From NCBI GenBank assembly GCA_021613535.1, contig CP075494.1:13764001-13828000 (forward strand): a DNA stretch of 64,000 bases, read 5' to 3'. Under the pieces are notes generated by a model. It worked only from the letters and a program-made list of their open reading frames with translations. It did no database searches and was not told where the DNA came from. This document shows, one piece after another, positions 1 to 64,000 of this stretch. The number at the start of each line of letters is the position of its first letter. Position 1 is the stretch's first letter. A program made the position numbers and the translations under genes. This stretch comes from Adineta vaga (taxonomy: Eukaryota; Animalia; Rotifera).

Positions 1-42
1 AGCACGGCTTGATGCTAATGGAATAACGCACTAAATATAGTT

Positions 43-82
43 AGAGAGAGAGAGAGAGAGTGAGAGAGGGAGAGAGGGAGAG
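43..82. repeat. (GA)n purine microsatellite upstream of the neuropeptide gene
   Basis: The run agagagag...gagagggagag is directly visible, just upstream of a TATA box. Confidence 0.85.
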
Positions 83-91
83 AAAAACGAG

Positions 92-100
92 TATATAAAG
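92..100 (+). promoter_or_regulatory. TATA box of the neuropeptide precursor gene
   Basis: GTATATAAAG lies about 30 bp before a GTAAGT donor at 131, which likely opens a 5'UTR intron ending at TCCTAG (306), 15 nt before the ATG at 321. Confidence 0.5.
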
Positions 101-320
101 TGATAGGAATAACCGACATAAAATCAAACTGTAAGTATTTTCACAACTGATTTTTCCTTTGTTGTCACAAACAACTAACTAAGTGACATTCTTTCTTTTT
201 CATTATTTACAATGCATATACATAATTGTTGAGAAAGGTGATAAGAAAAAACGACTTCCGAGAGAATCCACTTAAAATTGTTTTTGAATGATTTGCCATT
301 TCCTAGATTATATTTAAAAA

Positions 321-788
321 ATGAAACCTTCATCTATTCTCCTTATCCTTGCCAGTATTCTCATGGTGCTCGTATTTAAACTTGCATATACAGGTATGAA
401 ATGAATTTAGTTCAAAATTTAATAAATAAATTGACTGATTTAGATGCTGCTGCGCTGATCAATGAAGAATCCATGGTTGATAGTAGTGCAAGTGATGAAG
501 ATTATTCATCAATACGACGCAAGAAGGATACAAGCGCATTTACAGGACAACAAGTTATTCCATCACCACATCGTCGTCATCATTTGAAATTTGGTGTACT
601 TGGTAAACGTTATACCTATGGTTATTTGGGTAAACGAAATGACGGTATGTTTTAAAAGTTTTCTTTTTCTTTTCTTTTTCTATAATCAAATCTTTTTAGT
701 GCCACAAGTCAATACCGATATTGAAGATTGGTTGGATAATATGCGCGAAAGACGTGCTGGCCGTCCACAATACGGAATGTTGGGCTAA
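321..788 (+). CDS. Neuropeptide precursor encoding three (F/Y)GxL-amide peptides, allatostatin-A/buccalin-like
   Basis: Exons 321-393, 444-644 and 700-788 join in frame through GT-AG introns. Hydrophobic signal peptide MKPSSILLILASILMVLVFKLAYT. Peptides flanked by basic sites: RR-HHLKFGVL-G-KR, YTYGYL-G-KR and RR-AGRPQYGML-G-stop. Confidence 0.88.
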
Positions 789-2267
789 AATGTCTGTATA
801 CTATCGACACTTTATCATACTATTCAATAAACAATATCCCTTTCATTATTTCATTCTTTTATCATCACTAAACAATAATAATATCATTGCTAGCAATGCT
901 ATATTCTTTTATTGGATTTAATTGATAAAAGAAGTGATAGAAATTGTCACGCATAAATTTATCTATTTTTTCATTCAAATTCAATACCAAATATAGCATC
1001 TGAAAGGGTTAGTCCAACATAACTTTGATTACTGGAAGCATGAAATAAACATTTCATCGTACTGAGAAGTCAGATGAACTTTAGTTTGAATTTAAGAATG
1101 TCTGCGTTTAGATTATGATCTTTTATGATTGTTGATAAATAATGAGCATTTATGAAAGAAAAATGATGCGTGTTTAGTAATTGACATAACGTCGAGACAA
1201 ATTTTGTTTCATGAGTCTATTCATCTTGCAGACTATCGCTTATTGCGGAGTGGAAAGTTTCTTTTTTTTCATCCGATGATTAAAATTCAGGAAAATGCGA
1301 CTCTCGTTTGTTCATAGACAATCAATGTCTTTTCTAAAAGTACGTTTGGATTCTAGCATAATTGATTGATAGATGATATCGACTGAAAGAAGGAAAAACA
1401 TATTATGACTATATTAAAAATGAATGTGAAGTAATTGAATAGTATAGACGTGCTTTTGATATACTGTTGTTCTACTTACACTCAACTGACAGACAATTAT
1501 GAAAAGAAAACAAAGTAAAGATTCAATTGTATTATATTTCAATTTAGATTGGTAAAGCTTAAGTTTTGTGCATGTCTTTTCTTCTGAAAGATTGGGAACT
1601 TTAATTTCACTAAATGAAACATTCTTTGATATTCTAGTGTTGAATTTAGATGATTTTATTGTGTATAGATAGAAACTAGTGAAGTCGCCAAAATAAATTC
1701 AGTTATAAATGTATCACTATTGACATAGGTTCATGATCAACAAATATGTGTCCCTTTCTTTTACTTCGTAGTATATATAAGTTTTAACCAGACATGTATG
1801 TATATATAAATATGTCAATTATTAAATAAATGTTTGTATATGAAGAGAAACTACTTTACACAGTTTTGTTTGTAAAGTAAGTCGAAAACAGAACAGATAC
1901 AAACAACAACAGTTGTAAAATGAAGAGAGAGAGAGACAGAAAAAAAGAACACCGTTGGGTATCGGCAATGAGGAGAAGAAAAAAACACTGTGTTACAGTT
2001 ACAAGAAGATCAAGAATAAACGACGAATAAAAAGAAATGGCAATTCACACATGCACACACATTAGCGTGACTATTCTAAAACATTTTGATCAAATAAAAG
2101 ACAAACTACAAAGCACAAGAGAAAAAGAAACTTGTTTCAAAATCATTTTGAGCTTGAAAAACAAGAAACAATGTTTTTACGAAAATAGATGATGCCATAA
2201 GAGACAAATATGTTCTTCATTAATTGATTAACTTATGTGTAAAGAGATTTAACACAGAAATTAATGT

Positions 2268-5200
2268 CTAAGAACGTCTCTTCTTCTTCTTCTTACGCAC
2301 TTCACCATTTCCACGGATACTAACTGGAGCATAAGCAAGATATGGTTGAGGTTGACCAGGAACATTGACCGAACATTGTAAATACATTTGTTCAGAAGTT
2401 GCATCATCAGTTGGAGCAACAATAACACTATTTCCTTGTTGCTATAGAAAAAATAAATAAATAAAAATAATTTTTTTCTCCTTCATAAATATTCTTGTTT
2501 AATTATGAATACATACACGAGCATAATTTGGTAAACTTGTATCATGTGCGTATTTACCCCATGTAACTGTATACTGTTGAGTACCTTTGACATTACATGT
2601 AAAAGTAACTTTTTCACCACGTCCAACAGTTGCTTCAGTTGGTTCAACAGTTACATCTATAGGAATACCCTGTTGTTGTTGATAATCACCACCTTGATCA
2701 TAATTTGCAGCTGAACCACCTGAAACAAAAGAAGAAAACCATTATTTTAGTTCTAAAAGAAACTATTGCTTACCATCGAGTCGAAGATCATAGCTATTTT
2801 CTTGGGCGCCAACTTCTGGTGCACGTGGAAAAGTGACTTCACATCTAATTGGACAAATACAATAAATAAAAGCTCATATTGAACATTAATTCTTACCGAT
2901 AACGACCAGCATCATTTGCTTGAGCATTACGAATAGTTACTAAACCATTTGGATGAACTTCAACATCTATACAGAAAATATTCATACACAGTTTCATACA
3001 ATTGTAACTATTTGAATTTTACTATTTTCTAATGTTCGACCATCTTTAGTAAAAACATATTCATATGGTTGTTCAACACTACCATGAACGGTACATTGTA
3101 AATATATATCACGTCCTATTTGATGACTTTGCTCATCACGTGGCTGAAAACGTACATCGACATAACTACGTGAACCTTCATTTGAACCACCTAGAGAGAT
3201 AATATTGTTTCAAAGTAAGTCAAAAATCAAGAATATAACTTATCGCTCTTACCATAGCCTCCATACTGTCCTTCTAAATAAGAAAGTGAAAAAGAAAAAG
3301 AAGTGTCCGAAATAATGAAGGTATATGCGATAAAACTTACGACTTCCTTTCCATCGAATATAAACTGGTGCTGATGCACGACCGTATGAATTGACAACAT
3401 CAAGTGTATATCGTCCATCAATATAATTTGATTGACCTTCTACATGTAATGTACCATCTTCACGTGCACTAACACCATCAGGTAAATATGTCGAACCATC
3501 TTTTGCCCAAGTTATGGTTGATCCACTATCTCCCTGAAATCAAAGAAAACATTCTATACAAGAAATATATTTATATTGGAAAGAAATCTTACATAAAGAT
3601 TTGGTCTTATATCGATTATTTCACCATAACCAACTTCATAATTACTTTCAGAGAAACTAACTTGTGGAGCAACAGCGGCTGGATGACCCTGTCCTCGACC
3701 ATGTCGTGGTTCAACGATAATAGTTAATTCTTGTCGATCTTCACCATGTGAATTACGTACGATAACTTGATATGTACCACTTGCGTCAAGTGTCGCACGA
3801 TGAAGAATGAGTCGATTTGGTTCAACAGTGAACAATGATGGAATCGGTTGATTACCATGAACTGTTAATTTATTCCAAATAACTTCAATTGGATCGTTTG
3901 ACTAAAAACATATATTATCATTCATGAATCAAAGTCGTTTGTTAATTATAGTTCTTAGACTTACACCAACAGTATATTGAACAATCATACGTTGACCTTC
4001 TTTCAAAGTAATTGTTCGTGGTTCAATTCTTATTTTTGGTGGTCCATCTAAAAATTAAATGATGTTCTTTTCAAATTAGAGCCTTCAATCAATCGATCAA
4101 CTAACCGACACCTGCAGGTGCTCGATCACGAGCTTCAACACGAATTTCATATGGAACAGTAATTGGTGTACCAACAGAATCGTGTAATTCACAATAATAA
4201 GTGCCCGAAAAATCCGGTCGTGCACCAGTAATTTGTAAAGAATTACCATCTTGATAAATACCTGATGGAAGTCCTTGACCATCACCACGTCGCCAATAGA
4301 CTCGATAGTAACCACCTTGTGGTTGAACTGTTTGACTTGAACCTTCAGCAATGATCAATGGACTGGGTGGAGAAAATGCTGGTTGACCATAACCAGGACT
4401 GGTGGGTCGAACTTGGCCTAATAAGAGATCATGTAATCGATGCAAATATATTCATATATTCTTATAACAAGAACAAACCTGGACGATAATCTAAGTAAGC
4501 AGCAACACGTTCAATATGACCATCAGGAAACGTTATTGTAGCAATATAGTTTCCACCTTGTTCAGTTGATGGATTACGGAAGACCAAATCATTACCTTCT
4601 TGAATTACACCAATTGGTAATGGACTACCATCTGTACGACCCCAAACAACTGATTGTGGTTGAGCATTCTAGTGAAAATCAATGAGCGAATTGTCATACA
4701 GAATATAGATTTAACAATAGTATTGATCACATACAAGTACTTGTAATGGAATACGTTGTTCAGCTTGATTACCATCTAAGACAATACTTAATGGGGTAGT
4801 ACCATATGCATCATATGGTCGATGATCAACATAGTATGAACCACGTGAACCAGGGCCATAGGATGGTTGTGGTGGATCTAAAATATATGTACGTCATTTG
4901 TTTATTTTTCATTTAGTATAAATTTAATATTTACATGGTTGATATTGATCTTCTCGTACGCATTGATTAATTCGTGCATCAAGAACATAACCTCCGCGAC
5001 ACCGTTCACATCGATCACCTTCGCTATTACCTTGACAATCCTAATATAATAAGAAAACACACGAGAATTACAATCCATAGCGACAACACAATTTCTTCTA
5101 CATACAAAACATTTGCCTGTTTCACGATCACATCGATCTGATCGATCATGACATAATGATCGACACGACCAACATTGTCCCAAATAAATACCAACTAATG

Positions 5201-8200
5201 GATGTGGACGACCATAACCTTCAGCACATTTTTCACACGATGAACCAGTATAATTGGCTGGACAACGGCATGCTTCAACTGTCGGTGCTGTATCAGCGTA
5301 ACCTTCTCGTGCAGCAACATTCAATGTAACACCACGAAGACTAGAAAAAACGAAAACAAAATGCAAAAATAATCGATAGAATAGATCTTCTTACACAGCA
5401 GTACGTCGACCACCAATAGGATTTATTTTAACAAGAAAAGTATCCAAATCTGAAAGTGCCATAAGGATATTTTCTCGATCAATATATGTACCATCTTTAC
5501 GAGTAAATGTTCTCTACAAGAAAAACATATATTTCATCGATTTCTTATAATGTTCTTTTGTTCATATTCATACCTCATTACATGGAACTGAATAAGTAGC
5601 ATTTGTATTTGCTTTAAATCGTTGACTTTGTGGAAGTTTATGAACAAGATCAATATTATTGCCACGTAACCAGATAAATTCATCGTTACTTGGTGCTTCT
5701 TTATCATTACCATCATTAGTAAAATGTATATCAATATTACCATCATATAATGCTACCAAATCACCAAGTGCTTTTTGTGGTGCTTTCCAATAAAGAACGT
5801 CATTAGCTGGTCGACCTAAAGAATTTTGATCAATTGCTAATTCTCGTCCACCATGAAGTTGTTGAATACGATCACCAGCTTCATATCGATCAGTTGCAAA
5901 ATTTTTCGGTATAACATTCCAGTTATTTAATGGAAGAGCATTCTAATTGAAGGACATTTTATAGATAAATATCAATAAATATTAAATCGAAAACTTACAG
6001 CTTGTCGTCGCCAATCCGATGACGTACAATCAGTTGAAACACCCGAACAGAAGCATGGCAAACAACCGTTAGGTGTTGTTGGATTCAAATAGAAATGGCT
6101 ACGTTTACATTGATTACATCGATCACCTTCGACATTGTATTTACAAATACAACGACCACCACGTTCCATATGTGTACCAGATGGATCACAACCTATGTAG
6201 AAAGAAAGAAAGAAAGAAAGATAAAGAGTTGTTGTCTGTATTTAAATTGAATAGATATGTACCTAATGAGGGTTCTGGTACACCTGTACTTGGTACACAG
6301 TCATAAATGGTACCTCGACGAGCATCACCTTGATAACCTGGAGCACAGAATTCACAATTGAAACCAGCGGTATTATGTTGACAGTTCTAAACCGGAAAAT
6401 AAAATAAAATATGTACTATTCCTTTTTTGATAATGCATACGAGACATCTTCCATCACTTGAACAATGGGATGAATGTCCATTACAGTTACATTGTTGTGT
6501 GGGTGGTGATCGACCATTTGGATCTGTTATTCAAAAATCAATAGTATGAATCAAAATTCAATTACAATGAAATAAAAATACGAACCAATAATAACATCAA
6601 CAATTGCATCGGGAGTAGCGAAAATAAAACCTTGATTATTGAGAGCTTCACATGAATATGCACCAGCATCAGCTATAACCACATTACGAACAGTAAGTGT
6701 ACCGGTAACAAAATTTGGATCATTCGTATCAATGGCTTGTAACATTGTACATCGGCCATTATCAGAACCATCATTACATACATGTCCCCAATTGAGTCGC
6801 CAATTGATATAGGGTGCTGGGGAACCACGAGCTGTACATTGAATTGTTAAGGTTTGTCCAACATTGACTTGAATTTGACGTTGTGGTGGGGCAACCACCG
6901 TTGGTTTAACTTTATATATTGAAATATATATGTATGACAGTTTTTTCTATGTCTATGACTTACCACAACCAATTTCATCTGAACGATCAGGACAATCGTT
7001 ATAACCATCACATTGAAATGATCGTGGAATACATACAGGATTCGGTGATGTAGCATTGGGTCCACCACAATGAAATTCACTTGGTTTACAGTGACGCTGA
7101 CGAGGAAGTAATTCTATTCGAGAGAATTCAATTATATTCATTTTTTCTCTAATAAAAACAAAATAAATTCTCTTTACATACCACAATAACGTTGATCTTC
7201 GTCACTTCCATCATCACAATCACTAAAATAGATGAATAGAAATCTCTTATATAATCATAAGGTTAATTTTGTCTCACCGATCACCATCGCACATCCAAAA
7301 TTTCTGTACGCATTTACGTCCTCGATCAGCATTAGTACAATGAATTTCATTTGGTTGACATTGATCACCTAAATTTATATACACAATGAAACTACAACAA
7401 TCAAACTAACATTCACGATAAATTACCTGAGCCAGATGCTAAAATTATAAACATATTGAAATTAGTTAAAACAAAAAATTATCAAATCAACTTACGTCCA
7501 GCTTCATCACTATTGTCACCACAATCGTTTTTACCATCAAAAAGATATGCACGAGGAATACATCGACCATTGCGACAGGTTGCTTCATCAATACTACAGC
7601 GACCAGAAACGGGTTGTGAAGGTGCATCTAAACAGAAATAGAGATTAGTGAATCAATTCTAATTTGTCAACATACAAGTAATTTGAAGATTAGTTGAACC
7701 ACTTGCTGATTGACCACTAGCACTAATTGCTTCACAAGTGTAAACACCTGAATCTTGAGATGATGCTCGAGGAATAATTAATTGATCAGAATAACCACGA
7801 TCAACTGTTCCTCGATTCTATTAATAAAATTAATCAAAAGCGATTTCATAGGAAAATTCAAGTATGTTATTTACTGAAGCAAATGTCCATCGGTAACTAT
7901 TGGCTTGTTCACTGGTACGACAGCGAAGAATGATTTGCGCACCTTCATGTGGTTGACCTTGAGCGATGTCGACTGTTACAGTAAAACCACCACCTAAAGA
8001 AAGAAAAAAGATGAAGATACAGTATTTTAGTTAAAAGACTATGATCAAACCATAGAATGGACCACCTGGTGTTGGGATTGGACCTGAACGAAAAGAAATT
8101 GCATATTGCTATCATTCATTTCTTTTATATCGATAAAAAAAACTACCTCCGAAAGTAAGAACACTATTTGCATCAGCATAGCTACTGCCTGGTATTGAAC

Positions 8201-9205
8201 AACGATAGTTGCCCAAATAAGGTCTTGAAATAGGTCGAATATGAAGAGTTTTACCACGTGGATAAAGTGGCTGTTCATCGTTAATAAGCTAAATAAATAG
8301 ATCAGAGGTTTCTTTTTAATCTCTATCTACCTAAAAATAGAACATACTCGATTGTTAAAAAACCATTGAATACCACCTTCATCTTCTGGTAAAGCACCGT
8401 CACATTGAATTTCAACATAATCACCATCAGCCATATCAGGTGCAATAATACGTAAATATCCACGACCAGCAGCACCGGCTGAAAATATCCAAAAATATCC
8501 TGTATTTTTCAAAGTTCGTTTTTTTAAACTTACGCGTAGGTGCGCGTCCTGGACCATCGGGTGATGGAACATAACGACCTTCTTGCATAGTTAAAATAGC
8601 CGAACCACTATTACCAACTGCATCTTGTGCCATACATGTATATTTACCAATTTTACTTGTATCATCAATGGTAATACGTGCTCGTAAAGCAACTTGAGAT
8701 ATAGTTACTTGTTTATCATTTGTTTCAGCTGGATTAGTGAGAGCATAACGCTAAAAAACGTATTGATAAATGAATTGCATAGATAAACTAAATAAGATTT
8801 TACTCGTTCAGGTTCTTCTTGAATCCAATAAATAGCTGTACTTGCATCAGCACCGTATACAGTACATGTAATTTCATATGTTTGACCACGTTGCACTTGA
8901 AGAAGTTCTGGACTAACAACAACACGAAGTTCAACTCGATCAGCTGATCCTGGTTGAACAGGTGTAGGTGTTGTATCTTCTGAATAAAAAATGATAATTA
9001 TTAATAGAAATGACATCGATTATAAGTCATAAGTTACCTTCAGTGACATTGGATTGAGTTACATTTCCTAAATTAGATAAAACAAAACTTATTATTCTAT
9101 CATTACATCATATTAGATTAAAAAAATAAGCAACAAAATCAATCATTGAATAATAATTATAAACATGCAAAAAATCTCTATTTGTTATTTTTCATTGTGT
9201 TACAA

Positions 9206-9236
<31 letters not shown>

Positions 9237-11913
9237 TTAATGTAAGTTAAATAAAGATGATGTTATACGATTACTAACATATGTACCGTTCGAATGAGAA
9301 CAACAACAAGAAGAAGAAGAAGCTTATTAATAAATAAGCATCAGTACCATTACGAAATAACAATTGACATTTAAAATGTTAATCTCACGTTTTACATCTG
9401 CAAGGAAAGATTCTCTGGATGGATGATGATATCTTCCTGCATATTCAATTTCTTCATCATCATAATATTCAATATCATCATTTGCTGATATTGAACTAAT
9501 CCTTCGTTGAGTTGTTGTAGTAATAGTAGTAGTAGTAGCAGTAGTAGCAGTAGTAGCTATTGTTGTTGATATTAAACTTCGAACTCTACCATCTATATCA
9601 ACTTCATCATCATAATATTCAATATCCTCAATTGGTGTTGAAGTCGGGGTCATTGTTTTTTTTCTTGTTGTTTTCACAGTTGTAGTTGTAGTTCTATATT
9701 CAATTAAATCATCTTCGTCTGAATCATCATAATATTCTACATCATCATTTGATATTGTTGTTTTACTCTCAATTCGCTGCGCTTTAGTTGTAATGATTAT
9801 AACATCGTCATCATTAATTGCATCATCTTCTTCTACATTATCATCATAGACTGGAGTGATTTTTGTTATTGTCTTTGCCGTCTTTATGAGAGTATCTTCG
9901 ATAGATTTATCCTCATCATCATATTCTATGATTCATGCATAAATAAATGATTACAAATTCATGCAAAAGAAAAGAACAAATCAATCACACATTCGTTTTG
10001 ATAGACTTACCATCAATATCGAGTGCATCTAAAATAATAATAACAAAAGATCAATTCATTGTTTTGATAATTTCTATCAAAGTATTCGAAAACAAGCAAT
10101 AAGCAAACAAGCATATGAACATCAATGTTTTAGACAAAAAAAGCATTCATACTATTGATATTGTCGTGCACAAAACCATTCCATAAAAATCTTGAGTCAT
10201 TTCAACAATACCTATTGTTGTTGTCCATAATGTATCATTACCAGTTGCTGTATCATTTAATGATATTGTGGTTACATCAATACCCACATCTGTTACTGTT
10301 TCATTATCAGCAATTGTGGTTAAATTAGAATCGATAGTAATCGATTCAAAAGTTGTGATTGAATCCAAACTTGTCGTTCCATTGTTAATAACAGCTGTAG
10401 CATTATCATCTTCAGTTGTTTGACCATTGCCTGGTAGAACTGTTGTAAATATATCAGTACCATTGTCAACAATAAGGATAGTCGATGTTTCGAGGTTGTT
10501 ATTAACACTTGTTGCTTTTCCATCAGTAGCTTCATCAGTACTATTTGCATCAACAGTGACTGTCTCAATTGTTGCAGTACCAATTGTAGTACCATCAATG
10601 ACTATACCAGTTGCAGCTGGCTCAATTGTTTCAGTAGCCACTGTAGTAGCAACTTCAGCAGTAATTGTTGCGGTAGTTCCTTTTGGTAAAATGACTGTAG
10701 TATCATCAAGGACTATACCAGTTGCAGCTGGTTCAACTGTTTCAGCAGCCTCTGTAGTAGCAACTTCAGCAGTTATTGTTGCGGTAGTTCCTTTTGGTAA
10801 AATGACTGTAGTACCATCAAGGACTATACCAGTTGCAGCTGGTTCAACTGTTTCAGCAGCCTCTGTAGTAGCAACTTCAGCAGTTATTGTTGCGGTAGTT
10901 CCTTTTGGTAAGACGATTGTTGTACCATCATTGAGTATAGCTGTAACTGTTACTGATTCTGTGTTAGCTGATACGGCAGTGGCAACTCCATCTTTGACTG
11001 CAATTTAGGATATAAAAAGATGAAAATAGTACAACAGAAAAAAAAGAGAGACAACAAGAAGCTTTTAGCAGCAGAGGCAGGCAAATTTTTTTTACAAAAT
11101 TAATATGAAAAGAGAAACATCTTTTTTTGAACTTACCAACAGCGTTTGAACTTGTAGTAACTAAAATAAGAAAAAACAATGCATTTAGTTGAGTAGCAAG
11201 GAAAAGAAAAATTATGTTGGCAAACGAAGCAAGCATAATGAATAGTTTCATCAAAAGAATACATGCAAAGAAAGATTTTATCATGAATCAACATCACACC
11301 TATAGCCCCTGATTCAATTAGGGTGATTTCTTGAACTGTCGTCTCTGATTCATCTGTAACTGTTTGCGGTACATCAGCACGCTCCATTTCAATTCCAATT
11401 GGTTCTATACTTCCAGTAATCGAAACAGTTTCAGTTGGTAATAATAGAGAAGAAGCATTTGTAGCTGAAGGTGAAGCAGTTATGAAAATTAAGTTTGGAT
11501 CTTTGATGATCGTTCATTAGCTACTTACTACAATCAAGTTCATCAGAACCATCAGCACATTCAGGATTACCATTACAATAGGTAGCACACGTTTCATTAT
11601 CATCTTTGCAAAGATTAGTTCCTTCTGCGCAAGGAAAACCTAATAGCAAGAAAAGCAAGTAGCAAAGCAGTGTGAAAGCGGCAATAATTGAAGACGATAC
11701 ATAAAGCAATCAATAAAACTAGTGAAACTTACTTTCATTACTTTGTCGTCTAAATCTACGCCTTGATTCGATAGTGGCGGAAGAAGTCTAATGTGAAAAT
11801 AATTCAAATGATTTTCGATTATATTCGAACAAAGCTTTTCTTACTTGTGATATCGATAAACTTGCAATAAAGCAAATCCACAGGAGAATACCTGTGATAA
11901 TCTTAGCGTCCAT
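2268..11913 (-). CDS. HSPG2: Perlecan/UNC-52-like basement-membrane proteoglycan, short form (LDLa, Ig, one laminin-IV/EGF module, no laminin-G)
   Basis: Signal peptide [23 protein letters not shown] (ATG at 11913). LDLa repeats ([16 protein letters not shown]). A perlecan-type Ig ([20 protein letters not shown]...[14 protein letters not shown]). Laminin EGF repeats ([46 protein letters not shown]) around a laminin-IV domain. About six C-terminal Ig domains, then stop TAG at 2268-2270 after [10 protein letters not shown]. More than 30 exons. Confidence 0.85.
10590..10925 (-). repeat. 111-bp (37-aa) tandem repeat, about 3 copies, inside a Thr-rich mucin-like perlecan exon
   Basis: gactataccagttgcagctgg recurs at 10600, 10711 and 10822. 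The unit translates on the - strand as [37 protein letters not shown]. Confidence 0.9.
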
Positions 11914-14878
11914 CCCCGGAATAGTAGGATTGACAAGTGGAAAAAACAACCGCTAAGAGAATGTTATCTGAAAAACTGAATGTAAATGAAAAAAGATAAT
12001 CAATAGTTTGTACACACACATAGTCATACACATTTTGATTATGTTCTTTGTCTTATCTAACACATCATAAGAAGAAAATAATTTGATCATTAGATCCACT
12101 GATGATGCAATCGAGCTGATTCATCAAAGGAAAAAGAAAAAATGATCTATCATTAGATTCATCTTGAATGTATGTCAAATATAAACAATTACATTTCGAA
12201 GATTTATGTTTCTACTAGTAATATCTAAAGTTTAGTATAATCGCATACATATGTTATATTATACGCAACAAATTATATGATCCTAATTTCATTGTTTCCA
12301 ATGGGAAAGATTTGAAATACCTACGCTAAATAGCTTTACACTGAAAAGGAGAAAGGACATGGGAATGGTATCTGTACAACTGTCGTTCTCATCGGTAAAT
12401 GCAAACAAGTAGTAAATATAATATGAGTGAGGTCTATCATTAGTCGAACTTAGATAAAGCATCCTTTCTTTTTTCTCTTGTCCAATAAAACAACAAGCCA
12501 ACTCGACGACCACACGGAAACAACTAAAAGAAAATACTAGATAACCGTCCGATAATGTTATTATTCTTTCTCTCTACCGTAATGGATTGAGTAATGAATG
12601 GTATATCCACTAACACAGCGACCGCAGACCGCTAGAGAAGTAACTTTTTCTTTCTCTCTCTCTCTCTTTATTGATATCTTTGTTCCTCACTAACATTAAC
12701 TTAACCAAAAAGAAATGATATAGTACAAATTATTGCGACTAGTACATTGATGAAGGATAAAAAGTTATCCTTTCGGTTGAATACACTAAAGATGATTTGC
12801 ACTATGTTTATGTACATATAGACATCGGAAAAGATTTTAGTGCTTTTTGTTTCTGTAAGTGCAAATCGTTCATCACCTTTGTCTCTTATCATTATGTCAG
12901 AACACACACACACACGCATAAAGATAACGATGGCCTCTTGATCCAATCACAAGGAAAAGATGCGATTGCATAAGTATTAGTTAACATCCAATATCAACAC
13001 TAACATTCGTCTTTCACATTTTCCTTCGAGATTCTTCTTAGTATTTTTTTTTCTTGCCAATACAAAGTACACATTTACTAATAATAAAACTATCAACACC
13101 TAATCAATTAAGATACATCGAACGTAATGAGTAAAGAACGATTCTAATCTTATTATTATACAAACAAGTATGAAATTAATTCTCTTACTGATTGATTGAA
13201 TTTTTCTAAGAAAAGAAACCACGAACAATATCTATTTGTTTTGACGTATGAAAGCTCGAAAACTCCAAGTATAGTATTCATAAAAGCATGATGAGAGTGA
13301 GAAATGCAAATACTAATCGTATAAAAAAGACGAAGAAGAAGAAGAAGAAAGAGAAAAGAAAGGTGAGGTTTTTTACGTCACTATTAATAGGCTCTTTTAA
13401 CCAAATAATGATTTTCATTGATGATGGTGACATTGGTTAGAATCACGAAAACAAAATTTGTCCCTCGGACTCAAGTATTCGTTTTTTTTCTTCTATGTAC
13501 TACTTATACAATAAAAACAGGTAATCTTTAATGCTTACATTAAATGTATATATTTATTTATTTATATATTTAAATACGATAATTCAATAAGAGAAGAATA
13601 AAAATATATTCTATTCAGATTTCAAGTTGAACAACTCGAATATATTGATGCGGATGAAATTCAATCATAGAAATTTGATCTGCACTGAATATGATGAAGA
13701 AAAAGACAAATTTCATCAATTAGATAGACATAACTTTGCTGTTAAATATCATCGATAACCTTAGTACTATTACTAAAATTTATTCAGTTGCACGATTGCC
13801 TAAATCTCAAGATATTCAGATATCCAGACTAGAAGAAAATAACAGTATAGTACATGTGTTCAGAACAGATCAATAGAAAAATGATTATCATTTGCTCTTG
13901 TCATTCGGTTATAAAACAAGAGCAATTAAAGGTAATAACTTTTCAAGTTTTTTTCTTGTTTAGAAGCATATGATGAATGTACGAAGAACATCGATCTACC
14001 ATATGGTTAGCTATTTCTGAATCTAAATAGAAGTTTTCATCATTAGTTTATTATTTCTCTCTAATATCTCATCAATCAGTGTCAAATAAGGGACAAATTC
14101 CTTCCCAGGTCCATGATAAGACAAAGAGCCTGCTGATTATGTTTATCATCGAAGTCAAAAAAGCAAGAGCTCATATCAATGATATTTCTGTCATCACGTC
14201 CAATGACATGAAAACAGCGGTTGTCTCAGATTACTCAACATTATCATACACTCTTATACAACAAACAAGAATCTTTATCTTTGAAATCTTATATATGAAC
14301 AAATAGATGGATTTATAAGGATTTCATCTACCTTTGATATGAATTGTTTGTTATGTCAAACAGAAAAACTTGAATAATGATCGTTGTCAATTGAATTATT
14401 TGATAATAGAAATCAATCTTTGAAACATGAATTCACTTTTTTTTTCTTCTTTATGGACAATTAGGAATAGTATTATAGTATCGAAAATGGCCTTATCGAT
14501 AGGTGAAAATAAGAACATTAAGCATAGTCATAATCTATTTTTTATTGAATACGATCAACTTACCTCTATTTCAGAATAAGAGATTTGTGGTTTGGAATGA
14601 AAGGTAATATTTTCATTGACATGTTTATGCAGTGAATCATTCGTTTTACTTTCAATACCACAATCATCAGTCACTTTATTTTTAGAAATAAGTTTGATAT
14701 GAATGATTTTCTTATACGTCTACTTTATTTTCAAAAACAGATGAAATTAAAGGTATCAATCCACTATGTATGAGAAAAGGTGATCGTAAACGAAAATGTT
14801 TTGTTTGTTAAACAATAAACCGAGTGATTAGAATATTTGAGATTTGGTTGCACTGGTAGGAAAGAAAGGTCAGTAGTT

Positions 14879-16581
14879 TTATGACGATTTCGTTTTGTTC
14901 TTTTTGGTATCTTCAGAATAGGTGAAAATACGAACATCATGATCAATACCTCGTTGAGTAATAAAGATTTTAAACATTCGTACGAATGATACGAGAACTG
15001 GTTCTTCATTAGTTCGAACAAGATCAGGAAATGCTTTTCGAAAATGAGCAGTTGCTTCTTCTAGAAAAAACAAAGCAACTACATAGATCAATATACTATC
15101 AAATCATACCGAGATGATAATGTGGAACTTTAGTGAAGAGATGATGAATCTGATGTGTACCAATCGAATGAATAACTGAATGAACATGACCATAATGACG
15201 ATCAACAGTTGATAATTGACCTTTTACATTATTCCATTCCGAATCAGCATACCAAGGAATGTCACTGGAAATTCGAAAACAAAAACAACTTCTTGAATTT
15301 GAAATGTAATAACTTACATTTCTGTATGATGTAACATAGTTATAATAACCATATAACACGCAAAAATAAACACCGGTATTAAATGATAAGCCAATAAACT
15401 GAGAAAACCAAAAGCACTGGCATAGAGATACATTAAATAGAACTGAAATCAAAGCATTTTATTTATAACAAAGAAAATCTTTTCTTCTCTTCATCAAAAT
15501 TTTACCATTCCTAAGTAAGCACCAAGCGAAAGACAAACGCCAGTTAAATGTTTATTATAAAACATTGGCTCTAACTAGAAGAAACAAGATCGGATTATTT
15601 GTTTTGAGATAAATCATCTTTATTTACTGGATTAAAATGATTGATTGATCTTGGTGTATAACCAAAGAATAAATAATGAAACCAACCGAAACCAGGAAAC
15701 CAAAATAAAATATCATCGGCTAATGATGGTTCATGTGGAATACCACGTTGTGGATAGAAAACTTCATCTTTATCGATATTGTTTGTATTTTTATGATGTT
15801 TATTGTGTGTTACCTAGAAAGAAAGAAAGAAAGAAAGAAAGAAAAAAGATCATATACAAATGTATACGACTATCTGTGAAACAAAAACAAAGCGTTAATA
15901 AATCATTTATGTCTATGGTTTTAGTGAATAAGAATTGTTTTAATTAGCATTAGATATAATGATTACTGACTAAACCTTTTGAAATTTCTATTCGTATTGT
16001 TGAACTATATAAAAATGTTCTTTTTTCTCCTTCCAAACCAACAGAATCTCTATGAAATATACCTTCCAGGTGTAATAAGGTGCTAATATCCATGTATGTA
16101 ATATTGTACCTAAAAATCAGATCAAATAATAAATTTCTATTCAAAATTTATTGGATGAACATACCCACAATATCGTTTAATAACGGATAGAAACTAAAAC
16201 TTCCATGACCACAATCATGTCCAAGTACAAAAAGTGATGTATAGAGAGTTCCTAGAAATCAATTGAGAAAAAAAGTATTCGAAATAAATTGGAATTCAAT
16301 AAAAACAAACCTTGTATGTACCAATAAATAGGAAAAAGTAGAAATCCATATTTCAATCTCGTCTGTATTTGATACATGACAAAAAATGTGAGAGCAACGT
16401 AGATAAGATCTTTGACAACATAGCTCATCGATTGACGAACAGTTGGACGAAAACAATGAGCTGGAACTTTGACTTTAATTTCAGATAATGTTGGTAATCG
16501 ATGTTGTGTTGGCAAAGATGTTGCATCTAATTGTTGATCATTATTACCACTCGTACATGTATTATGTCCACCTTTACCCAT
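14879..16581 (-). CDS. Methyl-end (omega-x, delta-12/omega-3 type) fatty-acid desaturase
   Basis: Starts MGKGG...[15 protein letters not shown]. Three His boxes: [16 protein letters not shown] and HQIHH. Also [22 protein letters not shown]. About 7 exons. Confidence 0.93.
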
Positions 16582-17027
16582 TTTTGTCTAAAAGAACTGA
16601 AATATAAAATAGAGATGAAAAGTTATTAAACTGAACGATCATTTCATAGAATGAATGTACTAAAAGAGATCCAGAAACAAAGGATATATATATAGGGTCA
16701 GACACGGATTAGAAATATCTGGAATCAACATAAATACATCGTTTGGAATCGCAGATGGCGGTAAAATTTCTTTATTGATTCTCCAAAGTGTAAATTTTTC
16801 AGAATTATTCTCCAATTACTTCGTTCAAATAAACATGAACTATTCAATTAAAGAATATTTTTCTTAAGAAATAGATGTCGCTTGGTTTCATCGATCGTTG
16901 AATGGTCTCCAGCGCACGAGATGTGGTACGTGAAATATTCCGAACAGTATTCCTTCCTGTACCGTAGAAATTGGTTACGCCCCAGTAGTAAATATTCAGT
17001 TTATTTTCTAACTCAATCGAAGGAAAT

Positions 17028-19748
17028 ATGTCACCAAATACCAAAGATTCATTGCCATGTAAATACACTACTTTCATTGGGAATAGTTTTTGAAAACAAT
17101 CGATTTTATTTCTTTAGCACGCGTTATTTCATCGGCTGATCGTACAGAATTATCGACTGTATTCAATCGTTATGCACATCATGAATATCATGGTGAACGT
17201 TATATGACACCACATGAATTCTTACAAGATTATTTGGGTTATTTAAAAGGCGATAATATCGATCCAACAACACTTGATATTCTCTCTGCATTAGTTGATT
17301 TAAACAAAGATCAAAGTATAATTAAATAAATTTCTTTAAAATTTTCAATATTAACCTTCTTCTTCTTTTTTTCCCAGAAATTACAATAACTGAATTTACT
17401 AATTTTGAATCATTATTATTAGCATCAGATTCATTATATCGTCTTGCTTTTCAATTATTCGATCGTCGTGGTCAAGGTTTTATTACATTTGATGATTTTC
17501 AATATATTATATCAGCAACGAAACAATTCAAAGAATTTCCATTCAATTTTGATTCAGAATTTATTTCAACACATTTTGGTGCTAAACGACAACAACAAAT
17601 TACATATAAAGAATTCACACAAATCTTACTTGGTATGACGATCAATTGAAACATTTTAACCAAAAAAAAAAGAAACGTTTTCTTTCTTTAGATTTTATTG
17701 ATGAACAAACGACTCAAACATTTCGAAAATTTGATACTGGAAATGTGGGATATATTTCTCTGAAAAATTTCGAGACTATTCTCAAAGAATTACGACAATA
17801 TCAATTATCGGAATTCATTTCGACACATTTAAATGATATTGTCAAATTATCTTCATCATCAAAAGCGACGAATCAAATTTCCTATTCATATTTTACCGCA
17901 TTTTTACAATTATTATCAAATACTGAATCGATGAGAAAGATTTATTTATCCATATGTGAAAAGAAAACTCATGGATATCGTCCAACATCAATAACTAAAG
18001 AAGAATTTCTCAATGAAGCTCAACATTTTCCTCGTACAACACCGTTACAGATTGATATTTTATTTGCAATAACACATTTATTGCATAAAGCACATCTCAC
18101 TCATGAATCGGATAGAGAATCTATACAATTAAATGATTTTGATTTAATATCAGCTCATGAACATTTATTACCATATCGATTACGTTCGGAAATAGTTGAT
18201 GAAAGTTATAAAGTTGAACATCAAAGTGTTTTCCTCAAAGTTCTTGAGAGTGGTTATCGTTTTGGACTTGGTAAAAGAAAAAACTCTCGTTGGAAAATTT
18301 TTAAAATTCAATACGAATTTATTTAGGTAGTATTGCTGGTGCTGTTGGTGCAACGGCAGTATATCCCATTGATCTTGGTAGGAATATTTTCTTCTGAATA
18401 AGATGATTTTTAATTTGATTTTAAAGTTAAAACTCGTATGCAAAATCAACGTAGTACAAGTATTGTCGGTGAACGTCTTTATCGAAATTCAATTGATTGT
18501 TTCAAGAAAGTTGTTCGATTTGAGGGTGTTTTTGGATTATATCGAGGTAAGAGATGCATAATAAGAAACGAACGGGTATGTTTCAATGAAAATATTTAGG
18601 ATTAATTCCTCAATTGGTTGGTGTGGCACCAGAAAAAGCTATTAAATTAACAGTCAATGATTTTATTCGCGATCGTTTAACATTAGTAGATGGAACGATT
18701 CCTCTATGGGCAGAAGTAGTTGCCGGTGCATGTGCTGGTGCCTCTCAGGTATGAAAAATTTATTTTTTGAAAAGATTGAGTTGATCTAACGGAAATTTCT
18801 TAGTACAGTTGCGGATAGAATATTGATAATTGATTAAATTTTTAATATCATCGATTTTCTTCTAGGTGACATTTACAAATCCTTTGGAAATTGTTAAAAT
18901 TCGTTTACAAGTAGCTGGAGAATTACAATCGGTTCGTCGTCCTGCAGCAACAGAAGTTGTTCGTGAACTTGGTCTTCGTGGTTTATATAAAGGTGCTCGT
19001 GCATGTTTTCTTCGAGATATTCCATTTTCAGCTATCTATTTTCCTGCGTATGCACATACAAAAAAACGTTTCGCTGATGAACATGGTTATAATGATCCGA
19101 AAAGTCTCTTTATATCTGGTCTACTTGCTGGCATACCTGCTGCTGGTCTTTGTACACCAGCTGATGTTGTTAAAACACGTTTACAAGTACAAGCACGAAA
19201 AGGACAAACGAAATATAATGGTTTAATTGACGCTTTCAAGAAAATCTATGTTGAAGAAGGATGGACAGCACTTTGGAAAGGTAAAACATGTTTAATTAAT
19301 TTTTCTCTTGCTTACATTTGATTAAATATAGGTGCGGGAGCACGTATGCTTCGTTCATCACCACAATTTGGTTTTACATTGCTGACCTATGAACTTCTCC
19401 AACGTGCATTAAATGTTGATTTTCAAGGTAGAAAATTAGAAGGATCAAAACATGTTGATCAAGACCAATATTCACCAAAAACACGTTCATCAATTATACT
19501 ATCACGTAATCCTGATCACGTTGGTGGATTTCATTTAGCTGAAGCAACCTTCGAAGGTAATTAAATTTGAATTCATTTCTTCTCTATTTCTTCTTCTTCT
19601 TTTTTTCCTAGGAATTGAAACTCGTTTTGGTCTAGCATTTCCTAAATACAAAACGTCTTCTTCTCCTTCAAATGAGCCATCTTCATCTATCCCATCGTTG
19701 ACTGCATTACTTGGTGTGCCTGTCCCTCAACTTACTACTCCAAAATAG
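17028..19748 (+). CDS. SLC25A12: Calcium-binding mitochondrial aspartate/glutamate carrier (aralar/citrin, SLC25A12/13)
   Basis: N-terminal EF-hand region ([37 protein letters not shown]). Carrier signatures [20 protein letters not shown] and [10 protein letters not shown]. Tail [24 protein letters not shown]. The start could instead be 16921, through an extra exon. Confidence 0.93.
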
Positions 19749-21757
19749 AATCTCATTTTCTACACAGTCAACTATTGCTTTTATTCAACGAACAACTCCG
19801 TTTTCGTTCTCAATCTAGATTAGATCGTATTTTTATTTTTCTTCTCAATTATCTCAAAATTTTTCAATATTCAAATTTCTTATACGCTTTAACGTATGAA
19901 GTATAATGAATAATATTTTTAATCCTCGATAATCATGAATCAAAAACGAAGAGAACAGTTGTAAATGCATTGTTTTCTTTGTGCACTAGTCGATCATTTA
20001 ATTGTATTTTCTTATTTAACCTTTCTCTCTCTCTCCCTCTTCTTCTTTAATACCATCACGAATTCTTATTTTAGATCATTTTTTTGTAAAGAAAAAGAAA
20101 TTAAAAATACTCCACATTCTGAATATCAAACATTGTTTTTCGAAAAATTACTGAAAAGATGAAAAGGACATATAACCTATATGCAATTTCTTCAAATAAT
20201 AATAAACGTTAAAGGTTAGATAGTAGTCAAACTATCTAGAACTTTTCAGCGAACCATATCAATCACCCATCTAGGTAATTTCAAGAGAGATGTACAAACC
20301 AGTTTTATGTGAATAAATTTTGAAATTTTTCTTTCCCTATTAAAACTTAAAACTCTATTATACAGATACCTAGTTTCTATACTATCATACATACGATTTT
20401 TACTTCAATAAGATCGTTTCGTTCTTGAAACATTAGTAAAAATCATGAAATCTGCGGAGAGAAGGAAACAGAGGAGTGCATTTGATTCCATTCTAACGTT
20501 TATTGTTTCTCCTAAAAAAACTGACCCTGCACTGCTTACATGTTATGACATATTGAAAAGTGCTCGGTGATTCTACAAGTTACGAAGAGAATATAAAAAA
20601 TCTTGGATTTAATCATGCTGAATGTATTCTATTTCACGGCTCAATTATTCAAAATAATTTCACTTGACAAACAACTAGCATAGTACTCTCTTCCATCATC
20701 GATAGTAAGAGTAATTTTAAACTATTTGAATATTAGCATTGTGTTGATCTCCACAATCAAATGTAAAGATTACGAAATGCATTGATGAATTTGAATGAGT
20801 AATGATGCAAATTACATTGCACTGCAATCATGCATTTATAACAAAATGTTAATATTAAAACTGTCTTTTTTTGTTACAATGAATAGTTCTCAGAAAATAG
20901 AAACTGTATACTACTGAGAAATTTGAATGAATAATTCAATTTCTGAGAGACTATATTTGGCGATAAATCTTATGAAATATGATTTCTTCAGCTCATCTAA
21001 AACAATAAACATGTCAAAAAATAATAACAAAGTATTGAATTTCATCAGAACCACATTTATAATGACTACGCGTGTAAAGAAAGATCAATTTAATGGAAAA
21101 AATAATACTATAATTCACAATTGCATAGTCATATTTGAAAGATGGTTTTACGAAGGAAGACAAGAGAGATTTTTTTTCTATTTACTCTACTGATTGAATT
21201 TGCTTCATTGTCGGAGACAAACTGATATTTCAAGAATCATATATTTCTATTGTAAATCTTTCATCGTGTGACGTCTATTAATATGGAAATACTTTATCAT
21301 TCTGTCGCAAAAATAGAGATTCTTAAGATCATAACAGTAGACTGGCATGATTATTCAATGATACTTCATAATCAGTCGGAGAGTATTTCGATAGTCTTAT
21401 CATTCAACGACTTGCTGTTATTTGCTTTTTTTTATAGAACGAGAAGTTTATCCAGGATCTATGGTCAGAATCAATTGAACGTATATAAAAGTCTATTTTT
21501 ACGCATAACCAAGGTTCAGATGTCATTAAAAAGGAGGCTAATCTATTCTAACAAGTCTTTCGAACAAACAAAATTAATATCTTGAAATGAATAATATTAT
21601 ATTTGTGAAGAACTTTAAACGTCTCGTATAATAATTCAATTATACTTGATTCAATATGTATTCTAGTCTTTGATGAAAGAATCAATGTGAGATTTTAACG
21701 CCATCTAGAAATTGATTGACTACGATATTATATTGACAATTACCTTTGACTGTTTAT

Positions 21758-21768
21758 GTTGCTAAGAC
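21758..21768. promoter_or_regulatory. RFX (X-box)-like site upstream of the ciliary TEX43-like gene
   Basis: GTTGCTAAGAC contains the RFX half-site GTTGCY and lies about 80 bp before the ATG. RFX factors regulate ciliary genes. Confidence 0.45.
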
Positions 21769-21849
21769 TGTTTAATTGAAATCGGTTCTCTTCTTTTTTT
21801 TTTGTTATTTGCTTGAAAATTTTTTTTCCTTTGCGTCAAACAAACAATA

Positions 21850-22317
21850 ATGGCAAACTTCAACAATAAACCATCTTCTACCCGGTAAATATATCCAAAA
21901 ACTTCTATTATTAAGTACTAAATTACTTCATTTCTATCGCAAAGAGTTACTAAATATTCAGCACCTCATTCTGTCGTACCATCACGATACATTGAACCAT
22001 GGCGTCGTGATATTGTCAATCGAGAAATAATCGTCAATGTAAGTTATAAAAATTTCTTATCCATTTCAATTTTTTTTTCTTTCCAATAGAATGCTCATCA
22101 CGGAAATATTCCTCATTATGAACATGATGATGCGTTGTATTTCAATAAACGTGAACAAATGAATTATAATGTTGAACCGCGTGAACGAGTTGATAAGAAA
22201 TATACTTTACCCTCTCGAGCTGAACAACTTGAACCACGTTTTTATGAAATTTATGATCGTCATCGTTCAGCATTACTCAGCCGTTATGATCCAGCAAAAC
22301 GATTTAAAAAAAATTGA
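21850..22317 (+). CDS. TEX43: TEX43/SPMIP10-like small axonemal microtubule inner protein
   Basis: Three exons give about 120 aa: ...KYSAPHSVVPSRYIEPWRRDIVNREIIVNNAHHGNIPHYEHDDALYFNKREQM...SALLSRY. This matches the TEX43 pattern as I recall it (MIPRRYVMPWK...EDSLFLNHSER...SPLSRY). Confidence 0.65.
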
Positions 22318-22354
22318 TTTTTCTATTGATTGAATAAAAGACATTCTAAATCCC

Positions 22355-22385
<31 letters not shown>

Positions 22386-22868
22386 GTTTTTATTCTTCTC
22401 AAAAAGAAGTCACACACAAGAAGGAAAAGAAGTAGAAGAAGAAAAAGAAAGAATCGCTGACAATGTGTTGTTTCTAATGAAAAATTCAAATGGACGCATA
22501 CATATTCATTATATATGACCGAAAGAGATATAAGTTCGAATGTATACGAACAGAAAGTTCTTCTCTAGTTGATGACAATAGAAAAACAAACAACTGACAA
22601 AGACAACGATCAAAAAGAATAGATAGATATAAATGATAATGATAGAAGGTGTATGAATATATATATTTATATGTATATGTATAGAAAGAGAAAACTAGAG
22701 CACAAATGATTGTTTCTAGAGACAATTGTGGTGTATATACAAAAGACCAATGTTGTCTATGCTGTTGAAGGATGATGCAACCGGTAGGGAAAAAGCGCGG
22801 GCTGAGAGAAGAAGAAGAAAAAAAACGTCATCAGAATGTCTAGACTCAATACGATTGTTGCACACGTT

Positions 22869-24262
<1,394 letters not shown>

Positions 24263-26129
24263 TGAGATAATAATAATAGGGTATAAGAAAAACGATTTTT
24301 ATATGAATAATATGTCGAGGATATCAGGTAAAAGGGGAAGAATGTCTTTTTTTTTTGTTTGATTCTTAAATATGTTTCATTTTGTCAGCAATCTATCGAT
24401 GAAGAAAACGTTGCTTTGATTTTTCTCTATCTAAAAAAACACAAACGACGACATAAATCTTCTAGATGAAATCATATGCTATTATTTCAACAAAGAATGT
24501 ACATTTGTTTCGCTGAGAATGAAATGAAAGACACACACACAAACTGTCTCGTATGTTGAAGACATTTCGCAAAAGGAGAAGAGAAAAAAAAGAAAAACGC
24601 TCGCATTGTCTTGTTTTTTTCTTTAGAAATGTTTTATTTCAAGTGATTAATGCATTTTGCTTGATTGTTAAGTAGACTTTATCAATAAGATCTTGTCTTT
24701 GATTCTCATTGGTTGTGAACAACCAATCAGATATTGAATATTTTTCTTTTCTAATTTCGTTCGTTCAGTTACCATAAATAGTAACAAATACTTGTCAGAT
24801 TTCGAAATAATTTCAAATGAAAATGATTGATCGACTTTCTAAATTTAAATTTGTTGTTCTTTTTTTCTTCTGATTCTGACATATAATGAATGTAGATTTT
24901 TTTTCATTCGAACAAAGATTAGTTAACATGCAATGTGTGCAACTATCTAATTAGGAAGTACTTTTTTGTGATTAAAGAATATTGAAGTGATGTTCACAGA
25001 GGAAATTGACAAACTTATTATTGGTAAGAACGTAGAGAAAAAAAAATCTCTAAACAAACAAATGAATACAGAAAAGAAACATTAGTATTTACGATACTTA
25101 TTTTAAATTCAATCGGCAAATGATTATCTGAATATTATCGTATAACGTGTTGATTTCATACAATTCGAGTAACTGTTAAGATATTTATATATTTAAATGA
25201 ATGTTTTGTTATATATCCGTCTGTTTTGGAATGGCTTCTACTCTTCAATTGATTCGAAGTTAATTTCCGTTTGGCATGATAGTCCCTCATATTATAATCA
25301 TCAAAAACAATATTCTATTAATTATTAATATGAATTAGTTGTTTTGACATTTTTAGCATTCATTGTTTTCAATGACTACTAAAGAACTCTTATGTATATC
25401 ATTTGCATTATAAAAATCTTGATGATGTGATAAAATTACAAGAACATATTAGAATAGCAATAAAGTCGACTTGTTCTGAAAAAAAGTGCAAAACAATATT
25501 ATATTAAAATTATCTAAAAAGAAGAAAGTCCCTTTTTTTCTGTTATCTTTTGATGATATCATGAACTGTAAACAGTCATTGACAGGATATGAAGCCGTGA
25601 TCATGAAGTTGCTTTTTCAGTAGTTGTATATTTAGTGATAATTATTTTCTATCCTTTTCTAACTGATAACGCTTCTTATCATTTCTAAAAAAGTCTTATC
25701 TATTAGTTTATCAACAAAAAAAAAAAGAAATTTTCTAAAGTATCAAGGTTAAAAAGTTATCATCTGAAAAGATAGACTTTACTCAATAGAGTCCAAAAAA
25801 CAATCGAAAGATTTCCTTGATCTTCTCGTCAAATGAAAATGTTAAATCAATTCATCTTTAGACATTTGAAGACCATATTAGAATGAAATGATTATAATAA
25901 ACGACTTATTTTAGACGAAGTCTAAAGGTCACTTCTTTTTTGAAGGTTTTCTTTTGCAAAATCTGAGCGAGCAACTGGTAAAAATGCTTATAGGAGAAGA
26001 TAATTTGTTAGTTCTTATCCTATATTGTTATGAGTTGAGATATTATTGAATCACCTTGACAGACAAGTAACATTTGACACATAATATTAGTTTATTTACG
26101 TATACCAGGTGGGCAGAAGAAGATAAAAG

Positions 26130-26133
<4 letters not shown>

Positions 26134-26170
<37 letters not shown>

Positions 26171-26181
26171 AAGAGAAGAGA
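26134..26181. repeat. (GA)n / (AGAGA)n purine microsatellite upstream of TBC1D25
   Basis: A GA dinucleotide run followed by agaga units is directly visible. Confidence 0.85.
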
Positions 26182-26237
26182 ATAAGAAACAAAAGATTCA
26201 TAATATTTTATACTTTGCTCATATCGGTCAGATAGAG

Positions 26238-28675
26238 ATGCATATGAGTATTTTAATGAGTAAAAAATCTAAAGTAAGTTCTGCTACTTTTTTTTGTTAA
26301 TTATCATTTAATTCGAACGAATTATTGATTATTCTTAGAATCGAAATATGAATCGAGCAAGTGCATCAATGCCATCGATGACGGTAATTGGTTCTGCTCA
26401 ACCAGATGTTGTCAAAATAAAAGTCTATGTGAGAAGATTTGCTTGCATTATTTTATACACTAGTCTGGTTTATCGATTTTCAGAAACCAAGTATGAAAGA
26501 AAGTGATAAAGGATTTGAATCGGGTGCATCAAAAAAGTTTTGTATTGATCCACGTCTTGCTTCATATCGAACAATACAATGTTTGATTGCTCAAGCATTT
26601 GATCTTAGAACAGATTTTACAATAAATGCAGTTCAAAGATGTCCAACGAAAGGATTAAAAAAAACAACAGTTATTTGGTCTGATTGGGATTTAGAAAGTG
26701 CTATAAAAAATATCAAATCTGATTCATATCTAAGATTATCTTATGAATTACCTCCGCGTGAAGAAGGTTAATTTGAAAATTCATGTCATTTTGAAGATTT
26801 TCATTCCTTGTTTTGTTTATAGGTTTAGAAGATTGGGATTTTATAGCACATGATGATTTCAGTGCAAATATTCGATGGTTTAATGTTGATAAGCAATCGA
26901 TTATTGCAACAATCAATCCAACAACTGGTAAAAAACCTTCTGCTCTGAACAAAGCAATAAGTATGTATTTTGAAAACTCCACTTGGGAAAAAAAGGATAA
27001 TTAAACGTAGAAATTTTAGATTGGATGTATGGTGGACATGAAAGACATAGTGCAAAACCAGTTAGTGAAAGTGATTTAAAGAAATATATTGATTCGGATG
27101 GACGTTTGATCTGTGCAACTGAATTACGTCAAGCTATTTATGAAGGTGGTGTTGAACCATCATTTCGTAAGATAATCTGGCGACATTTATTAAATATTTT
27201 TCCAGTAAACATGACAACAATCGAACGTATTGAATATCTCAAAGATGTTTCTAATAAATATGAAAAGTATGTAAACAATTAAACGTGTTGTTTTATGTTT
27301 ATATTAAAATTTGTTTATTATCAAATAGATTAAAAGCTCGATGGAGAGAAGAACAAAATCATAATGAATATATCCGAAAATTAATGCGTTTAATTCATAC
27401 AGATGTCTTACGTACTGATCGAACATTTGGTTTTTATGCGACTTCGGGTGATAGGAACGTTAATGTACAAACTCTCTATCATATTCTTTTAACATACTGT
27501 GTTAGTCATCCAAATATACAATATTGTCAAGGTTTGTATGAAATTTTGAAATTACATATGACTAATTATTTGATCTTTGTTTAGGTATGAATGAATATGC
27601 ATCTACTTTATTATATGTAATGCGTGATGAATCGTTAGCATATCTATGTTTTTGTTCAATTATGAAACGTATTCAAGCAAATTTTGCAACGGATGGTGTG
27701 GCAATTGCAACAAAATTTCATCATCTTAAAGTTCTTCTTCAAGCTGTTGATCCTGTTTATTGGCATTTTCTTGAAACATGCGATGCAGGTATATCTTTCA
27801 ATATCATTTGTCTATCAACATTAATATTTTCATATCTTATTTTAGTTAATCTTTATTTTACTTATCGTTGGTTATTACTTGAATGTAAACGAGAATTTCC
27901 TTTTCATGAAGCATTACGTGTATTAGAAGTCATGTGGGCAACATTACCTATTGATCATGAACCACCACAATTAAGTGAAGCTTCAATTTTACCTGCAATA
28001 TCCGATAATTCCATTGCAGATATTCTATGCTCAATAACTTATCGACCACCACAACGTCGTGCATTGAGTTGTCCACAATTATCACTTCTTGATGAATCCT
28101 CTTCGCGTAAAGTTCGAAATCATTCATTATCATTTGCTTGTTACGATATGAATGAACAATTATATACAACTTTACCACAAACTTATCATTCAACATTAGA
28201 AGATGATGAACATCAAATTTATTCATCAATTCATAAAACATCGAATTCTACATCGACAAAATCCCGAGAGAAAAGTCTGGAAAATTCGTTTTCATTGAGC
28301 GAATTTTCTGAATTTGATTCGGATAATTTATCCATATGTTCAAGTAAAAATTCAAAAACGAGTACTATCGATTTTCAATGTCCATCAGTAACAGATTGGG
28401 TACAACGTTTACCACCCAATAATAAAATTTGGCTTGAAGACGAAAATTCTTTTCTACTCTTTCTTTGCATTTCAATTCTATTAGCGCATCGTAATCATTT
28501 ATTAAAACAAAAAAATCTCGAAGAACAAGATATCAGCATGCATTTTGATCGTTATCGTCGTCAACATCATTCCGATCGAATATTACCACGTGCAAGAAAT
28601 CTTTATACACAATATATTCAATATGCAAGAAAAAAACGCATGGTCGATGATCTCAATAACTTTTCTGCCAGTTAA
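26238..28675 (+). CDS. TBC1D25: Rab-GAP TBC1D25 (OATL1)-like
   Basis: N-terminal VVKIKV...FCIDPRLASYRTIQCLIAQAFDL and a LIR-type LEDWDFI. TBC catalytic fingers IHTDVLRTDR and YCQGMNEY. Also FTYRWLLLECKREF. Confidence 0.88.
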
Positions 28676-29003
28676 TTTTATTTCTTTTACGAATAGTATA
28701 TTTTCAAATTATATATCATTTAATTTTTATGTTTGTTTCATTAGGTAATTAGAAGAATAAGAATTATGAAATAGGAAATTGAAATAAAAACTTATAATAG
28801 TATCATTATTCAATCTAAATGTACCTTACAAAGTTGACATGACATATACAAAAATGAAATTTGTAATTGTTAAATTAAAACGTATTGTGAATATATAACA
28901 AATGTCATTTATTTATTGTTATATAATTAGATACAAATACATTCGTAAAAGAAAGATAAAACAGTTCGAAAGATTGTCTAGAAAAAAAAAACGTTTCTGC
29001 CTT

Positions 29004-30590
29004 TCAAATCCAAATAGCACACTGTCGATCTGAACATCGGATTCTTGCTTTCTTCAAATAATTTGTTTGAAGTAACCAACCAGATAATAGATTCGATGAT
29101 TTATTTGGATTTTCTAATGAAATATTTAAATAAATCAAAGATTTTTCATGAAAAATTTCCAATAAAAGTAAGATTAATGAATCAAATTCATCTCGATTTT
29201 TCACTGAACATAATAGTCGTTTGATATTTGCAAGTAATTGTGCATTATTATCCAATAATTCAAATAAAAATCGAGTACAAGCAATATTCAATATTAACAT
29301 TTCAATCGATGCAGGAATTTGTACAATAAGTTTATCAAAAAAATCTCGACAAGTACTTGAAAGAGAAGTAAAACGAAGTTCTAATATTCGAAGAGAAGAA
29401 TTCATCATTAATGTATTCACAAATGAGAGAAGATCATGACTAATAGACGAAGCAATAATTGTTAATGTTTTGACATTTCTATACATACATTTGGATGATA
29501 TTTGTAATAATTTTTCGACAGTATGATTTGGTATTGTTAGATGTAAATGATTAACACGATTAAAATCATTTCGATTGAATAAATTATCATTATAATTAAT
29601 CATGGAATTGATTCGATAGATTTCATCGATGAATGGTAATGAAAATAGATGATAACCATTCGTATCATCAATTGTCTGACAATGAATTCGTTGTTTATAC
29701 CAATGAAAATTTGAAATTAAATCTTCGATTAGAAATGCTTCAGATGTTTGATGAACAATAAGATTCAATTGAAGATTATCCGTATAAGTATAAATTGAAG
29801 ACCAATGTTCACCAAATAAATATCGATCAAAACAATGTACTTCATGTTCAGTATTACTAAATGATATGGTTAAATTTTTCAAATTTTTAATCATCATAAT
29901 CAATCGTTTGAATTCATTAAATAGAACGGAACGTAAAATAAGTTTTAAAGAAGTTAATGACGACGGAAAATTTACTAAATGAGGAATAGATGTACTTTGA
30001 TTCAATGTTAATGTAAGTGAATGAAGATTAGGAACGAATGTATTTAATTGTAAAAGATCATCAGTTGTACAATGATCTAATCGAAGATGAATTATTTGTG
30101 AATGAGAATTAGGAAGAAAAGTTAGTGTTGGTAAATGACAATGAATTAAATGAGGAAAATGAGGAAGTGAATGACGAGGTATCGATCGCCATACAGGGGA
30201 TTCAATAGAAAGAGAAGTTAAATGTGGATATTTATGTACAAGTTTTTCGATCATTGTTCGATCAGCATCAAGAAGTGTGAGTGATCGAAGATGAATGAGC
30301 TGACTAGGTGGAAGATATGAAATTAAAAATGGTATAAAATCAATTGAATAACGACTCGAAAGACGTATTGAATGAATATTTAATGAACGAAGTTGATTGA
30401 GAATATGAATTAATTGAGTTTTACTCAATGGATGAGTAGAAAAATCAATATGAAGATAGTCTATCATTCGAATAAGTGATGTAAATCGATAATTAAGACG
30501 ATAAAATGAATAAATAAGATTAAGTGAAGATAAATAATTAAAGATAAAAAGTAGTATTTCATTAGGAAGATCTTCAAAGATGGATGGCAT
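29004..30590 (-). CDS. Intronless F-box domain protein with degenerate leucine-rich repeats (lineage-expanded type)
   Basis: 528-aa single ORF. N-terminal FEDLPNEILLFIFNYLSSLNLIYSFYRLNYRF F-box, followed by LxxLxL repeats. Confidence 0.8.
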   Translation of the reverse strand: MPSIFEDLPNEILLFIFNYLSSLNLIYSFYRLNYRFTSLIRMIDYLHIDFSTHPLSKTQLIHILNQLRSLNIHSIRLSSRYSIDFIPFLISYLPPSQLIHLRSLTLLDADRTMIEKLVHKYPHLTSLSIESPVWRSIPRHSLPHFPHLIHCHLPTLTFLPNSHSQIIHLRLDHCTTDDLLQLNTFVPNLHSLTLTLNQSTSIPHLVNFPSSLTSLKLILRSVLFNEFKRLIMMIKNLKNLTISFSNTEHEVHCFDRYLFGEHWSSIYTYTDNLQLNLIVHQTSEAFLIEDLISNFHWYKQRIHCQTIDDTNGYHLFSLPFIDEIYRINSMINYNDNLFNRNDFNRVNHLHLTIPNHTVEKLLQISSKCMYRNVKTLTIIASSISHDLLSFVNTLMMNSSLRILELRFTSLSSTCRDFFDKLIVQIPASIEMLILNIACTRFLFELLDNNAQLLANIKRLLCSVKNRDEFDSLILLLLEIFHEKSLIYLNISLENPNKSSNLLSGWLLQTNYLKKARIRCSDRQCAIWI

Positions 30591-31272
30591 TGTTAAGACA
30601 CAAGAAACGAAAATATCTGACTGTTTGTTTGCTTGTTTAGATTGTCCACAGCGTAGACGTAGAGTTCAATATTTCTCCTTCCTTCTTTCGTTCGTTCGTT
30701 CGCTATTCAATCAATATATATTGGAGGAGAATAGGCTATTCGTTGACGAAAAAGAACAACAGATGCCGTAGGATGGTAGTCACATGTTTAGAATATTCAT
30801 GTTGACTATGCAATGCAGAAAAGAACATTATCGAAAACGTTTCGTGATAAGAAACTCAAATTCATTTTAACTGTATTGATATAAATTCAGTATGAATAAG
30901 TATAAAGTAAACTGAGAGATGAGACATTGACTAGAAAGTCATCTAATGTCAATATTTAATTTCATATTCATCCTGAAATGTATATGCAACGATCATTCAT
31001 AATAGAATAAAGATAACTTAGACGGTCTTTTTTTCGTTTTGTATTGGTAATAAACTGCATCACAAACCCTGAAAAACAACTGTTATATTTAGTTGTTGTT
31101 TTTTTCTATAAGATAAGAGAAAAATAAAACAGGTGCTGTAAATAAGCTTTTATTGGATACGCTGAATCAACCTTCTTTTTGCTTCGAATCGTATATAAGT
31201 CATTGATTCTTTACTCATTTTCCATTATCGTTAACATTCATATTCATTTTGATAATTCAATACAAGACAAAA

Positions 31273-31587
31273 ATGAGCTATAATTCACCATATAACCAAC
31301 AAAAACCATCGGTACTTTCTGCATTTGTCGGTTCCTGCCCACCACCTCCTGGAAATCAGTCATTCGATGGATCATGCCCTCCACCACCACCATCATCGGA
31401 TGGATACTGCCCACCGCCTCCATCATCGGTAGGATATTGTCCACCACCACCGTCATCAGATGGATACTGTCCTCCACCACCATCATCAGGTGGATACTGT
31501 CCTCCACCACCATCATCAAGTGGATACTGCCCACCACCACCATCTCATCATCATCATGGTCATCACGGTCATCATGGTCACAATTAA
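31273..31587 (+). CDS. Small Cys/Pro-rich repeat protein 1 (seven G[YS]CPPPP units, His-rich tail), function unknown
   Basis: Single exon of 104 aa. ATG in AAAATG context, TATA box near 31192 and AATAAA near 31656. The 30-bp repeats vary mostly at synonymous or spacer positions. Ends HHHHGHHGHHGHN. Confidence 0.8.
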   Translation: MSYNSPYNQQKPSVLSAFVGSCPPPPGNQSFDGSCPPPPPSSDGYCPPPPSSVGYCPPPPSSDGYCPPPPSSGGYCPPPPSSSGYCPPPPSHHHHGHHGHHGHN

Positions 31588-32098
31588 CAATCCTTTTGTA
31601 CTTTCTAATCAAGACAGATCAAAACCTTCTATAAAATGTTTTTTACTACGTACATAAATAAATAAATATATAAATAAAGCAATTATGATGTTTTTTCTAA
31701 ACATTCTATTTGACTATCTGTCACACTATTGATATACAACCGTGTTTCATTCTTACTCCGTTGATATTTAGAGAGGAAAATATCAACACTTGTTTGAATT
31801 CTGTTGTTATATATGCTTACTTTTAACAAAATCATTATAGTCGTTGTGTTCTTATCTAGTGCTCCGTCACAAGTGACGCACAATCTCGAAATGAGTGTTC
31901 TGTTGCTCAGTATTTTATCATAGCACGTAACAGAATCAAATAAAACTTGACTCAAAAACTTGCGTATCTATGAAATTACTTTGTAGAAATATTATATATA
32001 TATATGTGTATTCTTTTGTTTCTTTCAGTATCACAATTGCCATTAGTTTCAATTTAACATATTCTCCTCTAATTTGTGCATATATTAATTGAACAAAA

Positions 32099-32431
32099 AT
32101 GGGTCAAGAATGTTGTTATCCTTCTCGTTACCCTTATCAACCCAATCAGTATGTATCTGGCGGTGGTTATTGCCCACCACCTCCATCTCATTTTCCACAT
32201 CGTCAACCTTATTTTCCATCAGGTGGCGCAGGTTATTGTCCACCTCCACCCGGTGCAGGTTATTGTCCACCACCTCCTGATATGGGAGGCTATTGTCCAC
32301 CACCTCCCGACATGGGAGGTTACTGTCCACCACCTCCCGACATGGGAGGTTACTGTCCACCACCTCCCGACATGGGAGGTTACTGTCCACCACCTCCCGA
32401 CATGGGAGGTTATTGTCCACCACCGGAATGA
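32099..32431 (+). CDS. Small Cys/Pro-rich repeat protein 2 (eight GYCPPP units, five preceded by DMG), function unknown
   Basis: Single exon of 110 aa. ATG in AAAATG context, a TA-rich box near 31993 and AATAAA near 32502. N-terminus MGQECC. Near-perfect 30-bp repeats at 32279-32428. Confidence 0.8.
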   Translation: MGQECCYPSRYPYQPNQYVSGGGYCPPPPSHFPHRQPYFPSGGAGYCPPPPGAGYCPPPPDMGGYCPPPPDMGGYCPPPPDMGGYCPPPPDMGGYCPPPPDMGGYCPPPE

Positions 32432-32958
32432 TTATCAAACATCGAAATTATTTAAATGTTGTTAATTATTTATCTTCATTATATATAAATACTATTTTTT
32501 AAATAAAATAATTCAATCAAATCGAGTTTATATTGCTATTCTTTATATAGTTGTATAATAGTAAATAAATATCAAAAGATTCTTCTTTCAAATGCATCTT
32601 TAATATGGCTTCTTGCTTATTATTAGTCATATTTTGAATATCAAATCAAATTACTATAGAAGATAGCTTCTCGTTTAGTGAAGAGCATGCGTTTCAAATC
32701 AAATCCTTTGTTTTTCTCTTTATACGGCTATTCTTTGTTTCTTCACTTTTATTTCTTTCTCCTTTGCATACGACATATACGTCCTACAACAATAAAAATA
32801 AGCTCGACAAACAAACCTAACGACTGATAAAGTGCGAACGACAAGTGAAAGAAAACAACACGCAATAAACCTCGAAATATTAACATATCTATTAAAATAG
32901 TAGAAGAAGAAGAAAATCATACAACATATTTCAAAAATCTGTTTTTTTGTCAACAAAA

Positions 32959-34529
32959 ATGTCTACTAACTCTGCACTTACTCAACTGATCGAAGATAAA
33001 GCCAAATCTGAATCAGTTCATACTTGTTTACCATCTTATGATCGTAATCAACTCAAACATGGCATTGTTCATTTAAGTGTAGGCAATTTCCATCGATCGC
33101 ATTTAGCTTACTATATGGATGTATTAGCAAATGAACATGGACAAACGGATTGGGGTATTATAGGTGTTGGAGTTCGTTCATTTGATAAACCAATGAGTAC
33201 AGTTTTAAAAGAACAAAATGGTTTATATACATTAGTAACTAAAGGTACTGATGAAAAAGATGTTAATGTTCGTATTATTGGTTCATTGATTCGTTATATA
33301 TTTGCACCGGATGAGCCTGAAAATGCTTTGGCTGTACTTGTACATCCTGATACAAAAATTGTGTCGATGACTATTACAGAAAGTGGTTATGATTTAGATA
33401 TGAATAATCCTGATGTTCAACATGATTTAAAAACTTCTGATAAACCAAAAACAGCATTTGGTTTCATTGTTCATGGATTAGATGCTCGTCGTCGTGCTAA
33501 TGAAAAGCCATTTACAGTAATGTCATGTGATAATGTTCAACAGAATGGTGAAGTAACAAAGAAATGTATTCTTCAATTTGCTAAAGGTTTAAATAATCCA
33601 GAATTAGTTGAATATATCGAAAGAAACGTAACTTTTCCAAATGCAATGGGTAAGAAGAAAACTGAATAGATCATAATGACTTGTCTTTGTTTCTTTGAAT
33701 TTCAGTTGATCGAATTACACCAGCTACGACTGATGCTGATCGTGAATATGTTCGTAAGCATTGTGGTATCGCTGATGGTTGGCCGGTTGTCACTGAACCA
33801 TTTATTCAATGGGTTATTGAAGATACATTTTGTAATGGTCGACCACCACTTGAGTTACTTTCATCATCAACTTATAATGTTCTTCTTACTGAACATGTTG
33901 AAGCATATGAATGTATGAAAATGCGTCTCCTAAATGCATCACACACCGGTATGTGTTATATTGGTTATCTTATGGGTTATAATTACATTCATGAAATCAT
34001 GCTCGATAAACAAATTGAAATTTATATTGAAGATTTAATGAATCATGAAGTAACACCAACTTTACCACCTGTACCTGGTATTGATCTTGAAAAATATAAA
34101 CGGACACTTGTCGAACGATTTTCTAATCCACATATAAAAGATACAGCATTGAGAGTATGTATGGATGGTGCATCGAAATTTCCAAAATTTCTTGTTCCAA
34201 CTATAGTTGAACAATTAAAACGTGGAAATAATCCACATTTTTGTGCATTAGCTGTAGGTGCTTGGATACGTTATTTAGGTGGTGTTGATGAACATGATAA
34301 ACCAATAACATTACAAGATGCATTAGCTGTTGACCTTAAATTAGGTGAATTAGCGACGAAAACAAAACCAAGTGCCAAAGCAATTCTTAGTGTATCTCAA
34401 GTATTTGCTAATTTAGCTGAAAATCAACAATTTGCTGATGCCGTAGAACGTGTTGTCGAACTTTTATATACTGTTGGCTCAAAAGAAACACTCAAACAAT
34501 GGGTTAATGAAGCACCAAAGAGAAAATAG
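32959..34529 (+). CDS. Mannitol 2-dehydrogenase (long-chain polyol dehydrogenase family), candidate horizontally acquired gene
   Basis: GIVHLSVGNFHRSHLAYY, IVSMTITESGY, FTVMSCDNVQQNG, FPNAMVDRITP, WPVVTEPFIQWVIED, YECMKMRLLNASH and ERFSNPHIKD. One GT-AG intron at 33650-33705. Confidence 0.93.
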
Positions 34530-34622
34530 ATATTTTTCGTTGCTTTTAAGCTTGTCTCTTTATTAATATCGAAATAACAGTATAACATGTAATAAAAAAG
34601 AAGAAGCAAGAAACGGATTGAA

Positions 34623-36413
34623 TCATGAAGCAGCATTTAGAATTTTGTCGATTTTTTCACTAGAACAGAAAAACAGAAGAGAAATAGATAACCAGTTTGA
34701 AAATAATATAGATTTTACCGTGCATCATTGATTTGTTCTTCCATACGCTCTCTTAATGTTAATTGTTTTGTTGTATGTGCTTTTCCCGTCAAGTCATCTA
34801 TCAAACCTTTGAGTCCTAGAAGAAATTTTCCATTTAAAAGTTATCATGAAAAGATATGATAAGTACAAACCAGCAATGTTATGAAATACTAGAATTTGTC
34901 GACCACCAGCAGATGCAACATATCGTCCTGTATTATCCATGACCAAAGCACGAATATTTTCTAGAAATTATTTAATATAAAACTATGAAATAACTTCAAA
35001 TTATCTACCTGGATAGACATTTTCAATATCTTGTTCACAAGTTTTATCTTCTTTACTTAAATTAAAGAACATCAATCGATTATCCATTGAAATGACAGTT
35101 GAAAGTGCATCAGGTGAAAGAACAATTAATGCTGAATGTTGAATATTATAACCCAATCTTCCCGTATGTAAACATTTCGAATCTTGTTTATGAATATAAT
35201 CCACATCGGTATTCCATAATTTCCATGTATTATCTTTCGATATTGTTGCAGCACGTGTTGAATCTTTATTTAAACTAAAACATGTGACTTGTGCATCATG
35301 TCCTTTAAGATCAAAAGCTTTTCGAATTTCTTTAAAATTTCCATTTGATTTTTCAAAACAAACTTCAAAAAAACGCACATCACTCATAAAACCAGATGAA
35401 CCAAAAAATCGACCACATGGAGAAACAGCAGCATAATTTAAATGACCTTGATGCGTTTCTACCGAACTTAATACTTCACCTAGAAATTGATTCACTCAAA
35501 TTTCACTCATCCGGATGTATCAAATTGATCTTACCTTTGATATCGAATATCACTATTTTATTGTTAACTTCTGCTGACATTATAAATTTTCCAGTACAAG
35601 CAATACCAATAGCAATTACATTACTTTCGTTTTTCTAAACAAAATAGAAATTCTAATAATATCATTTCTTTCAGATTTGTATATATTTACTTTAGGGAAA
35701 TCTAATACAGATTTAACATTAGTCGGTAAACCATCAGCACGTTTTTCAAATTTATATACACGTATAGTATTATCGTTTACTAAATTAATCAGAAATGCTC
35801 TGAAAATAATGAAAGAAAATGTATGTTTGATTTCATTTTTATTGTTTTTTATTTCGTACTTTCCATCAGGACTGAATGCAACATGATTTGCTTGGCCAAA
35901 CTCGATGTTCACTCGAGAATGTCTAGAAAAATTATATTCACTAGAGAAAAAATTGAAGAAATCATCAAACAGACTTATGCTCTTTTTCATTGAAATCTTT
36001 TGTTTGCCATAAGAGAACACTATCATCTGAAAAAACAAGAAAAACACAAGTATGAAAAAAAAACTAAAACTTTCATAATTACCTTCAGCAGCTGATGCAA
36101 GATATTTATCGTTATGACTAAAATTTAAACCAGTAATTGTATTTGTATGAGCTCGTAATGATGCACATAACCAGGGATGAACAAATTTAGCAATAACTTT
36201 TGTATCTTGTTTTACTGCTTTCGATGTTGATGGTTTTTTCACTGTTGATTCAGATTTAGTTACTTGATTTTCATTTTTAATTTGATCAGTTTTAGATGAA
36301 GAAGGTGATCGAAAGAATAAATAAAAAACTGAGAAAATTAACACACATATTCCAGTTATAGCGCCACCTAATGCTAAAGGAGATACAACAGTCGATGATT
36401 GATTATCTTCCAT
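34623..36413 (-). CDS. TBL2: Transducin beta-like protein 2 (ER membrane-anchored WD40 protein)
   Basis: N-terminal TM helix (LALGGAITGICVLIFSVFYLFF). HPWLCASLRAHTNTITGLNFSHNDKYLASAAED. AAVSPCGRFFGSSGFMSDVRFFEVCF...AFDLKGH...SKDNTWKLWNTDVDY. Confidence 0.88.
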
Positions 36414-36524
36414 ATTCGTTTCGTTCACTTTTATTTTACAGTATGTGTCACAGCTGTTCGAATACGACTACACTTCTTTCTCCTACGACTTTGGATTGTT
36501 TCTTTTTCCAACCACAGATATCAT

Positions 36525-36563
36525 TAGAGGTCGCTGACAAGAAAGTGAAAATGATTGGTACAA
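36525..36563 (+). promoter_or_regulatory. Composite promoter module TAGAGGTCGC-N19-ATTGGTACAA upstream of TBL2
   Basis: The same two 10-mers recur with N21 spacing at 37684-37724, upstream of CEP44. Confidence 0.5.
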
Positions 36564-37683
36564 CTGTTTCAACGATATCAATAATTTTTAATGATAATTT
36601 CGTGAATATTTCATACCATTAATGAGTTTATTCAATTGAAATCTATCAGAATTTAACAAGAGTAGTACTATGCACGCTATTTCTAATTCCTAAAACAATG
36701 ATATGACATGACGGCGAACTGACGAGTGTTTTAAGATTCGTTGAAAAGAAGTGATACTGATACAATATATCAACGAGCTTATCCGTAAGAGCGACATACT
36801 GATGTCAATGATATATAAAGGATAGTGGTGATGGTGATTTGAATTATGACCATTGTAATACTATGAAAAGTATAAACACTAAATACATTGGCCTCTGTCT
36901 ATTTATATTTTATTAAGTCAATGTTAGAATAAGAATTGCTAAGATCAAAACTATGCTTGTATGAAACGCATAATTACGTTCTTCTTGCTTCTAGTTTAAC
37001 AAATGTTCTAACGACATCAAGTAATAATCACTGTCGCACAAATCATTGAAATAAAATGACTTCCGAAGCAAGACGAACAGATAATCCACTTTCGAAATAT
37101 TTGATATGATGGTCAGCATATTGACTAACATTGCTGAAAATGTATAATAAAATATTAGAGAGGCATTCGAACTTAACTCGTTTGCAGAATAGCGATGCGC
37201 ATACTTTTGAATCTCGACGATATTATGATGTCGCTCTGTATCAATTAGTGATCTTTCAAGCTAATCGCAAAAGATTTAGTAGTTACTTTTTTTCATGGCA
37301 CTGTCCGGTCACCAGTGATATTCGCACCTGATACCTATACCCTACTCTTGTTTTTCATTTACAGACTTTGCTATTTTAATCTCGACATTTTGTTCCGAAA
37401 AACTTTTCACCTAAAAATCAATTCGCTGCAATATCTTTATCCTCATTCTACACACAAAATTCATTAACCAGTACATTTTTGTGTGCTCACTCTACTCTAA
37501 TATATTATAGTTATAATAGATATTGAAGCGAAGTTTTGCTGCTGCTTGCAAGTCATTAATACTAAAACTAAAAGAAATGTTCGATCGCGAGTGAACGATA
37601 AAGTTTCATATTTGACTGAGATGTAAAATATTCACATTGAATTTGAACATATATATATTGCATATTCATTCTTTCGATTTCGA

Positions 37684-37724
37684 TAGAGGTCGCCGAGAGA
37701 ATTTCAATGAAGTCATTGGTACAA
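37684..37724 (+). promoter_or_regulatory. Composite promoter module TAGAGGTCGC-N21-ATTGGTACAA upstream of CEP44
   Basis: Second copy of the module at 36525-36563. ATTGG is a reverse CCAAT box. Confidence 0.5.
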
Positions 37725-37779
37725 TGGAATTGTTTGTTTGCTGATTTTTACTCGAACAAATTTCATTCATTTCAAAATC

Positions 37780-39335
37780 ATGTTGTCAACAGGAGATGTT
37801 CAAAATTATCTTCGTAAATTACAAACTGAATTACGTTTTATTAAATTTCGTGATGTTGATTACAAATCGTTCGTGACAGTTTCTTTCAATCATTTGTTTT
37901 CTTTTTTTTTTCTTCTCTCTCATAGACTTCAAACAGGCAATCCATGTGAACTATTAAAAATTTATCATTATGTTTTCTTGGATTTTAATCCCTTATTTGC
38001 TAAAAGTTTACTCGACAAATGTAATTGTGATTTCTATGGCAAAACGGACAGTCATTTTATTGATACAATGTATAAAGTAACTATATGAAAATATAAAGAG
38101 AAGAAAAGGAAATGATTGCATGATCAATTTTAGGCATTACGAGATCATTTTAGTTATAAACCACCAATAACTAAAGAACAATTTTTTACAACAGGTTTTG
38201 CTGAACGAAAATTACAAATGGCATGTGATGTCATTACACTTGTTCGACAAGAATGTAAAGAAATTAATATGATTCAACAGCAGAAACGTTCGGGATCAAA
38301 TTCAGCACGAGTATATTAAAAGGAAAAGTTAGTCTCTATTCTACATCTATGTATTTTAGGTAACTAATGGTAACAAAGAAAGGAAACGTATTTCATCAAG
38401 TACTCGTAAGTAGTGAGATGAAATGGTCATGTTTTTGTTTTGAATAGAAATATGAATTTCTAGAACAAGGACCTGTTTCGAATGTTTTTCATCCGTTACG
38501 AGATATGAGTTTGGAAGCAGGTAATCATGATATTGAAGAATTTACATCTGTTCAATCACATCGTTTACCGATGCCAAAACAACAACATATTGAAAATTGG
38601 TTAGATGGTTCGGAATTTGAACCGTCATGTAAATTAAATTGTTTTCTTTTTTAAATTAATTATCATGAGAAAATATTCGTTTAGCGAATCATCGAGGTCA
38701 ACATGAATCAATTACTGCAATGACAATTCATCGTTTAGAAGAACAAATTCAAACGTTAAAAGTTAAAGTAGAAGATATTAATGCTCGACTTGAAAATGTG
38801 ACTTCAGTTTTACAAGAAACTCATCCAGGAAATGTAAAAATATCTTTAGTTCTCTTCGAGAGAAAAATAATTGTTTACTTTAGAGCCTTTTATCATCATC
38901 TGATGTGACGAATTTCAATGCACGTTTGGTCATTGTAGAAAATGAACTGGCAATGTTACGACGAAAAACACCTCAAGTATGTAGAAACCAATAAAGAATT
39001 GCTTTTTTTGTTAAGCTATTCATTTATTCTCTGTAGAACAATGATAATCGTGTAAATATCATTGAACCGAAACCAAAACAACCATTCGTACCACAAGGTA
39101 TTCTTGTTGGTAAGTGAAATTTGAATTGATGCTGTTTTCATATGAATTGCTTACTGTTGTTTTTTTGTTTTGTGTTCAGATTCAGATGAAGAAGAAGAAA
39201 TGGTTAACAGCTATGCAGTAGGTTGAATTATCAAAGAATTTTGATTGATAATTTTGATTGAAATTTATCTAGATTGAAGAACCTACTCAAAATTTCGATG
39301 CAGTTGGACGAGCTCGATCATTACTTGAAAAGTAA
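37780..39335 (+). CDS. CEP44: Centrosomal protein CEP44-like
   Basis: STGDVQNYLRKLQTELRFIKF...GNP...YGKTDSHFIDTMYKALRDHFSYKPPITKEQFFTTGFAERKLQMACDVI fits the CEP44 N-terminal domain as I recall it. A C-terminal coiled coil follows. About 10 short exons. Confidence 0.82.
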
Positions 39336-39882
39336 TAGAAAACTTTTAATCATACATAATATATTTTATTGTATGTTTTAGTGCTGAGCAATGCAATCGT
39401 GATTTGTTACGAACAATTCAAGCGAAATGATAATAATAAATTTTCCTTTTTTATTCATTTTTTATCACATCGAAGGTGTGCGTGCGTGTGTGTGTGTAGG
39501 GTTGACTTAATGTTCATGAGTATCAGATATTTGAATAAATCAAATTTACTCGTATAGATTAGATATCTTGTTTGACTATGAATTGTAAAGTTCAATTTAA
39601 TTAAATAAAAATTAGGTTAATACTTTGGATATAGAATGATCGACAATCATATGCTCAAACTTGATTTGCCAAATAGAAAGTATTCACTCATCTGTTTATG
39701 ACTGTTAACATTCGTGTGCATGTACAGTATCTGTAGAGAGGTTTCTTATGATTTCTTTTTTTTTTGTTTGTTTTATTTATTCTTCTCGACTCAAAACAAT
39801 TGTTACTGATGATAATAATAACAATAATAAATTCGTTGAGTCGATCAATGTGGACCAATTCGATCGACCATGATTGTATTGT

Positions 39883-40447
39883 TTAAATACGTGATGGATA
39901 AAGCATCTATAATAAAAAAATTGATATATTTCAATTGAATTCGTTGAAGAATCAAAACTATTTACCACTCGAATTCGTCGTCCGATTGCTTTTGGTGGTA
40001 AATTACGACGGAATTTGGCACGAACAGAACCACTTTTACCATGAGCACGTGTTACCTTACCCCAAAGAATACGAACACGATTCAAACGTTTTTGACCAGG
40101 TACTAAAGTCTTGCTGAAAGACAAAAACGACAACGACCGACTTCTTTCGATATTGATCAACAATTTTTTTATTTACTTTTTGGCCTTATATACATAGGCA
40201 CAACGTTTACCCAAATAGAAGTTTGTATCACGTCGTGTATTGACACCGTCGAGTTTGAGTAGAGCAGTATTTTCATGTTGATTACGTTTACCACGTCGGA
40301 AACCGGTAAATGCTGCTTTTACATAAAGACTACGAGTAGAGAAGAACTTTCAAGATGAAAATCGTTTTTCGATCGAAATTTGAAAACATACCGGCCTTTT
40401 TTGATGTAAGAACCTTGTGGTTTTTCGACTTTTTTTGACGATGTCAT
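39883..40447 (-). CDS. RPL35A: 60S ribosomal protein L35a (eL33)
   Basis: [29 protein letters not shown]...[14 protein letters not shown]...[40 protein letters not shown]. Four coding exons. Confidence 0.97.
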
Positions 40448-42092
40448 CGCGGAGATGGGTAGTCAAATCTAAAAGAATAACAATTAGAAAATCTATTTGT
40501 TAAATTGAAAAAAACGACTGGACTAAACGGATATTTTTTCGAGTTTAGAAAGAAATGAAAATAAACAAACTACATGTACAGCTTTCTGATTGGTCTATCC
40601 TAAACCATTACTCATGTTCATTTTCTCAATAAATTTCTAAAGTACTTTCATAGTTTGGGTAGGTTATTTTCTGTAGATTAAAACCTTCGAAATTTTAAGT
40701 GATTTTATGTTTCAAAAATATTATCTTCATGATTTGGATTGGCTGACAAAATAGCCAATCGTAGTCATGTTGTGTCCTAGCAACAGCATTGCGAAACAGC
40801 TTTTCATCGATCAGTATAGTATCACTAATGGCTATGATCGAATGAATGTCCGACATCGAATCAACTGACAAAAAAGATAATCAATAATATTTATATTTGA
40901 TAGTTACTCCTTATTTAATAATACGCATATTCTTTGGATTTTTGTTGAAAAGGATTTTATCTGTAACGAAGATTATAGCATCATAGAGTCTGAGTTTTCA
41001 CTATTTGACGAGTCATGAAAAAAAGAAACAGATATTTCGAAGTTAATTTTCTGTTCAAACCAAAGTAATAATTTCTGGATGTTTGTGTATCTGCTAATTA
41101 TAAAGATGATCAGAATATTTGTCATAAAAATACTGTGAAAGGTGTGACGCGTTCGTTGAATGGATACATATTATTAAAAAAAGAGGTGTATTCGTATTTT
41201 TCCAGTACTTGAAGATTGAATGTTATCCGGAATAATCAAAAGTGCACTTAAACAGAGAAGGATTTGCTAATTCATGAAAATTGAAAAGCAATTTTAGTTT
41301 TCATTCGTTAAAACTGATCGCACATTTTAAAATTAACACACTGTTGCAGAAAACAATCTTTCATAATAATGAATTAAGAAAAATGGAAGATGTCTTTCCA
41401 ATTATCCCTAAAGAAAACGAATTACATTCATAGAGAATAAGATTCACTCTTATATTCAATTATCACACAACATGTTAATTGTACCAGCTTCATTAGACGT
41501 CAGGTTGTTTAGTACAAATTCTTCTCACAAAGTGTATCGGTAAAGCTTTTCAGAAAAAAATCATATCATGTCATAGAAGTCGCCGACAGCTTACATGTTT
41601 TGATTATGTAGACTTTTTGCTTCTTATTATAGTATCTGTTGATGTCAGGTATGATTTATTTTGAACTTGAATGAAAGCATATGACTTCTATTCCTGTTCA
41701 AGAAATATGATCAATTATTTCATTTTGATAATTTCCTTTTTTCAAATTACAATCAAGTACTTTTCAAAATTATTCTTTTGAAAGAATTTTTTTTCCATGT
41801 CTTATCTTGATAGGAATGCTCTGTCATTTCCGATTTAATCAAGCTTCTATGCTAGACGACATTCTTTGCCTTATGGGTAGATGAAAAACATCATTGTACA
41901 ACCTTCTTCACCTTTTTACGACTTCAATATCCATTTATTTGAACTCAAGCATAGGAAAATATCTTCTTATAACATATTCTCAATAAATGTTAACTTAGAA
42001 GATAAACTAGCAGAGATATAATTATATTCAATGCGGAAACAAAATAAGTTATTTTATATGCGTTTCTTTCACTTCTTGCTAATTATTTTGAC

Positions 42093-43305
42093 ATGTCAGT
42101 TATTACTTCTATGAGTTCATCAGAATATTCAACAAACTTACTTTCAACTAGTACACCTGTTTATATAGAACAGAACATGTCTACAACTGCCATATCAAGT
42201 CTGCAATTAGCAGCAAGTAACCTAACTTATGTCGCGATGATGTTTCTTCGATGCTACTGCTTTGTTGTCATACCTCTTGGCGTTATCGGTCATCTAATGA
42301 GTATCTATGTGTTTACTCGTCGTACAATGTCAAATAATCCTTGTGGAATGTACTTTTTGGCAGCTACTATTGTTGGATTAATCAATACATGTTATACATT
42401 ACCCATGAGAATGCTTCAATCTGGTTTTATTGATTCAGATCCAGGTGCATATTCAACTATGTTTTGTAAATTAACATGGTTGTCTCTCTATTCAATAAGG
42501 TATCTTAAAACTATATATTATGCTTGTCAATATGTTGTATTGAAGTTTACAACTCTTTTTCTTTTCTAGAGGTATATGTCCTTGGTTAGTTGTTTTGGCT
42601 TGTTGTGATCGATACTTATCTAGTTGTGCATCCGTAGGAATACGAGTTTGGAGTTCCTTACATGTTGCTCAACGAGTTATACCAGTGGCAATTATTCTCG
42701 GTATACTCCTTCATATTCATGTGCCTATAATGTTTAAAATCGACATTATACCTGCAACGCAAAAACCTGTCTGTTATCCTCCAGGTCCTCCTGGAACTTA
42801 TCGGGTAGTGTTTTCATTCTTCAATTTATTCTATGTTGGTCTGTTGCCATCATTCTGTATGCTCCTATTTGGTCTATTAGCATTTAAAAATATTGAACGA
42901 TCGAAACGACTTCTTGTAGCACCATCAAGAAATCTAGTGACTAAAAGTATCGAAAAAAATTTGAAAGTCAATAGACATATGTTCCGAATGTTATTCTTGC
43001 AAGTATCAGTATATTGTACAACGGGATTAACATATTCTATATCAGCCATCTATACAGCAGTGAATGCAAGTCAACCAAAGAATGTATTTCAAGTTTCTCA
43101 AGAAAATATGATTACAGTCGTTGTTGGAATTGTTTCAAACACTGGTCCTTGTCTGAGTTTTTATTTATTTACACTTTCAAGTAGTTTATTTCGAAAAGAA
43201 CTCAAGAAGTTGTTTCGTAGATCTAAACCTATTACTCGCCCATTGCGAGAAAATACAACTCAAACGGCTGCCATCGATCGTCCTCATAGAACAACTAGAG
43301 TATAA
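42093..43305 (+). CDS. Orphan rhodopsin-like (class A) GPCR
   Basis: Two exons (intron about 42500-42569). Seven hydrophobic segments, with GVIGHLMSIYVF, ACCDRY and FYLFTLSSSLFRKEL. N-terminal glycosylation sequons. Confidence 0.85.
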
Positions 43306-44490
43306 TCGGATTCTAATGAATACAAATATGAAATACTTTTTAATTTCTCCTATAAATAAATAAACTAATTACTTTCTTTGTTCATTTCATATATTATTAA
43401 ACACTTCTTGTTGAGATTTCCAGATAGGATGCATGTTAATTTTCCACTATTATCTCAAACATATCAATGGAATACTATTTATTTACATTTTCCAATGATT
43501 TCTAACATTTAGTAACATAGGAAAAATAGAGAAACATTGTTTTAAAATTTTATGGTGATTATGAATCAAACTTCTAATTTTAAGTTATTGATGAAAGGAC
43601 GATGTATTTATAGTTGTTCAATGATACATGTCTAGTTTTTTAAGAATTTTTAAAGTATATTTTTCTTCCATAGAAACAGAAAGACAAAGTAACAAAATGT
43701 TATTTTTCTTCTTTTGTTTTGTCCTTATTTATTATTATAAACGTGCCTACAACCCATTTCTTTCTCTTCGCAAACGCGCATATAAGATCGCTAATGTTCA
43801 TTACGTCAATTTTACCTTCGCATTCATATATCATATTTAAAGAAAGGTTTCCTTTGTGAAAAAAAAGAATGCTTTGAAACTTAGGTTGTTTTTTTTAAAG
43901 TTATTGAATAGAAAAAATAACTTCTCTTCGATATTTCAATCGCTCATATGGTTACGTAAATAGACAAGAAAAATATGTATGACAATTTGAAGAAGAAATT
44001 GATCTGTTCTTTTTTCTCATTTTATTTTTATATTCATATTTTAAGAATACATGATGAGAGTATTTTGTACCAGTCTGTAGATATCACATAAAGTTTGTCA
44101 TCAATGAAAAAAAAAACTTTTGATCAACATGCGTGTCCGCTTTTTTTCCTTTTCTCTCACCCTTTTTTTTTATGTATATGTATGATATTTATCATTAGGA
44201 AGAAAAGAGAAGATATTAAATCAACGACGTTCGATATGGACCATATGCTATGCAATCGTGAACAGAAGAAAAAGGTAAGCGTAAAACATGTCCTTTTATG
44301 TATATCTAAATAGAAAAAACAACAGAAATCTCGTCGATAAAATGACGTCAAAAAACATTGATGCTTACTTTTTGTATTATATCATACTATTAGTTTTTCT
44401 CTTCTTCTAGATGTTTCTATAAACAAAATAAAAAGCATTGATTTCATACGATGAGAAATTGATCATTTACAGACATAATAGCAAGTGAAA

Positions 44491-47400
44491 ATGGGTAATT
44501 TTCTTGTGGTTCCAACCTTTCGTCGTAAAATCAAACGTTCAAAAGTGAATATTGATCCGTCATCTATAGAATTACAATCAACAACAGCACAACATAAAGA
44601 TTATCATGTTTATTATGATGCTTCACCAGTGACAGATTCATCGTTGTGGATTAATATAAAAAATCGACGAAAACATGGATCACAATCGAATCGAATTCGA
44701 ACGACACGTTATAATATTTTAACATTTTTACCAAAGAATATTTTCGAACAATTTCATCGTATAGCTAATATTTATTTCGCAATATTAATTGGTCTCAATT
44801 GGGTACCTGTGATTAATGCTATTTCTAAAACTGTAAATCTTCTTTCTTCAAAAATCATCTTTCTGTATATATATATATATATATATATGTCGTTTTCATT
44901 CAGGTTGCTTTTATTCCATTGACTGTAATTTTAACTATAACTGCTGTCAAAGATCTCGTCGAAGATTTAAAACGATGGAGAAGTGATGTACATATCAATA
45001 ATCAAATGAGTGAAGTTTATGATAAGTAATTGCTTTTGTACTACTAATTTCATATATGATTAAATACATTTTCTCTCGTACATAGAACATCTCGAACATT
45101 TGTACAATGTAAATGGCAAGATTTATCTGTTGGAGATATTATTCGTGTACATGTTGGTCAAATAGTTCCAGCTGATATTCTTTTATTATCATCAGCATCA
45201 TCTGAAAATACTTGTTATTTAGATACAGCTGCTATTGATGGTGAAACAAATTTAAAACAAAAAAGTATTCCATCATGTTTTTTAAATTTATCACAACCGG
45301 AAGGCACAAGTTTTGAATTACAATGTGATCCACCTACAGATGATATTTATCATTTTCATGGAAGAATTGTATTTTCATCCGACACTGATATCTATCCATG
45401 TGATAATAATAATGTTCTGCTACGTGGATGTGTATTACGAATTACAGATTATATTGATGGATTGATCATATATGCTGGTAAGTAACTTTTGATGTTTGAT
45501 TTGATTTATGCTAACAAAATAAAACTAACTTAGGTAATGAAACAAAAGTTATTAAATCATCGAAGATTGCTTCGAGTAAACATGCACTTATTGAACGATA
45601 TATTAATCGTGATGTACTATTTTCAAGTTTAATATTAATCTTCTTATGTTTACTTGGTGCTGGTCTATCATTACGTTGGGAACGTTCATTTGGACATAAA
45701 CGATTATTCGTACCGTTTGTAATAGATCATCCATTTAGTGAACCAGCTGGTCATTTCTTTGCATCGGCATTACGTTTTATGATTCTATTTCAAGTTCTAG
45801 TTCCCATTGCATTGTATGTATCATTGGATATCGTTCGTGTTTTACAAATGTATAGAATTGCACGAGATAAAAATATGAAATATGAACATCCGATTAGTTG
45901 TCGAACATTTACAATTAATGAAGATCTTGGACAAATTGGTTATGTGTTTTCCGATAAAACAGGAACAATAACACAAAATAAACTTGTTTTCAAAGCTGTC
46001 TCTATTGGTGGTTTACACTATTCGAATCGGTAAACACACACACACATTTTTATCGCCTCTATGATACCGTTTCTTTTTCAGTTCTGATTTACCCGTGAAT
46101 AAAGATCAAACTATGCATCATTTTCTAACAACATTAGCAATATGTAATACCTCGTTTATTGTTCATGAACATCGTGAATTAATGTCTCATATTGATTATC
46201 AACCGAAATATGAAGGTGATAATGCTGATGATCTTGTACTTTGTCAAGCAGCGTCTGACTTTGGTGTTCGAATGTTATCACGTTCCGCACAATCTATTGT
46301 TGTTCGATCTATTAATTTAACAGATACAGAAAAAGAAGATATTGAATATGAAATTTTATGTTTAATACCATTTGATTCAAGTCGAAAACGAATGTCAATT
46401 GTTGTTCGCCGAGAAAATCGAATCTATTTGTATATTAAAGGTGCAGAAACGTCAATATGGTCAAATTTAAGTAGTTCAAATGATGAAGATATCAAATTAA
46501 CAACTGAACAACATAGTCTAGGTTTTGCTGAACAAGGATATCGTTCTTTATTAGTTGCATATCGAGAAATATCAATCGATGAATTCGAACCATGGTTTGA
46601 ACGGTATCGATATGCAGCGAATTCATTAGATAATCGTGAAGAAGCTATTTCTGAAGTAGCAACTACTATTGAACATAGTTTAATCCTAGCAGGATTAACA
46701 GCTGTCGAAGATAAATTACAAGAAGGTGTACCAAGAACAATAGCAACATTACGATGTGCTGGTATCAAAGTTTGGCTTTTGACAGGAGATAAACAAGCAA
46801 CAGCTTTGAGTACAGCACAAGCAGCATCATTGGTCAATATACCACGAACAGGACATTCAGATCATATTACATTAACTGAAGTAAATGTCGAATTATTTTC
46901 ATTTGAATAGATGTTGTTTTTTCTACGAAAGTGAATACTTTTAGAGCAATGTTCCGATAATGACTACCTGGGATTTTGATGAAACAACACAAGCACATTT
47001 AAATCGACATACTCATATGATATATTATAGTTCACAATTAATTGAAATAGATCAACAATTGAGTACGTTGAATTCATTGTTTCAAACTTTTCCGTGCAAA
47101 CAATTATTTCTGTTTAGATACTCGAGATGGAGGAATATCGAATGAGACACGTACGAATGCAACTATCGCTCGAATGAGTGAAGTTATTGCTGCACAAACA
47201 CTACCTGTCTGTCTCGTAGTAACAGGTGATGATTTAGGTATTATTTTACAATATGGATCAAAGGAATTTATTCACGTAGCTGCACAATGTCAATCAGTTC
47301 TGTTTTGTCGTGTATCTGCTACACAAAAACGTGAATTAGTAACACTAGCAAAGTCTGTTTTTAAACAGCGAATTCTAGCTATTGGTGATGGTGCCAATGA

Positions 47401-48310
47401 TGTTGGAATGATTCGTGAATCTCATTGTGGTATAGCTGTTTTCGGTCGTGAAGGTTCTCAAGCAGTTGCTGCCGGTGATTTTGCAGTGGATCGTTTTGAA
47501 TGCCTTCGTCATCTGTTACTCGTTCATGGTGCATGGTGTTTTACACGTACAAGTGATTTAATTCTATATACATTTATGCATAATTGTCAATATGTACTCG
47601 TAATATTTTATCATCAAATCTTTAATGGATATTCCGGAGCTGTTTCTATTCATTCATTTTGTAAGTTATTTCGAGAACAGATTTTTAAAATAAACTTTAT
47701 TTTTTTAGATATTATTCTATACACAAGTTTATTTACTGTTCTTCCTCAAGTAAGTTTTCATAAAAGAGAAATATTCAATTTCATGTTTCATATTTAGTGT
47801 GCTGCTGCATTATTTGATCAACATGTTCCAGCTGAACGAGCTCTACGTGAACCACAACTTTATCAATATACTCTACATGGTAAACCATATCGTATGTCAT
47901 CATATTGGTTAAATATGGTCGATGCTGTTTGGCAAAGTACAATTATCTTTTTTATTTCATATTATTCCTATCGACATCAATCAGATATCGATCGATTATC
48001 ATTTGGTTTTTCTCTTGTATTCAGTATGATTGTGACTTCTTTACTACATGTTATCTTACAAACTTCACGCATTGATTGGTCAGTAGTAGGCTCCACAATA
48101 TTAAGTTTTCTAGTATTTCTTGGTTTTACACTTGTTATCGATGCAACCTGTGTTAAATGTATTCCAGGTGAAAGTCCATACAATGTTTCTTATCGAACAT
48201 TTCGTCAAGGACCATTTTGGTTTACAAATATTTTGATTGTTATTACAGCAATGCTACCACGTTTTGCATTTAAATGTATTTATAATACAATACGTCGACC
48301 TCTCAATTGA
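44491..48310 (+). CDS. P4-type ATPase (phospholipid flippase, ATP10-like)
   Basis: [99 protein letters not shown] and [11 protein letters not shown]. Confidence 0.92.
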
Positions 48311-48659
48311 ACATATATATATGTGATAAGGAATCTCAGGTCCAGTGATAATGTTAAATTTATACGTGTGTGTTCTTTTTTTTTCTTATATGACTATTGT
48401 TGGATGTGATTTCGAAATAAAACGTTGAATTAGTGACGCGATTTTGTCAGAACAGAGAAAAACACCATGATACTCGCGTAGTATTTAACCTGAGTCATTT
48501 TCATCTGTTCGTCATAAAGCAAAAAATACTTACGCAATTTCTAATGTCTAGTATATAAGAGGACGTTTTTGAAACAGCATATCATATTTCCTAGTTATTG
48601 TGACTATCGTACGTACTCGTTTATTTTCCAACAAACATTTATCCAAAACATGCGTATAA

Positions 48660-51600
48660 ATGTCCAACGAAAAATCACAACTACCATTATCCAAGTAAAA
48701 TTTCTACTGATATATAGTTGTACATATGCATATATCCTCTCGATTATAGGGCAACGAATGTTGCTGAGAAAACTTCTAAGGAATGTAACGTCACATTTGA
48801 AGTGAGTAAGAACGAAGTATCAGATGATCAATGTAACCAAAATGAAACACGTGGAAATGTAGCTGAAGCTTCATCAATGACCAAAAAGAAGCCAGCTTCG
48901 AAAAAGAAAGGTGGTCCTAGTATTACAATGGTATACAATATTGTCTTCGAAATAATAGTCAGATATTAGATTATTTCTCTTTAGTTGAATATAATCAAAG
49001 CACAACAAAATGCACGATTGCAAGCTGAAATAGAAGCAGCTGCGAAAGCTGCAGAAGATCTTCGTACTATAGAAAAAGCCAAACAAGAAAAAGACGAAAG
49101 TGAAAGGTTGAAAGAAGAAGATCGTGAAAAGAAAAAAGAGAAGGAAAAACAACGTATTGAACGAAAAAAACAAGAAGGTACATATCAAACTAAAGGACAA
49201 CGAGAAAAATATCGTCGTGCTCAAATTCAACTTGGACAATCTGGTATTCATGTTCCATCACGTCATCAATCGGCAACATCGACTCGTAGTGACTCAACTC
49301 AAAAACGAATGTTATATGAAGATCATCGAAAAAAAGATACGATTGGTATGAGTTAAAAACTGATTTCAGTAATGTTGGAAATAATTTTTTTGTAGCATCC
49401 GATACTTTATTAACATCAGCAATGATACCGATTGTAAGTGAAAATGACGACATGATTGAAGTAAGTTTCGATTAAGAAACGAAAAATTTATTAGATATCG
49501 ATCATTTACATTAGAAAGGATATAGTTCAACAGATAGCTGGGCAGATGATTGTGAAGAAGATAACACAAAAATTGAAGTGAAGTCTGGTTTAACAGCAGA
49601 ACATGAAAATCAAAAAGAAGAAGATGAAGATGAAAATGATCTAGGTTTAACATCTTTGGAACGTGTACGTCGTCGTCTTGAAAGGTATCATGACATATGT
49701 GAAAGTCATCGTACAATTGAAAATCTTCGAGCGCCGGTGATTTGTGTTTTGGGTCATGTCGATGCTGGTAAAACGACAATTCTAGATAATCTACGTCGAA
49801 CTCATGTGCAAGACGATGAAGCTGGAGGAATTACTCAACAAATTGGTGCAACTAATGTTCCATTAGAAACAATTCTTGAACGAATCAAAATGTGTCGCAA
49901 AATCATTACTCGACAAGGCGATCTTCTTGTGCCAGGCTTATCAATTATTGATACACCTGGACATGCAATATTTGATAATTTACGAGCACGTGGATCATCA
50001 CTTTGTGATCTAGCCATTCTTGTCGTTGATATAATGAAAGGAATTCAACCACAAACGATCGAATCAATTCGTTTATTAACTGAAAAACAAACACCATTTA
50101 TCATTGCTTTGAATAAGGTTTGTTTTCGAAAGTAAATGTTGTGTCATCTTTTATCTACCATCTCTTTTTCTAGATTGATTTATTGTATGATTGGAAAGGT
50201 GATCGCAAACAAAATGTAGAATATGTTCTCGAAAAGCAAAATCAAAATACGCAGTATCAATTTGAAAAACGTTGCAATTATATTATTGGTCAATTTGCTG
50301 AACAGGTAAGATTATCAATATAAATAAGAAATATAAGACGAAATATATTTTGTTTGTGTTAAGTGTTTAAATGTTGCTCTTTACAACAAAAATCCAGATT
50401 CAAACGAATATTATTCAATGGTACCAACTTCAGCACGATCTGGCGATGGCATGGGTTCATTAATAGCAATGATTATTGAGAAATGTCAAACAACACTTGC
50501 AAAACATATTGCATATTCCGAAGAAGTACAAGCAACGGTTTTAGAGGTAAAAACAATTCGTGGCTTTGGTACAACACTTGATGTTGTTCTTATCGATGGG
50601 TGCTTATGTCGTGGAGACAAAATCATAATTGCTGGTCAAGAAGGTCCAATCACTACTCAAATACGAGTACTACTTGTTCCTGAATTGAATCAAGATATTC
50701 GAATGACAGTAAATCATCTCTATTCATTTGATATTTTTCAATATCTCATTGAATCTTCATTTAGACTCAATATAAAGATCAAGAGAAAGTTACCGGTGCA
50801 TGTAGTATAAAAATCGTTGCAAAAGATTTAGAGAAATCATTGGCTGGTTTACCATTATTTGTTATTCGAAAACAAGATGAAATCGATTATTATACAGTGG
50901 AAATACAAAGGATGATAACTGATATGTTGAATTTAATTCAATTGGAAGAAAGTGGAGTGTATGTTCAAACATCAACATTTGGTTCATTGGAAGCTTTCCT
51001 TAAACTTTTAAAAACCCATCATATTCCGGTAGAATATCTTAAGTTGAATGAAATAAACATTTTCATTTTCATCTACTTTATAGTGTGCAGGAGTGAATAT
51101 TGGACCAGTACATCGAAAAGATATTATGCGAGCATCAACTCAACTTGAGAAGGATAAACAGTAAGTGATATGAAACGATTGTAATCTGGCCTTTTTCATA
51201 AGATTTATTTCAATTAGATGGGCATGTTTATTGGTATTTGATGTGAAAATTGAACCAACTGCACAGGAATATGCAAAAACTCTTGGTATATTAATCATCT
51301 CTGTCAATTAACGTAGCATATATATTTCTTTTGCTTAGGTTTAAGAATTTTGCAAAGTGATGGTGTGTATAATCTATGTGATATGTTTCTTGCATATCAA
51401 GAAGAGAAATTCAAAGAAAAACAAGAAAAACATCGACATCTCGTTGTCTATCCATGTAAACTACGTATTCTATGGAATCATGTTTATAATACATCTAATC
51501 CAATTATTTGTGGTGTACGAGTTGAAGATGGTTTTGTTAAAATCGGTACACCGATATGCGTTCCATCAAAAGATGTACGTATCGAATCGAATGAGATGTT

Positions 51601-51955
51601 ACATGTAATCATAGAAAAATATATTTAGAATATCGATCTTGGTCGCATTGTTGGTATAAAGAAGAATGATACATCAGTGGAAATAGCCGAGAAAGGTTCT
51701 GAAGTGTCAATTAAAATCGAAGCAATAAATCGTGAAGAATTGAAAATGTACGGCCGACATTTTGATCACAATGATTTATTAATAAGCAAAGTAAATCGAG
51801 AGAATTGAATTGTTGAGTAATTTAAAACCTGCATCTATTTCATTTAGATATCACGTGAATCAATCGATATTCTCAAAGCTTATTTTCGGCAGGATATGAA
51901 ATCGGATTATTGGAAATTAGTTATCGAACTGAAAAAATTATTTCATATCGTTTAA
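48660..51955 (+). CDS. EIF5B: Eukaryotic translation initiation factor 5B (divergent copy)
   Basis: Charged N-terminus. [60 protein letters not shown] and [24 protein letters not shown]. The exons I traced stay in frame. Confidence 0.9.
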
Positions 51956-52865
51956 AATCATATTCGCATATTAATCTAGAAGAAGTACTTCTTAATTTCC
52001 ATTCATTAAGTTATGTAAAATGTTTCATTATATTAAAAATATCTAATCAACAAAGAACTGTCTTCTTTTCTACTTGATAAATCATGCTGAATGACAAAAA
52101 CATATTGGTTAATGAACAATACCACTTTATTAAACATGCACATGATAAAAAGAATCTTTTTTTTTTGTCTTCAAACACCAACAAGAATACAATAGGAATG
52201 GGTACCAGGCAAAAAATTCGAAAAAAAATCGATACCAAAAGAAAGAAAAAAGAGGAAATCAAGTACTTTGTATATGAGAACATATTCATTATGGAAAAAA
52301 GAACCAAACTCGGGCAGAAAAATATGACTTGAAATAGAAAAAAAACTGAAGGAAACATCGCCATTATCATATATATATATAATTTTCTTTCGTTAACACA
52401 CCCACACACATTTTCATGTACACATGATTATGAGTTGTCACTGTTCTTCGCAAAAGTTTGAATAAAGAAAATAGAAAGTCTAGGAATGTGGCTTCTTATG
52501 CATATCTGTTTGTGTGTGTGGGGAGAAATATTCTGTGAAGAAATTATTGCATGTATCAAGCGGAAATAGGAAAAAAAGGAATAAGTATGCACAGAACAAG
52601 ACCAACAACAATAAGCACAACATCAGACGAAACGAAAGAGCATACAAGAAAGAGAAAAAAAAACAGGAGCAAAAGAAAAAAGCTGGTTATGTTAATTTGT
52701 TTGCATCTTGATATGCACATATGTTGTGGTTTTGTTTGTTTTCTAAGAAGAATATTGCACATTGAGAGAGAAGAAAATTCTAAGATAATACGACAGAAAA
52801 GGAAATGAAAATATATGTATGTATAGAATGACTGTCTATAGGGAAAGAATAGTTTTTGATTGAAA

Positions 52866-55800
52866 TCACGATTTCTTGGATGTAAATGGCCACCATTCAG
52901 CTTTTTCTTTTTGTTTTAACATTACTTTATGTGTTAAACTAGCAAATTCTTCTGCACGTTCGGACATTTGTTTCGAAGCTGTTTCAACTTCACCCAATTT
53001 TTGACCACGTTCAAGTAATTTCTAGAAAATCAAACAAATCAAATCTTTATCTCAAGGTGAAAGTTCCTACCATTCGTGTATCATTAACAACACCAGTTGC
53101 AGAATCAACTTTACCACGCATTTGATTCATATTAACTTCTTCTTTTTTAATAATACCAAATGGAGATTTTCCAGCAGCTTCACCAACTAAATAGATCAAA
53201 GTAAAGAATACTTTTCTTTGAATATCGACAAATTCGAATTAATCATACATAATTGATCAGAATCAATTGGAGAATTTGTAGTGAATAATTTCACAAAGAA
53301 ATTTTGTTTTGGTGCCTCTGGCATAGTGATCGATGGACTATACAAATCGCAAAGCATTTCACTGATTTGTTCTCTAGAAATGAAATAAAATGAATATCGT
53401 TTTTCAAATAAATTTGATTTATATATCTGTTGATTGAAGTCAAATATTAACAAAACATATTTACTTGACATCTGAAGCAATCGTGATCTTTTGAATTTCA
53501 GTTGGTGAACACATATAGAGTCCATGTCCTCGATTTGTAAATGTAAATGTTGAAGCAGCCAATGATCTAGATTTAAATTTCATCAATAGATCAGAAATGC
53601 TTGTAAACAGTCTTTCTTACCGGAATGAATCAATAACTGGATCAAGATTAGTAGTAAATAATTCACGTAAACTAGGTAAACTATACACAAGTATACGACC
53701 GCCAGATAAATAACATGTTAAACAAGGTGCACCTAATCAAAATGAATTTCATTTCCAAAAATGAATTCTAAATTACTTGAACTGAATCTTACCTGAGATT
53801 TTAACAACAGCTGCTCGTAATACATTCACTGCTGATGTACCAATTGTATCATAGATTTTTTGTTTTGATAGACAAACTTGTGATGGTAATGATACAACCT
53901 GAAAATATTCTTTTGAATAGTTCGCAAATGATTCTTAACAAATCAAATCTACTCGAGCTTGTTTTGATGAGCAAAAGACAGCATATTGAGTATTATTTGA
54001 AGTATTTGTCACTGATGAAGGTACACTAGATGTGGAAGACAGTGTCATTGATGAATTTAAATCTGGAGATTGAACAAATCCATCCGTTGGACGATTTGTT
54101 TTCGTTTCTAAGTTTATAAATGAATTTTCAAATAAGAAAATCTTTCGAAAAGAAAACTATTCTTTACTTTTCGTATCCCATTTTTCACTTGGACATGCTA
54201 TTATCATTCCTTTCTGATCAAGAAAAGATATATGTAATAAACGGCCACATAAACGAAATACACTTCCACTTGGTACAACTAAAATAGTTCCCAAATGGTA
54301 CTTTTCGGTTATCAATAATTCAAAAACGAATTCTTACCACTGATATTTCGAGGCTCATAAGTAATATTTAAATTAATAACAATTACACAACCTGTACTTG
54401 TACCTAACCAAACACTTGGTGATAGAGTATAGTCTAATAAAAGAAACGAAAAGCGATTAATTATTAATAACAAAACAAAATAAACCATTTTTATAAGTAT
54501 ATGATTCGGAAAATTGTATTGTAGAAACACTTTCATTTGTAATGATATTATCCATACTTGAATTACTTGATGAACGTGGAAGATCAATATTTGATGGTTT
54601 ATCTAAATATACAAATAAATATATCATAGAAAAAAAGCTCCTTATCGAAATCCATATTGATGAAGCAACAGTTAGATAAGCAAAAAAATAAAGCAAGGAC
54701 AGTGACATGTAAACAAAAGTGAATAATCAAGTTTGTTCCCGAGAATACGATAGACAGACAGACAGACAGACAGACCGATAGATAGATGTGTGAGTAAGGA
54801 TATTCTTTTTCTTCAAGTCAATGAAGAACTTACAAACAGATGAATTGATATCAGATGAAGCCTGAGATCGCTTTTCTGCGAGTGTCGAAGCATTAGTAGA
54901 AGGAGGCGAAGATTGCTAGAAGAACATAGTGAAGATAAAGAAAAAAAAATCAAATCATGCTATTAGAAGAATAGTCAATTAAAAAAATAAGTTATACTCT
55001 AGTATTAATAATTAATAAAAAAAAAAGATTGATGAAGAGAATGATGAATGGTCGTGTTCAAATCATTCGTCTTTATCAATGAAAATATCGCGTGCAATGA
55101 ATGAAAAACTCGTGTGAATAAGAGCATTGAAACAATAAATAATAGGCAAATATGTCCGATTTTAATCGATGGCACATATAGAATAGATAGAAGCTCAGCA
55201 CACCTTTAGAATTCATTAGTATTAGTGTATAGCTTGTTAGAGATCTTGAGATGGAATGTTTACTTAGTGACGTATTTGGTGTTGGAGTTAATTGTTGTTG
55301 TGGATTATCTTTACGTAAATCGATCATATGTGCTTTACGTCGATGAGATTTTTCTCTCATATGTTCACTATATTCTAATGAACATGTGCCACGTAATTGT
55401 GCACCAGTAAAAGTTGTTGATGACCATGTTTTTGATAGAGGAGGATTATTATTCGAATCTGCTGGTGGCGGTGATGTAATAATTGAGGGTGTTTGTTCTG
55501 CAGGTAATGAACGATGTACTTTCAATGATGTTGCCGGTAATAATAATGAATTATCAACAGTAGTTAAGTCTGGATTTGACGTTGGAATTTCTGAAAATGT
55601 TAGTGGAGCAGAATCTTCACCAGTACTACTTGCTTCACTATCATCACCACCATTTTTTGCTGAATTATCTTTATCATTTGCATTCAATTTTGTTTCATCA
55701 TGCTTGTTTGGATTTGATGTACGTGATAAACGTTTTCGTAACGTATTAAATCGTTTAATGATCGTTGTTGTACCTTGTGGTTTATCTTCAATTGAACAAG

Positions 55801-58800
55801 CATTTTCTACTTCGTTTGACGGCAATACTGTAATTTGATCATTTCCGGACGCGGAATCAATTGAACGAGAACGGAAAATTTGTTGTCGAGTTATGTTCTC
55901 GGTTGGTATCGGTCGTGGTGTCGATGGATTTGACGTTTTAAAACGATTTTTAAGGGACAAATTTCCGATGTTATTAAATGAGAAAGCACTTGATGCTGTT
56001 CCTGTCTCGGTGGAATGTGAAGAAGAAGATGAGGGTTGTTGCTATAGAAAAATACGGTATTTTTTTGGTTGGTTTTCAAATTCTTTTTTCGTTCAAATTT
56101 TAATTAAAAATCTAAAGAAATTACGCAAAGAAAAAAAAGGATATTTACTTGATAATCTGTTGAATTTAAATCATCATTATTCATATCATTCGAAGGTCCT
56201 CGACGTTTTGGTGAAGTAGTGGTACGTTGAAATGGATCCATAGTACCATAAAGATCACTTGTTGCCATATTCATTAAAATCGATTGACTTAGATAATCAA
56301 CAACAACAAGACCATTGTCTAATCCAAATATTAATCTAATCGATAAAATCAAAGTAGAACAAAACTGAAATGAATACTTTCAATAATTAACATACAAGCT
56401 ATATTTCGAATTGATTGCAATATCAGTTAGAAGAGGAATTTTATCACTTGGTAACCAAGATAGAAGACAGACGAGTTCAGGTTGATAACCAGCCATTCGA
56501 CGGTAACCCATCTTTCCTCGAAGTAAACTTTTAAAATCCTATCAAAAGAAGAACATTTGAAGAAAAACCACTTGGTAAGTCTATAAACGAACTTTTTTCT
56601 CAGTGCTTTGTCTTGATTGAGAATCATTTAACGTTGAAGAGTTTCCACTTGAACTTGTTTCATCTCGATCACTTGATAAATTCCGATGTAAAATTGGAAT
56701 TTCTAAACAAGCTAAATCTCCTAATCCTTCATCGGCTTTTTCTAATTCTGATCCCGTAAATTTAAATAAAGTAACATGACCACCACGTGCAGCAGCTATT
56801 AAATATTTTCCATCACAACACATTTTTACTGAGTAGATTGCAAATGGATTATCATAACCATTGATATCTTGTAATGGATTTGGTGAATTCATTTGATGTT
56901 GTTCATCGCCTGTGTTACTATTGGTACGTGTTGATCTCGTATCAAATTTAACATTTGTATTCGTTTCTTTATTAGTCGCTGGTGGAGACGTAGCTGGATG
57001 TACACGATCAAATAAACGATTAGTACGAATTTTGTATAGAAATAAAAGATTACAACCAGATGCATCCCAAAATTTAATTGAACCATCAACATGTCTATAG
57101 AAAGATTAGGAAAGGGTGAGATTATTTCGATTTTTGAGAATATTCTCTTTACCCAGTTATAATCGTTTCATTATAGCCAAATATTGTATTACCTGATTTA
57201 CCACCAGAAATTGGATTTTCCTTAAGAGAAGAAAAAAAACATTAGTTCATTATTTGTGAAAATACGAGTTGGATATGAAAATGAAGGAAAACTCACCTGT
57301 TGACTATAAGTACGTTTAGGTGCTTGTTTCGATTGTAATCGAAGAAGATTCTGATAAAATGTTGTATTCGGTTCTGTAATATAATCACAAAAAGTGACAG
57401 GCGATTCGTGAAGATCTATTGTATGTAGACTTTCAAACAATGGATAACTAGAGAAGAAAAATCACAACAAATAATGATAGATTCTTCTTTCTGATCAAAA
57501 TTATTTACTTTTCAGTTTTCAAATCGATTACAACAAGATCATTCTCAAGTAAAACAACAACTGCCAATGGATCCGGAATATCTACAATAATCATCACATT
57601 TTACTTCTAAACAAATAAGAAAAGAAACAAACGAACCAGCTTGATATGGAGATGATGTTATAACATGGAAATCAATGATTGTATTATCCATATGAAGTAC
57701 ATTTGTTGTTTGTCCACGAAGAATTGTTAGGAAATAAGATGAGGGTTTGGACGGGGTTGAACCAGTGGTTGCATTTGTTGATGCATTCTGTGGTGCCTCA
57801 GTTTGAGATGGCATTCCACCCGAAAAAATAATAAATGTATCATTTCTATATATATATATCAAAATGTGATTAAACTTTAATTTAATATCTCAAAAAAACA
57901 TACGAATTTTTAACTGAAGTCCAAACCACTTTGGAAACTGCGCCAAATTTATGTCCTTCATCTTTTGCAATACGAGCTGAAATATCAGATAACGTTAATG
58001 TTCAAAAATAAACACCTAATGAATCAATTTAATCTTACTATGCGGATAATTAATGCTAACGGGTTTATCAGTAATACGTAAATTCCAAACTGATAGCGAG
58101 CCATCACAATGAGAACACATAAATTGTTTTCCTTCATGATGCCATGACAACGATGTTAAACCCTATGATATAAATTTTGACATAGTTTTCATTTTCTATT
58201 AAATAAACATCATTACATGTTGTAACGTGTAAACACTTTCGGAGATTTTTTGTTGTAAATTCCAACAAATAACATGACCAATCGGTGGATTATTTGGTGA
58301 AAATAAATGTGTACTAAAGCCAATATAAAGCTAAAACAGAATAGAACATTTAATGTATTGAAAATGATCTTTATTTATCTTTCTTAAATGTCGTATAAAC
58401 AAATCTATTTATTCTTTATCAATAACTAGTATTTCAGAACAATTCAAGTTATCCAATGATTTCATATCCTTACTCGTGTTGGATCATCAGGATTTTGACA
58501 TAGATCTACAACTTCACCAGGATGAGTACTTTTTCCCCTAATAAATAAAATGAAAATGATCTTCTTTTTTTGAAAAAGCAAACATTTATTTAAGAATTCC
58601 TACATGCCAATTGCATTATTCCACATAATCTTATATGATGAAAGTGTAAATGTGTCAAGATTAACGACATAAATATTTCCAGCATGTGTTCCAACTAAAA
58701 GCCATTTGGAATTAAAAGCAATCGGAAGAAAACATCGGCTTATTCTAAATCATCAATAGATATTATGTTGTAAAATTTCTCACACATATTTTCTATATGT

Positions 58801-59796
58801 CATAGAATATCTATTTGATTAAAATCTAGTCAATGATGTCTTATTCCATAGAGACATAAACCTTGTTGATTGGTTCGATCTCATGTTACTTCTTAGTAAA
58901 TATCATTAATTATTGATAAATTCTCATTTTTAGGTTTTGTTTTCGATTTTAAGATCATTATCAAATAGCACAAGAGATTTTTTTTGTCATTGTTCGTTTT
59001 TGATTACTCGAAAAAAGAATTGTATGAATGAATGAAAAAAAGCAATTTCCTATTTGAAGACCGGAAACATGAATTAATGATAGAATGTTAAGAGAGGTCA
59101 ATATCTCGTGAGAGCTAAGAACGAAAAGGAAAAAAAATAGGAGTTAATTTAAGTCATCAACTCGACAAATACTAACAGCTTATATGACAAGAATATCTAT
59201 AAGATCATTTTGTTTGATTGAAATAATACAAACAAAATGAACAACTTACTTTTCTTTAACAAACCGAAGTGAATTAGCAATGACCGGCTTTTTTTGACGT
59301 AAACTCCATAAATGAATATAATTATCTCGACATGCACTTATTAAGGCACCCTATATTAAAATATTAAAGATTTTATTTCTATTCTCTTAGTGTTTTCTTC
59401 ATTATGATTACCTCATTGATACGAAATACAAGTTGAACAATTTCAACTTCAGTTGGATGGGATAGTGAACATTCAACAAATGCACCACCATAACTATATT
59501 AATTATTGATTAGGAAATGAATTCATTGTATTTAAAACAAAAACTTACATTTTGATAATTCCGTTTTTCGTTCCAATAGCAAGAAGTTTTTGTACAGGAT
59601 CATAAGCAATTGTTGTTGGTCGATATGGAAATCCATATCGTACAATCTAATTGATAATAAAAACAATTTGCCTTTAAAAAAATTTCATTCTTACTTCACT
59701 CAAAGAGAAATCATCTTTCTTGGATGTTTCTGTAACTTCTAATTCATTAGTCTTCTTGGAATCACCCAATTTAAACGGTAATTTAATTCGGCTCAT
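52866..59796 (-). CDS. STXBP5: Tomosyn (syntaxin-binding protein 5): WD40/Lgl-type beta-propellers plus a C-terminal R-SNARE motif
   Basis: IVRYGFPYRPTTIAYDPVQKLLAIGTKNG, LSWHHEGKQFMCSHCDGSLSVWN, IIFSGGMP, ITGHVDGSIKFWDAS and SPSVWLGTSTG. C-terminal LLERGQKLGEVETASKQMSERAEEF...KAEWWPF. Confidence 0.92.
54752..54786. repeat. (GACA)n/(GATA)n microsatellite in a tomosyn intron
   Basis: agacagacagacagacagacagac followed by gatagataga. Confidence 0.8.
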
Positions 59797-60645
59797 GATA
59801 TATCTTTGTATTGAATTGAATTAAATAATTCACGAAGAAAGAGATATATACATAAATATACACAATCAAATTGAAGTTACATCTATAAATAAATCAATAG
59901 ATATTTACATACGCAGATAGAATGGCGACATTCGTTGATGTATAGAATAAAACGAAATTGGATTTATATATTTAGTCGTTTCTTCTCTGAGTGTCTCTCT
60001 CTCTCTCTCTTCGTCTTGTTCTATGCCTTTTCCGGTTAAAGATTCATCGTTTTACACGATTCTTTTGCGTTCGATGACAAATAAATAATAAACAATAATT
60101 AATAATTGACAACTAGTTCATGTTTAAACCAATGATTAAAAAGTTTTCTATAGAGAGCGCTAGTTATCAGTCATGTGTACAATGGCAAAGTGTGACATTG
60201 AGAAGAAAAAAAACTAACTTTCCTTTTTATCATCTATCAATATTTGATCATCGTGAAATATAGTATTACGTTGTTAGAAATTTGTAACATGTGGAATTAT
60301 TAGTTTTTCATTCAAATATGTCAACGTGAGATTTATCAGCAGAGCTAATGTTAGTAAAATGTTTTTTAACGGAAATAATTTCTGCCTTTTTTCTGTCTCA
60401 ATTTAAGTTCATTTTCAAGGAAAAAAGACACGTCAGAATCACGATGATCTTCATAACTGTAAAATGATAGCGAGGAATCATGTATGAACATGAACTATTT
60501 TGAAACTTTAGATCTTGTTAATATTTTTTGTAGAAATATGAGAGTCTTGCTTTTTTTTGGATTGAAAAAGAAGAATGACGACATAATTTATTGGAAAAAA
60601 ATGTATATCTACAAAATTAATTTCATTAAAAATGACTTGTGTTTT

Positions 60646-62085
60646 TTAATATCGATCAATCGGTTTGATATTTCGTTTAGGACGTAGAGAGATTTCTTTC
60701 ATTGGTTCGATTGATACAAGTTTTTTTGAACGTAATTGACCACGATGCCTTGTAATTTTAATGCGTTGACATTGTTCATTATCATCCATTGTTTTGAATA
60801 TTTTTTCGGAGAGAATTTCTTTCGTACTTATCGAACGCTTGATTGATAAGGGTACTGGAGATTGAAGACTATCTCTTGGACTAGATGGTAAACGAAGTTC
60901 ACTAGAAAATGCAGCCTATGAAACAATAAAAACTTCTTAAAGAGAAAAAAAATCGAAAGGAAAATCTTACAGCTTGAGCCCAACCAGATAATGGTTGCCA
61001 AAGTTGTTCAAAAAACGATGAAATATCATCATAATTAGCTGTTGTTAATTGTTGTTTATTGGTATTTTCATTAGTTTGTCCATAATAAGTCATAGCAATC
61101 GAATGAATATGTGTATCAACTGGTACAACATCATGTTTTCCAAGTGACATTAGAAGAACACAATCAGCAACCTAAATATTAACATTCGCAAAAAAAAACT
61201 ATTTCATGAAAAAGATTACCTTTCGACCAACACCCATGATTTTCGATAATTGAATTCGTGCTTCCTTGGTTGTCAATGTTTTCAATCGATCAAAAAATAG
61301 CATACCATCAACGGTATATTTGATATATTTAACAGCTTGTTCAATATATCGTGCACGATAACCAAAATTTAATTCACGTAAATCTTTTTCTAAATCAACT
61401 CGATCAAGTTCATCTATGAAAAAAAAACAAATTTACTCTTCTTCAAAACTCAACATTATTCATTAGATTTACCTAATGTTGGAAATTGATAATAATCGAT
61501 TCCATTAAATATTCCAATTTTCTTTCCATACTGCTCACACAATGATTTGATCATTTTTGATATACGTTGTACATTATTATTACTTGAACAAATAAATGAA
61601 ATCAAATTTTCTAAAGGTTCTTGAGCTAAAACACGTATACCAATAGGAATTGAACCATTTTCAAAGCGAACATCAGATTTACACCATTTATCAAGTAAAT
61701 CACTAAGTTTAATAGTTAATTGAAAATAATTATGTAAAATAAGTGCTGTTTCAACACGACGATCATTATCATTAGAATTTCTAATTGAATCTTCATCGTT
61801 TGTGAAGAATGTATAACGAAGATTATCATTTTGATGTTGTAAACGAACAACATATGAACCGAGTACACCGACGAATTCATTGAGACTTTGTTCAATCCAT
61901 CTGTTTAAAATGAAATTTAAAATAATTTGATGAAAATCTTTCTCGATGCATAATTACCGAAATGATTGTCCACCAAGTAATGTTTGTTTTAAATTCAATT
62001 CTTTAGTAATAATAGGTATTGAACCAGATGAATAGATGAGAAGATCATGAGAAATTATTGATGATATTGATGTTGAGACACTCAT
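60646..62085 (-). CDS. OGG1: 8-oxoguanine DNA glycosylase/AP lyase
   Basis: LNLKQTLLGGQSFRW, GIRVLAQEPLENLISFICSSNNNVQRI and FGYRARYI. HhH-GPD motif GVGRKVADCVLLMSLGKHDVVPVDTH with catalytic Lys and Asp intact. GWAQA. Five exons. Confidence 0.93.
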
Positions 62086-62311
62086 AAAGATAGAATTGTA
62101 TTTAATTCAAACGGATAGATATGATAAAGCATAAACGCAATAAACCCTGGATGACAATATGTTTCTTTATTTTTCGTTCTGTTGTTTAATCGTTCGACTC
62201 GACGGATAAACGATCGATAGAAGTAAATAGAAACAAACAAATATCTCTGATACTGATCAGTCATCAAAATTTATTGATTTATTTGATTTTGAACTACGCT
62301 TCTAATTAATT

Positions 62312-64000
62312 ATGCCAGTCAAAGGCAAAAAAGTATGTCTTCACTAATTTATGATGATACAAAACAACCGCGCATTGTCTTTCTTTTAGCGTTCACTTGA
62401 AAATGATGAATCATTATCAAGTTCAAAAAGATCATCTTCATCAAAAAAGACTGCACTCATCAACGATGATGATATTATTGAAGCTGCGACAATTACAGCT
62501 GCACCTACTGCGAAACAACTTGATCCATTGGAACGACAACGTAAAGCTATTGTTTACAAAACTTATCTCAACCGAGGTGGATCCGATGCACTTGGTTCAA
62601 AAGATATTCCTCAAGGAATAGAAGGATGTTTGAAATCATTAACCTTTGTTATCACAGGTATGAATATAAACAATTCTTTTCTCTCTCGTTTGATCAAACT
62701 TCATTTTGTTTCATAGGAGTTTTACCATCTTTAGAACGAGATGAATGTAAAAAGATTATTGAGAGTTATGGTGGACGAGTAACAACTGCTGTTAGTGGAA
62801 AAACTGATTATCTGCTAGCTGGACGGGATGTTGGAAAAACAAAAACGGACAAAGCAACAAAACTTCATGTGAAAATTATCTCTGAAGACGATCTACTTCA
62901 GATGATTCGAACACGATCAGGAAATAAAGATGGTGATACGAAAAAAACAACTACGAATTCACCTAAACGAACAGTTCCAAAACCAGTAGAAAATACTTCA
63001 TTCGTATCGGTTTCAGCTCCAAAATTGAATTTCTACAACCAAGATGATGGCGTCCTTTGTAAGTTATCCAAATGAAATTTCTATTCTCTTTTTGAATGTA
63101 CATTTTTTTACAAGGGGTTGATAAATACAAACCTACATCATTAAGTCAAATTGTTGGACAACAAACAGACAAATCACCAATGAAAAAACTCATCTATTAT
63201 CTGACAAATTGGCATACATGGCATGCTATGCCTGTAACTGCTAAACGTAAGAAAACGGCTACAATTGCACCAACTGATCCATCAAAGTTCAAAGCTGTTT
63301 TACTTATTGGTCCACCTGGAATTGGTAAGATCAATGAAGAACAAACTTTCATGCTTTATAAGATGATACGAACATTTCTCTATTGAAGGCAAAACGACAA
63401 CAGCTCAACTTGTTTGTAAAGCATTAAGCATGCCATTTATTGAACGAAATGCATCAGACAATCGATCACAAACAACAATGGGAAAAACCGAACTAAATTC
63501 AGCTTATCTGACAGATGATAATCGAACAAGCAATAAACATGTAAAACATCATAATAATACACGCAAATGAATTAGATCTTTTTCTTCTTCGTAGGTATTA
63601 ATTATGGATGAAGTTGATGGTGTAACTGGTAATGAAGATCGAGGTGGTATGCAATCGTTAATCGAACTTATTCGAACAACACGCATTCCAATAATCTTAA
63701 TTGCCAATGATCGTCAAGTCGTTAAAATACGTACATTAATTTCCTATTGTTATGAAATCAAATTTGATCGTCCATCATTTTTAAATGTCAAATCTTTCAT
63801 TCTCGATCTTTGTTCACGTGAACATATTCATATAACACACAATTCATTGGATAATTTAATCAATGTTTGTAATCGTGATATTCGAAAAATTATTCATACA
63901 TTAAATTTATATTATAAACAATCATTATCATTACTAACAAATGTATCGAATTTAGAAAAAGCTCTATCAACAAGTCCATTCGATGCTTGTATGAAAATGT
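62312..64000 (+). CDS. RFC1: Replication factor C large subunit (partial, runs off the window)
   Basis: BRCT domain ([44 protein letters not shown]), WVDKYKP, Walker A GPPGIGKTT, NASD and Walker B IMDEVDG. Confidence 0.92.

Follow-up and report, generated by a model that had tools for sequence, protein, structure and literature searches.

Two adjacent genes in the window analysed here, a 64,000-nt stretch of the Adineta vaga genome, encode small Cys-polyproline repeat proteins, termed gene 1 (W1) and gene 2 (W2). Judged by sequence comparison, they are real genes of ancient origin under purifying selection, and the pair appears lineage-restricted and belongs to no family described so far. We propose, tentatively and with a probability of roughly 40%, that W1 and W2 make up a pair, one lipid-anchored and one soluble, presenting multivalent motif arrays on the cytosolic side of a membrane. 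The first-pass annotation had described adjacent single-exon genes for proteins of 104 and 110 aa in this region, and both ORFs were indeed found, with the following features:

31273-31587 (stop codon included), plus strand: coding sequence of gene 1, 104 aa, intronless, intact ORF
31551-31584, plus strand: His-rich tail of gene 1, H4-G-H2-G-H2-G-H-N, with a 9-nt His-codon array at 31551-31580 (TRF)
32099-32431 (stop codon included), plus strand: coding sequence of gene 2, 110 aa, intronless, intact ORF
32099-32116, plus strand: codons for M-G-Q-E-C-C of gene 2, with predicted N-myristoylation (Gly2) and S-palmitoylation (Cys5, Cys6)

Gene 1 consists of seven C-P-P-P-P units followed by a C-terminal His/Gly tail, and gene 2 of a Y/P/Q-rich head followed by eight units. 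Five of the seven units of W1 read G-Y-C-P-P-P-P, units 1-2 being G-S-C, while W2 possesses seven full G-Y-C-P-P-P-P units and a terminal one finishing C-P-P-P-E. The repeat period is 30 nt in both genes, with TRF giving 5.5 copies at 31380-31544 in W1 (85% matches) and 6.6 copies at 32230-32424 in W2 (91% matches); the spacers are SSD/SSV/SSG/SSS in W1 and DMG/GA in W2. Cysteine accounts for 10 of 110 residues in W2 and 7 of 104 in W1. There is at most one Lys (0-1) per protein across all family members, and W2 contains four Gln. Neither dibasic sites nor a conserved hydrophobic N-terminal stretch of the signal-peptide kind was found in the W1/W2 family sequences, in line with the original description. 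AlphaFold2 gave a mean pLDDT of 41.6 and no secondary structure for gene 2, and both proteins are predicted to be intrinsically disordered.

Are these repeats genes at all? They might instead be non-functional open frames produced by a proline-codon tandem repeat, since all six frames are open across the W1/W2 repeats and the L020 orthologue carries a 1-bp frameshift. We consider this highly improbable. The tandem pair recurs in the collinear homoeologous block of contig 2 and on at least six other AT-rich rotifer-like contigs, with ORF boundaries conserved in at least six other lineages; at least seven lineages, and both sides of the genome duplication, share the start, the stop, the N-terminal hexapeptide and the promoter elements. 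In Adineta vaga, chromosomes 2 and 5 are homoeologues according to published work (PMC8494291); the pair of the window lies at about 13,795,200-13,796,520 of chromosome 5 and its counterpart at about 3,676,600-3,677,800 of chromosome 2. The gene order on contig 2 is the same, a MSYN-type gene and then a MGQE-type gene, between RabGAP and ribosomal-protein genes. An origin before the duplication would predict the pair in every bdelloid family. The neighbours of the pair are a RabGAP-TBC gene, an F-box-like gene, a mannitol dehydrogenase and a WD40 gene, of which the contig-2 copy retains the RabGAP side only. The dN/dS values lie well below 1, being 0.07-0.32 for gene 2 (at dS 0.6-2) and 0.2-0.65 for gene 1. 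In a nucleotide-only alignment of gene 2, third codon positions vary most and gap lengths are all multiples of three. In L020 the shift is located in a 13x contig, and beyond it the units are intact and in phase up to the usual stop.

The heptapeptide G-Y-C-P-P-P-P is encoded by 46 distinct 21-mers, and codon choice differs between the two genes, with GGA TAC/TAT in W1 and GGT/GGC TAY ... CCT CCC in W2. This agrees with the earlier claim that the shared core uses different codons and is conserved as a peptide; its conservation in the homoeologous region and in sister species, which had been proposed as checks, was found both in the contig-2 copies and in the orthologues of related species. W2 contains three identical 21-mers, so the identity of units inside each gene is partly the result of recent DNA amplification, and the argument for selection on the peptide is therefore based on comparing the two genes, and the species, with one another. 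The back-translated G-Y-C-P-P-P-P pattern has 19 matches in the 100.8-Mb genome, 12 of them within W1 and W2, versus none for the reversed control; the motif occurs in the genome far beyond chance. Exact-protein look-ups for expression evidence returned no match, or metagenomic DNA contigs only. The A. vaga expression tables of PMC10809525 carry no coordinates, and the neighbouring mannitol dehydrogenase was not among the entries available there.

The N-terminus of gene 2 is MGQ[ED]CC in all nine orthologues, with Cys5 and Cys6 invariant in those of the contig-5 type (alignment A1, comprising seven gene-2 sequences). When the PROSITE N-myristoylation pattern, G-{EDRKHPFYW}-x(2)-[STAGCN]-{P}, was applied by reading the sequences, it was matched by G-Q-[ED]-C-C-[YGTF] in 9/9 orthologues, and the contig-5-type ones also have a Cys in the first ~6 residues, as expected of a second (palmitoyl) signal. 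The probable lipid modifications of gene 2 are N-myristoylation of Gly2 and S-palmitoylation of Cys5 and Cys6. The contig-2 copy (ohnolog) of gene 2 starts with MGQEHS, with His5 and Ser6 in place of both cysteines, and its G-Q-E-H-S-Y likewise fits the PROSITE pattern. The absence of the two N-terminal cysteines from this ohnolog is counted against the proposed reading. Both types of start resemble the myristoylated N-termini of calcineurin B (MGNEAS) and M-PMV Gag (MGQELS) and the dual-acylated one of LAMTOR1 (MGCC). C-terminal prenylation was rejected, because the Cys lies 4-5 residues from the end and outside any CaaX box. His-rich blocks with 16-24 His recur in every gene-1 orthologue and also in the gene-2 copy on contig 2; the gene-1 orthologues and ohnolog keep G-x-C-P-P-P-P units together with a His-rich block.

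Every one of the 60 PPPP runs in the gene-2 family has Cys directly before it and Y/F at -2; G is at -3 in 56/60, and Asp comes next in 41/60. The same coupling holds in 28/28 cases for the linkers of a tandem-repeat galectin, in which the CRDs flank 2-6 copies of G-[YF]-C-P-P-P-P. In both gene-2 orthologues and galectin linkers, a Met often stands 3-4 residues ahead of the Cys. Degenerate units, with the Cys replaced by Y, F, T or A, also persist. The galectin domain (Gal-bind_lectin, Pfam) scores 85.8 bits on L067:3072-3371 and also matches P0135 and P0128, above the gathering score. A further carrier, on contig 4, has two copies of the motif in its N-tail. Separate Pfam searches of the two exons identified the second as BRI3 (Pfam E 3.6e-13), and an assignment as LITAF was rejected on that account; PF10164 scores 50.4 bits on L006:1657-1785, again above the gathering score. 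Three paralogues of this BRI3-family protein are without the motif, and two of them have PPTY at that place instead. Neither domain is present in W1 or W2 by Pfam. The motifs of the galectin linker and BRI3 N-tail share acidic and Met flanks with the miniprotein units, and the occurrence of one motif in these proteins suggests that it is probably a modular membrane-side motif rather than a peptide precursor. The MGQ[ED]CC start, the His-rich block as a family trait and the further motif carriers are points beyond the first reading of this locus.

EVH1 ligands require Pro immediately after the aromatic residue, WW ligands are PPxY, and canonical SH3 ligands contain a basic residue. Read against the published consensus sequences [FWYL]-P-x-phi-P, P-P-x-Y, +xxPxxP / PxxPx+ and P-P-G-phi, the repeat unit matches none, and its identity as an EVH1 or WW ligand was rejected since it fits neither. 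A single P-P-x-Y is present in each of the contig-2 copies and in the BRI3 tail. The Abl-type aromatic-x-P-P-P pattern is matched partially. The Abl-SH3 ligand p41 contains Y-S-P5 (PMC1853097, PMC1356089), and the match is only partial because most units have four prolines.

The initial reader did not recognise the family, and our searches for a characterised one came to the same result. Pfam gave nothing above noise for W1, W2, both contig-2 copies and two orthologues, and no match to W1/W2 was found among PDB sequences or in the ESM Atlas. A single-protein word search with W2 retrieved the syntenic orthologue P0001 only, and one with W1 nothing. An exhaustive profile search with alignment A1 against 1.84 billion proteins gave 127 matches at the cut-off of E <= 1e-3, among which MGQDCC together with Y-C-P-P-P-P occurs in P0001 only; the others were rejected as homologues, as inspection showed unrelated periodic P/G/Y repeats. 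A full-text literature search for the C-P-P-P-P string revealed no such protein family.

Both genes have putative promoter elements and polyA signals of their own:

31111-31116, plus strand: candidate GATA-type site AGATAA, upstream of gene 1
31162-31171, plus strand: promoter element CTGAATCAAC of gene 1, largely conserved in the aligned orthologous promoters
31192-31199, plus strand: TATA box of gene 1, TATATAAG, 74 nt 5' of the ATG
31657-31678, plus strand: three overlapping AATAAA polyA signals of gene 1, 70-90 nt past the stop
31948-31954, plus strand: candidate AP-1/TRE-type bZIP site TGACTCA, upstream of gene 2
31993-32004, plus strand: TA-run/TATA element of gene 2, aligning with the conserved ATATATA of the orthologues
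32502-32507, plus strand: polyA signal AATAAA of gene 2, 71 nt past the stop

The sequence [AT]GATAA is aligned in 5/7 gene-1 promoters (window, L020, L047, L051 and contig-2 copy). The CTGAATCAAC element lies ~20 nt 5' of the TATA box, which is kept as TATATAA[AG] in 6/6 non-ohnolog gene-1 promoters. TGA[CG]TCA is found at the aligned position in 7/7 orthologous gene-2 promoters, and the AP-1/TRE-type site has just four occurrences in the whole window.

How might such proteins work? We propose that both work through their multivalent arrays of G-[YF]-C-P-P-P-P, a short motif. Acylation would hold gene 2 on the cytosolic leaflet of some membrane, with 6-11 motif copies displayed there on stiff polyproline segments. 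Gene 1 would be the non-anchored partner, carrying the same motif along with a His-rich block that is possibly metal- or pH-responsive. Given the identical motif in the galectin linker and the cytosolic N-tail of the BRI3-family protein, the motif is taken as a modular site for docking or thiol modification, which would be recognised by a partner or would pair with itself. The miniproteins may then act as sub-membrane scaffolds, as clustering hubs or as competitors for the motif recogniser. Lipidation, localisation at a membrane, multivalent docking and any connection with endolysosomal membranes are all inferred here. The lack of fit to a catalogued proline-recognition class counts against this reading. 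The invariant Cys and the His-rich blocks are left unexplained by simple docking and point towards thiol or metal chemistry, and bulk structural or stress proteins are likewise typically small and encoded by tandem genes whose promoters combine TATA and AP-1 elements. A bolder and rather unlikely version is that G-[YF]-C-P-P-P-P is a bdelloid-specific linear motif or Cys-modification site with a dedicated reader or enzyme. The anchored miniprotein would then be a multivalent hub gathering the tandem-repeat galectin, the BRI3-type lysosomal membrane protein and the His-rich partner on the membrane. If true, this would be a new module for membrane surveillance or armouring, possibly linked to desiccation survival, or the membrane attachment layer of the syndermatan intracytoplasmic lamina.

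The lamina also figures in a different and in our view doubtful, though serious, reading, namely that W1 and W2 are structural parts of a cross-linked sub-membrane layer. The lipids would pin gene 2 to the inner face of the apical membrane, the unit Cys and perhaps Tyr would join molecules by disulfide or oxidative bonds, with metal bridges contributed by the His blocks, yielding a tough sheet comparable in function to vertebrate SPRR, LCE or keratin-associated proteins (KAP). W1 and W2 do share with SPRR, LCE and KAP a small size, the lack of a signal, a Cys/Pro-rich composition (here with Tyr), short tandem repeats and tandem genes, and SPRR/LCE/KAP promoters have AP-1-type sites as gene 2 has upstream; TATA, AP-1-type and GATA-type elements together resemble the promoters of epidermal barrier genes. 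Assembly of the vertebrate proteins takes place at the inner surface of the plasma membrane, and the predicted anchor of gene 2 would suit a layer apposed to that membrane. Metal-hardened biomaterials contain His-rich blocks as well, and the genome contains a further gene without a signal, loricrin/KAP-like in composition, whose product has Gly-rich ends around a Cys/Pro core with M-C-C-P-P-P-P heptads. However, W1 and W2 show no homology to the SPRR, LCE and KAP families in Pfam, have a different repeat unit, and are without the Gln/Lys-rich transglutaminase termini. With 0-1 Lys per protein they would be poor amine donors, and hence linking of the transglutaminase type is unlikely. Their Cys density of about 9% (one Cys per 9-10 residues) also speaks against bulk material of this kind, and the exact motif inside a galectin linker and a BRI3 tail would be odd for it; like the predicted myristoyl/palmitoyl anchor of gene 2, these motif carriers set the pair apart from SPRR, LCE and KAP. 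No molecular composition of the intracytoplasmic lamina was found in the literature searched.

It is improbable, though worth weighing, that the pair buffers or chaperones metal or heme, with gene 2 holding the ligand at the membrane. The M-G-(G)-Y-C units and His blocks would bind Cu(I), Zn(II) or Ni(II), or alternatively the Cys-Pro dipeptides would be heme-regulatory motifs. The invariant Cys-Pro of every unit, the Met that often lies 3-4 residues ahead of it in gene-2 orthologues and galectin linkers, and the 16-24 His of the gene-1 orthologues and gene-2 ohnolog are all consistent with this. So are the bZIP-type promoter sites, which are compatible with stress or metal induction. Ferric heme is bound by Cys-Pro motifs having His or Tyr nearby. 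Yet in heme-regulatory motifs Cys-Pro is usually followed by a hydrophobic residue, whereas W1 and W2 have three further prolines, and the four prolines after each Cys would be left unexplained. Nor is it obvious why a galectin linker and a BRI3 tail should contain a metal or heme site. Metallothionein identity was rejected, as the Cys content is far below 15-30% and unclustered, with no C-x-C or C-x-x-C and one C-C. Least credible is the suggestion of the first-pass annotation that W1 and W2 are multi-core RiPP-like precursors, whose units of 9-10 residues would be cut out and modified to give small peptides. Multi-core RiPP precursors of eukaryotes (ustiloxin-type, cyclotides, orbitides) are likewise small proteins with many near-identical short cores in tandem, and the Asp after 41/60 proline runs of the gene-2 family is a conceivable site for an Asx-specific endopeptidase. 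But gene 1 has Ser spacers with few Asp or Asn, and the family sequences offer no signal peptide, leader, follower, recognition or dibasic site. The conserved neighbourhood holds no tailoring enzyme, protease or transporter. The predicted lipid anchor of gene 2, the persistence of degenerate units and the integration of the same motif into a galectin and a BRI3-family protein argue further against excision, and this suggestion did not hold up.

Bdelloid rotifers withstand drying, radiation and membrane stress, and their syncytial skin sits on an intracellular lamina. A selected, ancient, lineage-restricted pair with a predicted anchor and a strict Cys-polyproline motif would thus offer a handle on the sub-membrane organisation of rotifers, and the motif a clean test case for how unrelated proteins come to share a new short linear motif. 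Should it be a mere compositional quirk of disordered tails, W1 and W2 remain an orphan gene family without annotated function.

As multivalent arrays with one anchored member, W1 and W2 have partial counterparts elsewhere. Dual-acylated adaptors (Src-family SH4 heads, LAMTOR1/p18 and RNF11) begin, like gene 2, with Met-Gly and a nearby Cys, and in RNF11 the anchor is followed by a disordered Pro-rich segment displayed at endomembranes. In contrast to gene 2, whose remainder is all motif array, these adaptors continue into folded or helical interaction domains, so that the likeness concerns the anchor only, by motif reading. Disordered P/G/Y repeats of 9-10 residues in signal-less proteins are also found in the N-tails of galectin-3 and BRI3/LITAF, in annexin A7/A11 and in scramblases, and such tails of cytosolic membrane-associated proteins serve self-association or hold short linear motifs; W1 and W2 differ from them in the invariant Cys before the proline run, the strict seven-residue core and the stand-alone array. 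Formin FH1, the F-P-P-P-P of ActA/zyxin and Abl-SH3 ligands present tandem aromatic-polyproline units with acidic flanks and recruit several copies of a reader domain, whereas in W1 and W2 a Cys stands between the aromatic residue and the (mostly four) prolines and there is no basic residue. Plant extensins, with Ser-Pro4 and Tyr cross-link motifs, show the same periodic X-P-P-P-P alternating with Tyr, but they are secreted, hydroxylated and glycosylated, while W1 and W2 are signal-less and have Cys in place of Ser.

The two open reading frames of the tandem pair lie where the first-pass annotation had placed them, gene 1 (W1) at 31273-31587 encoding 104 residues and gene 2 (W2) at 32099-32431 encoding 110 residues, in AT-rich, eukaryotic DNA (about 31% G+C) taken from contig 5 of a 100.8-Mb assembly of six contigs. 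The gene-specific spacers and the differing codon choice described there were confirmed in the sequence, as were the TA-rich box and AATAAA signal of each gene and the absence of dibasic sites. TRF detected 30-nt arrays in both genes and a 9-nt array of His codons at the end of W1. W1 contains seven C-P-P-P-P units, five of which read G-Y-C-P-P-P-P, and W2 contains seven full units with a final one shortened to C-P-P-P-E. The back-translated heptapeptide pattern matched 19 times across the 100.8 Mb, with 0 matches for the reversed control, and these matches are confined to three loci of the genome.

Exact-protein look-ups gave no transcripts of W1 or W2, so the case for the two genes is comparative, yet strong. 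L020, a 2.17-Mb ENA contig, shares the window neighbourhood in the order RabGAP-TBC, F-box-like gene, the pair and then mannitol dehydrogenase, and a scan of JGI metagenomes gave eight more AT-rich loci with the identical tandem layout. The start and stop positions of both ORFs are kept among these relatives, with a dN/dS of 0.07-0.32 for gene-2 pairs (dS 0.6-2) and 0.2-0.65 for gene-1 pairs, values that are approximate on repeats and pushed somewhat downwards by the protein-guided repeat alignment. In a nucleotide-only alignment read in the proposed frame, third codon positions differ most often, and the length of each gap is divisible by three; 46 different 21-mers encode the heptapeptide. 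The remaining open frames over the repeats are by-products of the repeat. That W1 and W2 are not genes is contradicted by this conservation and is highly improbable. In L020, the gene-2 orthologue has lost 1 bp from the third unit (L020:5165-5175, ENA contig ctg355622), after which five intact units continue in shifted phase and terminate at the usual stop; with a contig coverage of 13x, the loss reflects either a mistake in the assembly or a lesion of very recent date.

The gene-2 proteins begin with M-G-Q-[ED]-C-C in all nine orthologues, followed by a Y/P/Q-rich head of 20-50 residues and then by the G-[YF]-C-P-P-P-P unit, repeated 5-11 times and spaced by D-M, D-S or G-G; most of the proteins end exactly with the last proline run. 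The copy on the homoeologous contig 2 (the ohnolog) starts with MGQEHS and has six units with His-rich blocks on either side. In the gene-2 family, Cys stands before each of the 60 PPPP runs, position -2 is always Tyr or Phe, and position -3 is Gly in 56 of them. The gene-1 relatives share the start M-x-[FL]-N-P, and their family combines 2-5 G-x-C-P-P-P-P units with a His-rich block that contains 16-24 His residues. W1, W2 and all relatives contain 0-1 Lys per protein and no dibasic sites; the near-absence of Lys would make such proteins hard to ubiquitinate, and restricted composition may suffice as its cause. AlphaFold2, run with the family alignment, gave a mean pLDDT of 41.6 and no secondary structure, as expected of a disordered polyproline-rich chain.

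The N-terminal hexapeptide of gene 2 is invariant and the following 30 residues drift, which makes it the best single clue to gene-2 function. Both G-Q-[ED]-C-C-x and the G-Q-E-H-S-Y of the ohnolog match the PROSITE N-myristoylation pattern. Myristoylated proteins include calcineurin B (MGNEAS...) and M-PMV Gag (MGQELS...), and in Src-family kinases and LAMTOR1 the classical signal for myristoyl plus palmitoyl attachment consists of Met-Gly with cysteines close by. The prediction from the hexapeptide is that the gene-2 protein is very probably anchored in a membrane on its cytosolic leaflet.

A profile word-search found the motif in another setting, in database proteins P0128-P0135, in which a galectin domain, represented by its C-terminal strands, precedes 3-6 units that are each about 15 residues long and include D-M-G-Y-C-P-P-P-P-D-S. 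Two carriers lie in the window's own genome (G000; C2 and C4 are its contigs, L numbers genomic loci):

G000:C2:14171500-14173600 (L054; L067:2860-3700), minus strand, tandem-repeat galectin gene at 14.17 Mb of contig 2, counterpart of the galectin-motif proteins
G000:C4:14228337-14228680 (L006:1444-1599, 1657-1788), BRI3-family motif carrier of 95 residues in two exons

In the contig-2 galectin, the linker that joins the two galectin domains carries two motif units; the downstream exon reaches 85.8 bits with Pfam Gal-bind_lectin, and the upstream ends also match. The two-exon structure of the contig-4 carrier was assigned by eye and its exons were searched singly, unjoined; exon 1 encodes P-P-P-Y together with two G-Y-C-P-P-P-P units, its last residues being C-P-A-C, and exon 2 matches Pfam BRI3 (E 3.6e-13). 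Three BRI3 paralogues (L075-L077) are without the motif, two of them having P-P-T-Y in the same tail. Elsewhere in the genome, [YF]-C-P-P-P-P occurs as single sites that resemble polyproline tracts extended by chance. With the miniproteins, a galectin and a BRI3-family protein, the motif thus serves as a module in no fewer than three unrelated settings, each of them cytosolic and predicted to be membrane-associated. In mammals, endolysosomal membranes are where tandem-repeat galectins and BRI3 act, and the same may apply to rotifers.

Contig 6 carries, at G000:C6:11110370-11111760 (L041:409-1799), a multi-exon gene that lacks a signal peptide and has Gly-rich ends of the G-F-G-G type. Its Cys/Pro core has nine M-C-C-P-P-P-P heptads; the gene as a whole is loricrin/KAP/SPRR-like in composition and has no match in Pfam, and its product is an independent integument-protein candidate.

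The promoters are conserved too, which adds to the comparative case for the genes. Those of gene 2 carry TGA[CG]TCA at one aligned position in seven of seven sequences, with a TATA element downstream; the heptamer occurs only four times in the 64-kb window. TATATAA[AG] is found in the gene-1 promoters of all six non-ohnolog sequences, most of which also have CTGAATCAAC and a GATA-type site. Upstream of the contig-2 gene-2 copy (L004:1000-1100, minus strand) are the bZIP-type sites TGACGCA, ACGTCA and an inverted TGACT...AGTCA, plus a TA run. Since the ohnolog promoter thus has bZIP-type sites too, such control may be ancestral to both gene-2 copies.

What could such a pair do? We tentatively propose (probability about 0.4) that gene 2, membrane-tethered, and gene 1, soluble and His-rich, would form a pair of multivalent motif arrays which scaffold, cluster or compete for a recogniser of G-[YF]-C-P-P-P-P at the cytosolic membrane face, because a strict seven-residue core is combined with free spacers, reuse in unrelated proteins, the predicted anchor and disorder. 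It counts against this proposal that the motif satisfies none of the catalogued proline-recognition consensus patterns; the nearest proline-recognition ligand, the Abl-SH3 ligand p41 with its Y-S-P5 (PMC1853097, PMC1356089), agrees with it only partially. A second objection is that a chemistry beyond docking is suggested by the invariant Cys and by the His blocks.

Ranked first among the rivals, and on balance rather unlikely, is a cross-linked sub-membrane lamina, which would accord with the predicted anchor, with the type of promoter, with the His blocks and with the existence of a separate loricrin/KAP-like gene on contig 6, but not with the scarcity of Lys or with a motif that also sits in galectin and BRI3 contexts. 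Metal or heme buffering comes second and is distinctly less probable: it accounts for Cys, Met and His but leaves the four prolines and the other motif carriers unexplained. A RiPP precursor, least probable of all and scarcely credible, fails on the leader and the cleavage sites that it requires, and neither the gene neighbours nor the context of the motif fits. Slightly less probability than the lamina receives is left to functions that none of these readings covers. As a kind, the proposed lipid-anchored (predicted), proline-rich, disordered motif arrays are already known. No family containing W1 or W2 was found in Pfam, PDB, the ESM Atlas or a 1.84-billion-protein library, and a full-text literature search found no description of a C-P-P-P-P repeat family; new are the motif itself, its pairing with a His-rich partner and its spread into a galectin linker. 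W1 and W2 represent an orphan family that is well supported and offers a specific handle for testing.

The second pair, on contig 2, has unchanged order and orientation, a MSYN-type gene and then an MGQE-type gene. In a tblastn search with the window ORFs, 22.7-51.8 kb of the window proved collinear, in inverted orientation, with 3.650-3.686 Mb of contig 2, and the contig-2 pair occupies the expected site, with RabGAP on one side and a ribosomal-protein gene on the other. Since this collinear copy is on chromosome 2, the homoeologue of chromosome 5 in A. vaga (PMC8494291), the pair is older than the bdelloid paleotetraploidy. The relatives are metagenomic contigs, and we infer presence beyond Adineta-like bdelloids only from this pre-duplication origin. 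Hur et al. 2009 reportedly placed the tetraploidy before the divergence of bdelloid families.

One gene cluster at 44482-48307 of the window corresponds to two tandem copies at G000:C2:3655286-3666323, which indicates either local duplication on contig 2 or loss on contig 5. Immediately downstream of the window pair, at 32947-34529 (plus strand), is a mannitol dehydrogenase gene (Pfam Mannitol_dh, Mannitol_dh_C); because the syntenic relatives have this gene and the collinear contig-2 block does not, it may have been horizontally acquired and inserted after the genome duplication. An intronless 528-aa ORF with a weak F-box-like start (29004-30590, minus strand), found upstream of the pair in relatives too (522 and 508 aa), is likewise missing from the contig-2 block.
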